UHGV virus genome: UHGV-0114363
Source of the DNA: a virus
Length of the DNA stretch: 29,434 nucleotides
Strand: one strand, 5' to 3'
Shown in pieces: positions 1 through 29,434 of this stretch. The translations under genes and the position numbers were made by a program. The notes beneath the pieces are model-generated. The model was not told the origin of the DNA, made no database searches, and saw only the letters and a list, made by a program, of their open reading frames with translations. How positions within the stretch are numbered: the stretch's first letter is position 1; every line of letters begins with the position of its first letter.

Positions 1-81
1 TTGCCCACCTCAATTTTAACTGATTATTGATATTGAAAACTCGTACTTTTAACTGATACAGATATTTAGGAAACCATAAAT

Positions 82-447
82 TTATTTGTCCAAGATTCTA
101 TCCATAATATTTCTTAGTTCTTGTCTGGTTGATTCTATTTTAGCAAGCAACGTTTTGATCAATGAGGGTGAAAAATCAACTGTGCGTGGATCGTTAGCTA
201 ACCACAGTTTAAGTAACCCACCAAGTCGACCAAGATCAGCATTTACTCGGCTAAGCTCTACAACCTGTTCAATATCTACAATAGACTCAACCTGATAACC
301 CATTGCTACTTTACGAATGAAGCTCGCTACACTTAAGCCAGATGCTTCTGCATTTTCCTGGATTTGCGCTTTTTCATCTGGCAAACAATAAACTTTAATT
401 GGTGTACTATTTTTTCTAGTCTGAGAAACGGTCATATCATTCTCCAT
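82..447 (-). CDS. NikA/MobC-like ribbon-helix-helix relaxosome accessory (mobilization) protein
   Basis: 121-aa ORF; segment KVYCLPDEKAQIQENAEASGLSVASFIRKVAMG...LGRLGGLLK resembles the RHH core of plasmid NikA/MobC-type oriT-binding proteins (recollection of R64 NikA pattern). A GAGGTG Shine-Dalgarno at the extreme left edge (minus sense) suggests the next gene, plausibly a relaxase, starts just off-window. Confidence 0.5.
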   Translation of the reverse strand: MENDMTVSQTRKNSTPIKVYCLPDEKAQIQENAEASGLSVASFIRKVAMGYQVESIVDIEQVVELSRVNADLGRLGGLLKLWLANDPRTVDFSPSLIKTLLAKIESTRQELRNIMDRILDK

Positions 448-515
448 ACAGGCGGTAGCCGATCAGCCTCGCAGAGCAGGACTCCGTTGAGCAGCCCAGC
501 TGCTAATAAGAGAAG

Positions 516-553
516 GTAAAGTAGAAGCACCGTTTACGGTGGGCCTACTTTAC
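516..553. repeat. Inverted repeat GTAAAGTAG / CTACTTTAC enclosing palindrome ACCGTTTACGGT; candidate oriT or operator element
   Basis: Perfect 9-bp arms at 516-524 and 545-553 with nested palindrome at 529-540; lies about 70 bp upstream of the NikA/MobC-like start codon; no flanking T-tract so not an intrinsic terminator. Confidence 0.4.
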
Positions 554-584
554 ATGTCCTGCCCTACATTTGCCGTTGTGAATC

Positions 585-623
585 TGTGTACGTATTGTGT
601 ATTCCTGTGTACTCAGTGTGTTT
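585..623. repeat. Four helically phased TGTGT(A/T) direct repeats (candidate protein-binding array)
   Basis: TGTGT cores start at 585, 596, 606 and 617 (spacing 11, 10, 11 bp) in the intergenic region between the AlpA-like and NikA/MobC-like genes. Confidence 0.4.
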
Positions 624-717
624 TCCTAAAGCATTTGTGCAGGATTAGTAGTGTAAAAATGTGCAGCATATGTGTTTATTGGAAGGGAAATTATTTGAAT
701 GACCCTAAGAAATATTT

Positions 718-1011
718 TTATTCTCGCGGCTTGGGTTTTGGCGGCCTGCCACGTTTCCTTTGAAACCTATTTATCTCTTTCGCTATATCGTCATTTTCTG
801 TCTTTGACTCAACAGATTTATCTATCCAATCCTTAACATCTTCTCTACGCCAGAGAAGACGTTTATTACCGGGAAGACGGCATCTTGGTGGAAGACATTT
901 TGGATTTCGCGTTGCATCACTGCGGATACTTTTTACAGTTTTCTTTAATGCAAAAGCCAACTCTTCAACGGTTATAAGTTCTGGCATAACTGATTTCATC
1001 GAAGAACCCAT
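718..1011 (-). CDS. AlpA-family helix-turn-helix regulator / excisionase-like protein with C-terminal AT-hook
   Basis: 97-aa ORF; LITVEELAFALKKTVKSIRS...LLWRREDVKDWI matches the AlpA/Xis-type HTH pattern; C-terminal KRGRPPKPKP is an AT-hook-like basic tail. Start could be 1011 or 999. Confidence 0.6.
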   Translation of the reverse strand: MGSSMKSVMPELITVEELAFALKKTVKSIRSDATRNPKCLPPRCRLPGNKRLLWRREDVKDWIDKSVESKTENDDIAKEINRFQRKRGRPPKPKPRE

Positions 1012-1033
1012 CTCTCAGTAGAAATTTGAGGAT

Positions 1034-1061
1034 TTTAGCGGCTAAAATTTTAGCCGCTAAA
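1034..1061. promoter_or_regulatory. 28-bp perfect palindrome TTTAGCGGCTAAAATTTTAGCCGCTAAA (candidate operator)
   Basis: Arms 1034-1047 and 1048-1061 are exact reverse complements; sits 23-50 bp upstream of the AlpA-like start codon. Confidence 0.5.
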
Positions 1062-1311
1062 GTTTGCTAACCAACGTTATGAATTGAGAATAATTAAAAC
1101 TTACTGGCAAAAAGAATAATGTCAACAGGATTTTTATTCATCGGATTTTTACTCCATATGAAATTGGTTTTATTGACCGATTTCTGAATGACACTAAGGT
1201 TTTAATAATTCCTTTAATCTTTTTGGTTATATAAAAGGTTAAAGATCAGGTTAGAGAGGTGTGGAAAAGCGATATATTCATTTGTATATTATGACAATTT
1301 TAAATTATATC

Positions 1312-1372
1312 CGTACCTCAAATGTCATGAAAGCGTACCTCATATGTCATAAAGGCGTACCTCATATGTCAT
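1312..1372. repeat. Three iteron-like direct repeats with 22-bp phase (core CGTACCTCA(A/T)ATGTCAT)
   Basis: 17-bp cores at 1312-1328, 1334-1350 and 1356-1372; copies 2 and 3 identical, copy 1 differs at one base; followed by several hundred bp of very AT-rich non-coding DNA. Confidence 0.6.
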
Positions 1373-1460
1373 ATAATAAAAAATAAGCAAACAAGTTATA
1401 CACAATATTATTCACAGAATCTGTGGATAAATACACAGATTATACATGATAAAATAGATT

Positions 1461-1659
1461 GTTTAGCTAAACTAAATAGCAATAAATAAAATGAAACAAA
1501 ATGTAAATAACAGAGAGTTGTAGATAACTTATAAATTTGGTTAGCTAACCTTTATAAGAAACACTGTTTGTAAAAGATTCATTTCTGACAACGGATATAT
1601 CGAAATTTAGTAAGTAAAATGCCACAGCTAAATCTTTTATATCATTTGTTTAGCTATAC
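1461..1659. promoter_or_regulatory. Three dispersed palindromic sites with TTAGCTA core (candidate operators)
   Basis: GTTTAGCTAAAC at 1461-1472 (perfect palindrome), GGTTAGCTAACC at 1539-1550 (perfect palindrome), GTTTAGCTATAC at 1648-1659 (one mismatch); the TTTAGC half-site also occurs in the 28-bp palindrome at 1034-1061. A CACAGAATCTGTG palindrome lies at 1413-1425. Confidence 0.45.
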
Positions 1660-1974
1660 TATTTTTACTAAGGGTTATGTATATCTAAACTACAAAAACA
1701 GCAATGCAAAAGATAAACGGGTAACAATCGTAGAAAAGCTTTGTTGCTGAGGGGTTACCCTCATTGGAAACCGGCTTGAGATAAGTATCATATGAGGATA
1801 TCAAATCCGACTGGTGAGGCCAGGTTTGATAATTTGAAGCGCTGGACGTAGCGTAGATGCCACAATAGAGGAGACAATAGTAAATTAAATTATAAGATAA
1901 ATGCAGATTTTTGTTTCGCTATGAAGTTATCACTGAAGATAAAGTATTCTAAGATAGATGAATGTGAGGTTGCC

Positions 1975-2235
1975 ATGACAACGATGAAAGCTAGACCCAG
2001 TTCTGTTGCGGATATTCTTTTAAATGAGTATTTGAAACCTTTAGCTATGTCTTCACGTGACTTAGCTAATTTGATGGGAGTACCTTATAGCAGAATTGAC
2101 GATATATTACGACACTCTAAAAATATAAGTAATAGAGAGGGGGAATTACTTTCTAAAATCTTCAATACTGATAGCGATTTTTGGATAAAACTTCAAGAAA
2201 ACTATATAAATCATACATGCAAATTCCATAAATAG
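1975..2235 (+). CDS. HigA-family antitoxin-like XRE helix-turn-helix protein (solitary)
   Basis: PSSVADILLNEYLKPLAMSSRDLANLMGVPYSRIDDILRHSKNISNREGELLSKIFNTDSDFWIKLQ matches the HigA-type HTH pattern; GAGGT Shine-Dalgarno 4 nt before the ATG at 1975. No toxin-sized ORF on either side. Confidence 0.6.
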   Translation: MTTMKARPSSVADILLNEYLKPLAMSSRDLANLMGVPYSRIDDILRHSKNISNREGELLSKIFNTDSDFWIKLQENYINHTCKFHK

Positions 2236-2499
2236 TGCATAAACGCTAACTTAAGGCATATATTATTTGTACTACGCCGTTGTATTAAAGAGAGATATCA
2301 AGCAACAAAAATCAACTATAATAGGTAAAAAATCAGTATGAAGGAATTATCACAATCTGCACGATGGTTCTAATATAAATTTAGTAAAATAAAACATAAA
2401 TCATTTCCGTATAAAAAGATGGCCAGGTCTTTATCATCGACCCAGCCAATTAGTAAAGGATTTTTCATTTCAAACTCATTAAACCTTAGGCATAAAACC

Positions 2500-4989
2500 T
2501 TAATGTTCAATATCTATTTGATTATCAATTTGAATAATGTTTTGAATCTCACTGTAAATATCAATGTTCTCATCTGGTACATCTATGCTAACCAATAAAC
2601 TATATTTAACATTGTTAATATAGCGATCCTGCGCAGTACGATATTTCCACCATCCACCAACAGGATAGACAGCGATAGTATTCATCTCTGTTAAATCTGC
2701 AGCACTGCCTTTCCAAGCATCTGAGTGTAATGAACCTCTAACTCTGAGTTGAGGCCCCAGAAACCATCCTGACGCATCTCCTTCAGGTCCATTGTATTCT
2801 TCATTATTCGCATTACGGTTTATCGAAGCACGGAAATTTTCAAGGGTCTGATTAGGTCTAATAACTGCAAATCTCAATCCATGAGATTGATACGAATATT
2901 GTCGTCTGAATCCTTTTTGACTTGGATTAGGTTCAATAAAATACGACAATGTGATTCTTAAAATAACATTTGTTTCTGGTGGTAGTAAGCGAAGAGCTTC
3001 TACGGGCCAAGGGAGTGAAAACAGATGCATTTCATTCAATGTAGGATCAGTAGAACCATCTCTTTTAAATGGGGTGATTTCCGACTGAGATATTAATGTA
3101 AGTGCATTTTCCGCACTATGCATTGCTCGATTTAAATTAGGTACTCCATAACCAACCATCCTTAATAAGCTTTCTTTAGCCGATTTTGGTGTCCCCTGTG
3201 CACGTTCTGTTCTATATCGTTCGTGCATACGACTAGTCCATCTTGCTGTATGAACAAGTAATCCCCTAATAGTTTCAGGCCAATATTCTGGGTACTGAGC
3301 CATTAGCATAGCAGCATGTTTTGATACTAGAGCACAGGCTGCGCTAGTATCTGAATTAACTTCAAACAATTGATTTGTTGCCCTGCCAGAGGTTGTGAGC
3401 AAAGATAATTCAATTGTATTTGTGATTTCATCACGGCTAGGTGATATAAGTTTGTTTCCGCCTTCCTCTACTAAATCTGGCTTATATGGGGCATGCTTTT
3501 TCCATCCCCAGGATACCGATGACCGAGATGACGGTGCAATATCTTCTGACATAGCGAAAGGAGACCAACCATCATATTCGCGGTCTGTATGGGTTGTTTT
3601 ATCAGTATACGCCCCTACAGTTAATGCATTCCAAGATTGAGCAGGATCTTCAATTTCAGCAAGAGTCACTGAATCCCAATAATCTAATTCTAAATTTGTA
3701 GGTTGAGAGTTACCCGCAGAAATTATAAATAATCTGCGGATATCATCCTCTAAACCAAAACTAAACTTGTCAATCTCTGCAGACCATGAGGACGGTTGGC
3801 CTCCAAGAGTATTAGGCTCTGCTGTCACAGCAAGCGAATAAACTCTGCGCCAGTTCGGGTTTTCCAGCTCCAGACGACTTGACGTTCCTGTAGTAATAGC
3901 TCCATAAAGATTAGGATCATTAGTAGCTCTTGGAGGTAGTATCCTTCCTGATTCGATATTGTACGGAATCGAAATGTCCTGATCGTTCAATAAAACAGAC
4001 AGGAAATCTCCATAAACACATAGTCCTGCTTGTCTGGAACCGTGGTCATTATAAGGCCTTTGATTATAATCATCGAAAAGTGGCCAAGATATGTCCCAAG
4101 CAGCTGCCAGTGATGAGTTAGTAAATCTAGATAATAGTGGATTATTGTAGTTAACACCTGTATCTAATATACAAACAGAAACATCAGCTTCATTGTTACG
4201 CGTAATTCTTGCAGCAACATTTTCTGCCCACTGATGCTGTTCTGTAGGTAAGGAATTAACTATAACTGATATATCATCCCTCGCTGATCTTATCTCTTTT
4301 AAATTAGATATTAATTCAGGACAAACTTTTAATCTCGATAGACTCGTACGGATAAGAACAACAGTAGTATCGAAAAAATTAATAGAAGTATTCCCGAGCC
4401 TTCCATTAATTCTTTCGCATAAACGCCGAGCAATATTTAGCACATCCTCCTTATTACCCTTAAGCCAAAGCTCAAACCACTTTTCAACACCGTGATCATC
4501 CGGAATAAGATCTTTTTTATCTGTCCAGAAAGAAGTTATATCTGCTAACTCGATATTTTGTATGCTATCAATTAACAAATGATTTCTAGGGAACTCGATA
4601 CCATCCTTCGATGGATTCAAATAGTCATTTATTTTTTTAGTGAATTTAGTTCTGTCATTTTCATTAATGTATATAATCGCAGTTTCACGATTATTTGATT
4701 TAACTAAAGAACAAAGCTTGAAATAAGTATTATCGATTTTATCTATAGGAAGATCGCATTGTTCAAAACTGATTAGCCTAACATAAATCCCTTTTTCATC
4801 AGTAACAGGGGGAAGCCTCGGTCTTTCATCATAATGATTCAATATACGGCTATACTGATTTAGTAATGATATACCATGTACCGCTCGATCACGAGCTGGG
4901 ACTTGGGGACTACGACCATTGCTCCTAGAGCGATAGTTTTCGGGGGAAACATAGCCGTTTAATAAAATATGCCTCTTGTTGGTAGTCAT
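2500..4989 (-). CDS. Subtilisin-like serine peptidase (S8 family), 829 aa, with extra N- and C-terminal domains
   Basis: Catalytic residues in canonical subtilase order: Asp in VCILDTGVN (about residue 276), His in YNDHGSRQ (316), oxyanion Asn in FIISAGNSQ (427), Ser in NSDTSAACALV (549); ALTVGAYT motif present. AGGGA Shine-Dalgarno overlaps the 3' end of the upstream ATPase gene (8-nt gap). Confidence 0.8.
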   Translation of the reverse strand: MTTNKRHILLNGYVSPENYRSRSNGRSPQVPARDRAVHGISLLNQYSRILNHYDERPRLPPVTDEKGIYVRLISFEQCDLPIDKIDNTYFKLCSLVKSNNRETAIIYINENDRTKFTKKINDYLNPSKDGIEFPRNHLLIDSIQNIELADITSFWTDKKDLIPDDHGVEKWFELWLKGNKEDVLNIARRLCERINGRLGNTSINFFDTTVVLIRTSLSRLKVCPELISNLKEIRSARDDISVIVNSLPTEQHQWAENVAARITRNNEADVSVCILDTGVNYNNPLLSRFTNSSLAAAWDISWPLFDDYNQRPYNDHGSRQAGLCVYGDFLSVLLNDQDISIPYNIESGRILPPRATNDPNLYGAITTGTSSRLELENPNWRRVYSLAVTAEPNTLGGQPSSWSAEIDKFSFGLEDDIRRLFIISAGNSQPTNLELDYWDSVTLAEIEDPAQSWNALTVGAYTDKTTHTDREYDGWSPFAMSEDIAPSSRSSVSWGWKKHAPYKPDLVEEGGNKLISPSRDEITNTIELSLLTTSGRATNQLFEVNSDTSAACALVSKHAAMLMAQYPEYWPETIRGLLVHTARWTSRMHERYRTERAQGTPKSAKESLLRMVGYGVPNLNRAMHSAENALTLISQSEITPFKRDGSTDPTLNEMHLFSLPWPVEALRLLPPETNVILRITLSYFIEPNPSQKGFRRQYSYQSHGLRFAVIRPNQTLENFRASINRNANNEEYNGPEGDASGWFLGPQLRVRGSLHSDAWKGSAADLTEMNTIAVYPVGGWWKYRTAQDRYINNVKYSLLVSIDVPDENIDIYSEIQNIIQIDNQIDIEH

Positions 4990-4997
4990 TTCATCCC

Positions 4998-5984
4998 TTA
5001 TTGTCTACTTTCTTGCCTACGCTTTATAGCCTTTACTAACAAATCGGTTGTAATATTGTTTGCATTATAAAGCACTGATTCTTTGGCAGCATCTTCACTT
5101 GCTCGCGTGATCTCCGCTGCACTTAGACCTGAAGCACTATCAATGATCTCACTCCAAAATAAATTACCGAGGTCAAAGACAGCGAGTCTCTGTTCAATAA
5201 GATTCCTGATTAGATTATCCTCAGGCCTTGTGAACGGTATAATATCGTCAAATCGTCTATATAAGGCGCGATCTAAAAGCTCTGGATGATTGGTTGCAGC
5301 TAAAACTATGCTCTCAGAATCATCCTGCTCTACAAACATTAAAAAAGAATTTAAGACCCTACGAATTTCTCCAACGTCATTCTGAGCGCCACGCTGAGTT
5401 CCTATAGCATCGAACTCGTCAAAAAAATATACAGCTCTTGTTTGCCGTATGTGGTCAAAAATTAAACGCAGCTTAGCTGCAGTTTCACCCATATAGCGAG
5501 TGATTAGATTATCTAAGACGACTGTATAAAGTGGTAGCTTTAACTCTGTAGCAATGACTGATGCGGACATTGTCTTACCAGTACCGGGAGGACCAGTGAA
5601 AAGAATTTTTCTTCTTGGAATAAGCCCAAACTCAGAAAGTTTATCTTTCTGTTTTTGTTCAAGCAGAACCTGATTCAATCTTTCCCTAACGCTTCCAGAA
5701 ATCACCAGATCTTGAAGATGTACTGGCTTGTTCGTTTGCTCAAGTAACCCCTTAAGATCACCATCAGGCTGCTTAACAAATGGTGTAAGTCGTTTTTCAA
5801 CTAAACCTACAGAACTCGTTGTTTTCTGATTTTTATCAACTAAGTTTTTTATATCATTAGCAAGCTTATGATGACCTTGCCTTGCTTCCTTAGCTGCCAC
5901 CTGCAAAGCAATAGAAAAGAAACGCTGATCATCACGATCAACGTGGCTTTTCAATAAAGCTTTGATCTGCTCTGCAGTAGCCAT
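4998..5984 (-). CDS. AAA+ ATPase (classical AAA clade), 328 aa
   Basis: Walker A GPPGTGKT (131-138), Walker B VYFFDEFD (about 186-192), sensor-1 LAATNHPELLD (about 229-238) and RRFD (243-246); roughly 100-aa helical N-terminal region; first gene of a two-gene operon with the S8 peptidase. Confidence 0.85.
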   Translation of the reverse strand: MATAEQIKALLKSHVDRDDQRFFSIALQVAAKEARQGHHKLANDIKNLVDKNQKTTSSVGLVEKRLTPFVKQPDGDLKGLLEQTNKPVHLQDLVISGSVRERLNQVLLEQKQKDKLSEFGLIPRRKILFTGPPGTGKTMSASVIATELKLPLYTVVLDNLITRYMGETAAKLRLIFDHIRQTRAVYFFDEFDAIGTQRGAQNDVGEIRRVLNSFLMFVEQDDSESIVLAATNHPELLDRALYRRFDDIIPFTRPEDNLIRNLIEQRLAVFDLGNLFWSEIIDSASGLSAAEITRASEDAAKESVLYNANNITTDLLVKAIKRRQESRQ

Positions 5985-6448
5985 AACCCCTCATACTCCC
6001 TTGTTCTCTTGTTGCAAAGTTTACTATAAATTCATTTAGTTCGACATCGTTACCTACCTGCTCATTACAGGAAAGTAATACCTTCATGAGCGTATCATCA
6101 ATGATCAAAGTGTAATCAAACACCTAGGCATAGTACCTTCACTACGTGAACTGTATCACTCATTGTTATGTAACCTGAGTGTCCCTTTCTGGCACTTAGC
6201 TCTATCGGATAATGTATTTAAGCTGTTAATTTATAAGATTTTTCATCACTAAACTGTCTTTCATGCAACGCATCGATAAGGTCAACACATTACGTTTATA
6301 AGGAAGTAGTTTGTTTAGCGTAATGATGCAAATGCTGACCAATTAGCTTTGCCACAATTTTGCCACACCTACAACGCGCAAAATTGCACATTAGTGTTGA
6401 ACAAAGCAAAATACTGCAATAGTAACTTGATGATTTTACGAGAAAAGA

Positions 6449-6494
6449 TGGTGCCGATAATAGGAGTCGAACCTACGACCTTCGCATTACGAAT
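6449..6494 (-). other. Partial tRNA-Thr(CGU) 3' end (46 nt): anticodon loop through CCA; att core repeat
   Basis: Minus-strand sequence ATTCGTAATGCGAAGGTCGTAGGTTCGACTCCTATTATCGGCACCA has a CGT anticodon loop, GGTTCGACTCC T-arm and terminal CCA; no D-arm or 5' acceptor half follows, so it is a 3' fragment typical of an integrase att duplication. Matches my recollection of enterobacterial thrW. Confidence 0.7.
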
Positions 6495-6655
6495 CTGTAG
6501 CACCAATCATAACTATCTGTTTTAGCAAGCATTAACCGCATTCACTAAGTTATAGTTGATGGCACAAACAGAAAGTTGATGCATGATGTTTTCATGCGTA
6601 TGTCACAAATACGGCACAACAATCTTCAAATATGTAGACACACATCCACAGGAGA

Positions 6656-6691
6656 GCACAAAGCCTTGCAATACAGTGCAAAGCTTTGTGC
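6656..6691. terminator. Long hairpin (15-bp stem, one mismatch, 6-nt loop) downstream of the tail fiber assembly gene
   Basis: GCACAAAGCCTTGCA-ATACAG-TGCAAAGCTTTGTGC; only a weak T-run follows (GTTTTGT at about 6697-6703) so terminator function is uncertain. Confidence 0.35.
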
Positions 6692-6719
6692 GTATCAGTT
6701 TTGTCCTGTGCGCCGGATG

Positions 6720-7325
6720 TCATCTGGCCTGAACTTCCGGAGGCGTAGGCCATTCAATATCCGGTGCGCTGGCGGTATCAACGCCCTCCAGCGCATCCAG
6801 ATAATCAAGCCAGGCATTATATTGTTCTTTTTCTGCGTCCTTCAGGCGACCCATTGCTGCTTTACCAGGCCATTGCTTACCATTCATAAAGTCATTGGCC
6901 TGGCTAATCAGCGCCTGTAGTTTTGTTGCCGCCACAGAAATATCATATGCGCGCTGAGCTTCGGGATCGGCAACCCATTTATTACCATCCCATTTATCAA
7001 ACTTTGTAGTTGGTGCTTCAAAAGTAAAGCCTTCACGCAACGGTCCAATATATTCGATAGTCACCGGCTTCCCGTTACTGGTGGTGTATGCTGTTTCTCC
7101 ACGATGGTCTTCTTTAAGCACCCACTCAGATCCAGAAAAAATAAATACCTTCCCTCCTGCTTCGGCCCCTGGTTCTATCGCCGTAGAGCATCCGGGCATA
7201 CTGACACCGATGTTAATAAACTCGTCAGACCATCCCATATATTCAGAAGTCACAGCGTCGTAGTAATAACAGCGGATTTCACCCGGTTCTGTTGCCAGTC
7301 CGTTTACATCGAAAACAGGTTTCAT
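6720..7325 (-). CDS. Tail fiber assembly protein (Tfa)
   Basis: C-terminal EKEQYNAWLDYLDALEGVDTASAPDIEWPTPP is the conserved Tfa C-terminal signature; start overlaps the fiber gene stop. Confidence 0.8.
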   Translation of the reverse strand: MKPVFDVNGLATEPGEIRCYYYDAVTSEYMGWSDEFINIGVSMPGCSTAIEPGAEAGGKVFIFSGSEWVLKEDHRGETAYTTSNGKPVTIEYIGPLREGFTFEAPTTKFDKWDGNKWVADPEAQRAYDISVAATKLQALISQANDFMNGKQWPGKAAMGRLKDAEKEQYNAWLDYLDALEGVDTASAPDIEWPTPPEVQAR

Positions 7326-8083
7326 TATTTAGCCCTTACAAGAAAGTTGAATGCAATATTTCTTGGGCGGCTTTCCGTGGATGTTCTGGCAACCCTCGAT
7401 AAATCAAAATTGAATGTAGAAGTTGATACGGTTCCGCCTGGTGCCGGGGGGGCCAGATTGCCCTGAACAACGCTGCGAGAAAATACCCCCAACGCATCTG
7501 TATTTACCCCTGTATAAAGATCAACGAGATAACCAGTAACATTCTGAATGGCGTCTCCCTGCGGTGAAAGCAGGGTTCGCCCATTATCTATCCCACGTCC
7601 ATCATCCCAGACACGCAGAAACTCTCCTCGCAGATCTGGCAATTTCAGGCCCGGCCAAACAAGGGCCAATTTTGGGTAAGTGGTAGGGGAAAATGTTGAG
7701 TCGTTAAACTTAAGGAACACCATGTCGGCCCATTCCGGCATCACGGTATTTGGCATGGCAGAAGACGGCCAAAAAAATGGAACTCCTATCGGTGGTGCAC
7801 CTGCTCCTAAACCAAGGTTTGTGGTAATCGCTGTCGCCAGCTTTGCCACCAGTCCATCAACGTCACCATCATCGAGCGCGTCCAGTTCGGCGTTCGCGAT
7901 AAACTGCCCCAGTACAGCCGCCATCGTCGACGGTTGGCGCAGCGCTTTACTGACCTGTGCGCTGGATGCTTTACCCGAGGAGAATCCTTTCTTCAGTGCG
8001 GTTAGCGTCTCCCATTCCTCCTGCGAGGTAACATTTGCATTAGCATCTGTCGCAAACGCTTTAAAATCATTAGTTCCAGCCAT
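7325..8083 (-). CDS. Tail fiber protein
   Basis: Position between baseplate genes and Tfa; Gly/Ala-rich central region; start at 8083 overlaps the upstream stop by one base (TAATG). Confidence 0.65.
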   Translation of the reverse strand: MAGTNDFKAFATDANANVTSQEEWETLTALKKGFSSGKASSAQVSKALRQPSTMAAVLGQFIANAELDALDDGDVDGLVAKLATAITTNLGLGAGAPPIGVPFFWPSSAMPNTVMPEWADMVFLKFNDSTFSPTTYPKLALVWPGLKLPDLRGEFLRVWDDGRGIDNGRTLLSPQGDAIQNVTGYLVDLYTGVNTDALGVFSRSVVQGNLAPPAPGGTVSTSTFNFDLSRVARTSTESRPRNIAFNFLVRAK

Positions 8084-8763
8084 TAAAGTAATCTCCCCCA
8101 TGCGCCGTCATCAAAACCGGCGATGTATTCGTTATCCATGTCAAATCCAAAGAATTTTGTTCCTTCGGACGGTGTTTCGACCGAGGGTGTTTCAACGCTG
8201 CCAGCCCATACACCAGCAGCTTTAACGGTGAGATAACCCTGTTTGATAGCGGCTATCAGTTCGAGTGACACATCAGAAATATCAGTCTCGGGAAAAACCC
8301 AGACCGATATCGTCATGTCCTGGTTATCGACGATCTGCATCTTCAGTCCAGAGCCTGCGGTAGCAGCGTCAAGGATGGGAGGCAGAGAGTCGTTCCGACC
8401 ATCCCAGTTGTTGATAGCGATTTTCGCTTTCAGAATGATGCGGTACGTCTCATCACTCAGCGTCGTATAGCCAGAATCAGGATCATATGGCCCTTGCCAG
8501 ATGCCCTGGTCATATCCGAGCCCGTCAGTGTCCCAGCTGAAATAAACGCCGCTAATTGGCTGGCTGACTATACGACTACGCCCAATCCACAGGCCGAGGA
8601 TATCGAGTTGCACGCCAACCGCCGTATCGATATCGAAGGCTGTTACAAGCCCTGACATAGTGCTGGACACATCAATCAGCGGGCGGGTGCTCAGATCTAT
8701 ATGGTCAAAAAAGAGTGGCTTGGTAGCATGGTAGTTAGTGATCAGTTCGGTGTATTTGCTCAT
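8083..8763 (-). CDS. Baseplate/tail protein, gpI-like (YmfQ/DUF2313-like by recollection)
   Basis: Conserved position after the baseplate J-like gene; ATGA overlap with upstream gene; start chosen at MSKYTEL (8763). Confidence 0.55.
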   Translation of the reverse strand: MSKYTELITNYHATKPLFFDHIDLSTRPLIDVSSTMSGLVTAFDIDTAVGVQLDILGLWIGRSRIVSQPISGVYFSWDTDGLGYDQGIWQGPYDPDSGYTTLSDETYRIILKAKIAINNWDGRNDSLPPILDAATAGSGLKMQIVDNQDMTISVWVFPETDISDVSLELIAAIKQGYLTVKAAGVWAGSVETPSVETPSEGTKFFGFDMDNEYIAGFDDGAWGRLL

Positions 8764-9959
8764 GAGGTCACCGTGATAGTGACGTGACTCGCAACGCATG
8801 ACGCAGATTCGTCATAAGCAATATCGATATTTCCGCTTGCGACTGAGTCAGAGGATTTGCCGATGAGCAGCTCCTGAATGTCGTAATAGCGAGCACTGCC
8901 TCCGCTTACCACGCCAAGGTTTGCCGGGGAATAAATACGACTCAGCAGAACGTCATCGCCAATTGCCAGGCCATTTATATAATCGGCAACAGCCTGTTTT
9001 ATCTGCTCGCCGATTTGAGATGTATACCCGGTAAAAACTTTCAGGGTAATGGCTACAAAAATTGGCACATCGGTAGAACGCGAAAAACTGATGACGTGAG
9101 GATTACCGTAAGTATCCGGCACGGTGACAGAAGTTGTACCGTAAGTTGCGGTTCCCTGCCCTTTATTCCCCCTGATGGTCTGGGCTATTTCAGTAACATC
9201 CCCTCCCTCAACGATGGCGGAAATTGAATGCGGTGGCAACCCGTTGCTGTCGGTTGCTCCAGTATCATTTTCGTAGAGCTTGTGACGTGTCACGCCCGCA
9301 ACGTTGGCGATCGCACCGTCGACGCCTTCAAACGGTGTGATCGATGATAGCGCTACGCTTTGCCCCTGCCGAATGCGCAGCTCTGCGTCGGTTTCTGCTG
9401 GTGAACCGACAGTAGCCGCAGCCGGGTTGGTTACCGACACCCAGCCGCGAGTCGGTGTGTTAATGGTGGTGATAGTTCCGGCCATCGCCGCAACCGAACC
9501 GCTATTCGCACATGTGGCCGTCACCAGCACAGTACCATCAACCCCGATTGCTACACTCGCGGGAAAATTCCAGATAATGCCGTTTTTATCCCGTGCGGAG
9601 CCATTCGTGATAGTCGTGCCCGCCGTACCGGTTAACAGAAGGTCAGCAGTAGAGTTTGTCGCTACTTTTCGCGTGATCCCGTTAATTTTCACATTGCTGC
9701 TAAGCGCTGCGGCCTGCGCTGTCGTCGGTGAAAACGAGTTGTAGATCCCGATAGCGGTATTGTTAGCGTCATGCACAGCCAGAGCCACCAGCGCGACCAT
9801 CTGCCCGTCTTTGCTGTCTGGTTCGAGGTAGGCATCACTACCGTAAATCTGCCTGAAATAGCTGGTCAGTGTATCTAGGATTGTCTGGTAATCAGGCGCA
9901 CTAATCCCCTGGGCGGTTACCGTTGCCGATAGCCCCAGCGTGTCGAGGTTCAAAGCCAT
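8760..9959 (-). CDS. Baseplate J-like protein
   Basis: 399-aa protein in canonical position between gpW-like and gpI-like genes; Gly/Thr/Ala-rich central region. Confidence 0.65.
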   Translation of the reverse strand: MALNLDTLGLSATVTAQGISAPDYQTILDTLTSYFRQIYGSDAYLEPDSKDGQMVALVALAVHDANNTAIGIYNSFSPTTAQAAALSSNVKINGITRKVATNSTADLLLTGTAGTTITNGSARDKNGIIWNFPASVAIGVDGTVLVTATCANSGSVAAMAGTITTINTPTRGWVSVTNPAAATVGSPAETDAELRIRQGQSVALSSITPFEGVDGAIANVAGVTRHKLYENDTGATDSNGLPPHSISAIVEGGDVTEIAQTIRGNKGQGTATYGTTSVTVPDTYGNPHVISFSRSTDVPIFVAITLKVFTGYTSQIGEQIKQAVADYINGLAIGDDVLLSRIYSPANLGVVSGGSARYYDIQELLIGKSSDSVASGNIDIAYDESASCVASHVTITVTS

Positions 9960-10313
9960 TTATGCCTCGCTTGTTACAGTCGTCTGGCCGTAGATTGTGT
10001 CAATGGAGGAAGTGAAGGTGACGCGACGGCTGGTGCCGTCATAATTGGTATCGAAGGAAAGAATCGACAGAACGCCCGGTGTGTCCTGTATGCGTTCGCG
10101 TATAGCCAGGATGTAGACGTCAGAACGCTGCTTACCCAGCACTGACTGGACATACGGCGTGCCTTCTGTCAGGTCGAGAAACCACTGACCTCGCCACAGC
10201 TCGAAACGGGTTTTTACGGCCTGGGCAACGCACTCCTGGCTGTCGATAAGGAAGGTGTTGTCACCCTGCCCGAAAGTGTAATCGCCGTCAGCATCTTCGC
10301 GTCGGTATCGCAT
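9960..10313 (-). CDS. Baseplate assembly protein W / GP46-like
   Basis: 117-aa protein immediately upstream of the J-like gene with adjacent stop/start; segment FELWRGQWFLDLTEGTPY is typical of GP46/gpW-type wedge proteins (recollection). Confidence 0.6.
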   Translation of the reverse strand: MRYRREDADGDYTFGQGDNTFLIDSQECVAQAVKTRFELWRGQWFLDLTEGTPYVQSVLGKQRSDVYILAIRERIQDTPGVLSILSFDTNYDGTSRRVTFTSSIDTIYGQTTVTSEA

Positions 10314-10316
10314 AAA

Positions 10317-10415
10317 TCACCACCAGCGTATAGCGCTAATAACGCTTGACAGACCGAATAAAAAGAACACGGCCCAGATGAGGAAGAATTTCCAGTTGGG
10401 TAGTTTTTCGCCCAT
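10317..10415 (-). CDS. Putative 32-aa single-pass membrane peptide (MGEKLPNWKFFLIWAVFFLFGLSSVISAIRWW)
   Basis: Hand-translated small ORF absent from the supplied track (below size cutoff); GGGAG Shine-Dalgarno 9 nt upstream; stop lies 3 nt before the gpW-like ATG; strongly hydrophobic core. Confidence 0.3.
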   Translation of the reverse strand: MGEKLPNWKFFLIWAVFFLFGLSSVISAIRWW

Positions 10416-10490
10416 GACTCGCAACTCCCGTATCAGTTTGCTAAAATTAATCACATATTCTCCCTTGCTATCCTCAAGGTGCAGAAAGTA

Positions 10491-10525
10491 AAAAGCCCCG
10501 AAGTGTTAGCGCACCCGGGGCTTTT
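10491..10525. terminator. Hairpin with 10-bp stem (AAAAGCCCCG / CGGGGCTTTT) and 15-nt loop, T/A-flanked; possible intrinsic terminator
   Basis: Located just downstream (minus sense) of the gpV-like stop; flanking A/T runs on both sides; large loop lowers confidence. Confidence 0.4.
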
Positions 10526-10541
10526 GTCTGTTTGGTAGTTT

Positions 10542-11282
10542 TTAATTAGGCGCGGTAGTATTCCCGCTGCCATTCTGCACACCGCCATGGGTATGCTGGA
10601 TGAGGCTCTTACCTCCAGCCTTCACATCGTTAGTCACCGTCACCGGCCCAAGCATCGTCGCAGTACCGCCACTTTCGCCCATTCCCTGAGACAGATTGCC
10701 ATTAATCGTTACGTTGCCGTTCAGCGTGATAGTCGGGGATGTGATTGTCGTTCCACCTTCAGCCGTAGCCGTGAGCTGGCCCGGTGTTTGAACGGTGATG
10801 TTATGTCCTGCGGCAACCTCTACGAACGCCGCACCATCATCGGTTCGCAGCTGCGCGGCGCTGGTACTGATACCGCTGATTTTCTGTGCTTGCGACTGCG
10901 GGCCAACGATGGCGAACGCATCAGATAAGTCATGCTGTCGCGGATCGATGGTCTCCTGAACGCCGCCGCTCTGCCACCAGAAATCGATGCAACGGTCGGC
11001 AAAGAGCAGCAGGCACTCGTCGCCTTCTTTAACCGGAAAAGTCAGCGTACAACCGCCGCCACGCGGGAAGATAACCGGCACATCCACCAGCGGTTTTAAT
11101 TCGGTGGAGCCATCGCCAACGATACCGCGAAGCGCTACCTCTACCGTGCAGGTAACAGTATCAGGATCGAACGACTGAATGATGCCGGGCATCGCTACGC
11201 GCATCTGGGTAGACACCGAATCGGCAATGGCCTGCGCGGTCTGCTGCTCGCCGCCGATCTGTGATTGAGTTGGAATTGGCAT
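10542..11282 (-). CDS. Baseplate assembly protein V (spike)
   Basis: N-terminal MPIPTQSQIGGEQQTAQAIADSV... and C-terminal LIQHTHGGVQNGSGNTTAPN match the gpV/Mu gp45-type spike pattern; Gly/Thr-rich beta-helix-like C-terminal half. Confidence 0.75.
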   Translation of the reverse strand: MPIPTQSQIGGEQQTAQAIADSVSTQMRVAMPGIIQSFDPDTVTCTVEVALRGIVGDGSTELKPLVDVPVIFPRGGGCTLTFPVKEGDECLLLFADRCIDFWWQSGGVQETIDPRQHDLSDAFAIVGPQSQAQKISGISTSAAQLRTDDGAAFVEVAAGHNITVQTPGQLTATAEGGTTITSPTITLNGNVTINGNLSQGMGESGGTATMLGPVTVTNDVKAGGKSLIQHTHGGVQNGSGNTTAPN

Positions 11283-11292
11283 AAAAACCCCA

Positions 11293-11323
11293 TAAAAAAA
11301 CCCGCCGAAGCGGGTTTATTTTG
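11293..11323. terminator. Bidirectional rho-independent terminator (AAACCCGC-CGAA-GCGGGTTT with A-run and T-run flanks)
   Basis: Perfect 8-bp GC-rich stem, 4-nt loop, 8 A upstream and TTTATTTT downstream; lies between the moron gene stop (11334) and the gpV start (11282). Confidence 0.7.
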
Positions 11324-11333
11324 AATCTTTGAT

Positions 11334-11966
11334 TTAGTGTAGCTGCTCGGTACTTATCACAAGCAGACGATGGGAATGGCAATCTCTATCATTACCCCAA
11401 CAGAAGTTGGCCCAAGTGCCGTAGAAATCATCCCATGAAGTCATGAAAGTCAGTGGGCGTTCTTCCTGTGTACCGTCAGATACATAAACGTGATAACCCT
11501 CAGTCTGAATTGCCCAAGCAATCATTCGTTCCCAGAATCGGCGACCATCTAAAGTCTGCTCACTATCGGAAACCACGATGGAGTAGCTACTCAGGAAGAA
11601 TTTGAAAAATTCTTGCGGCAGTCCACGGACAGCTGTATCAAACTGAGGTTGAACAGTTTTCCAGACAAGAATCTGAGTACAAATTTTCCGGGTAGGAACA
11701 ATGTGCTCAAGGAAATCGAGTTTTACTGCATACACAGTTTCAGGCACGCCAGAGTCAGTAACCAGACGATACTGATTGCCTTTTACAGCCTGGAGCAAGC
11801 GGTAGCCATGAGGAGTAACAAACCCAGGCAAAGCAAACTCTTTCACACCAGCGCGGATGAACGCTTCGGTATGCTCGATGTTTTTCTCTGTCATGTTCAG
11901 CTTTGCGTCGAAGCTAGCTGATGGGATCTCATATGGCATTTTATGGTTCGCTCGGTAAGTTCTCAT
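11334..11966 (-). CDS. Hypothetical protein, moron gene embedded in the tail operon (210 aa from MRTYRANHK)
   Basis: Long ORF with GGAGGT Shine-Dalgarno 4 nt upstream of the ATG at 11966; lower GC than flanking tail genes by eye; followed by its own intrinsic terminator; no recognisable family. Confidence 0.6.
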   Translation of the reverse strand: MRTYRANHKMPYEIPSASFDAKLNMTEKNIEHTEAFIRAGVKEFALPGFVTPHGYRLLQAVKGNQYRLVTDSGVPETVYAVKLDFLEHIVPTRKICTQILVWKTVQPQFDTAVRGLPQEFFKFFLSSYSIVVSDSEQTLDGRRFWERMIAWAIQTEGYHVYVSDGTQEERPLTFMTSWDDFYGTWANFCWGNDRDCHSHRLLVISTEQLH

Positions 11967-12090
11967 AGTGACCTCCATGCTTTGCTGGAGCACTTCTTAC
12001 AGGTTAGGCAAATATTAGTATCGTAATACAGTTTAATACCATCCTTCATAGATGGGCAAGGTTAATCTATGTTGGCTTGTATTAGAGGGG

Positions 12091-12441
12091 TTACTTAACT
12101 TTCACACAGTCGTAAGTTGCGTATTGACGCGGCGCATTCATGCTGGCTTGCAGCCACTGAGCGTTGAGAATGGCCTTGCCGTTGCGCTTGATGTACTCAA
12201 GACCAACCCAACGACCGGGTTGATTAGTAGCCATGCGCCATTCCATCTTAATGTTCTCGTAGTCTTCTTTTTGCTTAAGGAACGTTACCTTCTGAGTTTC
12301 AGGCTTCGCACCGTTAATGCGTGCCCATCCATCATTTGCCGGGCTGGTGCCCAAGTGGAAAGGCCCACACTGGGAATCAGCATGAGCTACGCCCGCTAGG
12401 GCAAAAGAGCTACAAGCAATCATCAGGATGAGTTTTTTCAT
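12091..12441 (-). CDS. Small secreted/periplasmic protein with N-terminal signal peptide (moron gene)
   Basis: MKKLILMIACSSFALAGVAHA followed by a mature domain with two Cys (possible disulfide); start at 12441 preferred because it begins 4 nt after the upstream tail gene stop; no recognisable family. Confidence 0.6.
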   Translation of the reverse strand: MKKLILMIACSSFALAGVAHADSQCGPFHLGTSPANDGWARINGAKPETQKVTFLKQKEDYENIKMEWRMATNQPGRWVGLEYIKRNGKAILNAQWLQASMNAPRQYATYDCVKVK

Positions 12442-12445
12442 TTTC

Positions 12446-13507
12446 TTAAAACGTCCGGTTAAGTGATGCGTTACTCTGCAAATCGCGGCTGCCACGCGCA
12501 AAGCACATCAAATCCATGTACCACGCCTGACCTCTGGTGTCGCCAGTATAGTCGATAGCTTTGACGATATAAACGCCATCTGTCGCAATGCTGGCAGCCT
12601 GTGACGTTGTGCCGGTCAGAACGCGGTTGCCGTTCTCTTCTGTTTCGGTGATACGCCCGGGCGACTGAGCGATTTCGCTATTGCCGAGTGCGGCGCGGTA
12701 CACCGAAGCCTGATCGAGCTGGATAAGACCATTGATGCGAATGTTGGGGTTTATCAGGCACCGCACGTTTACGCCGCCGCCCATCGTCTGTTGCGGCATA
12801 CCGATCAGGCCAGTATCAGCATTCAACACAATGGCTTCGTGAATATATTTATCCTCCGGCACCATCTGGACCTGACCATCCACCAGTTGCCATGTCGCTT
12901 TGCACTGCGCAGCAATATTATCCATCACGTTGCGGCTGGATGAGTAAATCGCGCGGCCACGAGGAAACACGGTATCAGGAAAATCGCCGGTAATGCCCTG
13001 TGTCACGCCGAACGCGTTGAAATCCTGCATCGTCGCCCGGTGCAGATCCGCAACGGTATAGCCAGCGGCAAGCGTGGTGATGGTAGTCGCGTAGAGGAAC
13101 GCTTCGTGGTTACTGATGGCCTGAATCAGCACCCAGGAATCCGTAATGTTGTCCTTCCCGGTGACGGTGAAGCGAATATCACCGTCAAATATCAGGCCGT
13201 AGTTCTGACCGTTCACCTGCCCTATCTGGTCTGGTGAAATCTCCCGGGACACACCAACCTGGCTCGCATCAACATCCGGCGCTATACCGTCATACCCGGC
13301 AATGATGCGAATTTTGGCAAACTCCTGCCCAAGTATCTTGTTCGTGGTATCGGTCGAAAGGTTGTAAATTTTCACGTTCGCCACGCGTGGCCAGCGTGTG
13401 TCTGCCCACTCGATCTGGAACGTAACCTTAAAGTCAGACAGGGAAACGCCCTGCCCGTTCTGGTCCAACAGTTGCAGCTCAAAATGGCGCATCCAGTTAA
13501 GAGACAT
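12446..13507 (-). CDS. Tail/baseplate hub protein (phage tail protein, gpD/Mu P-like position)
   Basis: 353-aa protein in conserved position between tape-measure-proximal small tail genes and the spike gene; tight coupling with neighbours. Confidence 0.55.
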   Translation of the reverse strand: MSLNWMRHFELQLLDQNGQGVSLSDFKVTFQIEWADTRWPRVANVKIYNLSTDTTNKILGQEFAKIRIIAGYDGIAPDVDASQVGVSREISPDQIGQVNGQNYGLIFDGDIRFTVTGKDNITDSWVLIQAISNHEAFLYATTITTLAAGYTVADLHRATMQDFNAFGVTQGITGDFPDTVFPRGRAIYSSSRNVMDNIAAQCKATWQLVDGQVQMVPEDKYIHEAIVLNADTGLIGMPQQTMGGGVNVRCLINPNIRINGLIQLDQASVYRAALGNSEIAQSPGRITETEENGNRVLTGTTSQAASIATDGVYIVKAIDYTGDTRGQAWYMDLMCFARGSRDLQSNASLNRTF

Positions 13508-13509
13508 TT

Positions 13510-13815
13510 CTACTCCTGTACGAAAATGAGGTGGCTGTATGTGCCGAGATTGGTTTTGGTGGGCTCGTCCGGTGCGCCCACATCGCAGCCTACGAGCAGC
13601 GCCCCGTTAATACCTAGTTGAGGATATTGCTCAAGAAGATTTACACCGGTTACCAGCGGCACGCCAGAAAGAAGCGGTTCGCCACTGCTATCTTGTACAT
13701 CCAGAATCCAGCCAGCAGAATCACGCCAAATGACTCTCAGCGTGTATGTTGTCTCTGCTAACTGAATGCGAAATAGCTGGTTATCCGGCGATAAAGGGAT
13801 TTCAGTTACATTCAT
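13510..13815 (-). CDS. Small tail/baseplate protein (101 aa)
   Basis: Conserved position; ATGA-type overlap with upstream gene. Confidence 0.45.
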   Translation of the reverse strand: MNVTEIPLSPDNQLFRIQLAETTYTLRVIWRDSAGWILDVQDSSGEPLLSGVPLVTGVNLLEQYPQLGINGALLVGCDVGAPDEPTKTNLGTYSHLIFVQE

Positions 13816-14438
13816 TGGATACCTATAGAGTTACCAAGACTGGTTCCTTTTAGTCCATCAAACCACCCTGTTGACTTAATTACCGATTCATTTACTGGGG
13901 TGGTGGATTTAGTCCCGGAATTCTGCACCGCAGATGTACTAACCCCGTCCTGCATATCGGATTTATCAGCAACGGTGACATTTTTTGTATGCGTTATGAT
14001 GACTTCACGCAGGGTAAGCGTGCAGTTCAGCACGTTCTCGCTGGTTTTATCGGTCGTCACTTCTATGGCGCGCACCAGCATATTGGTGTACACCCTCTTT
14101 CCGGTCACCACATCGAACGGCACGCGCTCAAGCTGCATATCCAGCAGCTTTTGGTATGTCTCCTTAGGGCTAAGCCCAGCGCTAAGACCGATTGAAGATG
14201 TATCAATGAAGTCCAGCAACGAACCGCCACCAGCGAAGCCGCATTCCATTGTGACTTCGCTGGGGCGCTTATACGCATGATCGGCGATGAAGCCCGAAGC
14301 GCTATTCGTTGTTGGCTTCTCCACCGGGTGCTCAGTAATTTCGAGCGCATCAGAATGCTTTTCGGAGACGACCACGCTGGGAATTAATATGCCAACTCGC
14401 CGGGATTGCTGGCGAAAAATAGCGGAGAGAATATCCAT
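13812..14438 (-). CDS. Tail protein following the tape measure (208 aa)
   Basis: Start overlaps the tape measure stop; conserved synteny. Confidence 0.45.
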   Translation of the reverse strand: MDILSAIFRQQSRRVGILIPSVVVSEKHSDALEITEHPVEKPTTNSASGFIADHAYKRPSEVTMECGFAGGGSLLDFIDTSSIGLSAGLSPKETYQKLLDMQLERVPFDVVTGKRVYTNMLVRAIEVTTDKTSENVLNCTLTLREVIITHTKNVTVADKSDMQDGVSTSAVQNSGTKSTTPVNESVIKSTGWFDGLKGTSLGNSIGIQ

Positions 14439-16441
14439 TAGCTCGGCACCGTTCGAAGTTGTTGAGTTAGTTGTGAATTAACGTTCTTCTGCCGCTCAAC
14501 TGTGATATTGGCAGCCTCACGTGGATCAGATACACCGTGAATATTAATAACCGTTTCTTGCTGTATGTTTTGTGAAGCACCGCCACCAGCGGCCATACGA
14601 ACCAATTCACTTGGGTAAGGGTTTCTCCCGTTCTCATGATGGATAATTCCATTCATCAGAGAGGACATTACCTGCGGATCTTTAAGGTTGAGAATGGCAT
14701 CAGGAGCCACACCCATCATTTTCGATAACTGAGCAATGTAAGCACCGGTATTATTTTCATTCCCCGGTGCCCACGTAGAGATTATATCGTTAAGGGTTTG
14801 CAGCGGCTTGCCTGTCGTCTTACCTTCAAAGTAGCGCATTAATTGTCGGGAAAGCGCTTTCAGGCCATCATAGGCAGTTTCAAACCGGGCGAACCTGCCG
14901 CCAGGCCTTTCGAGCGTCGCCCCAGATTGCCCACGAAAGTCGATATTACCGGGGTTATTATTTCTAATACCTCGTGGAGCTTTAGCAGACTGGGCATGTT
15001 GGTCAGGCTCATCATCACCGAACCAGCCGCGCACCGTTCGGCCCACGCTGCGAGGATCGAATCCCCAGTGCTCTTTAATCCAGTCGGCGGTACCGTTGGC
15101 GCTATCTGTTACCATCGGCATCGCTGACGGATTTTCGCTGCCCTGATTTAGCAGCTGTTTGCCTATACTAGCGGCCTGCGCCCAGTTGCCATCTTTTATG
15201 GCATTCAGCAAATCAGCGATCATGTTCAGCATCTTGCCGAACTCACCCATTTGCGAAATGAAGTTGCTAAAATCCCACTTTAGGGACCATGACTTGGGGT
15301 CAATACCGAGCAACTTAGCCAGCGCTTTTGTCAGGTCCGTAACAGTCTTTTTCAGGTCACCAATCATTTTGACGGCCTGATCAATTTCAGTCTTCCATTT
15401 CCCCCAGTCAATCAGGCTTTTGCCACCTTCTTTCCACGTCTGGTAATCATCCAAGAGCAGACCAAGTGCAATAATAAGCGTCGTTATCATGCCCAAGGGT
15501 GATGACATGAAAGCGGTATTTAGCAGCCGCCATGCAACCAACAGCCCACTGAACAATGCGATAAGCTGCTGCGTGGCTGGGTTCAGCTTTTTGAACCAGG
15601 CGATCACACCCTCAACAGCTTGCCCAGTTCGCCATAACACGCGGGTAATCGCGTCACCTGCCCAGAGAATTCCTTTGATGATCTTCGTGATGACCGCTTC
15701 AATCTTCGGCCAGTTGTCGAGTATCTGCCTGCGGAAGTTATCAATACTGCCAGCAAGGCCACCAGCTAGGTTAGAGCCAATCTTGTCTTTCGCCTGTCCA
15801 AGCGTCATCGTCAGATTACGCATGGAGGTCATGAAAATATTGGACTGTTTAGCCGCTGACTCAGCATTAAAACCAATACGCTTTGCCGTCAACGCGTACT
15901 CAGAACTGAGCTGCCCCATCCCTCTGCGCATCGCCATCAGCGTGTTTTCATCGATGCCGAGCATCTGCGCGTATTGTTTCGCGCGGTAATACGGCATGTT
16001 GTTGAGCTTTTGCCCAACGCCAGTAAAGATGGCCGCAGTATCACGCATCTTTCCGCTGGCATCGCGAGTCTGGACGCCCAGGCGGTTCAGGAAGCCTTCC
16101 GCGCCCGGATTGCTACGCATGAAACCGGCCAGCCCTTCAAGAGAGGACATGGCCGACTCGGCGCTGGCACCGGTTTGCGATGCGGCATAGCCCAGCGCTT
16201 TGATGCCCTGGACGCTGGCCCCCGTCCGCTGGGATGCCCAGTAAATTTTATCCAGACCATTCGCGATCTGGGTGGTAAATCCGACAATGCTAAGCGCTGA
16301 GCCTTTCACCACCGCGCCGACCTTCAGAACGTTAGCTGTAACGCCTTTCAGCACGGCTTCAAACTTATTAGCGCCAGCCTGATCGATATCGAATCCCAGC
16401 GAAACAAGGAAATCTTTAATCGTATCTGCGTTACCGCTCAT
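14438..16441 (-). CDS. Tail tape measure protein with C-terminal peptidoglycan hydrolase-like region
   Basis: 667 aa, Ala/Gly/Met-rich helical N-terminal part, central hydrophobic segment, C-terminal RGIRNNNPGNIDFRG...GIIHHENGRNPY region; located after the chaperone frameshift region. Confidence 0.8.
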   Translation of the reverse strand: MSGNADTIKDFLVSLGFDIDQAGANKFEAVLKGVTANVLKVGAVVKGSALSIVGFTTQIANGLDKIYWASQRTGASVQGIKALGYAASQTGASAESAMSSLEGLAGFMRSNPGAEGFLNRLGVQTRDASGKMRDTAAIFTGVGQKLNNMPYYRAKQYAQMLGIDENTLMAMRRGMGQLSSEYALTAKRIGFNAESAAKQSNIFMTSMRNLTMTLGQAKDKIGSNLAGGLAGSIDNFRRQILDNWPKIEAVITKIIKGILWAGDAITRVLWRTGQAVEGVIAWFKKLNPATQQLIALFSGLLVAWRLLNTAFMSSPLGMITTLIIALGLLLDDYQTWKEGGKSLIDWGKWKTEIDQAVKMIGDLKKTVTDLTKALAKLLGIDPKSWSLKWDFSNFISQMGEFGKMLNMIADLLNAIKDGNWAQAASIGKQLLNQGSENPSAMPMVTDSANGTADWIKEHWGFDPRSVGRTVRGWFGDDEPDQHAQSAKAPRGIRNNNPGNIDFRGQSGATLERPGGRFARFETAYDGLKALSRQLMRYFEGKTTGKPLQTLNDIISTWAPGNENNTGAYIAQLSKMMGVAPDAILNLKDPQVMSSLMNGIIHHENGRNPYPSELVRMAAGGGASQNIQQETVINIHGVSDPREAANITVERQKNVNSQLTQQLRTVPS

Positions 16442-16676
16442 TGGCCGCTCTCCATTTATCTACCCGGGCGTCGTTATCCTCGCGCATGTCGAGGTAGTCA
16501 TTGAGAAGCGCGATGCGGCAAAGGTCTACCGCACCGCTGTTAAGGTCTTTCTGGTCGATATGGAAGGCAAGCGCCGGGCGAAGAATAAAATCTTCACCGC
16601 CCGGCAGGCTGTTGAAGGTTATTCCGCTGGCGGGGTGGGCGTCTCGCTGGTAGGGAGTCCTTGCAAAAAATTTCCC
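16431..16676 (-). CDS. -1 frame extension of the tail assembly chaperone (putative programmed frameshift product, G/GT-like)
   Basis: Overlapping slippery heptamers GGGAAAT / AAATTTT / TTTTTTG at 16664-16676 (minus sense) near the chaperone 3' end; hand translation shows the -1 frame stays open about 80 codons with protein-like sequence (ITFNSLPGGEDFILRPALAFHIDQKDLNSGAVDLCRIALLNDYLDMREDNDARVDKWRAANER) to a stop overlapping the tape-measure ATG. Confidence 0.55.
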   Translation of the reverse strand, partial: GKFFARTPYQRDAHPASGITFNSLPGGEDFILRPALAFHIDQKDLNSGAVDLCRIALLNDYLDMREDNDARVDKWRAANER

Positions 16677-17044
16677 AGCGAGTCGGCGACCACCCGCGCC
16701 ACCAGTTGCAGCATGGTAAGCAGGTCGATATCGTCAAACGCCATTTCGCCATGCTGGCAGACCGGCACCCAGCCTTTCATGTGCTCGCGTGAAACAACGG
16801 AAAGGCAGGGGAACAGGATAGCGTCAACGTCGCCATCGCTCAGAGCGGACACAGCATTGGCAATCTTTGGCAGGATGGTAGCCATCGCGCCTTCGGTGTC
16901 TTTGCTGCTGATCTTCTCCTGAACGCTCCGGAAGTCAGAAACCATCCCGGCCAGCACCGGCAACAGCTTTCGGGACACCTTCAGCTGTTCGAAAACGCTG
17001 AGCTTTGCGGTGCGATATTTCACGCCTTTAATTTCGAATTCCAT
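16619..17044 (-). CDS. Tail assembly chaperone
   Basis: 141-aa protein between tube and tape measure genes with the frameshift signal at its 3' end. Confidence 0.7.
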   Translation of the reverse strand: MEFEIKGVKYRTAKLSVFEQLKVSRKLLPVLAGMVSDFRSVQEKISSKDTEGAMATILPKIANAVSALSDGDVDAILFPCLSVVSREHMKGWVPVCQHGEMAFDDIDLLTMLQLVARVVADSLGNFLQGLPTSETPTPPAE

Positions 17045-17047
17045 GCG

Positions 17048-17488
17048 TTAAAACTCCCCGAGCAGCTGGTCAATCTTGCCGCAATCGAATACCCAGGCTA
17101 CGGTTCCGCCCTCTTTGGCGTTATTGAAATCAGGCTGTTTCTGGAATGCACACGAACGCGCAGTAGAAATATCACCCGATGCCGTGTTGCGAATGACGAT
17201 CACGTTATTGCCCCAGGTGGCAGAGGACTGGCTTTGCGCGTTATACGCCAGAGACAGCTTTTTATTCACCGGGGAGGTTTTGAGTAGCGTCACCGTAATG
17301 GTGCCTGACTTATCGGCGTGCAGGCTGTGCATCACCTCGCCGTCGGCACCGATGGTCATGGTGTTTTTGTTGCCGCCCATGGTCTGGGTGATACCTTCCT
17401 CAGAGTTCGCAGAACCCTGACCAAGATCGATAACGCCGGTCGGCCCGGTGAGCGACGCGGTTACATCGAGAAAAGAATAAGTTGCCAT
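17048..17488 (-). CDS. Tail tube protein
   Basis: 146-aa protein directly after the sheath gene; N-terminus MATYSFLDVTASLTGPTG typical of contractile-tail tube proteins. Confidence 0.6.
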   Translation of the reverse strand: MATYSFLDVTASLTGPTGVIDLGQGSANSEEGITQTMGGNKNTMTIGADGEVMHSLHADKSGTITVTLLKTSPVNKKLSLAYNAQSQSSATWGNNVIVIRNTASGDISTARSCAFQKQPDFNNAKEGGTVAWVFDCGKIDQLLGEF

Positions 17489-17498
17489 TTATCGCTCC

Positions 17499-18659
17499 TT
17501 AGCGAACCACGTTGATCTGCACATCGGCGTAATGAACTGCGCCAGCCAGCTTACAAGCCACCTGGATTAACGGCGCTTTGCGTGCTTCTCGGTCAGCCTG
17601 TGCTTGCTCGGAAAGAGGTTGCGCATACACGTAATAACCTTTTGTCAGCGTATCGCCGGAATTCAGTTGCCCGATAGGGCCACCATTCCACACGCCAGCC
17701 GCTACCAGACCGTTCGTGACGGACTGATCCATGGACTGTTCAACGTTGGAAAGCAGACGGGTCACACCGGCATCAGTCTGCGGAATTTTGGTGGTGCTGG
17801 TGTAAAGCAGGTTATAGAGGTTGGTCTGAACGTAGTTCTGCAACCAGTCGAGCCCGTGGCGCTCGTCGAAGAAGTCACCGTTCGCCATGACACCCTGTTG
17901 CAGGATCGCCGTGTCGTTGGCGTAGTACACGAACACGTTCGCATTCTTCGCATCCACAGCCGCCGCCTGTCCTACCGTCAGCGTTTCGTAGGTTACGCTC
18001 GGTTCCTGTTTGAATTTCAGGGTAATGGTGGTATTGCTGCCGTTGAAATTGACAGTAAACGCGCGACCGAAAGCTGAAACCGCCGCATAAGGGCTGCTGG
18101 TGGAATATTGAATAAAGGTACGGGAATACTTACCGGCCTTTAATTTAGACGCAACATCGGTCGTCGAAGTCGTGCTGATGATCTCAGCGTCGGCTGACGT
18201 TACCCCGAAAATGCGGCTCAGGCTGGACGCTTCGATGAGTTTAGCAACCTCAATCACGTCGTCAGCATCAAGCACATCATCGCCATCAGCAACATCATCA
18301 GCGACAACCAGCCCATACCAGTTGGTATACTGCAGGCAGGCATTAACAGCTTGCACGATGGTTTCCACGCTTCCACCTTCGGAAGAGGTCAGCGTCTTCG
18401 CCCAGCGGCCAACATAAACCTGCGTCGGCTTCGGCGACTGGCTGAAGAAAACCTGCGCCGCTTCATATTCCGGGCTGTCGACTCCGAAGTCCTCGCCAAT
18501 GTCCTCAACGGACGCATAAAGGCGAACGCGCTCCTGCACCGGAATGACAGTGGAAGAACCGAGGATCAGCAGTGCGCCGAAGTTACGACCAGTAGCCGCT
18601 TTCGGCGAGATGATCACATCAACGTTTACAACGTTGGATACAGGTAAGCCCTGCGTCAT
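17499..18659 (-). CDS. Tail sheath protein
   Basis: 386-aa protein directly upstream of the tube gene in canonical order. Confidence 0.65.
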
Positions 18660-18662
18660 AGT

Positions 18663-19226
18663 TTATTCTCCAAAAAAGGTGACTGGCGCTTCCACCAGCG
18701 ATTTAATGCCGTACTCGCGCACGACCTTCCGGCGCAGGCGCACCGTCATGTCGTAGCGGCGAACCCATTGCTGGTTGATAAGTTCGGGGAAAGGGGTCAG
18801 ACCGGTATAGTCGCCCAGAGACAAACCAAGCGCGTTCAGCTCAGCATTGTTTTGCGGGACAGATATGCCATCGCGAAAACGGGACGCATAAGACATACCA
18901 GCCGGGCCATAGAACGACGCCATGCACTCGAACGTTTCATGCCGCCAGAGCTGAGCGCCCTCGTCGGTCTGATTGGTGAATGCAGGGTTGTTATCAATGA
19001 GCAACCCGGTAACGCCAAACGCGCACCAGTTCGTTTCAACGGGTGGCAGTGGCGGCTGATTTTTCTGCCAGCGCGGACGAACCATTCCAGACGGCAAGCC
19101 GGAAACATTGCGCATCCACTGGCTTAACAGCCTGTCTAGCGCTTCGTCATAATCCGGATCGCCGCTGGTGGGTGTCAGCCAGCCGCGCTCTGTGCTGGTG
19201 TTATTGCTCAACGGGAGTTCCCCCAT
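18663..19226 (-). CDS. Virion structural protein (neck/tail completion region)
   Basis: Conserved position between head-completion genes and sheath; start at MGELPL (19226) chosen to limit overlap. Confidence 0.4.
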   Translation of the reverse strand: MGELPLSNNTSTERGWLTPTSGDPDYDEALDRLLSQWMRNVSGLPSGMVRPRWQKNQPPLPPVETNWCAFGVTGLLIDNNPAFTNQTDEGAQLWRHETFECMASFYGPAGMSYASRFRDGISVPQNNAELNALGLSLGDYTGLTPFPELINQQWVRRYDMTVRLRRKVVREYGIKSLVEAPVTFFGE

Positions 19227-19590
19227 CAAACGGCAGTAATTCGCAATGTGCCTGGACGAAGCCAGCACCGTAAGCCGTGTACGGGTCAACGAATGTCACA
19301 CGATAATCACGGTTCTGGTACGTCACGATATCGGCGTCACGGCCAGTCTGCCCCTGCGTCAGCCGCTCAGTTGTCACGATGAGAATCGCGCCACTGATAA
19401 CCTGGCCGGACTGCATACGTCGGTTTTCCAGGGAGCGGTCAACAGTAACATCCCCGGCAAACTGCTTTTTAACTTCACTGTCGCTGCCGATCCCGTCCTC
19501 ATCCACCGTTTGCACTCGGCGTGTTACCCACAAATTGAAGTCGCAAAAATCGGGGTCAAAAAGCACGTCTGTTACATCAAGATTCGGCAT
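19201..19590 (-). CDS. Virion structural protein (head-tail joining region)
   Basis: 129-aa ORF tightly coupled to neighbours. Confidence 0.4.
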   Translation of the reverse strand: MPNLDVTDVLFDPDFCDFNLWVTRRVQTVDEDGIGSDSEVKKQFAGDVTVDRSLENRRMQSGQVISGAILIVTTERLTQGQTGRDADIVTYQNRDYRVTFVDPYTAYGAGFVQAHCELLPFDGGTPVEQ

Positions 19591-20131
19591 CTTTATCCCT
19601 CACAACATGGGTAATGGCTCTGCGATATTGCCCGGTGTCGATTAGTGGTTTCACCAGATCGGTTCCGGGGGACTCACCAGCAGCGCGCCGCGCAAGTTCC
19701 TCTTTTGCCCCTTTGCGCCCACGGCGTGCGCGTGCTTCAACGGTGCTATCAGCAAGCGGTGTAAAGCCGGTAATGGTCATGTAACGCCTGACGCCATTCG
19801 CGGCCAGCGTTCCGGCGCGGTTAAGCGCTCTTTCCGCACCCGCCGCATTTCCATCAAGCGCAGCCTGCGCCGCTGCTTTGAGCTGCGGCACCGTCTGTTC
19901 CTCTACGGATTTAACGCCGGGGATCAGGTGCGGGCGTGGGGGTATGTTTTGCGCTGGTGAGCCGTATTCGTTGACGTAACCGATCCCGGCATTACCAAAC
20001 GGAACATCCTCACGCTCGCTGTCTTCTTCCGGGATGCCCACCAGCACATCCTTTTTGGTTAGCGACCGGAGCGCATCCAGAATGGCCTGAGCGTTATCAA
20101 CCCTCGTTGTTACACCACTTTTGAAACTCAT
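19577..20131 (-). CDS. Virion structural protein (head-tail joining region)
   Basis: 184-aa ORF with ATGA overlap to the upstream gene. Confidence 0.4.
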
Positions 20132-20535
20132 AGCTGGCGACCGCCCGCACCGAACATCGTGATCAGCTGATAAAATTCAGCGCCATATCGGGTGTTATTC
20201 CAGAAGCCTGCGTCAGGGTTTAGCGTCGCGCTGGTGTCATAGCTGACGCTTACCTTGTCAACGGACTTGGAGGACTGAACACCATTGGTTGAGCCACCCG
20301 GGCCGCCGACGAGCATTGCCCGGCTATCTGCCGCCCAGAGCGTCATGTAGTGAGCCACGAACAACTCGACAAAGTACGGAAACAACTCTTTGCCGGTGAC
20401 GTTTTCGCTCAGCAGCACATCAGCCAGATTCAGACGAAACTGGATTTGTGCTTCGGGATATTTGGCAGGGTCAGCAAACTGTGGAAAGTCGCGCCGAAAA
20501 TCACTTACTGTTGGCAGGCTTTGATTCTTTGGCAT
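20128..20535 (-). CDS. DUF4054-like phage protein (head completion/neck)
   Basis: [64 protein letters not shown] resembles the DUF4054 pattern (recollection); start taken at MPKNQSL. Confidence 0.45.
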
Positions 20536-20890
20536 CTTTCGCCCCATTACCGCCAGTCTGGGCGGCAGCAATCTGCGCTTGCAGGCTGTCGTTCTGCTCT
20601 TGCAGCTTGAGCAGCGCTTCTCGCAGATCGGCAATCAACTGATCTTTATCGATAATCTGCTTATCTTTGTCGGCAATCTGAGCTTGCAGGCTGTCGATAA
20701 TGGGTTGCAGATCATCGGTGTCGCTAATCACGCTTTCGGAAAGCTCGGAGTGCGCCTGGGTGAACCAGTGCGACGCGACCTCTTCCGGTACGTTATGCCG
20801 TCCCCGGCCAAACTCCCTTTTTGACTGATCGCCGAGCGTCAGCGTAAACGGGGTGTGAACATGGATGGTAACCAGCTTTTCTTTCGCCAT
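20501..20890 (-). CDS. Coiled-coil protein downstream of the major capsid gene
   Basis: 129 aa with repetitive Q/A/D/K-rich heptad-like segment ([44 protein letters not shown]); overlaps the next gene by about 35 nt. Confidence 0.4.
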
Positions 20891-20931
20891 TTTCAGTTCC
20901 CTTCTGGCCCCTTTCGGGGCCGTTCTGGTTA

Positions 20932-21873
20932 TCAGATACCGTCCACGTAGGACAGGGTTTCTTTGTACACTGGCTCAACCGCACCGAGCTTGCCGTAGTA
21001 GGTCGCAATCTGATACAGACCGCGATACTGGACAGGAACGCTCTGCAACGGCACCAGCGGATAGCGCACGTATTTCTTGTCGTTGGTGTAGGCGATCATA
21101 CGGTCTTTACCGCCAACCCCACGCCCTTTCAGCCATTTGACCGCTTTGATTTCAAGCGGAACGCCGTTCTGGTGGAAAGCGATAGTGTTCACAGCCAGAT
21201 AGGTCAGCAGTGACTGGTTACCCGCTTCGGAAACCTTACGGCTCGCCAGCAGTGAATACTGCTCTGGCGGAATGCGCAGATCAGAAGGCACGATGGAATA
21301 ACCGGATGCTGCCCAGGCATTAGACAGAATGCTGTTCACGCTATCGAGGATCTCGTCGTTGGTTGAGTTCGCCCAGGTCTTCGGCGCGTTGTTCAGCGTC
21401 ACACCGACGAGGTTTGCCAGACCTTTCAGGCCGAGTGCGTCATCACCGATGTAAACCTGCTCGTCGTTGTCCATCTGCCATTTGAGCTGCATCCCGTCGT
21501 ACTTCTGGGTATCAATCGGGCGGCCTACCTGCTGAGCAGCTGCCAGCTCTACAACGGTCCAGCCCAGTTCCATACCCCAGAGGTTCAGTGGATTGCCGTC
21601 TTTGCTGATATCCACGTTCACGCCAGCAATAGCGGTGGAGTCTTTGCCTACCCAGTTTTTACCATTCGGATTTGCACCAGTACCCGCAGCGGCGAAGCTG
21701 GTATTCGTCCAGCTGGAAATGTCATCTGCGATAGACACGTCTTCACGCAGTTGAATATCTCGGGTCCAGGTGTACCCCACCAGAGGCAGGTTCAGCGTCT
21801 GGTCGAGTCGCTCCAGCTCCCCGATGAGAAAGGCACCGGAGCTATCTACGGTTGCCTGATCAAAAGTAATCAT
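20932..21873 (-). CDS. Major capsid protein
   Basis: 313-aa protein in canonical position after scaffold/protease-like and decoration-like genes. Confidence 0.6.
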   Translation of the reverse strand: MITFDQATVDSSGAFLIGELERLDQTLNLPLVGYTWTRDIQLREDVSIADDISSWTNTSFAAAGTGANPNGKNWVGKDSTAIAGVNVDISKDGNPLNLWGMELGWTVVELAAAQQVGRPIDTQKYDGMQLKWQMDNDEQVYIGDDALGLKGLANLVGVTLNNAPKTWANSTNDEILDSVNSILSNAWAASGYSIVPSDLRIPPEQYSLLASRKVSEAGNQSLLTYLAVNTIAFHQNGVPLEIKAVKWLKGRGVGGKDRMIAYTNDKKYVRYPLVPLQSVPVQYRGLYQIATYYGKLGAVEPVYKETLSYVDGI

Positions 21874-21884
21874 TTGTCTGTTCC

Positions 21885-22388
21885 TTAAATCTTCCAGGAG
21901 ATTTCTACATTGCCGTTAGCGTCACCGGCCCCTGTGAATTCGGCGTTGGTCAGCGCCACGTTTTTGCCACTGACGGACGTGGACATGAAGCCGCCCAGCG
22001 GCACTTTTATGGATTCATCAGTGGAGACGACAACGTATACCGGGTCGCCTTTTTTGATGGTGCTGGCATCAAAATCAGAACCGAGATTAACGGTCATGTA
22101 GCCACGCTTCATGGCGTCACCCGGGAAGTTCTTATCCGTCCCCACCTGGCGAACCATGTCTGGCTGCGATGTGGTCGGATACGGACGAACGTAGATCCCC
22201 TTCACCTTGTCGGCGGTGTCACCGTCCGCCAGCGGCACGAAAAAGCCGTCAGCGTCATATTTGCCAGCCAGACCATAGGCAGCGAAGGCGTTAGCGGATT
22301 TAAGGATCACCGGTTCGACGGTTAAGTCCTGCGGGCGAGAGATAGCCCCGGCAATGCCAACAGGCATCCGGTACAGATATGCAGTCAT
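21885..22388 (-). CDS. Head protein (decoration or scaffold-associated)
   Basis: 167-aa ORF between scaffold-like and capsid genes. Confidence 0.4.
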   Translation of the reverse strand: MTAYLYRMPVGIAGAISRPQDLTVEPVILKSANAFAAYGLAGKYDADGFFVPLADGDTADKVKGIYVRPYPTTSQPDMVRQVGTDKNFPGDAMKRGYMTVNLGSDFDASTIKKGDPVYVVVSTDESIKVPLGGFMSTSVSGKNVALTNAEFTGAGDANGNVEISWKI

Positions 22389-22392
22389 TGGA

Positions 22393-23625
22393 TTATCCTT
22401 TGCGGTTAGACCAGAAGTCGGCGTTTTGTTTGTTCAGGGAAGCGATGCTTGTCATGCCCATATTTGGACGTTGTGCATCGCCCGTGGTGCTGCGGGTGTT
22501 TCGCCCTTTGGCAATCTCTGACACGGCGTTAAACGCCATATCTACCGATTGCTTGGGCAATTTGCGGATATCCGCATCACCGACAACCTGGCGAACCAGT
22601 GTTTTGTCAGCGGCGGACAGCACATCACGTTTGAACGCGGTCGGTTTCACCTTACGGCTCAGATCGATACCCGGAACGATAACTTCGGCACGATAAGCAG
22701 CGTCACCGGTAATCGTGGTTTCCTCTTCGTCGTCCTCACCGTCGCCGGTAGGGTCTTTGTTATCTTTGCCGTCAGGCTTATCGTCGTTATCGCCCGTTGC
22801 AGTACCTTCCAGCTTAGCCAGCAGGGCTTTGAGCAAGGTTTTGATATCGTCCTCGCCGTCGCCGGTTGGCTCTCCGCCCATTTCCGGCTTTTTGTCCGGC
22901 AATGGTTGTTGCGGTGAAAGATTAATGTTGAGGTTAACGCCGCTCGGCAGATCCCCTTCATCGCCCGTTACCGCCGCTGGCGCAGAGTCCAGCAGTTCGT
23001 TCATGGTGTCAGCATCACCCGTTTTGATGGCCGTGCGCATGCGGGTCCACCAGCTTTTCTTTTGATTTGCCATTGTGTCTCTGTCTCCAATTGCACAACG
23101 ATTTCCGGCTCTGCCTTTAGGGACAAGAGCCACATGGTTTCCGGTAATATCGACCTGCTCGGCTTTTCCGGGTTCGGTCTGCTCGTACTCAGCGTCATAG
23201 CCGCACGACACTTCGCGCAGACCATCTTCGATCAGCTGAATGGCGCTTTCGTCTTTGACGATAAGGTCAGCCAGCATCAAATCAGACTGATCACCAGTCC
23301 CGCGCCGAACGTTCTGAAGATGCCCGACCGCAAGCTCTTTCCAGTTCTCGGGGTTGACCAGCCGCACATTCCCGTTTTCATCTTCAGGATGCAGGATCGT
23401 GATGCTCATCCCTTCGAATGAGGCGAGCGTGGCCGGATGGAATACCTGATCAGGAGAGCGCGTTACGACTATCTCGCCGAGCTTGTCGGGTTTGAGGTTT
23501 GGCAGATCGGCAGCGCCGTAAAGCTGCTTACCCGTTCGACCTATCGGCACGTCTTTGCACAGCAGCGAGCCGTCAGCCAGCTGATAACGGGTTTCCCCCA
23601 GCCGGGTATTGAAAAAATATTTCAT
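22393..23625 (-). CDS. Head scaffolding/protease-like protein with acidic low-complexity region
   Basis: 410 aa; central Asp/Glu/Gly/Lys-rich repeats (GDGEDD, DNDDKPDGKDNKD); position after the head morphogenesis gene. Confidence 0.5.
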   Translation of the reverse strand: MKYFFNTRLGETRYQLADGSLLCKDVPIGRTGKQLYGAADLPNLKPDKLGEIVVTRSPDQVFHPATLASFEGMSITILHPEDENGNVRLVNPENWKELAVGHLQNVRRGTGDQSDLMLADLIVKDESAIQLIEDGLREVSCGYDAEYEQTEPGKAEQVDITGNHVALVPKGRAGNRCAIGDRDTMANQKKSWWTRMRTAIKTGDADTMNELLDSAPAAVTGDEGDLPSGVNLNINLSPQQPLPDKKPEMGGEPTGDGEDDIKTLLKALLAKLEGTATGDNDDKPDGKDNKDPTGDGEDDEEETTITGDAAYRAEVIVPGIDLSRKVKPTAFKRDVLSAADKTLVRQVVGDADIRKLPKQSVDMAFNAVSEIAKGRNTRSTTGDAQRPNMGMTSIASLNKQNADFWSNRKG

Positions 23626-23639
23626 GGTTTACCTGCGAT

Positions 23640-24251
23640 TCAGGCGAGATAAGAATGAGGGTTGGGGAAGACGATTTCTTTGTAACAGCGGCAGTTCGGG
23701 AGCTCGCCAGCGTGACCGGTCATGCCGTCAAGCGTTGGAGGTCGGCCCCATTCGACAAACTTCCCTTCCATCTCCCGATGAGAATGCCGGACGTCGCCAT
23801 CTTCGGCTGTACGCCAGATATAACCATTCGAGCCGATTGACAGCGCACGCGCCTGATCCAGTGCACCGGTTGCGCGCCCAAGCTCAGTCCGGGCGATAAG
23901 GTTCGCTCGTGAGCGTGACACGTCACCGGAAGCAGCTATCTCTTTCGCGAATGGCTCAGCGCGGCCACCAGTTACTACAGCCTCGATGGCCTTGTTCTGA
24001 ATGTCATACACCCGATCGGCGGCCTCAAGAGGCAGAGATTTGATGTACTTAATTTGCTCGGCGACGATGGATTTCATCACCTGGCCTACCGGGGCGCGGT
24101 CGACCATGTTGCGTAGTTCTGCGCTGATGTTCCGGCTGTGCTGACGCCACTGCTTTTCATTCTGGCGCGCAATGTCGGCGGTGAAGCTCTCAGCAACCTT
24201 AGTCGCCCAGGGGGTGATGATTTCGCTGTAGCGCTCCAGCGCATCCATTAT
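23640..24251 (-). CDS. Head morphogenesis protein (Mu F / SPP1 gp7 family)
   Basis: C-terminal YIWRTAEDGDVRHSHREMEGKFVEW is the characteristic F-like motif; start placed at MDALERY (24251), just downstream of the portal stop. Confidence 0.65.
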   Translation of the reverse strand: MMDALERYSEIITPWATKVAESFTADIARQNEKQWRQHSRNISAELRNMVDRAPVGQVMKSIVAEQIKYIKSLPLEAADRVYDIQNKAIEAVVTGGRAEPFAKEIAASGDVSRSRANLIARTELGRATGALDQARALSIGSNGYIWRTAEDGDVRHSHREMEGKFVEWGRPPTLDGMTGHAGELPNCRCYKEIVFPNPHSYLA

Positions 24252-24261
24252 TTCGGTGACG

Positions 24262-25731
24262 CTATCGTTTGAACCATCGTAGCGACCATTTACGATATCC
24301 CCGACCGCCCGCGCTATCTGCCGTAGGCTCGTTCGATATCGGATCTCCGCCTGGCGGCTCTGGCGGTTTGTCGCCAAGTTCGCCGATGCCTGGCGGCGCT
24401 TCGTCTTCGGCATTCTCGATATCCTCGTCGGTAATGGATGCCCCGATGCCGGTGACGTCAGAGTTTTCGCGCAGGTCGGTCATCGCCGCCTTACGCGTCA
24501 TCAATCCGTCGCCCAGCGCGGTACTGATCGCGTTGGTGGTGTTTACGGCCACCGTTGATCGGTCAACGTCTGACATTTGCCATAGCGGGTTAAACTCAAA
24601 CGTGAAATCGTCCGGCAGCGGCTTTCCGAGTTCCGAGCGGTGCATAATGTCCAGTATCCGGCGCATCGGCAACCGTAAGCGGCGCTCCTGCAATGAGCTC
24701 ACCCGGTCGTAATAGTTGGCGAGGTCTGCATCACCAGTAGAGAAGCCTTTCGGGGATTGACCGAACAGGCGGACCAGCGGGATACCAACGGCACCGCTGA
24801 TCTGCTCAGCAAACTGCGAAAGAATGTCATCCAGACCACTAAAGCTGTACTGGTGGGTTTCGAACTTATCCCGCGAGTCCATGAGCGTCATACCTTCATT
24901 GCTCTGGAACTGGCGGATCAGGTCGATGTTCTTCAGCAACGCTTCGAACGCCGGGCCTCCAAGCGCGATAAGCTCGCGCAACTTCTCCACGCTATAGGTA
25001 CGCAGATGCGCTTTATAGACCAGCTGCGCCGCGCCGACAGTAGCGCTATCGAACGCAGTAAGCCGATCCCAGATACGCTCTACAACCGACATTCCCCATT
25101 CGTTTTCGGTCATCTTCTGCTGGAATGGCAGCGTGACGCCATCAAAGCGGATCAGGCGGCTGTGATGGATGCGCCAGGCCGGAATGCCCGTTGCGGTGGT
25201 CACCACGTCGTAAAACTCAGGCTTGCCGAGGTCCGGCCCCATCTCTTTAATGCGGCGTGTCAGCACCGGGTTAATCATCCAGCGGTCGAGCGGGAGAATG
25301 CCCTTAAACTTGCCCTCGCCAATGGTTTCGAGTCGCAGCGGGGTCATTGGTGCCTGCCCCTCGATCATGATGAAGCCGACCGCGCCGCCGTAGAGGCGCG
25401 ACCATTTCAGCACGTCGTTCAGCGCATCCCAGATCTGCAACTCATCCAGTTGCGCTTCGAGGGTGCCACGGTCTTTGGCGTCAATCTCCGAAGTGATGCG
25501 AATGCCCTTTCGGGTCATATCGTCCGGGATAGCGTCGACCGCTTCACCGATAACCCACGAACCGCGATATGACCATTCCACCAGCATGCGGTTGCGGCTG
25601 GTGAAGTTCGCCCGGTAGGTCGATGCTGAATGCTGGTTAGGCGTCTGCATCCCAACGCGGGCGACTAAGTTCTCGTAGCCGTCAGCGGTGGCCTGTGCCG
25701 TTCGCTGAGAGGATTGCTTGTTTCGTGCCAT
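24262..25731 (-). CDS. Portal protein
   Basis: 489-aa protein immediately after the large terminase (ATGA-type overlap at 25731) and before the F-like gene. Confidence 0.75.
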   Translation of the reverse strand: MARNKQSSQRTAQATADGYENLVARVGMQTPNQHSASTYRANFTSRNRMLVEWSYRGSWVIGEAVDAIPDDMTRKGIRITSEIDAKDRGTLEAQLDELQIWDALNDVLKWSRLYGGAVGFIMIEGQAPMTPLRLETIGEGKFKGILPLDRWMINPVLTRRIKEMGPDLGKPEFYDVVTTATGIPAWRIHHSRLIRFDGVTLPFQQKMTENEWGMSVVERIWDRLTAFDSATVGAAQLVYKAHLRTYSVEKLRELIALGGPAFEALLKNIDLIRQFQSNEGMTLMDSRDKFETHQYSFSGLDDILSQFAEQISGAVGIPLVRLFGQSPKGFSTGDADLANYYDRVSSLQERRLRLPMRRILDIMHRSELGKPLPDDFTFEFNPLWQMSDVDRSTVAVNTTNAISTALGDGLMTRKAAMTDLRENSDVTGIGASITDEDIENAEDEAPPGIGELGDKPPEPPGGDPISNEPTADSAGGRGYRKWSLRWFKR

Positions 25732-27359
25732 CAGGCCTGTCTCCCTAGCAGCTCCCAGATGTTCAGGGCTGAATTCATTGGCGCGTAGCTGATCATCACC
25801 GAGTCGGCGAGGTTCGGCGACTTGGTGCCATCAGGCTGTTTATCAACAACGATTTTCCCCACGCCGTTAATGGAGTAGGTCGGCTGCGACAGCTCGATGA
25901 TGAGTTTGTCTTTGCTCGCCATGGCGCTGCTGATTGAGATGATTTCGTCCGGGTTGTAGGCCATGCCCTCAACCACGGCGCGATAGGTGTTCTGGAAAAG
26001 CTTGCGTAGCCACCACCAGCTCTGGGCCTTGGCGTTGGCGAAGAAGTCCTTGTTCAGGCGTGCGGCCTGTCCGTTGTCCCCGCGCACCGCTTCATCGTCC
26101 GGATCAAATACCGCGCCGCTACCACGAAACGGTGTGGCGAGTATTGACGGTCGGCGCGCAGCGTTACGCAGTTCGTTGATGGCGCGTGCATCGCCGCGAA
26201 CGCCAGCGCCCAGGCCGTCCTCGTCGAAGCGAAATTCTTCGAGGTTGTCCTGTTCGCAAAAGCCGAAGACCTTCTCAACGGACTGGTAAATGTCGCTGCC
26301 CACGCCGGACCATTCACGCACGTTCTCCAGAAGGAAGCCGTGACGGGTCGAAAAGGCATTTTTGTCCCGGCCTTCGTCGGCGACGTCCATCGCGCCCAGT
26401 CGCTTGCCCGTTGGCTGAATACCAAGTTTGATATGCGCGTCGACGGCAGCCTGTACCCAGTCGGACGGGATCAGGACGCCTTCCGCAGATGCGCTGTAGT
26501 TCAGGTCAAGTTCCTGCGCCACCACCACCGGATTGTCGATTTTCTCGCACTCCCTGCGATACCACTCTTCATCCTTGCGAGGATCATCCCGCCAGTGGAA
26601 TGTGAATACCGGTATCTTCCCGCCGTGACGCTTCTGCGCGAACGGGTTCGCCATGCCATTAACCGAGCTCAGGTCAATACGGCAACGGGTGGTTTGCGAC
26701 AGCGCCGCATCAATCAACAGAGGACGCTGGAGGAATGCAGCTTCATCCACCAGGTAGAGCGTGGTACGGTCACCACGACCGATATTGTCGCCAGCCTCGC
26801 CTTTGATGACCGCGCCAGTATCGGGAAACTCAACGCGCATATACGGCGCATGCTTCTTCTCGTCCCACGAACCACGAAACTCGATGGGCAGTGTTTCCAC
26901 GAACTTTCGCGCCTTCCAGAACAGCGCCTTCGGGTCACCGGTGCTGTCGACGTATTCCTCTTTACGGGAGCCGAAACCGATAACCATTTCTTTGTTGAAG
27001 AGACAAAGCGAGCAGGCCAGCCCGATCGCGGTCCAACTGAGCCCCATTTCGCGGCTCTTTTCGGTGATGCCGTTCTCCAGTCGTTCGCGCCGCTCCATGA
27101 TCCAGTGAATCCACTCTTCCTGTTTCGGGAACAGCAGAAAAGGGATGGTGACCGGCAGGCCATAATCGATGTTACGCGGGTCAGTAGTCATACCCCAGTC
27201 GATGATGAACTGTGCCGGGTTGGTGCGATAAAACTGCTTTAGCGCTGGCAGCATTTCAGGGTTCTGGCGAATGCGCTGTAAGCGCTCCATCCGCCATTCA
27301 AAAACCATCTGGTAATCAGGGTTTCTGAAATCGAATTCAAACGGGAGAGGCATGATCAC
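25731..27359 (-). CDS. Terminase large subunit
   Basis: ATPase motifs KSREMGLSW (terminase-type Walker A variant) and LYLVDEAAF (Walker B); 542 aa; overlaps the small-subunit-like gene (ATGA). Confidence 0.85.
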
Positions 27360-27829
27360 CCCATCATCTTGCGGTAAATCTCTGCGGCCTGATCTGCAGT
27401 GAGATTGGTCGTCTCGGTCTTGATCGGGCCGCCATCCTTGCCGGTGCTCTCAACCTTCAGCTTATTGGTGTAAGCGTCGCCAACCTCTTTCGCGGCCTGT
27501 TCAATCAGCTGCGCCGTCAGGGAGAAGTTTTTCATCCCCTCGGTTTTGGTTGCCATGCGGTCAAGCACGCGGAGGCGATAGGATTTGTTCGCTATCGGAA
27601 TGTCGCTGGTTTCGGTCAGGAACCGTTCGCGCGTCGCGTGGAACATCTCGATCCACTTTTTGGCGAGCGTCTTACCGCTGGCCTTCGTGGGGTCGTGAGA
27701 TTCAGCCTGCTGGCGGGTGATCTTGATCCCAAATTCTTTTTGGACAGCCTCGACCACCTGCGATGGCGTGTCATAGCACGCAAGCGACTGAATGATGAAG
27801 GCTTTCACATCAGGTTTTAATGCAGCCAT
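27356..27829 (-). CDS. Terminase small subunit-like protein
   Basis: 157-aa protein immediately upstream of and overlapping the large terminase gene. Confidence 0.5.
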
Positions 27830-27860
27830 AAATCACCATTCGTCTTATACAGTCCAGTAT

Positions 27861-28517
27861 TTAAGCCAGTCGCAGCATGCACGTCCCGCACGCTCTGGCA
27901 ATATCGAGATGAGCAACCTCCGCTGGCTGATTCGCCGCATCAATCATTTCCTGCACGTCCCGGCTTGCACCGTAACGGCGAACCACGCCCACAAACTCTT
28001 CCACGTCATGACCGCGCAGCTTCAGCTTTGGCTGCCCTTCCTGCGTGAACTTCGGCGCACCAAATTCATCTGTCGCTTGGCAGATGTGATAAAGCTCGTG
28101 CTCTATCAGCGCGCAGAATTCCAGATCGGAACATTGCGAGCAGTAATCGGCGGCCAGCGTGATGATGAACTGCGGCACCCTGCCGAACCATTCATACATC
28201 TGCTGCTCCATCCGCGCTTTCTGCCAGCCTCCGGCCCGCATTGCCACTTCTTCCGCCTGCCCCAGCACGGAACGCCCTTTCTTCTCGAAAGCGTTCGATG
28301 CCCAGAGAAAGCACAGATCCGCTTCAAGCAAATGCTGGTGGTCATGGTTGTAGAGGTCACCCTCATCGCTCAGGATGTGCTGATTCAGCCACTCGCCAAC
28401 GTCATTAGCGGGCATAATGCTGATGTACGGCTTCGGGTCAGGTGGCATCGTAAAATGCGCTGGTGGGTGTGGTCTGTTCATGAATAATTCCAGTGCTCCA
28501 TTATCGAAGCCCCTCAA
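27861..28517 (-). CDS. HExxH motif protein (putative phage zinc metallopeptidase)
   Basis: ALIEHELYHICQ contains an HExxH zinc-binding signature; located between Rha and the packaging genes, a typical moron/accessory position. Confidence 0.5.
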   Translation of the reverse strand: MRGFDNGALELFMNRPHPPAHFTMPPDPKPYISIMPANDVGEWLNQHILSDEGDLYNHDHQHLLEADLCFLWASNAFEKKGRSVLGQAEEVAMRAGGWQKARMEQQMYEWFGRVPQFIITLAADYCSQCSDLEFCALIEHELYHICQATDEFGAPKFTQEGQPKLKLRGHDVEEFVGVVRRYGASRDVQEMIDAANQPAEVAHLDIARACGTCMLRLA

Positions 28518-28541
28518 TGAAGGGCTTCTGTAATGCCGCGA

Positions 28542-29060
28542 TCAGCCAATAAGTAATTCCGGCTGCGTTACCTGCATGATGTGCTCATGTTCGAGCTCCA
28601 GGACGCGCTTCTCTTTCTTCCGCTCGTTCATCAAACGGCTTCCGATCGTGCCTTTCAGCTTTGAGCGCGTTTCTTTGATGGCGTAGCGATGCTGCAATTC
28701 TTCACCCATCGCCATGCGCCGGTTTAGCTGCTCGGCCATCCAGTTGAAGGCATTGATGTAACACTCCTTCACTGCGGCAGCTGTTTTGCCAGTGAATCCC
28801 ATCACTAGCATCATGCATCCGTCGCGGGTGATGTTATACATAGGCTGAACATCGCCATTTTTATCAATGAAATCAATGGGCGCAAAATTGCGCTGGGTGA
28901 AGTCATCGGAGCATTTCAGGTTACGTATGGCACGCAAAACGTCTTTGTGTCGCTTGCCAAAGTAATCCGCCACCTTGAGTGATGTGGTGATTATCTTGTT
29001 GTCGAGGGTCGTGACCATTTCGCGGAAGTCGAAGGCCGGAATAACTGACGGATTATTCAT
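28542..29060 (-). CDS. Rha-family phage regulatory protein
   Basis: N-terminus from MNNPSVIPAFDFREMVTTLDNKIITTSLKVADYFGKRHKDVLRAIRNL matches the Rha pattern; start set at 29060. Confidence 0.7.
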   Translation of the reverse strand: MNNPSVIPAFDFREMVTTLDNKIITTSLKVADYFGKRHKDVLRAIRNLKCSDDFTQRNFAPIDFIDKNGDVQPMYNITRDGCMMLVMGFTGKTAAAVKECYINAFNWMAEQLNRRMAMGEELQHRYAIKETRSKLKGTIGSRLMNERKKEKRVLELEHEHIMQVTQPELLIG

Positions 29061-29209
29061 AGCGTCTTTACCTTTTAGAAAGTGAGCCTGTCTCACAGAA
29101 AAGCCGCCCCGAGATGGTCGCCACCATATACGGCAGTTCTCAGGCTCAACTTTCTGAAAGGCTCGGGTGATGTAATATGCGCGTGAGATGCGCTGTGAAA
29201 TTCAGATGT

Positions 29210-29233
29210 AAAAAAAGCCCCGCATCGCGAGGC
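29210..29233 (-). terminator. Rho-independent terminator after the lysis cassette (minus strand)
   Basis: Minus-sense GCCTCGC-GAT-GCGGGGC stem-loop (7-bp stem with one G-U pair) followed by seven T. Confidence 0.5.
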
Positions 29234-29265
29234 TCATTAAATTGACTTTGTGATTTGCAAAAAAA

Positions 29266-29434
29266 TTATTTCAGGCATTGCGTCCTGATGTATTCCTGCA
29301 GGTAGTTAACCTGCGCGGTTATCCTGTCGATTCCGCTTCGGAGACGGTAATAATTGAGTTCAGCATCTGCTGTAAGTCTTGGGCTTTCTCCATCGCCCAT
29401 GCTGCTGGCTCCGGTCGTTGACTTTGCACAGGTG
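29266..29434 (-). CDS. i-spanin Rz, C-terminal 55 codons (partial, start off-window)
   Basis: Hand translation ...GESPRLTADAELNYYRLRSGIDRITAQVNYLQEYIRTQCLK* parallels the lambda Rz C-terminus pattern (SPRL.AD.AE.DYF.LR ... YI..QC); ORF open to the window edge. Confidence 0.6.
   Translation of the reverse strand, partial: TCAKSTTGASSMGDGESPRLTADAELNYYRLRSGIDRITAQVNYLQEYIRTQCLK
29319..29434 (-). CDS. o-spanin Rz1 embedded in the +1 frame of Rz (partial)
   Basis: +1 frame reads ...PEPAAWAMEKAQDLQQMLNSIITVSEAESTG*, resembling the lambda Rz1 C-terminus (AW.M...LN.II..SE); classic embedded-gene arrangement. Confidence 0.45.
   Translation of the reverse strand, partial: PVQSQRPEPAAWAMEKAQDLQQMLNSIITVSEAESTG

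Follow-up and report, generated by a model that had tools for sequence, protein, structure and literature searches.

Our analysis indicated that positions 448-579 of the window (the whole 29,434-nt stretch of UHGV virus genome UHGV-0114363) probably constitute an IncP-1 origin of transfer (oriT) of the RP4 type (MOBP), carried on a small, helper-driven integrative mobilizable element at thrW. A first-pass annotation of positions 448-717 had proposed an oriT just in front of a gene for a relaxosome accessory protein. The observation behind it was real, and the oriT reading is strongly supported by a match to the Rfam traJ-II motif, alignment to RP4 and R751, compensatory changes in the inverted repeat, and the assignment of the adjoining gene to the TraJ equivalog family (Table 1).

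Table 1. [quoted passage not shown]
Feature	Coordinates	Strand	Remarks
traJ-trbJ spacer with trbJ Shine-Dalgarno GAGGTG (6-11)	1-81	-	trbJ start codon abuts position 1
traJ, ribbon-helix-helix oriT-recognition protein	82-447	-	Pfam NikA-like, 4.7e-24; NCBIfam NF010451
oriT core, Rfam traJ-II (RF01760)	465-564	-	full length, model positions 1-104/104, three helices
Upstream complement of the nick core, GAGCAGGAC	474-482		outer helix of the motif, pairs with 556-564 (Rfam alignment)
Small hairpin, GCAGCCCAGCTGC	491-503		third helix of the motif (Rfam alignment, folds)
Imperfect inverted repeat, 18-nt arms	516-553		nick-proximal arm 536-553, predicted TraJ binding site
Nick region, ACATGTCCTG then CCCT	554-565	+	predicted nick G561/C562, from RP4 and R751 alignment
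Last block common to plasmid oriTs (..TTGCCGTTGT)	566-579	+	plasmid homology stops at ~579
Phased array, four GTGTA/TGTGT units (586, 597, 607, 618)	584-625	+	nick+24 to nick+60; island-family specific
orf97, AlpA/excisionase-like DNA-binding protein	718-1011	-	co-directional with traJ; phrog_66, phrog_6355
Two perfect IncP-1 KorB operators, TTTAGCGGCTAAA (1034-1046) and TTTAGCCGCTAAA (1049-1061)	1034-1061		23-50 bp upstream of orf97
Island right end, att repeat (46 nt, 3' portion of tRNA-Thr thrW)	6449-6494		second copy beside the integrase in loci L002, L003, and L014

Independently of the plasmid alignment, the core scored 87.3 bits with RF01760, for which the gathering threshold is 40 (E, 7e-17 to 1e-17). 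Rfam describes this family as a cis-regulatory RNA (Weinberg et al. 2010, PMC2864571), a name that implies RNA, whereas the motif in RK2/RP4 coincides with the described oriT DNA (PMC6206304). Matches to the Rfam "traJ-II RNA" can also serve as a detector of IncP-type oriTs. Distant BLAST searches of 440-720 against plasmids returned matches covering 441-579 only, always in the traJ-traK spacer of IncP-1-like conjugative plasmids, and no plasmid similarity was detected beyond 579. The comparison set consisted of RP4 (sequence CP152305), R751, pDS1, pJJ1886_4, pMCR_WCHEC1622, and pCFSA664-2, aligned from the traJ start to ~579. The MAFFT alignment left no ambiguity between the traJ start and ...ACATGTCCTGCCC, the repeat included; at the columns of the latter RP4 reads ...CACCTATCCTGCCC, the cleaved oligonucleotide used in a previous study (PMC3772185).

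The 9-bp inverted repeat reported at first pass was recovered exactly: its arms at 516-524 (GTAAAGTAG) and 545-553 (CTACTTTAC) are perfectly complementary, and they form the outer part of a full inverted repeat with 18-nt arms (516-533/536-553; 83% complementary, 2-nt gap). The enclosed element is also present, but it is not the strict palindrome described earlier, since ACCGTTTACGGT (529-540) is a 5-bp inverted repeat flanking TT. Comparison with known nic regions bore out the placement of the repeat beside a nick site, the nick region aligning base by base with those of RP4 and R751. By this alignment the nick, a site absent from the first-pass annotation, falls between G561 and C562 of the plus strand, separated from the repeat by the 8 nt at 554-561. 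The aligned columns read ACATGTCCTG/CCC in the window and ACCTATCCTG/CCC in RP4 (slash, nick), whose nick stretch in the alignment is CTTCACCTATCCTG/CCCGGC. In RP4, TraJ binds a 19-bp repeat located 8 bp from nic (PMC7314908). The plus strand is predicted to be the transferred strand, departing rightwards. An alternative nick, AATCCTG/C on the minus strand at 640-647, was dropped because the RP4/R751 alignment places nic at 561/562 on the plus strand.

The nick core in the window is GTCCTG (G at 556; context TGTCCTGC) and not the exact ATCCTG (consensus YATCCTGY), the core required by MOBP relaxases and needed by RP4 TraI in vitro (PMC3772185). The G variant also occurs in pDS1, pJJ1886_4, and pCFSA664-2, and one island allele (L003) has ATCCTG. 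Taken as a whole, the region has an imperfect repeat of the 17-19 bp class on the traJ side ending 8 nt before the nick, a nick region alignable to RP4 nic with the core NTCCTG followed by C, and an adjoining traJ (NF010451) for a repeat-binding ribbon-helix-helix protein. On the leading side, neither a traK operon in divergent orientation nor a ~200-bp stretch of curved DNA for TraK binding was found, and traK is absent. As in RP4/RK2 and R751 (MOBP11; TraJ-TraI-TraH-TraK relaxosome), traJ, a conserved leader block, the imperfect repeat, the 8-nt interval, and the nick follow one another within the three-helix traJ-II motif. Unlike these plasmids, the window has GTCCTG in place of ATCCTG, and the island lacks traI, traH, and traK in cis; beyond nick+18, where the plasmids have traJp/traKp, TrbA sites, and the curved TraK region, the island has the GTGTA array and an excisionase-like gene.

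The repeat and the nick region show signs of constraint. Across seven IncP oriTs, 6 of the 18 repeat pairs showed compensatory changes, with a covariation score reached by none of 500 shuffles, and the covariation collapsed when the register was shifted. In the outer helix, among 41 distinct oriT-like sequences, metagenomic ones included, 37 had complementary bases at 482 and 556 (nick position -6), and the G/C form of this pair arose in several distinct repeat backgrounds; the 41 were chosen from a 16-mer metagenome scan that returned many chance coding matches. Among 12 island variants from eight genera and two integration sites, the nick block and the proximal arm were invariant, whereas the distal arm and the flanks varied (conservation of 0.99 versus 0.77-0.91 elsewhere). 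Folded as single-stranded DNA, 505-575 gave -11.2 kcal/mol (z, -3.0) and 462-570 gave -21.2 kcal/mol (z, -3.9), the latter being equalled by 0 of 200 shuffles. The same motif folded as traJ leader RNA was more stable still (-48.7 kcal/mol; z, -5.4), so that part of the motif's conservation may be exerted at the RNA level.

The adjoining gene, first annotated as a NikA/MobC-like ribbon-helix-helix accessory gene, does encode such an accessory protein, as its Pfam NikA-like match indicates. Its best curated model is IncP TraJ and not NikA, with 163 bits against a cut-off of 134 for the NF010451 TraJ equivalog. The longest open reading frame spans 121 aa; homologues and the RefSeq annotation favour an ATG at 435, giving 117 aa. 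The protein shares 74% identity with TraJ of pCFSA664-2 and 50% with that of RP4 (45-50% across RP4/R751 and 64-74% across the enterobacterial plasmid group). The NikA/NikB oriT of R64, likewise a MOBP system, is similar in that a ribbon-helix-helix protein of the Pfam NikA-like type binds a repeat next to nic, and differs in that the best curated model here is IncP TraJ. The N-terminal strand of TraJ tracks the repeat, PIKVYC pairing with the arm GGTGGGCCTAC and H[IL]RVPV with the arm GGTTAGCTAAC, as would be expected if the arm is the TraJ site.

The genomic setting became apparent from several E. coli chromosomes that are 100% identical to positions 1-1300 of the window. In these, trbJ comes first on the left, then a 57-aa lipoprotein-like open reading frame in the trbK position, and then trbL; a slot of variable content separates trbL from the att end, where a tyrosine integrase of 357 aa is encoded (Pfam, 1.5e-26). 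TrbJ (equivalog, 382 bits) and TrbL_P (271 bits) both scored above their cut-offs, and both genes lie off the window to the left. The intact island spans ~11 kb between thrW att repeats, and no intact tRNA was found within the window. From 6495 to its end at 29434, the window consists of a myovirus-like prophage for which thrW is likewise the site. An intact ~11-kb copy with 99% TraJ identity occupies the same place next to proA in Enterobacter quasiroggenkampii; near-identical islands (TraJ, 99%) were found in two Enterobacter species as well as E. coli. Relatives (82-93%) were encountered in Citrobacter, Phytobacter, Erwinia, Dickeya, and Shigella, and between them these islands occupy two att sites and have different integrases. 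Of the complete E. coli genomes, about 4-6% have the island, which carries defence genes and is broken by IS1 in some genomes. No Pfam, NCBIfam, PHROG, or PDB signal for a relaxase was obtained among the island open reading frames of the E. coli and Enterobacter copies. Likewise, no replicase model matched the island open reading frames, and repA is absent from the thrW copies L002, L003, and L014. The missing relaxase leaves the oriT reading intact, since mobilizable islands of the relaxase-less kind use the relaxase of a helper; the first-pass annotation, which counted such an absence against an oriT, was too strict here because a helper can supply the enzyme.

Judged by its gene content, the island is a relaxase-less integrative mobilizable element at thrW that is related to the PIME family. 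PIMEs are islands next to guaA with int, alpA, repA, traJ, trbJ, trbL, an IncP-like oriT, and defence cargo; their excision is induced by IncP plasmids, and a member with its own traI has been mobilized (bioRxiv 10.64898/2026.01.12.698999). The thrW island shares an integrase with an alpA-type regulator, traJ, trbJ, trbK, and trbL homologues, an oriT resembling those of IncP helpers, and defence genes, and some PIMEs are also relaxase-less. The E. coli guaA islands L012 and L013 have PIME gene content, and the oriT, the array, and a KorB operator are common to them and the thrW island. Unlike PIMEs, the thrW island lies at thrW and not at guaA, has a different, oppositely oriented 357-aa integrase, lacks luxR, is ~11 kb long, and is without the repA and adjacent oriV of a PIME, repA being present in the guaA copies. 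We therefore file it as a PIME relative or reduced variant and not as a strict member, since site, integrase, orientation, repA, and luxR differ; it would escape the search used in the preprint, which requires a replicase.

Candidate helpers were suggested by the degree of identity. To pCFSA664-2, the repeat was identical at 38/38 positions and the nick block at 11/12, or 49/50 together. Over 441-579, identity was 92% to pCFSA664-2 and 89% to the mcr-1 plasmid pMCR_WCHEC1622, with 93% and 88%, respectively, over the 68-nt core. This core is carried by 53 plasmids, all typed conjugative, the closest being eight pCFSA664-2-like replicons of ~41.5 kb in E. coli, Salmonella, Shigella, and E. fergusonii. 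The island TrbJ is 94% identical to TrbJ of enterobacterial IncP-1-like plasmids. With a repeat and nick core that match those of the island fully or almost fully, enterobacterial plasmids of ~41-60 kb of the pCFSA664-2/mcr-1 IncP type would be the most likely helpers; unlike the island, pCFSA664-2, pMCR_WCHEC1622, pJJ1886_4, and pDS1 carry traI and traK. By homology with RP4-type transfer, the island TraJ would bind the nick-proximal arm 536-553, and the TraI relaxase, provided in trans by a co-resident IncP-1-like plasmid, would cut the plus strand after GTCCTG (G561/C562). The coupling protein and Trb pilus of the plasmid would then export the plus strand 5' to 3', rightwards from 562, and the inverted repeat would enter last, marking termination. 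Counting against a functional oriT are the GTCCTG core, the lack of an island traK or a plasmid-type TraK-binding region, the IS1 breakage in some genomes, the more stable fold of the motif as RNA, and the low mobilization of the oriT and traJ of PIME1EcRHB23-C07, the nearest relative with experimental data, by pB10 and pKJK5 (10.64898/2026.01.12.698999).

Outside the plasmid-homologous segment, the array lies where RP4 has its traJ promoter; the RP4 traJ transcript starts 24 nt beyond nic, with the -10/-35 boxes and a TrbA site just beyond (PMC7314908). The four TGTGT copies at helical-turn spacing described earlier were found at 585-589, 596-600, 606-610, and 617-621, with spacings of 11, 10, and 11 nt; only the end coordinate given then (623) needed correction, to 621. 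They lie inside a 21-bp tandem duplication (584-604/605-625), and in place of the array all six IncP-1 plasmids of the comparison have a conserved block, ACGCCAAGGAAAGTCTACAC. Plain clustering was weakly unusual, as four TGTGT within 40 bp arose in 10 of 300 shuffles, mostly as overlapping runs. We judged this count to be a weak test and used a phased-copy test instead, in which three TGTGT at 5-6 nt gaps occurred in none of 1000 dinucleotide shuffles of the window. Motif positions were invariant at 18 of 20 sites versus 11 of 22 in the spacers (12 variants; Fisher p 0.007), and phased GTGTA pairs were confined to this position in the island-type loci (15 island loci and 2 metagenome loci with the same oriT) among the 142 loci fetched. 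Since it is non-random and is preserved in the various islands examined, the array would be a candidate for the accessory-protein binding sites proposed at first pass.

Most likely, the array provides phased sites for a DNA-bending protein or for a regulator of the traJ-trbJKL operon, with the TraK of a helper as the leading candidate. In RP4, the DNA bound by TraK is curved and lies downstream of the traK start (PMC7314908). Four phased copies of AATACAC, which is the island motif in reverse complement, closely precede traK in the matching enterobacterial plasmids. Aligned to this traK-proximal array, the reversed island array scored 30 against a null of 17.9 +/- 2.7 with a maximum of 29-30, a borderline local alignment, and homology between the two arrays is thus suggested as a lead, not proof. 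The position of the array and the plasmid AATACAC units together leave two live readings, a site for helper TraK that would serve relaxosome architecture as well as repression, and an operator of the traJ operon.

The second of these, in which 584-625 would be the promoter/operator of traJ-trbJKL and not part of the relaxosome, bound by a transcription factor from the island, the helper, or the host, is a real though minority possibility. Nick+24 to nick+60 is the exact position of the RP4 traJ start, -10/-35 boxes, and TrbA site (PMC7314908), and conserved motifs separated by variable spacers are footprint-like. Against this, a search of the minus strand over 400-1950 (448-717 included) gave no sigma-70-like promoter, no regulator is common to both island types except TraJ, TrbJKL, and a HigA-like gene, and guaA-type islands without orf97 nevertheless keep the array. 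A TrbA operator sequence was sought in PMC13584720 and not found there. The same observations would also fit a dual role, as RP4 TraK both builds the relaxosome and represses traJp.

The gene beyond the array, orf97, matched phrog_66 ("excisionase and transcriptional regulator", 1.8e-6), phrog_6355 (1.9e-31), and, weakly, Pfam HTH_17. Its homologues are named AlpA or DNA-binding protein, and it is only faintly like the guaA-type AlpA. As an island-encoded TraK it was dropped, having no similarity to TraK. Upstream of orf97, two perfect KorB operators (core as given in PMC11790492) were found against 0.03 expected, and the same pattern occurs nine times in R751. At least one KorB operator was present in every island and plasmid locus fetched before the metagenome scan (L001-L022); KorB is unmentioned in the PIME preprint (10.64898/2026.01.12.698999).

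These elements allow a broader, tentative proposal, one we hold to be rather unlikely as it stands, that the island carries an IncP oriT whose leading half has been rewired. A compact, inverted array of four phased GTGTA (TACAC) sites 24 nt from the nick, similar to the AATACAC units in the TraK-binding zone of the matching helpers, would have replaced the plasmid traJ promoter, TrbA operator, and distant TraK region and, with the paired KorB operators, would tie relaxosome assembly and orf97-traJ-trbJKL expression to the TraK and KorB of the helper. If true, this would answer an open question of the PIME preprint, namely how the islands sense a helper, and the KorB sites might let the excised island use the partition system of the helper, as SGI1 does with IncC parS. 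SGI1 is comparable as a relaxosome-dependent hitchhiker of IncC plasmids with a few helper-type T4SS genes and with sites for helper regulators or partition proteins (parS hijack, PMC10954446), but its relaxase is its own and atypical and its oriT is unrelated (PMC6414798), and the two elements show no sequence relation.

Whether the oriT still serves transfer also needs to be considered. The motif could be an inactive relic of IncP-1 Tra1, conserved as a cis-regulatory leader RNA of traJ after conjugative transfer was lost. The Rfam classification as a cis-regulatory RNA and the very stable RNA fold are consistent with such a scenario, as is one outer-stem pair that is G-U on the traJ-sense strand and C-A on the plus strand. 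The cloned oriT and traJ of a relaxase-less relative, PIME1EcRHB23-C07, gave only low mobilization with pB10 and pKJK5 (10.64898/2026.01.12.698999), and IS decay is seen in some hosts. However, the spread of the island over genera and two att sites with different integrases needs horizontal transfer, the most conserved columns are those of the nick block and the proximal arm, and plasmids typed as conjugative have an identical core. We consider a relic improbable.

Far less probable is that the four repeats are iterons of an island replication origin. The PIME preprint (10.64898/2026.01.12.698999) places four direct repeats in an oriV that lies downstream of repA, but in the guaA islands four GACAGAACATGCG repeats accompanied by a DnaA box form a set of their own next to repA while the GTGTA array stays by nic, and the thrW island is without repA; the array was dropped as a set of oriV iterons on the strength of that separate set. 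The least tenable alternative, a self-sufficient module whose MOB relaxase gene would lie immediately beyond the left edge of the window, as suggested at first pass, drew on the Shine-Dalgarno sequence at the left edge, which is there (GAGGTG, 6-11, minus strand) and does precede a gene starting just outside, but in all the genomes inspected, whether 100% identical or related, that gene is trbJ, and none of what follows (the 57-aa frame, trbL, variable frames, and the integrase) is relaxase-like, so the proposal is refuted in the sequenced relatives.

A helper-driven IncP-1 oriT thus remains our preferred reading of 448-579. Both the IncP oriT and PIME-type islands (2026 preprint) were known already; as the kind of element is established, the novelty is limited to a repA-less member at thrW, a helper prediction, and two regulatory leads. 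The region marks a defence-gene island as probably mobilizable by IncP-1-like plasmids, a plasmid type that also carries mcr-1 in Enterobacteriaceae. The two standard IncP-1 helpers tried so far barely moved a close relative of this oriT, and the exact repeat and nick match to pCFSA664-2-type plasmids provides a concrete helper prediction. Collectively, the KorB operators and the phased array represent specific candidates for the means by which such islands may read the presence of a helper.

Two perfect IncP-1-type KorB operators lie side by side upstream of orf97, the excisionase-like gene of the thrW island, and overlap a possible minus-strand -10 element (TAAAAT). Each of the island loci fetched, including the guaA-type islands of E. 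coli, contained one or more KorB operators. KorB is unmentioned in the preprint describing PIMEs (10.64898/2026.01.12.698999), in which how the islands sense their helper is posed as an open question. The operators on the island are comparable to a situation known from SGI1, which takes over the parS of its helper (PMC10954446). In IncP-1 plasmids, a KorB operator (OB4) follows traJ; the traJ-trbJ spacer of the island carries an 11-bp direct repeat there instead.

Coordinates of features in the window and in related loci
Feature	Location	Strand	Remarks
Direct repeat, 11 bp, two copies (TTTTAACTGAT)	window 14-24 and 47-57		traJ-trbJ spacer
Paired KorB operators (TTTAGCSGCTAAA)	window 1034-1046 and 1049-1061		23-50 bp upstream of orf97
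KorB operator, guaA-type islands	L012 14395-14407; L013 14317-14329		
Three tandem 22-bp repeats (CGTACCTCAnATGTCATnnAnn)	window 1312-1377		
DnaA box, perfect (TGTGGATAA)	window 1422-1430		preceded by AT-rich DNA, 3' of the 22-bp repeats
HigA-like HTH gene	window 1921-2235	+	
AAA ATPase (328 aa) and S8 subtilase (829 aa) pair	window 2500-5984	-	cargo adjoining att site
Myovirus-like prophage	window 6495-29434		tail fibre assembly, baseplate J, DUF3383 sheath-like, major capsid and portal genes
trbJ, 57-aa lipoprotein-like ORF, trbL	thrW island copies L002 17624-20000 and L014 6448-8824		left of window
Four phased AATACAC(A) units	IncP-1-like plasmid L008 about 6285-6335; also L009, L005, L004		upstream of traK

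The arrangement of tandem repeats and DnaA box (1312-1430) is origin-like or regulator-site-like, although a rep gene is missing from the island. The motif TACCTCAnnTGTCA also adjoins the KorB operator in the guaA-type islands (L012, about 14437-14475; L013, about 14387). Besides traJ, the HigA-like gene is the only regulator-like gene common to the thrW and guaA island types, being located after trbL in the latter; no toxin partner was visible for the copy in the window. The slot occupied by the ATPase-subtilase pair holds ABC-three-component genes or tet(B) in other island copies and looks like a variable, defence-type hotspot beside the att site. The island and the prophage sit in tandem at thrW, which is represented in the window by a 46-nt att copy only, with no intact tRNA.

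The segment at 465-564 is labeled a cis-regulatory RNA (traJ-II) in Rfam while coinciding with oriT. Good folds were obtained for the T-strand DNA (z, -3.9) as well as for the traJ leader RNA (z, -5.4), with one pair of the outer stem being G-U on the traJ-sense strand only. Nick position -6 (window 556) is G in most thrW island copies and A in the Z0117EC0040 island, where it yields the canonical ATCCTG with no compensating change at 482. The constraint on this segment could rest on either the T-strand DNA or the traJ leader RNA. In the enterobacterial IncP-1-like plasmids, the AATACAC(A) units stop about 16 bp short of the traK start codon; RP4 and R751 lack such units, which may form a clade-specific TraK site.

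The T4SS gene set of the island comprises only trbJ, trbL, and the 57-aa ORF, which occupies the position of trbK (entry exclusion), and its TrbJ shares 94% identity with the TrbJ of the enterobacterial IncP-1-like plasmids. By analogy with SGI1, which remodels the system of its IncC helper, these three genes may remodel the pilus or exclusion system of the island's helper.

Follow-up and report, generated by a model that had tools for sequence, protein, structure and literature searches.

Predicted KorB and KorA operators of IncP-1 plasmids on a small Escherichia coli integrative mobilizable element, probably read in trans by a helper plasmid

The OB and OA operators of IncP-1 plasmids are textbook material, and KorB is a master repressor and partition protein of these resistance plasmids. 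OB, with the consensus TTTAGC(C/G)GCTAAA, is bound by KorB, and OA, GTTTAGCTAAAC, is bound by KorA (PMC2680271). KorB is a ParB-family CTP clamp, for which ATTTTAGCGGCTAAAAG served as an OB test oligonucleotide (PMC11790492). It loads at OB and slides on the DNA, and OA-bound KorA locks it, which leads to long-range repression. OB sites on the plasmids are either proximal, 4 to 10 bp upstream of the -35 element, or distal, from 45 bp to more than 1 kb away from the target promoter.

IncP-1 plasmids are major carriers of multidrug resistance. Islands that depend on IncP plasmids are already known, among them GIsul2 and the IncP island (reviewed in PMC5704250), and resistance genes (on GIsul2) as well as numerous defence systems are found on such islands. 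The related PIMEs excise and replicate only in the presence of an IncP plasmid, the way in which they sense the helper being stated as unknown (bioRxiv 10.64898/2026.01.12.698999, January 2026); according to the same preprint, amplification of pB10 is reduced when the PIME island replicates. KorB is mentioned neither in that preprint nor in PMC5704250, and the text of the preprint also lacks KorA, TrfA and operators. The closest functional precedent, for a different plasmid family, is SGI1: two sites on this island imitate parS of IncC plasmids and bind the ParB protein of the helper, with the effect that the island is stabilised and the helper expelled (PMC10954446). A search of the open-access literature gave no report of OB or OA sites on chromosomal islands.

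The locus described here lies near the left end of the window, i.e., the whole stretch of 29,434 nucleotides that was analysed. Bases 1-6494 recur at 100% identity in E. coli ECONIH4 and in many further genomes of the species. In ECONIH4, they form the right-hand part of a small island beside tRNA-Thr/proA, which is arranged in the order trbL, a small ORF in the trbK position, trbJ, traJ, the gene for a 93-aa protein, a gap of ∼950 bp, a HigA-family gene, an S8 peptidase gene with an AAA ATPase gene, and the tRNA. The int and trbJ/trbL genes are beyond the left edge of the window and are present in identical or related copies; the intact relative ES2 adds only a tyrosine integrase and a few small ORFs. 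Its gene content identifies the element as a small integrative mobilizable element (IME) of E. coli that is located at tRNA-Thr, possesses no more than fragments of a P-type transfer system and carries a defence-like cargo. A prophage (tail, capsid, terminase, and Rha genes) is inserted into tRNA-Thr at 6494 of the window, so that a tRNA search at 5900-7000 found none. The features of the control region and its surroundings are as follows (both promoters are predicted from the sequence).

82 to 447, minus strand: traJ, encoding an oriT-binding ribbon-helix-helix protein (Pfam NikA-like, 4.7e-24; NCBIfam TraJ, 2.9e-48)
450 to 580, no strand: oriT, with the inverted repeat GTAAAGTAG (516-524) / CTACTTTAC (545-553)
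718 to 999, minus strand: gene for the 93-aa protein ("AlpA-like" in the earlier note), RefSeq start ATG at 999
1034 to 1046, no strand: OB-1, exact KorB-operator 13-mer TTTAGCGGCTAAA, the copy nearer the 93-aa gene
1047 to 1074, minus strand: predicted leftward promoter of the 93-aa gene, TTGGTT-16-TAAAAT, with its -10 and +1 inside the OB pair
1049 to 1061, no strand: OB-2, exact KorB-operator 13-mer TTTAGCCGCTAAA
1064 to 1091, plus strand: predicted rightward promoter, TTGCTA-16-GAGAAT, which starts 2 bp after OB-2 and is not called by a consensus scan
1195 to 1432, no strand: putative mini-oriV of the IncP-1 type, comprising an AT-rich conserved block (1195-1262), three iterons and a cluster of DnaA boxes
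1461 to 1472, no strand: OA-1, exact KorA-operator 12-mer GTTTAGCTAAAC
1539 to 1550, no strand: OA-2, GGTTAGCTAACC, a symmetric two-mismatch variant of the KorA operator
1648 to 1659, no strand: OA-3, GTTTAGCTATAC, one mismatch to GTTTAGCTAAAC, degenerate in the lineage of the window
1975 to 2235, plus strand: solitary XRE regulator of the HigA family, with which the cargo begins (NCBIfam TIGR02607, 1.4e-14)

The 9-bp inverted repeat of oriT is followed 8 nt later by the nic-like sequence ATGTCCTG/CCC. Positions 450-580 are 90-92% identical to the oriT of many conjugative IncP-1-like enterobacterial plasmids of 41-50 kb, which gives the element the IncP-helper-like oriT that is part of the description of PIMEs. 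The Rfam family traJ-II scored 87 bits over 465-564 on the minus strand; a search of 1-6800 against Rfam returned nothing else, with no match at the palindrome or in the stretch 1660-1960. The mini-oriV contains three TrfA-type iteron cores at 22-bp spacing (1316-1327, 1338-1349, and 1360-1371; CCTCAAATGTCA once and CCTCATATGTCA twice), a perfect DnaA box at 1422-1430, and four one-mismatch boxes nearby. Window positions 1237-1371 are 70% identical, in inverted orientation, to the oriV flank (1968-2101) of pCFSA664-2, an enterobacterial IncP-1-like plasmid with an oriT core 92% identical to that of the element. Neither annotation nor Pfam reveals a rep gene on the element or on its relative ES2. 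In both distant relatives examined (Yersinia L074 and Paraburkholderia L009), the 93-aa homologue is followed by a rep gene of the TrfA-like or RPA type. The iterons could permit TrfA-dependent replication or titrate TrfA. When 450-1700 was compared with plasmids by blastn, only oriT was matched, and a search at word size 7 added the oriV segment and bare motifs; outside oriT/traJ and the oriV segment, positions 580-1700 have no blastn plasmid homology beyond those motifs. The control region has a GC content of 31%. It had been described as a 900-bp divergent control region, but the interval contains two OB sites, then a putative mini-oriV without rep, and then three OA sites, and is not simply a divergent control region.

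The block at 1034-1061, TTTAGCGGCTAAAATTTTAGCCGCTAAA, is self-complementary over its whole length, as the earlier note stated; the symmetry does not continue for even one more base, and the block is by far the longest perfect palindrome of the window, the runner-up being 14 bp long. It had been viewed as a single 28-bp unit 23 bp upstream of the start codon of the AlpA-like gene, and neither part of that description holds. The distance is 22 nt from the ATG of the longest ORF (1011), an extension that has no counterpart in relatives, and 34 nt from the RefSeq start at 999, which is conserved. The block itself splits into two abutting 13-bp palindromes of the form TTTAGC-N-GCTAAA, back to back, with centres 15 bp apart. 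The motif TTTAGCNGCTAAA, with at most one mismatch, has two matches in the window against 0.07 expected, and none of 100 shuffles reached two, which excludes chance for this type of site. Seven sequences, from five E. coli variants (diverged to ∼75% identity) and two Enterobacter species, were aligned over the stretch that separates the 93-aa gene from the HigA-like gene. The centre bases of the OB pair are G/C in the window, C/C in ES2, 2017.01.04CC, AZ147 and E. quasiroggenkampii, and G/T in STEC1575 and E. vonholyi; the arms are invariant except for a single A-to-T change in AZ147. Because the relatives keep both 13-bp units with other centre bases and do not keep the 28-bp symmetry, that symmetry is a lineage-specific accident, with the 13-mer as the selected unit.

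Three further palindromes with TTTAGC/GCTAAA elements had been listed downstream. Two of them, GTTTAGCTAAAC at 1461 and GGTTAGCTAACC at 1539, are perfect 12-bp palindromes, whereas GTTTAGCTATAC at 1648 is not palindromic and differs from GTTTAGCTAAAC by one mismatch. Allowing two mismatches, GTTTAGCTAAAC has four matches in the window, all within 1461-1690, against 0.92 expected, and none of 100 shuffles reached four. The TTTAGC/GCTAAA arms are common to the 13-mers and the 12-mers, but the arms are separated by a 1-bp spacer in the former and overlap by 2 bp in the latter, so that these are two kinds of site, not one. With its flanks, OA-1 reads ATTGTTTAGCTAAACT, and the same 16-mer is found at the trfA/ssb promoter of pCFSA664-2. 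In the relatives, the first and third OA positions keep (TT)GTTTAGCTAAAC(AA), and the second keeps GGTTAGCTAACC in most, not all, of them. At the OA-3 position, the relatives have a perfect TTGTTTAGCTAAACAA, typically ∼40-90 bp upstream of the HigA-like start (∼300 bp in AZ147); in the window, OA-3 is 316 bp away from higA, and DNA homology to the other island variants breaks exactly at this site. OA-1 contains TAAACT, as on the plasmid, and upstream of it there is only a weak -35, ATGATA, at a 16-nt spacer; OA-3 has no convincing -35. Promoter assignment at the OA sites is unconvincing, and no good -35 is present upstream of OA-1 or OA-3.

The 28-bp palindrome therefore reads as two exact predicted KorB operators, and the 12-mers as sites of the KorA-operator type. 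The ATTTTAGCGGCTAAAAG oligonucleotide of PMC11790492 matches window positions 1032-1047, and KorB would be expected to bind the OB pair, given its identity to the oligonucleotides used in published KorB assays. What had been proposed as a family of operators for one dimeric regulator would accordingly remain a set of operator-type palindromes, divided between two different IncP-1 proteins. Pfam searches and annotations revealed no match to KorA, KorB or TrfA among the scanned proteins of the element or of ES2, and none is annotated. With no korB on the element, KorB binding would have to occur in trans. It appears quite probable that the OB and OA sites of the element are cis sites read in trans by an IncP-1-type helper plasmid, their cognate genes being absent from the element.

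In the seven-sequence alignment, the OB pair has 89% and OA-1 has 94% invariant columns, compared with 72% in the adjacent coding sequence and 26-54% in most spacer segments between the motifs (71% in the block 1062-1110). The OB pair and OA-1 are the best-conserved intergenic blocks, with only the OB centre base drifting freely, a pattern of purifying conservation. A lack of conservation in related islands had been named as evidence against the sites, and the opposite was found. The motif search that had been suggested in homologous elements also proved productive beyond the close relatives. Islands of the guaA type with the published PIME1 architecture have four exact OB sites each, one of them beside two TrfA-type iterons, and exact OB sites are found in 27 of 80 distant loci (∼40 sites in 595 kb, against ∼0.04 expected), including those from Paraburkholderia, Caballeronia, Cupriavidus, Pandoraea, Pseudomonas, and Yersinia.

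The likely helper is a plasmid of the pCFSA664-2 kind, with which the element shares its oriT. This plasmid encodes TrfA (PF07042), KorA (PF16509), IncC, and KorB (PF08535 and PF06613); its exact OB sites number 11, with G, C, T or A as the central base. Two exact OA sites lie over the -10 elements of its trfA/ssb and korA promoters, each with an OB site 3-4 bp upstream of the -35. Its oriV iterons (CCTCAAGTGTCA / CTTCATATGTCA / CCTCAAATGTCA, at 22-bp spacing) belong to the same sequence family as window positions 1316-1371. The same site types as on the island and pCFSA664-2 occur in R751, and a tandem OB is found upstream of trbB on the natural IncP plasmid pP9014.

The element resembles the IncP-1 plasmids RK2/RP4, and R751 in having identical TTTAGC(N)GCTAAA and GTTTAGCTAAAC sites, several copies per element, one of them in the 5' end of trbJ, and in having one OB beside a -35-like hexamer with OA at a distance, as in long-range KorB-KorA co-repression. 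It differs from them in being chromosomal and integrative, with no korA, korB, incC or trfA found on it; in its abutting OB sites, a similar tandem being present in only a few plasmids, such as pP9014; and in that its OA is not convincingly placed over a -10. Like SGI1, it is an IME with two copies of the ParB-binding site of its presumed helper and without a ParB gene. In contrast to SGI1, the plasmid family and the site sequence are different, the ParB homologue also acts as a global repressor of transcription, and sites of the KorA and TrfA types are present as well. With PIMEs, GIsul2 and the IncP island it shares int, an AlpA/Xis-type regulator, traJ, trbJ-(trbK)-trbL, an IncP-like oriT, and a large defence cargo, and exact OB sites are common to it and the guaA-type PIME1. 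Unlike members of the PIME family, it resides at tRNA-Thr and not at guaA, lacks a replicase gene and luxR, carries iterons of the TrfA type and no rep gene, and encodes a regulator that is not a Pfam AlpA protein. PIMEs have been defined by integrase, alpA, replicase, trbJ, and trbL genes; on the element, no replicase is annotated or found by Pfam and the likeness to AlpA is confined to the fold level, which leaves it outside this definition.

An alternative to trans-acting plasmid proteins is that a piece of an IncP-1 plasmid was captured when the island was formed and that the sites are its inert remains, no longer in use. The traJ gene, trbJ-trbL, oriT, and the iteron segment are clearly derived from a plasmid, and the third OB site of the element, inside trbJ, is at the same place in R751 and pCFSA664-2. 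The OB pair and the OA sites, however, are in DNA without detectable plasmid homology and constitute the most conserved intergenic blocks among elements diverged to ∼75% identity, with free drift limited to the functionally free centre base; furthermore, AT-rich exact OB 13-mers persist in GC-rich islands of Burkholderiales. Unused relics are therefore considered unlikely.

HigA antitoxins commonly autoregulate through palindromes, and the Xis/BldC fold class typically binds direct repeats. A rival reading, in line with the two candidate HTH proteins of the earlier note, relies on local regulators: the 93-aa protein would autoregulate at the 28-bp palindrome, and the GTTTAGCTAAAC sites would be bound by the HigA-like XRE protein. 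The 93-aa protein had been called AlpA-like, which is correct for a predicted fold and not for a family: the AlphaFold2 model (pLDDT 74) matches RdfS, Pukovnik Xis, BldC, and GIsul2 Xis, so that the protein is modelled as an excisionase/BldC/MerR-type winged helix, a fold shared with AlpA. It has no match to Phage_AlpA (PF05930) at E<=10, the only hit being a sub-threshold one to HTH_17 (E = 0.23), and no significant family in Pfam or NCBIfam; by contrast, the PIME1 regulator matches Phage_AlpA at 6e-13. A PDB sequence search with a profile of the 93-aa family gave only spurious matches to ETV6. In this family, the DNA-binding core is nearly invariant, as is, fully, a C-terminal RGRP AT-hook, which could fit the A4T4 junction of the palindrome, and the 93-aa gene does have the palindrome in its promoter or leader, just as OA-3 precedes the HigA-like start in the relatives. 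Nevertheless, the sites are identical to the operators of other, known proteins, and direct repeats, not a palindrome, would be expected for a protein with this fold. Among the 80 loci collected with 93-aa homologues, 78 lack an OB upstream of the gene despite the nearly invariant core, and autoregulation by this protein was rejected on the finding that the site precedes the gene only in two Enterobacter loci. The position of the HigA-like gene is kept in the relatives, but its products are only 43-49% identical between variants and vary in the helix-turn-helix region, while OA is invariant, and the degenerate OA-3 of the window is 316 bp from higA. A 93-aa core that stays constant without OB and a HigA-like protein that varies over constant OA sites argue against the two neighbouring HTH proteins as binders and for plasmid proteins acting in trans, which makes local regulation quite improbable.

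A purely structural role of the palindrome, as a cruciform or hairpin acting as a terminator, attenuator, recombination site or oriT inverted repeat, is extremely improbable: the single-stranded DNA fold (-12.4 kcal/mol, z = -4.1) and the nearby mobilization genes fit such a role, but any two abutting palindromes necessarily fold, there is no T-run after the palindrome on either strand and a terminator scan was negative, the relatives show no compensatory changes preserving a 28-bp stem, and the real oriT is at 450-580. Specifically, a terminator or attenuator hairpin was ruled out by the absent T-run together with the non-conserved symmetry, and an oriT inverted repeat by the position of oriT as given by plasmid identity, Rfam traJ-II, and the nic-like site.

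If the sites are read by plasmid proteins in trans, a plausible sequence of events would be as follows. KorB would bind the OB pair and then load as a CTP-dependent clamp, as established on RK2 for the OB sequence. The OB pair overlaps or adjoins predicted back-to-back promoters, so that KorB would repress both the 93-aa gene/traJ-trbJKL side and the rightward promoter. The hexamers of the leftward promoter are conserved in the relatives, but its -35 has only three of six positions in agreement with the consensus, and it is not called by a consensus scan; the rightward one would have an OB-proximal arrangement like that of the plasmid promoters of trfA and korA. KorA at the three OA sites, 400-600 bp away, may capture sliding KorB, and the captured KorB would silence the interval that contains the mini-oriV and, in relatives, the promoter of the HigA-like gene. 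The OB sites could also act as extra centromere-like sites, with the excised island using IncC/KorB for partition or competing with the plasmid. We infer the binding in vivo, the promoters affected, and the sign of the effect on the life cycle of the island.

Several observations run counter to this scheme. KorA and KorB act by repression, yet PIMEs are induced by helper plasmids; the two could be reconciled if the HigA-like gene were part of a double-negative circuit or if KorB clamps relieved silencing. Promoter assignments are weak, and in the window OA-3 is degenerate and OA-2 is a variant. With OB centres 15 bp apart, the simultaneous fit of two KorB dimers is an assumption. Finally, trbJ, oriT, and oriV are derived from plasmids by descent, so that some sites could have been inherited and not selected.

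The presence of exact KorB and KorA operators and TrfA-type iterons on islands that lack the cognate genes leads to a concrete hypothesis for the sensing of the helper. More tentatively, and with somewhat less than an even chance of being right, the whole GIsul2/IncP-island/PIME superfamily may sense and exploit its IncP-1 helper in this manner, with KorB, KorA, and possibly TrbA of the helper timing expression through island operators, TrfA firing a satellite origin without rep, and OB hijacking or poisoning IncC/KorB partition. Timing could proceed through repression of an island repressor or through KorB clamps that drive silencers off the control region with its GC content of 31%. If true, this superfamily-wide reading would account for the induction of PIMEs by helpers as well as for the decrease in helper copy number that has been reported with them. 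Helper sensing through such sites would extend the strategy of stealing the ParB site of the helper from SGI1 and IncC to a second, broad-host-range plasmid family, and OB 13-mers outside plasmids would become a sequence signature for finding such islands. As for TrbA, an invariant 17-mer at 1588-1604 of the window contains GGATATATCG. In R751, the sequence CGATATATCG, presumably the TrbA operator, lies ∼60 bp ahead of trbB, and two other plasmids have similar sequences upstream of this gene.

The E. coli tRNA-Thr island carries a putative rep-less replication origin of the IncP-1 type, and the surrounding region of the window contains the following features:

450-580, oriT of the island, with an inverted repeat (516-524 and 545-553) followed by a nic-like ATGTCCTG|CCC
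1195-1432, putative IncP-1-type mini-oriV, with TrfA-type iterons, DnaA boxes and an AT-rich block
1660-1960, gap of ~300 bp between the degenerate third KorA operator (OA-3) and the HigA-like gene
2500-5984, minus strand, cargo pair encoding an 829-aa S8 subtilase and a 328-aa AAA ATPase

The mini-oriV comprises a conserved AT-rich block (1195-1262), three TrfA-type iterons with 22-bp spacing (1316-1371), and a perfect DnaA box on the minus strand (1422-1430) in addition to four near-matches. This region shares 70% identity with the oriV flank of pCFSA664-2, an IncP-1-like plasmid, and no rep gene turned up elsewhere in the island's gene content. In both distant relatives examined, a replication initiator directly follows the homologue of the 93-aa winged-helix protein, a TrfA-like one in Yersinia (L074, 4326-5213) and an RPA-type one in Paraburkholderia (L009, 4346-5323); in the E. 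coli island, the initiator gene at this position was lost or never present. A number of distant 93-aa homologues from Burkholderiales and Rhodocyclales (loci L008, L020, L026, L028, L033, L047, L050, L057, L060, L071, L072, and L076) are preceded, ~110 bp upstream of the gene, by a conserved CCGCGGACTCATCCG-hairpin-CGGAG arrangement, possibly a structured leader or else a binding site.

TrfA-type iterons are also found in the guaA-type PIME1 islands, where an exact KorB operator (OB) is followed by two iterons in L089 (14387-14465) and by one in L090 (14308-14390). The TrfA-type iterons of L089 are distinct from the GGGCCGTTACAGC-like repeats that adjoin its rep genes and look like the iterons of that island itself. 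A third exact OB of the tRNA-Thr island falls within the 5' end of trbJ, 53 bp left of the window start (position 13348 of L001, an island copy extending beyond the window), and occupies the same place in pCFSA664-2 (L088, 33570) and in the IncP-1 plasmid R751 (L093, 25579).

The oriT region of the island is 90-92% identical to those of IncP-1-like enterobacterial plasmids and matches the Rfam family traJ-II (RF01760) at 465-564 on the minus strand, with a score of 87 bits. Another potential regulatory site is the 17-mer ACAACGGATATATCGAA (1588-1604), which is unchanged in all seven aligned relatives and whose core, GGATATATCG, differs by a single mismatch from CGATATATCG, a sequence that precedes trbB of R751 by ~60 bp. 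This 17-mer may be a TrbA operator. A second family of small palindromes, GTTAGCTAAC, was seen at 193-202 (inside traJ) and 1540-1549 (at the second KorA operator, OA-2) and, in two copies, in the oriT region of the related island of strain ES2 (L002, 3074 and 3093); these palindromes may be weak KorA operators or may serve a different protein.

DNA homology with many of the island's other E. coli copies ends at 1657-1660, exactly within the third KorA-type site, to the right of which the HigA-like gene and the cargo vary among island variants. This break looks like a module-exchange breakpoint at an operator common to the variants. In the relatives compared, nothing corresponds to the adjacent gap (1660-1960), which contains neither a convincing open reading frame nor an Rfam match. 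Farther right, the subtilase-ATPase pair looks like a defense system, and the cargo position is occupied in relatives by other systems, including ABC-three-component proteins, a DEAD-box helicase, and a SIR2 protein. The remainder of the window (6495-29434) is a prophage, encoding tail fiber, baseplate, tape measure, sheath, capsid, portal, terminase, and Rha proteins, that is inserted inside tRNA-Thr, with a truncated tRNA (6449-6494) left adjoining the island. A single tRNA gene thus carries the island and the phage in tandem.

Follow-up and report, generated by a model that had tools for sequence, protein, structure and literature searches.

The window analysed here, a stretch of 29,434 nucleotides that matches several E. 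coli chromosomes at 100% identity, holds two different elements. Its left 6.5 kb are not phage but part of an island of about 12 kb that is integrated at thrW, beside proBA-thrW, and belongs to a family reported as StmGI_0323, whereas the tail and capsid genes from position 6495 onwards belong to a separate prophage in tandem with it. The island ends in a 47-bp att repeat (Table 1), the same 47 bp are found at both island ends in two further loci (L012 and L009), and E. coli ECONIH4 has an annotated tRNA-Thr at the corresponding place; within the window itself ARAGORN found no tRNA. Contigs of island length (about 12 kb) break within this att repeat and are uninformative on excision. A sequence-only reading of the DNA had likened the repeats described below to the origins of phage-inducible islands, among others, and had allowed for a helper phage. 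We dropped this link to phages because no match to positions 1-2500 turned up in a megablast search of 50,697 phage records and the prophage begins only past the att site that ends at 6494.

The islands share a recurrent gene order, namely integrase, a variable protein with hydrophobic stretches, a VbhA-like protein, a 70-aa ORF, TrbL, a 57-aa lipoprotein, TrbJ, TraJ, a 97-aa gene and then the origin region. To the right of this intergenic region, the contigs that encode the same TraJ and 97-aa protein carry a small HTH gene followed by variable defence cargo, which consists of an AAA ATPase and an S8 peptidase in this window and of retron, NACHT, GmrSD, Pycsar, Hachiman and Shedu genes in other islands. 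The portion that lies left of the window is represented in L012 and L014, which encode a tyrosine recombinase of 357 aa as well as TrbJ (382 bits, cut-off 286) and TrbL (272 bits, cut-off 129). Other conserved island proteins are HigA and uncharacterised proteins of 296 aa, 70 aa and 75 aa, the first of which has long hydrophobic stretches and is called a putative membrane protein in the passages on StmGI_0323 (PMC5575072). Identity to the corresponding plasmid proteins is 64-74% for TraJ, 89-92% for TrbJ, 22% for the TrbK-like lipoprotein and 56-58% for TrbL. The 97-aa gene invariably borders the oriV-like region, at -225 bp; its product has no significant match to the AlpA family in Pfam or NCBIfam, sits at the position expected of alpA and may be an HTH or excision regulator.

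Between traJ and the 97-aa gene lies an oriT of IncP type, and the traJ-II motif at 465-564, which coincides with it, is the only structured RNA that Rfam reports in the window. Since positions 465-566 are nearly identical, in our alignment A3, to the traK-traJ intergenic region of two plasmids (L017 and L018), the data suggest that the Rfam 'traJ-II RNA' motif corresponds to the DNA oriT of IncP-type elements. An 18-nt inverted repeat (516-533 and 536-553) is followed by ATGTCCTG/CCC (554-564, plus strand), that is, ATGTCCTGCCC; the nick position in the island oriT is presumably the one that we place by analogy with RP4. The intergenic region is further marked by sequences that match the operators of KorB (sequence from PMC11790492) and KorA (consensus from PMC2665229 and PMC11790492). 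Two exact KorB operators are situated 23-50 bp upstream of the 97-aa gene, and the same 13-mer occurs 12-13 times on each of the IncP-1-like plasmids described below. The exact 12-mer of the KorA operator is found on these plasmids only before ssb-trfA and korA (L017) or before korA (L018); in the island it is accompanied by a second, one-mismatch site at the right edge of the conserved backbone, which is exact in some islands, e.g. L020. What we take to be the TrbA operator, CGATATATCG, does not occur as an exact copy on either the window or the plasmids.

Table 1. Coordinates of the features in the island part of the window.
Feature	Position	Strand	Remarks
traJ, oriT-binding relaxosome accessory, 121 aa	82..447	-	NCBIfam TraJ equivalog, 163 bits (cut-off 134); Pfam NikA-like
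IncP-type oriT	465..566	-	Rfam RF01760 'traJ-II RNA' (465-564), 87.3 bits
97-aa conserved island protein, first gene of leftward operon	718..1011	-	sub-threshold HTH_17, E 0.23
KorB operators (OB), two exact	1034..1061		TTTAGCGGCTAAA 1034-1046; TTTAGCCGCTAAA 1049-1061; sequence match
AT-rich GGTT-initiated repeats, 12-14 nt	1198..1256		GGTTTTAATAATTC / CTTTAATCTTTTT / GGTTATATAAAA / GGTTAAAGATCA / GGTTAGAG; homologue of plasmid oriV AT-rich region
DnaA-box-like site	1260..1268	-	TTTTCCACA; spacer between AT-rich repeats and iteron 1
Iteron 1 (putative)	1312..1328	-	CGTACCTCAAATGTCAT; 17-mer type, 22-bp phase and DUE-motif offset as iteron 1 of the pEC187_3 oriV
Iteron 2 (putative)	1334..1350	-	CGTACCTCATATGTCAT
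Iteron 3 (putative)	1356..1372	-	CGTACCTCATATGTCAT; plasmid iterons 4-7 missing in register
DnaA-box cluster	1396..1430		TTATACACA 1396-1404 (+); TTATTCACA 1408-1416 (+); TTATCCACA 1422-1430 (-)
KorA operator (OA), exact	1461..1472		GTTTAGCTAAAC; sequence match
KorA-operator-like site, 1 mismatch	1648..1659		GTTTAGCTATAC; right edge of conserved backbone
Island end, 47-bp att repeat	6448..6494		3' part of tRNA-Thr (thrW)

At the centre of this region, CGTACCTCA(A/T)ATGTCAT occurs at 1312, 1334 and 1356 as three head-to-tail copies with a 22-bp phase. These are the only sites in the whole 29.4-kb window that match with two or fewer mismatches, TRF reports a period of 22 with 2.8 copies, 92% matches and a score of 103, and the repeat pattern was not matched once in 100 dinucleotide-preserving shuffles of the window (expected number 0.00). 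The three in-phase repeats that had been picked out from the sequence alone are thereby confirmed as real and beyond chance, and the AT-rich, ORF-free DNA described to their right is there as well, with a GC content of 0.25-0.27 across 1301-1700 and no ORF of 50 aa or more between 1012 and 1920.

The likely nature of the repeats is suggested by a group of plasmids. At the DNA level, traJ is about 78% identical to that of conjugative plasmids of 41-69 kb from Enterobacteriaceae, which are IncP-1-like in carrying trfA, ssb, korA-incC-korB and the trb and tra operons and are typed as MOBP/MPF_T. Enterobacterial IncP-1-like plasmids have three to seven copies of the 17-mer, plus two more, next to trfA. 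On L017 and L018, seven units at exact 22-bp phase and two additional ones lie directly beside trfA, the unit being GCGCCCCTCA(A/T)(A/G)TGTCA, a CCC-type variant; pEC187_3 (NZ_CP061111.1), which typifies a second plasmid subgroup, has 7+2 copies of GCGTACCTCA(A/T)ATGTC(A/G)T at 22-bp phase adjoining trfA, and these iterons are of the exact GCGTACCTCAWATGTCAT type of the window. The trfA-linked loci that a metagenome scan with the DUE motif recovered have clusters of 3, 5, 6 or 7 iterons, a number that thus varies within this subgroup, together with two further iterons close to trfA. TAC-type arrays adjoin TrfA proteins at least 86% identical to pEC187_3 TrfA and CCC-type arrays adjoin TrfA proteins 76-80% identical to it; each of the two iteron types has its own TrfA clade. 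WP_052588127.1 is a TrfA of the pEC187_3 type, and NZ_CP024128.1 is an example of a CCC-type plasmid. On the complementary strand, the window unit is TGACATATGAGGTAC (TGACATTTGAGGTAC for iteron 1), has the same orientation as the RK2 iteron and agrees at 12 of 15 positions with the RK2 TrfA iteron consensus TGACA(G/C)(A/T)TGAGGGGC (PMC9499019), the mismatches falling at positions 6, 13 and 14; this comparison is with the published consensus, the plasmid collection being without RK2 (BN000925) and pB10 (NC_004840). By homology in sequence, phase and flanking architecture, the repeats are TrfA-type iterons of a replication origin, as the sequence-only reading had proposed when it called them iterons of a candidate origin, and its suggestion to look for the iterons next to a rep gene in related genomes leads to trfA on the IncP-1-like plasmids, where arrays with the same 17-mer, phase and flanks are found.

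The surroundings of the repeats follow the same pattern. Window positions 1185-1450 are collinear with the plasmid origins through the GGTT repeats, an indel-free spacer, iterons 1-3 and the DnaA region (alignments A1 and A2). Left of their iterons the plasmids have GGTTAAA-type repeats of 12-13 nt and then a GC-rich block, which is present in L017, L018 and L022; the island has four to five GGTT repeats, including GGTTAAAGATCNGGTTAGA, which is identical in the plasmids, and carries AT-rich DNA and the KorB operators instead of the GC-rich block. By analogy with the architecture of RK2 (PMC4980987), we predict that the GGTT repeats are the DNA-unwinding element, which in an IncP-1-type oriV has about four 13-mer repeats. 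The order of the RK2 oriV is DnaA boxes, iterons and DUE (PMC4980987), and because the island matches this order, its unwinding element should be sought to the left of the iterons and not, as had been supposed, in the 500 bp to their right, where DnaA boxes and KorA operators are located instead. The spacing is also kept. GGTTAAAGATCNGGTTAGA lies 76-79 bp before the core of iteron 1 in all islands and plasmids (79 bp in the window), and the distance from the start of GGTTAAAGATC to the first iteron core is 79 bp in the window, in two of the three plasmids and in 18 of the 19 other islands (range 76-79). On the side of the iterons that faces away from the DUE, as in IncP-1-type oriV, the first DnaA box of the islands (TTATACACA) follows the last iteron core by 36-37 bp, and the plasmids have TTATCCACA at +37; the divergent island L021 has no exact DnaA box in the equivalent of the 1396-1430 cluster. 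The DnaA-box-like site in the spacer likewise has a plasmid counterpart, TTTTCCACA or TTTTGCACA (position 2071 in L017 and 48446 in L018). Since plasmid iterons 4-7 are missing in register, the offset between the last iteron core and the DnaA box is kept, and given how precisely this geometry is held, the island resembles a plasmid origin from which iterons have been taken out in exact 22-bp units.

Absence or lack of conservation of the repeats in related islands had been named in advance as evidence against an origin; every homologous island examined retains them in phase, in three copies or, in a few, four. All loci linked to the 97-aa gene in the metagenome scan with the DUE motif had three iterons, with four in two cases. 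Some islands have arrays of TAC iterons only, some of CCC iterons only, and some mix the two. In the four-iteron variant (L014, L015 and L040) the left half is nearly identical to the L018 plasmid origin, which points to recombination between islands and helper plasmids. The element is common: a search of 5,426 complete E. coli genomes gave about 220 chromosomal matches, strains ECONIH4 and NCTC9008 are examples of carriers, and the neighbouring genes are recorded in about 1,900-2,500 blocks of an assembly collection. In searches of one genome per species, the exact two-iteron pattern gave no match and a protein-based scan gave two Enterobacter loci only; the island is mostly missing from species representatives and is strain-variable.

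The sequence-only reading had seen no initiator gene nearby, and this holds over a wider range. Pfam found no Rep family among the first ten ORFs, Pfam, NCBIfam and the gene lists gave neither Rep/TrfA nor a relaxase among the conserved island proteins, and tblastn with three TrfA proteins against the window and 19 island loci, which between them span whole islands, yielded nothing credible. A weak tblastn hit (E 0.006-0.08) at 21210-21482 lies inside a prophage gene and was discarded as chance. As the island has no initiator gene, it probably replicates only when an IncP-1-like plasmid supplies TrfA, and the predicted helper is a conjugative plasmid of this kind and not a phage.

We consider it probable, with a likelihood of about 0.6, that the repeats are the TrfA-binding iterons of an orphan, shortened IncP-1-type oriV carried by a mobilizable island of about 12 kb at thrW that has neither a rep gene nor a relaxase. 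In a cell without an IncP-1-like plasmid there would be no initiator and the origin would be silent. With a matching helper (pEC187_3-like, with 'GGTAC' iterons), TrfA acting in trans would bind the three in-phase iterons, host DnaA would bind the boxes at 1396-1430, and the GGTT-repeat block at 1198-1256 would melt, so that the excised island would replicate as a plasmid-like circle. Transfer would start from the IncP-type oriT by means of the relaxase and pore of the helper, together with the TraJ and TrbJ/K/L of the island, and the KorB and KorA operators that flank the origin might link the region to the regulatory and partition network of the helper. RK2 oriV and TrfA acting in trans suffice for replication (PMC5397158), and a helper of matching type would therefore be expected to fire the island origin, most plausibly on the excised circle.

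Several observations speak against an orphan oriV. The island has three iterons, as compared with five in the minimal origin of RK2 (PMC4980987) and with five to seven plus two near trfA in most related plasmids, and the GC-rich block is missing from it. Three iterons may nevertheless be enough, as suggested by L028, a trfA-linked oriV with only three clustered iterons, which is the sole trfA-linked case of this kind, sits on a short metagenome contig and could be a collapsed repeat. The two guanines at positions 13 and 14 that are reported to be important for TrfA contacts in RK2 are T and A in the window, and the same change is found in pEC187_3-type plasmids. Furthermore, the DnaA boxes are imperfectly conserved, with L021 as the island without an exact one in the cluster, of the 243 complete E. 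coli genomes with hits at most one has both the island and an IncP-like plasmid, and a TrfA-responsive origin could be harmful while the island is integrated.

Some of these points would also fit a different role, in which the iterons bind the TrfA of the helper without starting replication and serve as a sink or handcuffing site, that is, as an incompatibility or copy-control determinant that lowers the copy number of the helper or destabilises it, to the benefit of island or host. The small number of iterons (three to four) and the loss of the GC-rich block and of the two trfA-proximal iterons are in keeping with such a role, RK2 replication is held back chiefly by iteron-mediated handcuffing and is inhibited by iterons supplied from outside (PMC5397158), PIME1, a related type of element discussed below, lowers the amplification of pB10, for which its authors suspect incompatibility (bioRxiv 10.64898/2026.01.12.698999), and the island carries defence genes. 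A sink would, however, need the iterons alone, yet the island keeps the GGTT repeats, their 79-bp offset and a DnaA box at +36/37, just as working plasmid origins do. We therefore regard a sink in place of an origin as rather unlikely, while noting that a sink role is compatible with origin activity and that both could hold.

The region might also be a functionless remnant of an IncP-1-like plasmid backbone, taken up at the formation of the island and inert ever since, which we judge improbable. The origin is truncated relative to the plasmids, with fewer iterons and neither GC-rich block nor trfA, and the island is clearly assembled from plasmid parts (PMC5575072). In an alignment of six island variants, whose adjacent 97-aa proteins are as little as 81% identical, the iteron cores, the DnaA-box region and the two KorB- and two KorA-operator sequences are invariant and the GGTT repeats nearly so among diverged islands, against spacers that fall to 36-55% identity in the most diverged island. 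Copy number and phase (3 x 22 bp) are held in about 30 independent metagenome and genome loci, and the copies within one array share their type-defining bases, the arrays switching between the two plasmid types with no random decay. Such a motif-specific pattern of conservation is hard to reconcile with an inert relic.

That the repeats are operators through which an island regulator, either the 97-aa protein or the HigA-like HTH protein, controls a promoter in the 900-bp intergenic region seems very improbable to us: the third repeat does run into a TATAAT hexamer (1370-1375) and small HTH genes stand on both flanks, but the same repeats lie beside trfA on plasmids, the 97-aa protein has no tblastn match on L017 or L018, the only HigA-like relative on L018 (43% identical) sits past the opposite, GC-rich side of its oriV, a placement unlike that in the island, the HigA-like gene is swapped for other HTH genes while the repeats stay unchanged, and a consensus scan gave fewer promoter-like sites than shuffles did, none of them using the TATAAT of repeat 3. 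Homology with many other E. coli islands stops at 1656-1659, and because it ends there the HigA-like gene belongs to the variable cargo. The AlpA-like and HigA-like proteins that had been put forward as possible binders are not supported in that role; the 97-aa protein has no significant AlpA match, and the HigA-like gene is replaced in islands with the same iterons.

An orphan TrfA-dependent oriV is best compared with the IncP-1 oriV, for which RK2/RP4 is the paradigm, and the sequences closest to it are found on enterobacterial IncP-1-like plasmids, for example pEC187_3 (NZ_CP061111.1), p14EC001a (NZ_CP024128.1) and pCFSA664-2 (NZ_CP033354.2). Like these, the island has 17-bp iterons of the TrfA type with a phase of 22 bp, arranges DnaA boxes, iterons and AT-rich block in the same order and keeps identical offsets, and iterons 1-3 and the last AT-rich repeats are near-identical. 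Unlike these, it has three iterons rather than five to seven, lacks the trfA-proximal pair, the GC-rich block and trfA/ssb in cis, and is chromosomal, with the origin placed between KorB and KorA operators.

As a mobile element, the island resembles the PIME family, i.e. the IncP-dependent integrative mobilizable elements defined in January 2026 (bioRxiv 10.64898/2026.01.12.698999), as well as GIsul2 and the 'IncP island', which are known IncP-dependent islands with trbJ-trbK-trbL (PMC5704250). It shares with them a tyrosine integrase, an IncP-type oriT with its own traJ, trbJ-(trbK)-trbL, a large defence cargo and a dependence on IncP helpers, whether predicted or shown. In the presence of its helper, PIME1 is excised and replicates (bioRxiv 10.64898/2026.01.12.698999). 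However, PIMEs are defined by and were searched with a replicase, and PIME1 uses its own repA-oriV, whereas the island described here has no replicase and the origin type of the helper; the integration sites differ too, being thrW here and guaA in PIMEs. TrfA, KorA and KorB do not occur in the text of the PIME paper, which does allow that variants missing a core component may exist (bioRxiv 10.64898/2026.01.12.698999).

StmGI_0323, a 'plasmid-like' island at thrW of Salmonella Typhimurium, belongs to the same element family according to the passages that describe it (PMC5575072). As listed there, it has in common with our island HigA, the 97-aa protein, TraJ (121 aa), TrbJ (264 aa), the 57-aa protein, TrbL, the 70-aa protein, the membrane protein and the recombinase, and it is sometimes found in tandem with a prophage; these passages give the ORFs and are silent on an origin, iterons, an oriT and Kor operators. 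SGI1, with IncA and IncC plasmids as helpers, is a hijacker of a similar kind, in that the helper triggers its excision and plasmid-like replication, it remodels the mating pore with its own subunits, and it uses the partition of the helper via mimic sites (PMC7433901, PMC7826253, PMC10954446). SGI1 has its own RepA and an oriV unrelated to that of the helper, whereas here the initiator would be borrowed through a copy of the helper origin. The literature searched gave no description of islands with a helper-type oriV and no rep gene; the borrowed-origin architecture and the wiring by Kor operators appear to be undescribed there, while the island family and its IncP dependence are known or expected.

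Going one step further, we tentatively speculate, at somewhat less than even odds, that the island is an integrated satellite replicon of IncP-1-like plasmids that has outsourced every trans-acting plasmid function and kept the cis-sites of the helper. The kept set would comprise the oriV (TrfA iterons, DUE and DnaA boxes), the oriT and the KorB and KorA operators. Such an island would form a TrfA-driven, KorB-handled circle only with a helper of matching iteron type, its competition for TrfA would depress the copy number of the helper, mixed TAC/CCC arrays would give access to more than one helper lineage, and through the Kor operators such islands would sense their helper, by a route that has long been sought.

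Mobilizable islands that parasitise conjugative plasmids rank among the main vehicles of defence and resistance genes, and how they sense the helper and are maintained after excision has been posed as an open question by the authors of the PIME study (bioRxiv 10.64898/2026.01.12.698999). In the known cases (SGI1, PIME1 and GIsul2-type islands) the island brings its own initiator. If the present reading is true, replication of the island would depend strictly on the TrfA of the helper, which would amount to a simple, built-in helper sensor and provide a direct route to incompatibility with the helper, and the helper specificity of such islands would be predictable from the iteron type and could be read in the sequence.

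The oriV-like segment is flanked by KorB operator sequences on its left and KorA operator sequences on its right, and these remain unchanged across diverged islands. Their bracketing position is reminiscent of the arrangement in RK2, with its KorB-clamp/KorA-lock long-range silencing. A palindrome with the centre GGTTAGCTAACC occupies 1528-1558, and its arms carry compensatory changes between island variants, reading TTATAAA.../...TTTATAA in the window as opposed to CCACAAA.../...TTTGTGG in two related island loci, L007 and the divergent L021. The palindrome is predicted to form a DNA hairpin, with a z of -3.0 in the window and of -5.2 in L021. In addition, two more blocks, AAAATGAAACAAAATGTAAA and AACAACGGATATATCGAA, are constant in every island variant, and the latter has GATATATC as its core palindrome.

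Coordinates of features in the window
Feature	Position	Details
oriT components	within 465-566	18-nt inverted repeat (516-533 / 536-553), plus ATGTCCTG|CCC
KorB operators	1034-1061	two, exact; directly upstream of the 97-aa gene
KorA operators	1461-1472, 1648-1659	one exact, one near-exact; right of the origin-like region
Block AAAATGAAACAAAATGTAAA	1488-1507	
Palindrome	1528-1558	
Block AACAACGGATATATCGAA	1585-1602	
HigA-family antitoxin-like gene	within 1660-2235	PGAP start 1975
Cargo of this island copy	2500-5984	AAA ATPase (328 aa) and S8 subtilase (829 aa)
att repeat	6448-6494	end of the island; 47 bp from the 3' part of thrW (tRNA-Thr)
Tailed prophage	6495-29434	tail-fibre assembly, baseplate, capsid and terminase genes, minus strand

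Homology to many other E. coli islands extends only to about 1659. Past this point, the exchangeable cargo includes the HigA-family antitoxin-like gene, for which no toxin partner was seen, together with the GC-richer region at its 5' side (about 1700-1900). The stretch CCGAC.GGTGAGGCC.GG..TGA.AATTTG, located in 1660-2235, is also present in the divergent L021. The AAA ATPase and S8 subtilase form a pair that resembles the IetAS defence system, and the same cargo position is occupied in other island copies by retron, NACHT/STAND, GmrSD, Pycsar, Hachiman or Shedu genes. The tailed prophage stands in tandem with the island, integrated at the same tRNA site.

The Rfam motif 'traJ-II RNA' (RF01760, 87 bits) coincides with the IncP-type oriT, and in IncP-1-like plasmids a near-identical sequence lies between traK and traJ. 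The traJ-II motif may be a DNA element, namely oriT, and not an RNA. Outside the window, between trbJ and trbL of the island, there is a 57-aa TrbK-like lipoprotein (11818-11991 in the related island locus L009), which shares only 22% identity with the plasmid entry-exclusion protein TrbK, as against about 90% for the adjacent TrbJ. This divergence is compatible with the island evading entry exclusion or altering it.

Among complete E. coli genomes, 243 had matches to the region, with 222 matches on chromosomes and 28 on plasmids. Just a single genome was hit in two of its records, so sequenced isolates rarely contain both the island and the candidate helper plasmid. Island iteron arrays, typed on metagenome contigs L025, L036, L040, L046, L058, L069 and L073, were made up entirely of 'TAC' iterons, entirely of 'CCC' iterons (the two types that are each matched to their own TrfA clade on plasmids), or of both mixed inside one three- or four-unit array. 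Plasmid arrays linked to trfA were of uniform type. Mixed 'TAC'/'CCC' arrays might give the island a broader helper range.

What the first reader, a model, noticed from the sequence alone, without database searches (positions are those of the whole stretch)
1975..2235. Solitary HigA-like HTH gene with no toxin partner, convergent with the protease gene
The 86-aa protein has the HigA-type XRE HTH pattern, but no HigB/RelE-sized ORF lies upstream or downstream on either strand. It is sandwiched between the repeat-rich control region and the ATPase-subtilase operon. It may be an orphan antitoxin, or a transcriptional regulator of the island or of the neighbouring operon; the dispersed TTAGCTA palindromes and an ACAATAG direct repeat pair at 1863-1880 are candidate operators.
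Basis: partly seen in the sequence, partly recalled or inferred. Interest (0 to 1): 0.5.

Follow-up and report, generated by a model that had tools for sequence, protein, structure and literature searches.

The report
Toxin-less HigA regulator of plasmid-dependent island
The gene is a real HigA-type DNA-binding protein with no toxin partner. It is a fixed gene of a small E. coli chromosomal island that appears to depend on IncP-type plasmids and carries anti-phage systems, and the nearby "palindromes" match that plasmid type's KorA and KorB repressor sites rather than sites specific to this protein.

Summary
Window 1975-2235 (+) encodes an 86-aa HigA-family HTH protein: NCBIfam TIGR02607 54.4 bits (cut-off 47.7), and an AlphaFold model with TM 0.84-0.89 to P. 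aeruginosa HigA. No toxin gene or remnant lies beside it.

The interpretation needs revising. The gene sits in an integrative mobilizable island at tRNA-Thr (thrW). The island layout is int…trbL-trbK-trbJ-traJ-alpA-like | ~1-kb control region | higA | variable defence cargo | tRNA.

All 14 other island loci examined (E. coli, Enterobacter, Dickeya, Klebsiella and an unnamed host) carry a solitary higA orthologue at this position, next to at least nine different cargos. Relatives of about 100 aa (30-37% identical) are ordinary HigB-HigA pairs.

The control region holds:
- exact IncP-1 KorB operators (1034-1061);
- KorA operators (GTTTAGCTAAAC, 1461-1472; one mismatch at 1648-1659);
- TrfA-type iterons and a DnaA box;
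- an IncP-type oriT upstream of traJ.

So the "TTAGCTA palindromes" are helper-plasmid operators or, inside higA, in-frame Leu-Ala codons. The ACAATAG repeat is consistent with chance.

Best reading: a domesticated antitoxin that now regulates the island, possibly wired to the helper plasmid's KorA. That mechanism is inferred, not shown.

The parts
82..447 (-). traJ (NikA-like oriT-binding protein) of the island
   Evidence: Pfam NikA-like 4.7e-24. NCBIfam TraJ 163 bits against a cut-off of 134. 70% identical to TraJ of the IncP-1-like plasmid pEC187_3.
451..564 (-). IncP-type oriT (inverted repeat plus nic-region-like GTCCTGCTCTGCGAGGCT); also scored as the Rfam traJ-II motif
   Evidence: Rfam RF01760 87.3 bits at 465-564. 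Aligns with the traK-traJ intergenic region of pEC187_3.
718..1011 (-). AlpA-like excisionase/regulator gene, divergent from higA
   Evidence: phrog_66 'excisionase and transcriptional regulator' 1.8e-6 and phrog_6355 1.9e-31. No Pfam or NCBIfam hit. Conserved in all island variants.
1034..1061 (.). Two adjacent exact KorB operators: TTTAGCGGCTAAA (1034-1046) and TTTAGCCGCTAAA (1049-1061)
   Evidence: Consensus from PMC2680271. 2 matches against 0.03 expected. Present at the same position in all 14 intergenic regions scanned, the distal copy with one mismatch in several. They overlap the inferred promoter of the alpA-like operon.
1312..1377 (.). Three 22-bp tandem iterons (CGTACCTCAWATGTCAT...), TrfA type
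   Evidence: Repeat family D1. The same core is repeated in the region downstream of trfA (presumed oriV) of pEC187_3.
1422..1430 (-). DnaA box (TTATCCACA on the - strand) inside the inverted repeat 1418-1441
   Evidence: Found in 13 of the 14 intergenic regions aligned or scanned (alignment A1; two carry a 1-nt variant), and next to the plasmid iterons.
1461..1472 (.). Exact KorA operator O_A (GTTTAGCTAAAC)
   Evidence: PMC2680271. Invariant in all variants.
1539..1550 (.). O_A-like palindrome GGTTAGCTAACC (2 mismatches); weakly conserved
   Evidence: Not conserved in L007.
1594..1601 (.). Invariant palindrome GATATATC within CAACGGATATATCGAA; binding protein unknown (candidate island-regulator site)
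   Evidence: Core palindrome invariant in all variants, including Dickeya. Absent from plasmid pEC187_3.
1648..1659 (.). KorA operator copy 3 (GTTTAGCTATAC, 1 mismatch here); marks the end of backbone homology
   Evidence: Exact in most variants, where it lies about 35 nt upstream of the higA ATG, directly followed by TATAAT. The homology breakpoint is at about 1619-1659.
1660..1974 (+). Allele-linked 'long' leader upstream of higA, with a conserved ~70-nt core (1822-1870), inverted repeat 1748-1763 and a promoter-like site at 1764-1791
   Evidence: Present only in the window, L010, L017 and L018 types. No Rfam hit. Weak covariation. Inverted repeat and promoter scan.
1975..2235 (+). higA: solitary HigA-family HTH gene (86 aa)
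   Evidence: Orthologues at the same position in every island locus examined.
2500..4989 (-). IetS-like S8 peptidase (defence cargo)
   Evidence: Pfam Peptidase_S8 4e-54. PADLOC IetS 2.9e-34. NCBIfam IteS scores only 38.8 bits against a cut-off of 900.
4998..5984 (-). IetA-like AAA ATPase (defence cargo)
   Evidence: PADLOC IetA 5.5e-77. NCBIfam IteA 221.6 bits against a cut-off of 510.
6340..6494 (.). Conserved island end next to the tRNA. Positions 6449-6494 are the 3' 46 nt of tRNA-Thr (att repeat), and the prophage begins at 6495.

Best explanation
higA is a domesticated, toxin-less HigA-family HTH protein. It acts as the resident transcriptional regulator of a roughly 11-12-kb integrative mobilizable island at thrW. 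The island is a PIME-like element that has no relaxase and no replicase of its own.

Shown by the data:
- The gene is intact, is under purifying selection and has a HigA fold.
- It is positionally fixed between the island backbone and a defence-cargo hotspot in every variant examined.
- It is transcribed divergently from the alpA-like-traJ-trbJKL genes, across a control region built from IncP-1-type parts. These parts are 2 KorB operators, KorA operators, TrfA-type iterons with a DnaA box, and an IncP-type oriT beside traJ.

Inferred:
- As a dimeric repressor of the P. aeruginosa HigA type, it binds a palindrome in this control region and keeps the excision/transfer operon and itself quiet when no helper plasmid is present.
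- Its own promoter carries a KorA operator, which lies in the spacer before a TATAAT box in the common 'short' alleles. A resident IncP-1-like helper would then lower HigA through KorA.
- The island's transfer genes would at the same time come under KorB control, like the helper's own genes.
- The helper's TrfA and relaxase would then replicate and mobilise the excised island.

In the window's allele the third KorA operator is degenerate and a 315-nt leader separates it from higA, so this wiring may be weaker or different here.
For: Family and fold.

No toxin.

Positional conservation. Solitary higA lies at the same place in the window type (19 E. coli genomes) and in L007, L009-L013, L016-L019. 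It is also there in Enterobacter L020/L021, Dickeya L022, Klebsiella L030/L031 and L032. The A-type allele alone is in 66 E. coli genomes.

Independence from cargo. Alleles 88-100% identical (A-type) flank at least seven cargos: Dcm+HEPN+DUF262, AAA+HNH, AbiJ+Hachiman, canonical IteAS, DEAD helicase+REase, NACHT, and HTH-M78.

Descent from a TA module. Relatives of about 100 aa at 30-37% identity sit directly downstream of a PF05015 HigB gene. The island proteins lack the C-terminal 15-20 residues of those relatives.

Purifying selection. dN/dS is 0.13-0.61 among A-type alleles and 0.17 for L010 against L018.

Helper-type sites:
- Exact O_B and O_A consensus (PMC2680271).
- Site columns are 87% identical between divergent backbones, against 59% for the rest of the region.
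- Iteron cores are identical to the repeats downstream of trfA in pEC187_3.
- The oriT region aligns with the plasmid's.
- TraJ, TrbJ and TrbL are 70%, 88% and 58% identical to the plasmid proteins, and the plasmid has no HigA homologue.
- O_A copy 3 is directly followed by TATAAT and lies about 35 nt before the ATG in short alleles.

DNA-binding potential. Positions aligned with the base-specifying residues of P. aeruginosa HigA (Thr40, Asp43, Arg49; PMC6987408) are R40, D43 and K49 here (alignment).

Link to the backbone. In L034, where higA+IetS is detached from the backbone, higA is frameshifted while the IetS fragment held (residues 487-814) is 97.6% identical.

Precedent. PIME1 elements depend on IncP helpers and need two divergent regulators, alpA and luxR, for excision. 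How the helper is sensed is unknown (bioRxiv 10.64898/2026.01.12.698999).
Against: No binding, expression or excision data exist for this island, so the regulatory role is inferred from position and family.

The higA promoter is only a -10-like match and was not called by the consensus scan.

HigA alleles are only 40-51% identical to the window's, on backbones up to 95% identical. Any operator in the backbone must therefore be recognised by very different alleles, or else lie in the allele-linked leader.

In some lineages higA travels with the cargo:
- window 1660-6494 is about 1% divergent between two strains whose backbone control region differs by 12%;
- higA plus a retron Ec78-type module is found without the backbone in L035.

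KorB operators over the excision-operon promoter predict repression by the helper, which does not obviously fit helper-induced excision as seen in PIME1.

In this window O_A copy 3 has a mismatch and lies 315 nt from the ATG.
Confidence: 0.55

Rival explanations
1. Orphan antitoxin working in trans. The protein neutralises HigB-type toxins brought in by plasmids, phages or chromosomal higBA loci (anti-addiction). This would protect the host, or help the island displace or coexist with its helper.
For: It is a bona fide HigA-family member. Its nearest non-island relatives are functional-looking HigB-HigA pairs. The N-terminal 25 residues (TAEPTTVGEML.EEFLKP) are strongly conserved between paired and solitary forms.
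Against: The island clade has lost the C-terminal 15-20 residues present in all paired relatives. No HigB homologue was seen in the window. The protein annotations of the sampled helper-type plasmid list no HigB-like toxin. The fixed position, divergent from the excision operon across the control region, is not explained.
Confidence: 0.15
2. Cargo-linked regulator. higA belongs to the exchangeable module and controls, or is controlled with, the adjacent defence system. In this window that system is the IetAS-like operon.
For: The backbone homology breakpoint lies upstream of higA, at about 1659. Leader+higA+IetAS moves as one block between backbones. higA+IetS and higA+retron blocks occur outside the backbone. 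The Dickeya island also has higA with an AAA+S8 pair.
Against: A-type alleles 88-100% identical sit beside at least seven unrelated cargos, in either orientation. IetAS relatives at 33-55% identity in other taxa have no HigA neighbour. In Dickeya two other genes lie between higA and the AAA+S8 pair. higA is frameshifted in L034 although IetS is kept. higA is convergent with, not upstream of, the IetAS operon.
Confidence: 0.12
3. KorA mimic. HigA itself binds the TTAGCTA-centred palindromes, competing with or substituting for the helper's KorA.
For: In short alleles the palindrome next to higA extends to 20 bp (ATTTGTTTAGCTAAACAAAT), longer than the 12-bp O_A. HigA-type proteins bind palindromes in their own promoters (PMC6987408). 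A basic residue at position 40 and a mostly acidic one at position 43 of the recognition helix are shared among alleles.
Against: The sites are exact copies of the published KorA operator and occur with KorB operators, as on IncP-1 plasmids. HigA is unrelated to KorA in sequence and its alleles diverge to 40%, whereas O_A copy 1 is invariant. Nothing here tests binding.
Confidence: 0.1
4. Functionless relic of an old higBA module that happens to lie at a recombination boundary.
For: The toxin is gone. The gene is small and its alleles are very divergent.
Against: It is intact in every island locus sampled, across four genera. dN/dS is below 1. It has a strong Shine-Dalgarno sequence and a confidently folded model.
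Confidence: 0.05

Closest known systems
Pseudomonas aeruginosa HigA (PA4674; PDB 6jpi, 6lb3, 7csv-7csy)
   Same: Same fold (TM 0.84-0.89, about 32% identity). It is a small dimeric HTH repressor that binds the palindrome TTAAC-GTTAA. Besides its own operon it regulates unrelated promoters (mvfR, pel) (PMC6987408).
   Different: The P. aeruginosa protein is encoded with HigB and is about 100 aa. The island protein has no toxin gene and lacks the C-terminal tail seen in its HigB-paired relatives. At the base-contact positions it has R40/D43/K49 instead of T40/D43/R49, and its target is unknown.
Canonical HigB-HigA type II toxin-antitoxin modules (for example the Photorhabdus, Arsenophonus and Bacteroidales relatives found here)
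   Same: Homologous antitoxin, 30-37% identical, with a shared N-terminal helix and HTH.
   Different: Those have a PF05015 HigB gene 8-10 nt upstream and an antitoxin of about 100 aa. The island clade never has one.
PIME integrative mobilizable elements (Perta et al., bioRxiv 10.64898/2026.01.12.698999)
   Same: Chromosomal elements with int, alpA, traJ, trbJ, trbL, an IncP-like oriT and defence cargo beside the transfer module. The tested PIME1 elements are induced by IncP helpers. PIME1 has a second regulator (luxR) divergent from alpA, and both are needed for excision.
   Different: The thrW island has no repA, which the PIME search required. It carries TrfA-type iterons instead, has higA where PIME1 has luxR, and integrates at thrW rather than guaA. 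The preprint does not mention HigA, thrW, KorA or KorB.
SGI1-family islands exploiting IncC plasmids
   Same: [quoted passage not shown]
   Different: A different helper family and different signals. No HigA-type regulator is involved.
E. coli YbaQ (PDB 2eby)
   Same: Best PDB sequence match (1.2e-9). The depositors named it a putative HTH-type transcriptional regulator, not an antitoxin.
   Different: 113 aa. Its genomic context and function were not examined here.

Membership tests
HigA family antitoxin (NCBIfam TIGR02607) | Profile score above the curated cut-off | tested here: met
   54.4 bits against 47.7, E 8.1e-15. Pfam HTH_3 alone is below its cut-off, at 18.5 bits against 23.
HigA family antitoxin (NCBIfam TIGR02607) | Five-helix XRE-type HTH fold of solved HigA proteins | tested here: met
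   AlphaFold2 pLDDT 85 with five helices. Foldseek top 41 hits are all HigA, GraA, VapI or YbaQ, with TM up to 0.89.
HigBA type II toxin-antitoxin system | Adjacent HigB/RelE-fold toxin gene, normally directly upstream of higA | tested here: not met
   No ORF longer than 43 aa in 1012-1974. No toxin-family Pfam hit in six frames of 1012-2510 at E<=10. None in any of the other island loci examined.
HigBA type II toxin-antitoxin system | Antitoxin neutralises a cognate toxin | not testable with these tools
   Needs co-expression or binding assays. The C-terminal tail of the paired relatives is absent.
HigBA type II toxin-antitoxin system | Autorepression through a palindromic operator in its own promoter | tested here: inconclusive
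   Candidate palindromes exist: O_A copy 3 in short alleles, the inverted repeat 1748-1763, and GATATATC at 1594-1601. No binding data are available.
PIME (IncP-dependent integrative mobilizable elements) | Core set int + alpA + repA + trbJ + trbL | tested here: not met
   int, trbJ and trbL are present in complete copies. The alpA-like gene is supported only by phrog_66 at 1.8e-6. No replicase was found: the unassigned island ORFs have no Pfam hit.
PIME (IncP-dependent integrative mobilizable elements) | oriT resembling that of IncP helper plasmids | tested here: met
   Window 564-451 (- strand) aligns with the traK-traJ intergenic region of IncP-1-like pEC187_3, including GTCCTGCTCTGCGAGGCT.
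PIME (IncP-dependent integrative mobilizable elements) | Excision and transfer induced by an IncP helper plasmid | not testable with these tools
   Only indirect support: exact KorA and KorB operators, TrfA-type iterons and TraJ/TrbJ/TrbL homology.
IncP-1 Kor regulon target | Exact O_B (TTTAGCSGCTAAA) and O_A (GTTTAGCTAAAC) sequences at promoters | tested here: met
   Two O_B against 0.03 expected, and one exact O_A plus near-copies. They are conserved across variants. Binding itself was not tested.
IetAS (IteAS) anti-phage system (the neighbouring cargo) | AAA ATPase plus S8 peptidase pair matching the family models | tested here: inconclusive
   PADLOC IetA 5.5e-77 and IetS 2.9e-34. Both are far below the NCBIfam equivalog cut-offs, at 221.6 against 510 and 38.8 against 900. 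This is a diverged subtype whose function is untested.

The most novel reading that the evidence does not exclude
The thrW island is a satellite of IncP-1-like plasmids with no replicase and no relaxase of its own. It has copied its helper's control signals (KorB and KorA operators, TrfA iterons, oriT). The toxin-less HigA is the island's own repressor and, with the helper's KorA acting at the higA promoter, forms the helper-sensing switch. This would give a concrete mechanism for how such islands detect their helper, a question the PIME preprint (January 2026) leaves open.
Probability: 0.3. Interest if true: 0.7.

Novelty: new variant of a known kind. Interest (0 to 1): 0.45.

Why it matters
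On its own, a solitary HigA-like gene is ordinary, and the automated annotation already calls it an antitoxin. What matters is the context, for three reasons.

First, an antitoxin lineage has been recruited as a fixed regulator gene at the border of a defence-system hotspot. That hotspot supplies E. coli and its relatives with retron Ec78-type, IetAS, Hachiman, NACHT and other systems.

Second, the control region next to it is made of recognisable IncP-1 operator and origin sequences. This gives a directly testable hypothesis for how IncP-dependent mobilizable islands sense and exploit their helper plasmid.

Third, the 'HigA family addiction module antitoxin' label on these genes is probably functionally misleading.

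Tried and rejected
- Toxin remnants. Six-frame translations of 1012-2510 against Pfam at E<=10 gave only two chance hits, Macoilin and DUF4133. I read a 'KYH / MRISNPTGEA' stretch at about 1780-1850 as a possible HigB-end/HigA-start relic. I dropped it because it has no profile hit and the frame is not conserved in L010 or L017.
- Structured RNA in the control region or leader. Rfam found only traJ-II, which coincides with the oriT. RNAalifold on four long leaders gave -9.2 kcal/mol with a single compensatory pair, which is not convincing.
- HigA as a conserved IetAS component. Five IetS-relative loci in other taxa have no HigA-like sequence.
- TrbA operator. I recalled CGATATATCG as the IncP-1 TrbA site and thought the invariant GGATATATCG might be one. 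I could not verify the consensus in the papers held. GATATATC is also absent from the helper-type plasmid. The site is left unexplained.
- P. aeruginosa HigA-type palindrome (TTAAC-GTTAA). TAAC-N4-GTTA occurs near O_B only in some variants. The invariant part is CAACGTTA, which is too short to interpret.
- ACAATAG repeat as operator. It is consistent with chance and not conserved.
- dN/dS for the window's own allele. The only close variant (L025) differs at 2 sites, both conservative replacements, which is too few to use.
- A HigA homologue on the helper-type plasmid. None was found.
Full report
**What is at the coordinates.** Window 1975-2235 (+) is an 86-aa ORF. A longer in-frame ORF starts at 1921. 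The ATG at 1975 has a GAGG Shine-Dalgarno 5 nt upstream. It also corresponds to the start of every orthologue.

The protein passes the curated NCBIfam HigA model: TIGR02607 at 54.4 bits against a cut-off of 47.7. It misses Pfam HTH_3, at 18.5 bits against 23. PHROGs calls it a 'plasmid antitoxin with HTH domain'. The closest solved sequences are E. coli YbaQ (2eby, 1.2e-9) and P. aeruginosa HigA.

An AlphaFold2 model built on 43 homologues has pLDDT 85 and five helices. Its best Foldseek matches are P. aeruginosa HigA bound to DNA, with TM 0.84-0.89. RefSeq already names the gene 'HigA family addiction module antitoxin'.

**No toxin.** ORFs in the 963-nt upstream region reach only 41-43 aa. 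ORFs in or overlapping the 264-nt downstream spacer reach 46-59 aa. Six-frame translations of 1012-2510 hit no toxin family.

**Where the gene lives.** Window 1-6494 is 100% identical to a chromosomal segment in 19 complete E. coli genomes. There it ends at tRNA-Thr (thrW), next to proA. In the window, only the 3' 46 nt of the tRNA remain (6449-6494). They are followed by a SEN34/Omnitron-like prophage, so the island and the prophage sit in tandem.

Less decayed copies show an 11-12-kb element with this layout:
- integrase, one or two unknown ORFs, often a VbhA-like gene, and a 70-aa ORF;
- trbL, a 57-aa ORF at the position of trbK, trbJ and traJ;
- a 93-97-aa AlpA-like gene;
- a 0.7-1.2-kb intergenic region;
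- higA, then variable cargo, then the tRNA.

There is no relaxase, and no replicase was detected. The cargos seen are:
- this IetAS-like pair;
- canonical IteAS;
- retron Ec78 with PtuAB;
- an AAA+HNH pair;
- AbiJ with Hachiman;
- Dcm+HEPN+DUF262;
- an ABC-three-component system;
- a NACHT protein;
- a DEAD helicase with a restriction enzyme;
- three unknown genes (the same three-gene module in L007 and Klebsiella, one product with a GAPS4 PDDEXK domain).

The right edge of the variable region is a conserved stretch of about 150 nt next to the tRNA.

**higA is a fixed feature of the island, not of the cargo.** Every island locus examined has a solitary HigA-family gene at the same place. This holds for the E. 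coli loci and for loci from Enterobacter, Dickeya, Klebsiella and an unnamed host.
- The alleles are only 40-51% identical to the window's protein but are clearly orthologous, sharing IFNTD..FW.KLQ and the same length.
- One allele group, 88-100% identical, flanks at least seven different cargos and occurs in 66 E. coli genomes.
- dN/dS is 0.13-0.61.
- Relatives at 30-37% identity and about 100 aa lie 8-10 nt downstream of a PF05015 HigB gene. They come from Photorhabdus, an Arsenophonus replicon and Bacteroidales.
- The island clade lacks the last 15-20 residues of those relatives.

The gene is therefore a former antitoxin that lost its toxin and was kept.

IetAS relatives in other taxa have no HigA neighbour. 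In one metagenomic contig higA+IetS has been cut away from the backbone. There higA is frameshifted while the IetS fragment held is 97.6% identical.

Some evidence points the other way. The homology breakpoint between backbones lies just upstream of higA, at about 1619-1659. In strain 300081, leader+higA+IetAS is about 1% divergent, while the control region to its left differs by 12%. So higA can travel with the cargo.

**The 'repeat-rich control region'.** The two adjacent palindromes at 1034-1046 and 1049-1061 are exact copies of the IncP-1 KorB operator TTTAGC(C/G)GCTAAA. GTTTAGCTAAAC at 1461-1472 is the exact KorA operator. Both consensus sequences are given in PMC2680271. The counts are 2 against 0.03 expected, and 4 (at up to 2 mismatches) against 0.9 expected.

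Other elements in this region:
- A further KorA-operator copy at 1648-1659 has one mismatch here. It is exact in most variants.
- The three 22-bp repeats at 1312-1377 have the same core as the repeats downstream of trfA (presumed oriV) in a 41-kb IncP-1-like plasmid, pEC187_3. That plasmid encodes TrfA, a KorA-like protein, IncC/KorB-type ParA and ParB, KleE and KfrC.
- A DnaA box follows the repeats, as it does on the plasmid.
- That plasmid has 9 O_B and 2 O_A sites.
- Upstream of traJ, the stretch scored as the Rfam traJ-II motif aligns with the plasmid's oriT, including the nic-region-like GTCCTGCTCTGCGAGGCT.
- Island TraJ, TrbJ and TrbL are 70%, 88% and 58% identical to the plasmid's proteins. 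The plasmid has no HigA homologue.

Between island backbones that have diverged to about 60% in this region, the operator, iteron and DnaA-box columns stay 87% identical. The same architecture holds in Dickeya.

The two copies inside higA are in-frame Leu-Ala codon pairs. The ACAATAG pair (1862 and 1874) is expected by chance in 66% of simulations and is not conserved.

**How it most likely works.** The steps in this section are inference. P. aeruginosa HigA represses its own operon and unrelated promoters through a palindrome, with base-specific contacts from Thr40, Asp43 and Arg49 (PMC6987408). The aligned positions in the window's protein are R40, D43 and K49, so DNA binding is plausible.

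higA is divergent from the alpA-like-traJ-trbJKL genes. The inferred promoter of that operon (TTGGTT-16-TAAAAT on the minus strand, read) is covered by the two KorB operators.

In the common short alleles, KorA-operator copy 3 lies about 35 nt before the higA ATG and is directly followed by TATAAT. A strong Shine-Dalgarno sequence follows.

My proposal is that HigA keeps the island quiet when no helper is present. An IncP-1-like helper would lower HigA through KorA. It would also bring the transfer genes under KorB control, and would supply TrfA and the relaxase for the island's iterons and oriT.

This parallels PIME1 elements. They are induced by IncP plasmids, need two divergent regulators (alpA and luxR), and sense the helper by a mechanism stated to be unknown (bioRxiv 10.64898/2026.01.12.698999).

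Weak points:
- There are no binding or expression data.
- The -35 element is poor, and the consensus scan did not call the promoter.
- The alleles are very divergent on near-identical backbones.
- KorB sites over the excision promoter predict repression by the helper.
- The window's allele has a degenerate operator and a 315-nt leader. That leader has a conserved 70-nt core of unknown role.

**Comparison with what is known.** By sequence and fold the protein is a HigA-family member. It is not part of a HigBA system, because the defining toxin gene was sought and is absent.

The island resembles the PIME family and the relaxase-less VirB5/VirB6 mobilizable elements already noted as defence carriers in E. 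coli (PMC10121019). It fails the PIME core definition because it has no repA. The PIME preprint does not mention HigA, thrW, KorA or KorB.

I found no paper describing Kor operators or TrfA iterons on such islands. The library searched is limited, so this is not proof of novelty.

**Verdict.** I classify it as a new variant of a known kind, of moderate interest.

Noticed in passing
window 451-564 (- strand): The Rfam 'traJ-II RNA' hit (87 bits) coincides exactly with an IncP-type oriT. The inverted repeat and the nic-region-like GTCCTGCTCTGCGAGGCT align with the traK-traJ intergenic region of plasmid pEC187_3. The motif may be a DNA transfer-origin element rather than an RNA.
   Followed up: partly
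window 1312-1377 and 1422-1430: Three TrfA-type iterons plus a DnaA box, with an iteron core identical to the repeats downstream of trfA in the IncP-1-like plasmid. No replicase gene was detected on the island, which suggests a borrowed origin of replication.
   Followed up: partly
window 1594-1601 (CAACGGATATATCGAA): The core palindrome GATATATC is invariant in all 14 island intergenic regions scanned, including Dickeya, and is absent from the helper-type plasmid. Its binding partner is unknown.
   Followed up: partly
window 1073-1095: The block CAACGTTA.GAA.TGAGAATA lies just beyond the second KorB operator and abuts the inferred -35 of the alpA-like operon. It is invariant in every variant.
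   Followed up: no
window 1660-1974 (core 1822-1870): A 'long' leader present only in some higA allele types (window, L010, L017, L018). It has a conserved core of about 70 nt, no Rfam match and only weak covariation. Inverted repeat TGAGGG-GTTA-CCCTCA at 1748-1763 sits next to a promoter-like site.
   Followed up: partly
window 2500-5984: The AAA+S8 pair is a diverged IetAS subtype. IetS scores 38.8 bits against the NCBIfam IteS cut-off of 900. Relatives at 55% identity occur in two metagenome-assembled genomes, a truncated copy at 85% in Serratia, and a copy at 34% in a Dickeya island.
   Followed up: partly
window 6449-6494 and 6495-29434: The 3' 46 nt of tRNA-Thr (thrW) persist as an att repeat. 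Beyond them lies a SEN34/Omnitron-like myovirus prophage, integrated in tandem with the island.
   Followed up: partly
L034 (metagenome contig) and L035: higA+IetS (93% DNA identity, with higA frameshifted) and higA+retron Ec78-type blocks occur detached from the island backbone. Foreign DNA or IS elements begin 33-37 nt upstream of higA.
   Followed up: partly
L008 (E. coli 2013C-4991), equivalent to window 2242 onward: An IS1 lies 15 nt upstream of the point where homology to the window begins (window 2242). higA is absent there, and the IetAS pair remains at a different locus.
   Followed up: no
proteins P0007-P0010, P0013-P0015 (representative search): Proteins of about 390-410 aa with three or four tandem HigA-like HTH domains are among the best distant matches.
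   Followed up: no
L009, L018, L019 left end: A 112-nt feature annotated 'tRNA-Ser' lies immediately upstream of the island integrase. The length is unusual for a tRNA and I did not examine it.
   Followed up: no

What the first reader, a model, noticed from the sequence alone, without database searches (positions are those of the whole stretch)
2500..5984. Two-gene AAA+ ATPase + S8 subtilase operon at the island edge: candidate antiviral or conflict system
A 328-aa AAA+ ATPase (Walker A GPPGTGKT, Walker B FFDEFD, sensor-1 AATNHPELLD, RRFD) is followed 8 nt later by an 829-aa protein with a complete subtilase catalytic set in canonical order (D276 in ILDTG, H316 in DHGS, N427 in SAGN, S549 in DTSAA). 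The protease also has about 270 extra N-terminal and about 230 extra C-terminal residues of unknown function. The protease Shine-Dalgarno overlaps the ATPase stop, implying coupled expression. The pair sits in AT-rich accessory DNA directly beside a tRNA att core and a prophage, a typical defence-island position. An NTPase plus protease-effector pair is the architecture I recall for the IetAS defence system (Gao et al. 2020), but homology is unverified; this could be a divergent member or an undescribed system. The unassigned flanking domains of the protease are candidate sensor or substrate-recognition modules.
Basis: partly seen in the sequence, partly recalled or inferred. Interest (0 to 1): 0.85.

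Follow-up and report, generated by a model that had tools for sequence, protein, structure and literature searches.

The report
Known IetAS protease–ATPase toxin–antitoxin/defence pair
This two-gene AAA+ ATPase plus subtilisin-like protease operon is a clear member of the already described IetAS/SgiAT family, a toxin–antitoxin module that also acts as an abortive-infection phage defence, so it is real but ordinary.

Summary
Two tightly coupled minus-strand genes (ietA 5984-4998, 328 aa; ietS 4989-2500, 829 aa; 8-nt gap) carry every named motif. They lie in AT-rich DNA next to a 46-nt tRNA-Thr 3' fragment and a myovirus prophage.

The remembered IetAS resemblance is correct. PADLOC models hit both proteins (IetA 5.5e-77, IetS 2.9e-34). 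Both align end to end with the pair on a pTiC58-type Ti plasmid (IetA 50%, IetS 35% identity; same lengths and gene order).

The "extra" N- and C-terminal regions of the protease are not additions. They are conserved across a large family (907 cluster representatives at E<=1e-30, nearly all listed ones 800-850 aa). A confident AlphaFold model (pLDDT 91.9) best matches pro-form subtilases: prodomain, catalytic domain, C-terminal beta domain.

IetA is a classic-clade AAA+ ATPase with a conserved aromatic-hydrophobic-glycine pore loop.

This locus belongs to the founding plasmid/island subtype. That subtype has been shown to be a toxin–antitoxin stabiliser. It is only distantly related to the E. 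coli IetAS variants tested against phages. Anti-phage activity here is therefore inferred, and the family mechanism remains unknown.

Verdict: new member of a known kind, low interest.

The parts
4998..5984 (-). ietA: 328-aa classic-clade AAA+ ATPase (antitoxin/regulator). N-terminal helical region is about aa 1-100; the AAA module is about aa 105-325.
   Evidence: ORF. PADLOC IetA PDLC02196 5.5e-77 over aa 2-325. Pfam AAA 1.8e-29. 50% identity over 324 aa to the 328-aa IetA of pTi1D1460. Closest solved relatives are Cdc48/p97 D2 and NSF, E about 1e-43.
5571..5594 (-). Walker A motif GPPGTGKT (aa 131-138, K137)
   Evidence: G131, P133, G134, G136, K137 and T138 are invariant in the 9-sequence IetA alignment.
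5487..5495 (-). Pore-loop-1 motif Y164-M165-G166 (aromatic-hydrophobic-Gly)
   Evidence: Alignment A3: Y/F-M-G in this subtype, F-M-G in the Ti-plasmid protein, F-L-G in E24377A, L-L-G in the prophage type. G166 is invariant. Reading it as a substrate-threading loop rests on general AAA+ knowledge and is an inference.
5409..5426 (-). Walker B motif FFDEFD (aa 187-192)
   Evidence: D189, E190, F191 and D192 are invariant.
4990..4997 (-). 8-nt ietA-ietS spacer; the purine-rich AAGGGA overlaps the ietA stop codon
   Evidence: The sequence is TAAGGGATGAAATG. Homologous loci have gaps of 8-9 nt, the Ti plasmid has 3 nt and E24377A has 9 nt.
4195..4989 (-). ietS N-terminal region (aa 1-265): a long helix plus two alpha/beta modules. 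Somewhere in the model there is a subtilase-prodomain-like fold; I place it in this region by inference.
3115..4194 (-). ietS S8 subtilase catalytic domain (about aa 266-625), with D276 (4162-4164), H316 (4042-4044), oxyanion N427 (3709-3711) and S549 (3343-3345)
2500..3114 (-). ietS C-terminal beta-rich domain (aa 626-829) plus the stop codon; contains the family-wide TLSYFIEPNP and GGWWK motifs
   Evidence: Model secondary structure. S682, Y700, W742, G752, P776, G779 and W780 are invariant across 134 sequences. Aligned through to the end of the Ti-plasmid IetS. No Pfam or PDB sequence match. Best fold matches are subtilases that carry C-terminal beta domains (Tk-SP, KP-43, PCSK9).
5985..6448 (-). 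Upstream non-coding region, presumed to hold the promoter and any regulatory sites
   Evidence: Lies between the tRNA fragment and the ietA start. The sigma-70 consensus scan found no site here, so the promoter is not identified.
6449..6494 (-). 3' 46 nt of tRNA-Thr(CGU), thrW: the attachment core shared by the island and the adjacent prophage
   Evidence: Sequence ATTCGTAATGCGAAGGTCGTAGGTTCGACTCCTATTATCGGCACCA. Identity with ECONIH4 ends at 6494, inside its annotated tRNA-Thr. No complete tRNA in the window.

Best explanation
The locus is an IetAS-family module of the founding pTiC58/SgiAT subtype. IetS is a cytoplasmic subtilisin-like serine protease that acts as the toxin or effector. IetA is a classic AAA+ ATPase, made from the same tightly coupled transcript, that keeps IetS harmless.

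The module is cargo at the tRNA-proximal edge of a mobilizable island integrated at thrW.

Most likely working (inferred). IetS is built like a pro-form subtilase: a prodomain-like N-terminal module, a catalytic domain and a C-terminal beta domain. IetA has a conserved pore loop, so it probably forms a ring that grips or remodels IetS, using ATP to hold it inactive. If that control fails, free IetS cleaves cell proteins and stops growth. Control could fail through a phage protein, through phage-induced shut-off, or through loss of the island.

This outcome both aborts infection and penalises loss of the island.

Shown here: identity, architecture, motifs, family membership and mobile context.

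Shown in the literature for relatives: IetS/SgiT toxicity, neutralisation by IetA/SgiA, abortive infection, and the requirement for protease activity.

Inferred: the zymogen-like switch, the way IetA acts on IetS, and anti-phage activity of this particular subtype.
For: Family membership:
- PADLOC IetA 5.5e-77 and IetS 2.9e-34 (aa 94-822).
- Best NCBIfam hit for both proteins is IteA/IteS_antiphage.
- Against the pair on a pTiC58-type Ti plasmid, IetA is 50% identical over 324 aa and IetS is 35% identical over aa 7-828. Sizes match (328 and 836 aa) and the gene order is the same.
- An AAA gene of 327-336 aa lies 8-9 nt upstream of the protease in all four homologous contexts retrieved (Pseudomonas, Nitrosospira, Klebsiella, Salmonella). 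Their neighbours include integrase, Abi_C, methyltransferase, Fic, reverse transcriptase and AlpA genes.

Protein features:
- Catalytic residues are invariant or nearly so.
- No signal peptide or transmembrane segment.
- The model (pLDDT 91.9, pTM 0.84) best matches ProN-Tk-SP, PCSK9, pro-subtilisin E and separate PCSK9 prodomain chains.
- The IetA pore loop and arginines R243/R244 are conserved.

Literature:
- IetAS was first described as a plasmid-stabilising toxin–antitoxin pair with a protease toxin and an ATPase antitoxin (PMC13069673, ref. 61 = Yamamoto 2009).
- The SGI1 homologue SgiT kills E. coli in under 30 min, and SgiA neutralises it and stabilises the island (PMC5006074).
- IetAS from B. 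cereus behaves as an abortive-infection system triggered by SPbeta yosG (10.1101/2022.08.27.505566).
- Protease activity is required for defence, and ietA mutants could not be constructed (PMC13069673).

Consistent with toxin–antitoxin logic, other E. coli copies have ietS interrupted by IS1 or IS3, or retain only ietA.
Against: - Scores are below NCBIfam's equivalog cut-offs (221.6 against 510 bits; 38.8 against 900 bits).
- The E. coli IetAS types actually tested against phages are only distant relatives. The ECOR52/prophage type shares 25% identity over about 250 aa of IetS (E 8e-7). The SNF2-associated E24377A type shares 23% (IetS) and 35% (IetA).
- I found no phage-defence test of the pTiC58/SgiAT subtype.
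- SgiAT gave no post-segregational killing from its own promoter (PMC5006074).
- No promoter was identified.
- The mechanism of the whole family is stated to be unknown (PMC13069673).
Confidence: 0.85

Rival explanations
1. The module is purely an addiction (post-segregational killing) system. Its selected role would be to stabilise the thrW island, as shown for pTiC58 and SGI1, and it would give no meaningful phage defence in E. coli.
For: This locus belongs to the subtype for which only toxin–antitoxin and stabilisation phenotypes are published (PMC5006074; PMC13069673 ref. 61). It sits inside an integrative element that carries traJ/nikA and, just beyond the window, trbJ and trbL. Orphan ietA copies and IS-disrupted ietS copies exist. 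The E. coli variants tested against phages are distant.
Against: Three other IetAS subtypes have been tested against phages (PMC13069673; 10.1101/2022.08.27.505566; 10.1101/2022.08.21.504612). Two gave protection on their own, and the ECOR52 system had only limited activity alone. Homologues of this subtype sit beside Abi_C, a methyltransferase, Fic and reverse-transcriptase genes. Toxin–antitoxin and abortive-infection roles are not mutually exclusive. SgiAT showed no post-segregational killing from its native promoter (PMC5006074).
Confidence: 0.3
2. IetA and IetS cooperate as a two-component ATP-dependent protease. On this view IetA unfolds and feeds selected (phage or host) proteins to IetS, much as ClpX feeds ClpP or as FtsH works, rather than restraining IetS.
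For: IetA is closest to unfoldases of the classic clade (Cdc48/p97, PAN, FtsH) and keeps the aromatic-hydrophobic-Gly pore loop. Expression of the two genes is tightly coupled. Protease activity is required for defence in tested relatives (PMC13069673).
Against: The protease alone is toxic, and the ATPase relieves that toxicity in relatives (PMC5006074; PMC13069673). ietA mutants could not be built (PMC13069673). Subtilases are open-cleft enzymes, not chambered proteases. The model is a compact monomer-like fold.
Confidence: 0.12
3. The pair is a housekeeping or secreted protease together with a dedicated chaperone, and is unrelated to genetic conflict.
For: S8 proteases are commonly secreted and often need foldases or propeptides. 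The AAA domain also scores against FtsH and PAN models.
Against: No signal peptide or transmembrane segment. Present in 34 of 5426 complete E. coli genomes. GC is 0.38-0.40 against a 0.535 neighbour. The flanks are variable and mobile. There is specific full-length homology to IetAS.
Confidence: 0.02

Closest known systems
IetA/IetS of the Agrobacterium Ti plasmid pTiC58 (Yamamoto et al. 2009, J Bacteriol 191:4656; cited in PMC13069673 and PMC5006074)
   Same: Two genes in the order ATPase then protease. Sizes are nearly identical (328/829 aa here, 328/836 aa there). IetA is 50% identical and IetS is 35% identical end to end, including both non-catalytic regions. All catalytic and ATPase motifs are shared. 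Both are carried on a mobile element.
   Different: A gammaproteobacterial chromosomal island rather than an alphaproteobacterial plasmid. The gap is 8 nt rather than 3 nt. I compared against pTi1D1460, which has the same length as pTiC58 and protein accessions from the same block; pTiC58's own ietAS was not aligned directly. The function of this copy is untested.
SgiA/SgiT (S026/S025) of Salmonella Genomic Island 1 (PMC5006074)
   Same: An integrative mobilizable island in Enterobacteriaceae. Its reported identity to the pTiC58 pair (50% and 36%) matches what I find here (50% and 35%). The pairing is strict, and the antitoxin gene occurs more often than the toxin gene.
   Different: SGI1 integrates at trmE, not thrW. 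The SGI1 sequence was not in any collection I could search, so direct identity to SgiAT was not measured.
Anti-phage IetAS/'IteAS' of Gao et al. 2020, as modelled by NCBIfam NF042959 and NF042956, and the ECOR52-type pair in lambdoid prophages (10.1101/2022.08.21.504612)
   Same: An AAA+ ATPase followed by an S8 protease. Both have the same family label in PADLOC, and these NCBIfam models are the best hits for both proteins.
   Different: Deeply divergent. IetS matches only 25% over about 250 aa (E 8e-7), and IetA is 38% identical over the AAA core only. Sizes differ (384 and 754 aa) and the genes overlap. The location is a prophage. Scores fall far below the equivalog cut-offs.
ietHAS, the SNF2-helicase-associated IetAS (PMC13069673), as in E. 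coli E24377A next to type III restriction-modification genes
   Same: Homologous IetA (35%) and IetS (23% across the whole length), with a 9-nt gap.
   Different: No SNF2 helicase or restriction-modification genes flank the pair here; the upstream neighbour is the tRNA attachment core. The IetS there is 795 aa.
Pro-form subtilases with C-terminal beta domains (Tk-SP 3afg, PCSK9, pro-subtilisin E, KP-43)
   Different: IetS is cytoplasmic, has roughly 170 additional N-terminal residues, shares 12-20% sequence identity, and is partnered with an ATPase. Whether it is autoprocessed is unknown.
Classic-clade AAA+ unfoldases (Cdc48/p97 D2, NSF, PAN, FtsH)
   Same: Walker A and B motifs, sensor 1, paired arginines and a pore-loop motif. 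E is about 1e-43 to p97/Cdc48.
   Different: A single AAA module with a roughly 100-aa family-specific N-terminal helical region. There is no fused protease or second ring. All curated cut-offs for those families are missed by a wide margin.

Membership tests
IetAS (founding pTiC58/SgiAT type) | An AAA+ ATPase homologous to IetA along its whole length | tested here: met
   50% identity over 324 of 328 aa, E 2e-108. PADLOC IetA 5.5e-77.
IetAS (founding pTiC58/SgiAT type) | A subtilisin-like protease homologous to IetS along its whole length, including the non-catalytic ends | tested here: met
   35% identity over aa 7-828, E 6e-155. PADLOC IetS 2.9e-34 over aa 94-822.
IetAS (founding pTiC58/SgiAT type) | Intact Asp-His-Ser triad with the oxyanion Asn, and intact Walker A and B motifs | tested here: met
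   D276, H316, N427, S549, K137 and D189/E190 are present and conserved.
IetAS (founding pTiC58/SgiAT type) | Adjacent genes, ietA upstream of ietS, on the same strand and tightly spaced | tested here: met
   8-nt gap. The same arrangement occurs in the Ti plasmid and in four homologous contexts.
IetAS (founding pTiC58/SgiAT type) | The protease is toxic and the ATPase neutralises it | not testable with these tools
   Shown only for relatives (PMC5006074; Yamamoto 2009 as cited in PMC13069673). Indirect support: copies with disrupted ietS and copies that keep only ietA.
IetAS (founding pTiC58/SgiAT type) | Stabilises the mobile element that carries it | not testable with these tools
   The location inside a thrW island is compatible with this role.
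Anti-phage IteA/IteS equivalogs (NCBIfam NF042959 and NF042956; Gao 2020 type) | Score above the curated equivalog cut-offs | tested here: not met
   221.6 against 510 bits, and 38.8 against 900 bits. A genuine iteAS pair (E. coli 144) is only marginally similar in the protease.
Anti-phage IetAS (functional class) | Protects against phage, with dependence on the protease active site | not testable with these tools
   Reported for other subtypes only (PMC13069673; 10.1101/2022.08.27.505566; 10.1101/2022.08.21.504612).
ietHAS (SNF2-associated variant) | An SNF2-family helicase gene immediately upstream of ietA | tested here: not met
   Upstream of ietA lie 464 bp of non-coding DNA and the tRNA fragment. 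Compare E24377A.
SgiAT of SGI1 | Direct sequence identity to S026/S025 | not tested
Only the indirect comparison through pTiC58 identities was possible (PMC5006074).

The most novel reading that the evidence does not exclude
In this founding subtype, IetS would be an intracellular zymogen. Its tandem N-terminal prodomain-like module would block the active site, and the IetA ring would use its pore loop and ATP to keep that plug engaged, or to re-engage it. A phage trigger, or a drop in IetA supply, would then convert the pro-form into an active, cell-killing protease. That would be an ATP-driven zymogen switch, a regulatory logic not yet described for toxin–antitoxin or abortive-infection systems. 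It would also supply the missing mechanism for the whole IetAS family.
Probability: 0.2. Interest if true: 0.6.

Novelty: new member of a known kind. Interest (0 to 1): 0.2.

Why it matters
The locus matters little on its own. It is an unremarkable member of a family that defence-system annotators already label. Both proteins have exact copies on at least 1000 public contigs each.

Three modest points are worth keeping:
1. "IetAS" covers at least three deeply divergent subtypes. The founding subtype, to which this locus belongs, has toxin–antitoxin evidence but no published phage test that I could find.
2. The protease has the overall organisation of a pro-form subtilase, and the ATPase keeps a substrate-threading pore loop. 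Together these give a concrete, testable hypothesis for a family whose mechanism is still stated to be unknown.
3. RefSeq names both genes only generically, so annotation could be improved.

Tried and rejected
- The first AlphaFold run, on a shallow alignment of 46 sequences at 53-83% identity, was poor (pLDDT 63.9). It was replaced by a run on 134 sequences.
- Profile searches of the N-terminal (A5) and C-terminal (A4) regions against PDB sequences and Pfam found nothing significant.
- I looked for the ECOR52 ietAS cloning primers to see whether this exact system had been phage-tested. They are absent from the window and from E24377A. They map to a prophage-borne iteAS instead.
- Gao 2020 and Yamamoto 2009 are not held in the library, so both are cited second-hand.
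- The B. cereus ietAS sequence in the supplement is truncated to 500 nt. Only a visual resemblance of the IetA N-terminus could be noted.
- The afdb50 fold library was unavailable.
- The sigma-70 scan found no promoter in 5985-6448.
- The tRNA scan found no full tRNA gene, only the 46-nt fragment.
- Literature searches found no mechanistic or structural paper on IetAS.
- No solved structure of either protein family appears in the PDB.
- I decided against using further large protein searches to look for the flanking domains in other architectures, because only the top 120 hits are listed and IetS proteins would fill that list.
Full report
**Observation**

The window carries two minus-strand ORFs exactly as described: 5984..4998 (328 aa) and 4989..2500 (829 aa). 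All the quoted motifs are at the stated residues:
- Walker A GPPGTGKT at 131-138 (K137)
- Walker B FFDEFD at 187-192
- AATNHPELLD at 229-238 and RRFD at 243-246
- the subtilase set D276 (ILDTG), H316 (DHGS), N427 (SAGN) and S549 (DTSAA)

The junction reads TAAGGGATGAAATG. That is an 8-nt gap with a purine-rich stretch over the ietA stop codon.

Pfam confirms AAA (1.8e-29) and Peptidase_S8 (4.3e-54, residues 269-615).

The genes have GC 0.38-0.40. The DNA to their right has GC 0.535.

**Setting**

The window is Escherichia coli. Positions 1-6494 are 100% identical to a chromosomal island found in about 19 complete genomes.

In strain ECONIH4 the same ietS-ietA pair lies directly against an intact tRNA-Thr gene upstream of proA. 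The island there continues with traJ, trbJ and trbL remnants.

In the window the identity stops at 6494. Positions 6449-6494 are the 3' 46 nt of tRNA-Thr(CGU), ending in CCA. ARAGORN correctly finds no complete tRNA.

Everything to the right is a SEN34/Omnitron-like myovirus prophage, 96% identical to Citrobacter phage Omnitron over 88% of its length. It has a tail-fibre assembly gene at 6720-7325.

Two mobile elements sit in tandem at thrW.

**What it is**

PADLOC models hit both proteins: IetA at 5.5e-77 across residues 2-325, and IetS at 2.9e-34 across residues 94-822. The best NCBIfam hits are IteA_antiphage and IteS_antiphage, although both score far below the equivalog cut-offs (221.6 against 510 bits; 38.8 against 900 bits).

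A tblastn search of plasmids found full-length relatives on Agrobacterium Ti plasmids. On pTi1D1460 the pair is a 328-aa ATPase followed, 3 nt later, by an 836-aa S8 peptidase. That plasmid is 214,233 bp, the same length as pTiC58 (NC_003065.3), and its protein accessions come from the same block.
- The ATPases are 50% identical over 324 residues.
- The proteases are 35% identical from residue 7 to residue 828.

These are the same figures that Huguet et al. report for SGI1's SgiA and SgiT against pTiC58 IetA and IetS (PMC5006074).

The locus is therefore a member of the founding IetAS/SgiAT type.

**Family size and conserved pairing**

A full HMMER scan of 1.84 billion cluster representatives finds 907 at E<=1e-30. 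Nearly all of the 150 listed are 800-850 aa and align end to end.

In the four homologous contexts I retrieved (five loci; Pseudomonas aeruginosa, Nitrosospira, Klebsiella and Salmonella), an AAA gene of 327-336 aa lies 8-9 nt upstream of the protease. The surrounding genes differ and are typical of mobile elements or defence islands: integrase, Abi_C, an N6/N4 methyltransferase, Fic, a reverse transcriptase, AlpA and MobA.

In E. coli the operon is rare. It occurs at >=99% identity in 34 of 5426 complete genomes, and a few of the 34 are incomplete:
- some copies have IS1 or IS3 inserted in ietS
- at least one strain keeps only ietA

This pattern fits a toxin gene paired with its antitoxin. 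It also matches the excess of SgiA over SgiT homologues noted in PMC5006074.

**"IetAS" is an umbrella**

I traced the E. coli variants that have been tested experimentally.

The ECOR52 cloning primers of Wu et al. (supplement) are absent from the window. They map to a lambdoid-prophage locus that PGAP names iteA/iteS, with proteins of 384 and 754 aa. Against that pair:
- the protease matches only 25% over about 250 residues (E 8e-7)
- the ATPase matches 38% over the AAA core

The E24377A locus lies between an SNF2 helicase gene and type III restriction-modification genes. This is the "ietHAS" arrangement of Liu et al. (PMC13069673). It is 23% (IetS) and 35% (IetA) identical to the pair here.

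A further variant of the same subtype as this locus sits in a yicC-dinD island of E. coli VG48B2.

So the window's pair is closer to the Agrobacterium founders than to either phage-tested E. coli variant. I found no phage test of this subtype.

**The flanking regions of the protease**

They are not lineage-specific additions. In a 134-sequence alignment with a mean column identity of 34%, invariant or near-invariant residues occur throughout:
- N-terminal region: E173 is invariant; W155, P163, W175, E232 and R234 are conserved in at least 90%
- C-terminal region: S682, Y700, W742, G752, P776, G779 and W780 are invariant; the LSYFIEP and GWW motifs are also conserved

Sequence profiles of either region find nothing in Pfam or among PDB sequences.

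An AlphaFold model built on a shallow alignment was poor (pLDDT 63.9). With the deep alignment it became confident (pLDDT 91.9, pTM 0.84).

Foldseek ranks unprocessed or prodomain-bearing subtilases first: ProN-Tk-SP at 3.9e-21 with 680 alignment columns, then PCSK9, pro-subtilisin E, EpiP, cucumisin with its propeptide, and fervidolysin.

The architecture is therefore prodomain-like module, catalytic domain, C-terminal beta domain, with about 170 further N-terminal residues. The tools do not report which residues align, so placing the prodomain-like fold at roughly residues 170-260 is my inference from the secondary-structure pattern.

Neither protein has a signal peptide or a transmembrane segment.

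No IetA or IetS structure is in the PDB.

**The ATPase**

IetA is closest to Cdc48/p97 D2, NSF and Afg2 (E about 1e-43), and to the PAN and FtsH models.

In an alignment of nine IetA proteins from all subtypes, the following are invariant: the Walker motifs, T231/N232/H233, R243/R244 and G166. The motif at 164-166 is Y/F-M/L-G in three subtypes and L-L-G in the prophage type.

In classic AAA+ unfoldases this is the substrate-gripping pore loop. That is established knowledge about the superfamily; its role here is an inference.

**How it most likely works**

The literature on relatives shows the following:
- IetAS was first described as a plasmid-stabilising toxin–antitoxin pair, with the protease as toxin and the ATPase as antitoxin (Yamamoto 2009, as cited in PMC13069673 and PMC5006074).
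- SgiT arrests E. coli within 30 min. SgiA relieves this in trans, and the pair stabilises SGI1 (PMC5006074).
- A B. cereus IetAS behaves as an abortive-infection system and becomes toxic when SPbeta yosG is co-expressed (10.1101/2022.08.27.505566).
- Protease activity is needed for defence and ietA mutants could not be constructed. The mechanism "remains unknown" (PMC13069673).

Combining this with the anatomy found here, my best account is as follows. IetA, made just ahead of IetS from one transcript, uses ATP to hold a zymogen-like IetS inactive. A phage cue, or loss of IetA supply when the island is lost or host expression is shut off, frees IetS. Free IetS then degrades cellular proteins and stops growth.

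The family assignment is secure. The restraint-and-release step and the role of the prodomain-like module are inferences. Anti-phage activity of this subtype is extrapolated from other subtypes.

**Rivals**

1. A pure addiction module with no defence role. This fits what is published for the subtype but is not exclusive of defence.
2. A cooperative unfoldase-protease machine. This fits the pore loop, but it conflicts with the protease being toxic alone and rescued by the ATPase.
3. A housekeeping or secreted protease. This is excluded by rarity, mobile context, base composition and the absence of export signals.

**Novelty and verdict**

This is a new but unremarkable member of a known kind. 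Both proteins have exact copies on at least 1000 public contigs each, under generic names. Existing defence-system models already recognise them.

Interest is low (0.2).

The only upside is the testable zymogen-switch idea for a family that still lacks a mechanism.

Noticed in passing
window 1921-2235 (+), with 1011-1921 upstream: A HigA-family HTH antitoxin-like ORF (so annotated in RefSeq for the identical island) has no HigB-like partner. No ORF of 30 aa or more with that character lies upstream. The 900 bp before it are very AT-rich (GC about 0.31) and nearly free of ORFs.
   Followed up: partly
window 82-447 (-) and 718-1011 (-): A NikA/TraJ-like relaxosome accessory protein (Pfam PF21983, 4.7e-24) and a small basic protein of unknown family. 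In ECONIH4 the island continues leftwards with trbJ and trbL, cut up by IS1 copies. The IetAS carrier therefore looks like a decayed conjugative or mobilizable element.
   Followed up: partly
window 6449-6494 (-): A 46-nt 3' fragment of tRNA-Thr(CGU), thrW, separates the island from the prophage. Two elements have used the same attachment site in tandem. The intact tRNA gene must lie beyond the far end of the prophage, outside the window.
   Followed up: yes
window 6495-29434: A SEN34/Omnitron-like myovirus prophage, 96% identical to Citrobacter phage Omnitron. The tail-fibre end (about 6495-7803) is not covered by that match, which suggests a swapped host-range module. Rha-family regulator and phage metallopeptidase genes lie at 27861-29096.
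   Followed up: partly
other E. coli genomes (hits H56, H57, H74): The identical operon occurs with IS1 or IS3/ISSen4 inserted, apparently within ietS, and in strain B27 only ietA survives. This suggests recurrent inactivation of the toxin gene.
   Followed up: no
[not shown]
   Followed up: partly
L003 (E. coli E24377A) and L009 (E. coli 144): E. coli carries at least three mutually distant IetAS subtypes in different niches: the thrW or yicC island type, a lambdoid-prophage type between the replication and lysis genes, and an SNF2 plus type III restriction-modification cluster type. RefSeq names only the prophage type iteA/iteS.
   Followed up: yes

Follow-up and report, generated by a model that had tools for sequence, protein, structure and literature searches.

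The window analysed here, the whole stretch of 29,434 nt, holds two unlike segments of DNA separated by a piece of a tRNA gene. On the left is an AT-rich island that contains an intact IetA/IetS anti-phage defence pair, located outside the attachment site; on the right are the structural genes of a prophage, and the GC content at the core between them steps from 36.8% on the left to 53.5% on the right. From left to right, the features on which the argument depends are these:

2500-4989, minus strand: IetS, an S8 peptidase of 829 aa (PADLOC E = 2.9e-34; Pfam Peptidase_S8)
4998-5984, minus strand: IetA, an AAA ATPase of 328 aa (PADLOC E = 5.5e-77; Pfam AAA)
5985-6448, unstranded: B' arm, the sequence immediately 3' of thrW in prophage-free strains with the island (14EC047 alignment)
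6449-6494, minus strand: att core, the displaced 3' end of thrW (tRNA positions 31-76), 46/46 identical to 14EC047 thrW, to HK446 and mEp213 attP, and to both TUM2820 junctions
6495-6719, unstranded: phage P arm, corresponding to the tail-side arm in attP of the HK446/mEp213/SfX type, approximately 95% identical and contiguous with the core
6720-7325, minus strand: tail fibre assembly gene, the first prophage gene beside the junction (Pfam Caudo_TAP, E = 7e-28; 98% DNA identity to mEp213)
7325-29434, minus strand: prophage body, continuing beyond the window (matches to Omnitron, SEN34, and 2021CK-01361; Pfam DUF2612, Baseplate_J)

The plus strand at 6449-6494 reads TGGTGCCGATAATAGGAGTCGAACCTACGACCTTCGCATTACGAAT, and its reverse complement, the minus strand, reads ATTCGTAATGCGAAGGTCGTAGGTTCGACTCCTATTATCGGCACCA. 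In the latter orientation all 46 bases are identical to thrW, the tRNA-Thr(CGU) gene, of E. coli 14EC047, where they occupy tRNA positions 31-76, beginning with the final base on the 5' side of the anticodon stem and taking in the CGT-bearing anticodon loop, the 3' side of that stem, the variable loop and T arm, and the 3' acceptor strand through to CCA. In three comparison genomes, 14EC047 among them, ARAGORN calls thrW as tRNA-Thr with anticodon cgt. The initial annotation had described the minus strand as the portion of a tRNA-Thr(CGT) from anticodon loop to CCA, which is correct to within one base, and had placed the divergence from the tRNA immediately 5' of the anticodon loop. The core is indeed the 3' end of thrW with a sharp boundary: the identity ends abruptly, the base just upstream of the match being G in the window and C in thrW, and beyond that base the two sequences agree only at scattered positions. 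The 46-mer is present as a single copy in the window when up to 3 mismatches are allowed and appears in 0 of 100 shuffles, and no 14-mer taken from it occurs a second time within the window.

The 46-nt stretch is a displaced, non-functional 3' tRNA fragment and not a gene, because ARAGORN calls no tRNA gene in the 29,434-nt window and the Rfam tRNA model scores 15.7 bits at the core, below its gathering score of 29. A still-functional tRNA at 6449-6494 was rejected on these two results. The 5' 30 nt of thrW have been replaced at this locus by phage arm sequence, and no complete cloverleaf (acceptor stem, D arm, and anticodon stem) is present there. An intact tRNA overlapping the fragment, which the initial annotation had named as an observation that would refute its reading, was looked for with ARAGORN and is absent from the window.

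To the right of the core, the window follows the sequence of free phages. From 6448 to approximately 6705 it is 94-95% identical to mEp213, mEp043, HK446, mEpX2, HK75, HK542, ECP1, and SfX, and this match is contiguous with the core and ends at its left edge (6448), the left flank being unmatched in these phages. The attachment site is annotated in the records of HK446, HK542, mEp213, mEp043, and mEpX2 as similar to thrW and to ptwF of CP4-6. In HK446 and mEp213 the core has xis-int to one side and tail fibre genes to the other, and it is the tail fibre side that matches the window; the right flank is the arm found next to this core in the attP of free phages. Three GKCACAA heptamers in the same orientation (plus strand, at 6561, 6602, and 6613) lie within 59 bp (6561-6619) and are the sole plus-strand copies in the 29.4-kb window, and two more copies are found on the int-side arm of HK446 and mEp213 attP. 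This two-plus-three layout around the core resembles the arm-type Int sites of lambda, and by pattern alone the heptamers are candidate arm-type integrase sites. There is also a 20-nt repeat, ATG(G/T)CACAAATACGGCACAA, present once per arm in HK446 and mEp213 attP. The P arm of the window, repeats included, is intact and 95-99% identical to free phages and to TUM2820. A 15-bp inverted repeat with a 6-nt loop lies at 6656-6691, between the stop codon of the tail fibre assembly gene and the heptamers, and is conserved in the attP of both mEp213 and HK446; it does not conform to the simple pattern of an intrinsic terminator, and a scan of 5900-6900 found no promoters or terminators at the junction.

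To the left of the core, the window follows the chromosome. Positions 4438-6494 are 100% identical to prophage-free 14EC047, where the same sequence continues into a complete thrW, with proA, proB, and phoE after it. When complete E. coli genomes were searched with 5500-7500, many matches at or near 100% identity were returned that cover the left half only and end at 6494 or 6495, and for about half of those matches listed a tRNA-Thr is annotated under the match. This flank is host DNA that adjoins an intact thrW in unoccupied genomes; in prophage-free strains, the left island is what flanks intact thrW on its downstream side. It is also rare accessory DNA, and ordinary core chromosome is ruled out; only 30 of 5426 complete E. 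coli genomes contain the stretch from IetA to thrW (4998-6448) with a coverage of 80% or above, and approximately 70 further genomes share just its last 100 bp or so.

The island has a composite gene content of its own. The IetA/IetS pair is the closest cargo downstream of thrW; in 14EC047, IetS is interrupted by IS1, with window positions 4438-4446 duplicated at the insertion. A traJ-II RNA motif at 465-564 on the minus strand (Rfam 87.3 bits, E = 8e-16) is found just upstream of a 121-aa NikA-like/TraJ ORF at 82-447 on the same strand; together they are the remnant of a conjugative-plasmid transfer region in a chromosomal island, and in 14EC047 a truncated TrbJ gene adjoins this remnant. A gene annotated as a HigA-family antitoxin is flanked by AT-rich (31-34% GC) stretches, 1012-1920 and 2236-2499, that contain no ORF of 60 aa or more, and no toxin partner for it is evident in the ORF list of the window. 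The variable region of 14EC047 between thrW and rclC carries, at approximately 32000-47500 of the extracted locus, a locus of heat resistance between IS elements that includes clpK, sHSP20, yfdX, and kefB-GI.

How might the last 46 nt of thrW have come to lie between such an island and a phage arm? A four-way alignment gives the relationship of the junctions. In attB, represented by 14EC047, the order is island flank, core, and thrW 5' half; in attP, represented by HK446 and mEp213, it is int arm, core, and tail arm. The window and the near end of the TUM2820 prophage have the island flank, core, and tail arm, and the far end of the TUM2820 prophage has the int arm, core, and thrW 5' half. An extra A at the left edge of the core is shared by chance and extends the identity to 47 bp. 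The junction in the window is a hybrid of attB and attP, and its reciprocal is present in comparable genomes. This pattern is the one expected from reciprocal site-specific recombination within the 46-bp core. We put the probability at about 0.93 that window positions 6449-6494 are the int-distal att junction (P-O-B', or attR by lambda convention) of a temperate phage integrated by a tyrosine integrase into the 3' end of thrW. The att core at the prophage boundary proposed in the initial annotation is borne out on both sides, the left flank matching at 100% the sequence that lies downstream of thrW in 14EC047 and the right flank matching the attP arm at approximately 95%. The prediction that the prophage body lies to the right agrees with the direction of the GC step and with the tail fibre assembly, baseplate, tail, head, terminase, and lysis genes that follow.

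The events that would generate such a junction can be outlined. The phage attP would carry a 46-bp copy of thrW positions 31-76, and strand exchange by Int within the core would join the 5' half of the chromosomal thrW to the phage copy of the 3' half. A working thrW would in this way be rebuilt beside xis-int at the far end of the prophage, beyond the window, and the original chromosomal 3' 46 nt would be left stranded between the tail fibre arm of the phage and the host DNA downstream of thrW. The phage core would take the place of the thrW 3' 46 nt at that other junction, and therefore the tRNA gene would stay functional. The stranded fragment and the far copy could then serve as the substrate for excision of the prophage by Int and Xis.

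Two genomes indicate what the far end may look like. TUM2820 shares the junction of the window, with 99.6% identity over 4777-6705, and has an intact tRNA-Thr, with the second copy of the core inside it, 39.7 kb to the right of the fragment. The gene order there is an excisionase-like helix-turn-helix gene overlapping a site-specific integrase gene, then tRNA-Thr, proA, and proB, and the TUM2820 Int is 100% identical to HK446 Int. E. coli 2021CK-01361, the closest relative of the prophage body, likewise ends in xis-int-tRNA-Thr-proA with a copy of the core in the intact thrW, and its Int is only 65% identical to HK446 Int. The initial annotation had placed the intact tRNA and the integrase at the far end of the prophage, in agreement with the arrangement in both of these genomes. 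The type of integrase is not fixed by the prophage body, as 2021CK-01361 makes evident, and the P arm of the window matches the HK446 type. By analogy with these genomes, an integrase and a rebuilt thrW are predicted approximately 40 kb to the right, beyond the window, and the far end of this prophage is probably intact. Its integrase is likely to be of the HK446/SfX type, and an HK446-type int arm with the sequence GCAATGGCACAAATACGGCACAAGAGG... is predicted beside the far-end core. The exact junction together with this prophage is present in no complete E. coli genome searched, none of which covers 80% or more of 5500-7500, and a 91-nt exact junction pattern has no match in species-representative genomes. 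When the DUF2280 small-terminase-like protein served as an exact-match query, eight loci were recovered that are 95-98% identical to the window, none of them fully so; this protein is common (3589 index blocks).

The prophage genes are all on the minus strand and, proceeding rightward from the core, encode tail fibre assembly (Caudo_TAP), tail fibre, DUF2612, Baseplate_J, and further baseplate proteins, then tape measure, tube and sheath, head, portal, terminase, Rha, and lysis functions. The best prophage match to the body is the thrW prophage of 2021CK-01361 (87% coverage, 96.6% identity); among phages, it matches Citrobacter phage Omnitron (88% coverage, 96% identity) and Salmonella phage SEN34 (52% coverage, 85% identity), both of which are contractile-tailed. 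Positions 6448-7362, which take in the att arm and the tail fibre assembly gene together with the C-terminal tip of the tail fibre, are 98% identical to the siphovirus mEp213. The mosaic joint is at approximately 7362, with mEp213-like sequence to its left and an Omnitron/SEN34-like myovirus tail and head module to its right. The att module and host-range cassette are mosaic relative to the virion module, because 6495-7362 is mEp213-like and the body is Omnitron/SEN34-like; the prophage can be described, from these matches, as a mosaic myovirus, and they suggest that a host-range cassette linked to the att arm was swapped in. Such mosaicism is usual among temperate enterobacterial phages. A further mosaic segment is found at the right end of the window, where the Rha and spanin region (28499-29434) is 96% identical to phi80.

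An integrated junction of this kind need not belong to a functional prophage. The int-proximal end could have been deleted or rearranged, in which case the 46-mer would be a scar without a partner and the element would be unable to excise. The far end lies outside the window, prophage ends at thrW do become damaged (the tail-side end in 2021CK-01361 has been truncated by IS26, leaving no fragment copy there), and IS elements riddle the neighbouring island in both 14EC047 and TUM2820. However, the ORFs across all 23 kb of prophage sequence in the window are long and uninterrupted and follow the order of those in the viable phages Omnitron and SEN34, the P arm with its repeats is intact and closely matches free phages and TUM2820, and both TUM2820 and 2021CK-01361 have complete int-thrW ends. 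A fossil junction is, on balance, unlikely. Chance resemblance, or a decayed pseudo-tRNA that has nothing to do with integration, has in its favour the absence of a full tRNA and nothing more, and is extremely improbable: the identity is 46/46 with no occurrence in the shuffles, and the match breaks off at the very base that bounds the attP core in characterised phages, where the GC content also steps. Chance similarity of the 46-mer as such was refuted by the shuffles, the attP boundary, and the four-way alignment.

The 46-mer might instead lie between two elements in a tandem array, the AT-rich island being a second thrW element with its distal core to the left of position 1. There is precedent for serial insertion at thrW. 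E. coli O19:H7 730V1 contains two prophages with a copy of the core between them and the same IetA flank, in the order IetA flank, core, lambdoid prophage ending in int, core, and SEN34-like prophage; its core copies are at 2168-2213 and 46774-46819 of the extracted locus, and the first, lambdoid prophage has an Avs2 defence gene beside its att junction. Up to 4 copies of the core are found per E. coli genome, and the island is foreign, judging from its 36.8% GC, its defence system, its plasmid transfer remnants, and its presence in 30 of 5426 genomes. In a tandem array, however, the left neighbour of the core would be an integrase arm, as it is in 730V1, whereas in the window that place is taken by the DNA found after intact thrW in prophage-free strains. 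No further copy of the core, allowing up to 8 substitutions or any shared 14-mer, is present in window positions 1-6448, and none is present in 62 kb of 14EC047 from thrW through the variable region into rclC, betT, and yahK, nor is any integrase annotated in that 62-kb 14EC047 island between thrW and the conserved genes. The initial annotation had offered downstream flank and tandem element as alternatives for the island; the first has stood, since the island follows intact thrW in prophage-free strains, and the second is unsupported because neither the window nor the 62 kb of 14EC047 yielded a third core copy. We regard the tandem arrangement as quite unlikely. A related idea, that the IetAS island is itself a decayed thrW element with its distal att beyond the left end of the window and the 46-mer as the shared middle att, so that the integrase would co-mobilise island and prophage, is more doubtful still, and nothing among the data examined favours the island as a decayed thrW-integrated element. 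If it were true, recombination between the outer copies would allow the prophage integrase to mobilise a defence island along with the prophage.

The reading of 6449-6494 as the int-distal att junction of a thrW prophage is of value chiefly for annotation. The fragment places the left edge of the prophage at 6494/6495, exact to the base, and separates the prophage from an unrelated IetAS defence island that would otherwise be lumped with it. It also predicts the other end, approximately 40 kb to the right, as xis, an HK446/SfX-type int, and a rebuilt thrW, then proA. Thousands of E. coli genomes have extra copies of the core: among 5426 complete genomes, 5017 contain it, with 7616 occurrences in total and two copies in K-12, and the core together with a P arm of the type in the window is found in 132 of the 5426. 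This type of junction is common and well understood, the 46-bp thrW core is already published, and there is nothing new here about integration.

The nearest known systems, with an SfX-type integrase, are the thrW lambdoid phages HK446, mEp213, mEp043, mEpX2, HK75, HK542, and SfX, in which the 46-bp core is identical and the repeat layout is the same. The tail-side arm of the window is approximately 95% identical to theirs over about 210 bp, and the identity to mEp213 is 98% through the tail fibre assembly gene; across the core, phages of this HK446/mEp213/SfX group have xis-int. Unlike the HK446/mEp213 group, which are siphoviruses with lambda- or HK97-like tails, the prophage described here has a SEN34/Omnitron-like contractile-tail structural module, and unlike the records of that group, which contain attP, the window contains the integrated junction.

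P22, SfII, and SfV use the same target, thrW, and have a 46-47-bp core that is 100% identical, but the similarity to the window does not extend from the core into their attP arms, and the gtr serotype-conversion genes that adjoin attP in the Sf phages are absent here. The initial annotation had mentioned a 46-bp core shared by phages that target thrW, and this is in the literature: the thrW prophages of SfI, SfV, and SfIV have a 46-bp attP at both ends (PMC3851460), and thrW is described as being reconstituted by the P22 attP (PMC8022706). SfX has an Int and Xis with very little identity to those of SfI, SfII, SfIV, and SfV (PMC3851460).

The arrangement is also reminiscent of CP4-6 in K-12, with its thrW/ptwF pair, where an intact thrW and an orphan thrW fragment bracket integrated DNA at the same locus. 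Unlike CP4-6, which is a decayed remnant, the prophage in the window has an apparently complete phage morphogenesis module, and its neighbour across the fragment is the IetAS island rather than CP4-6 genes.
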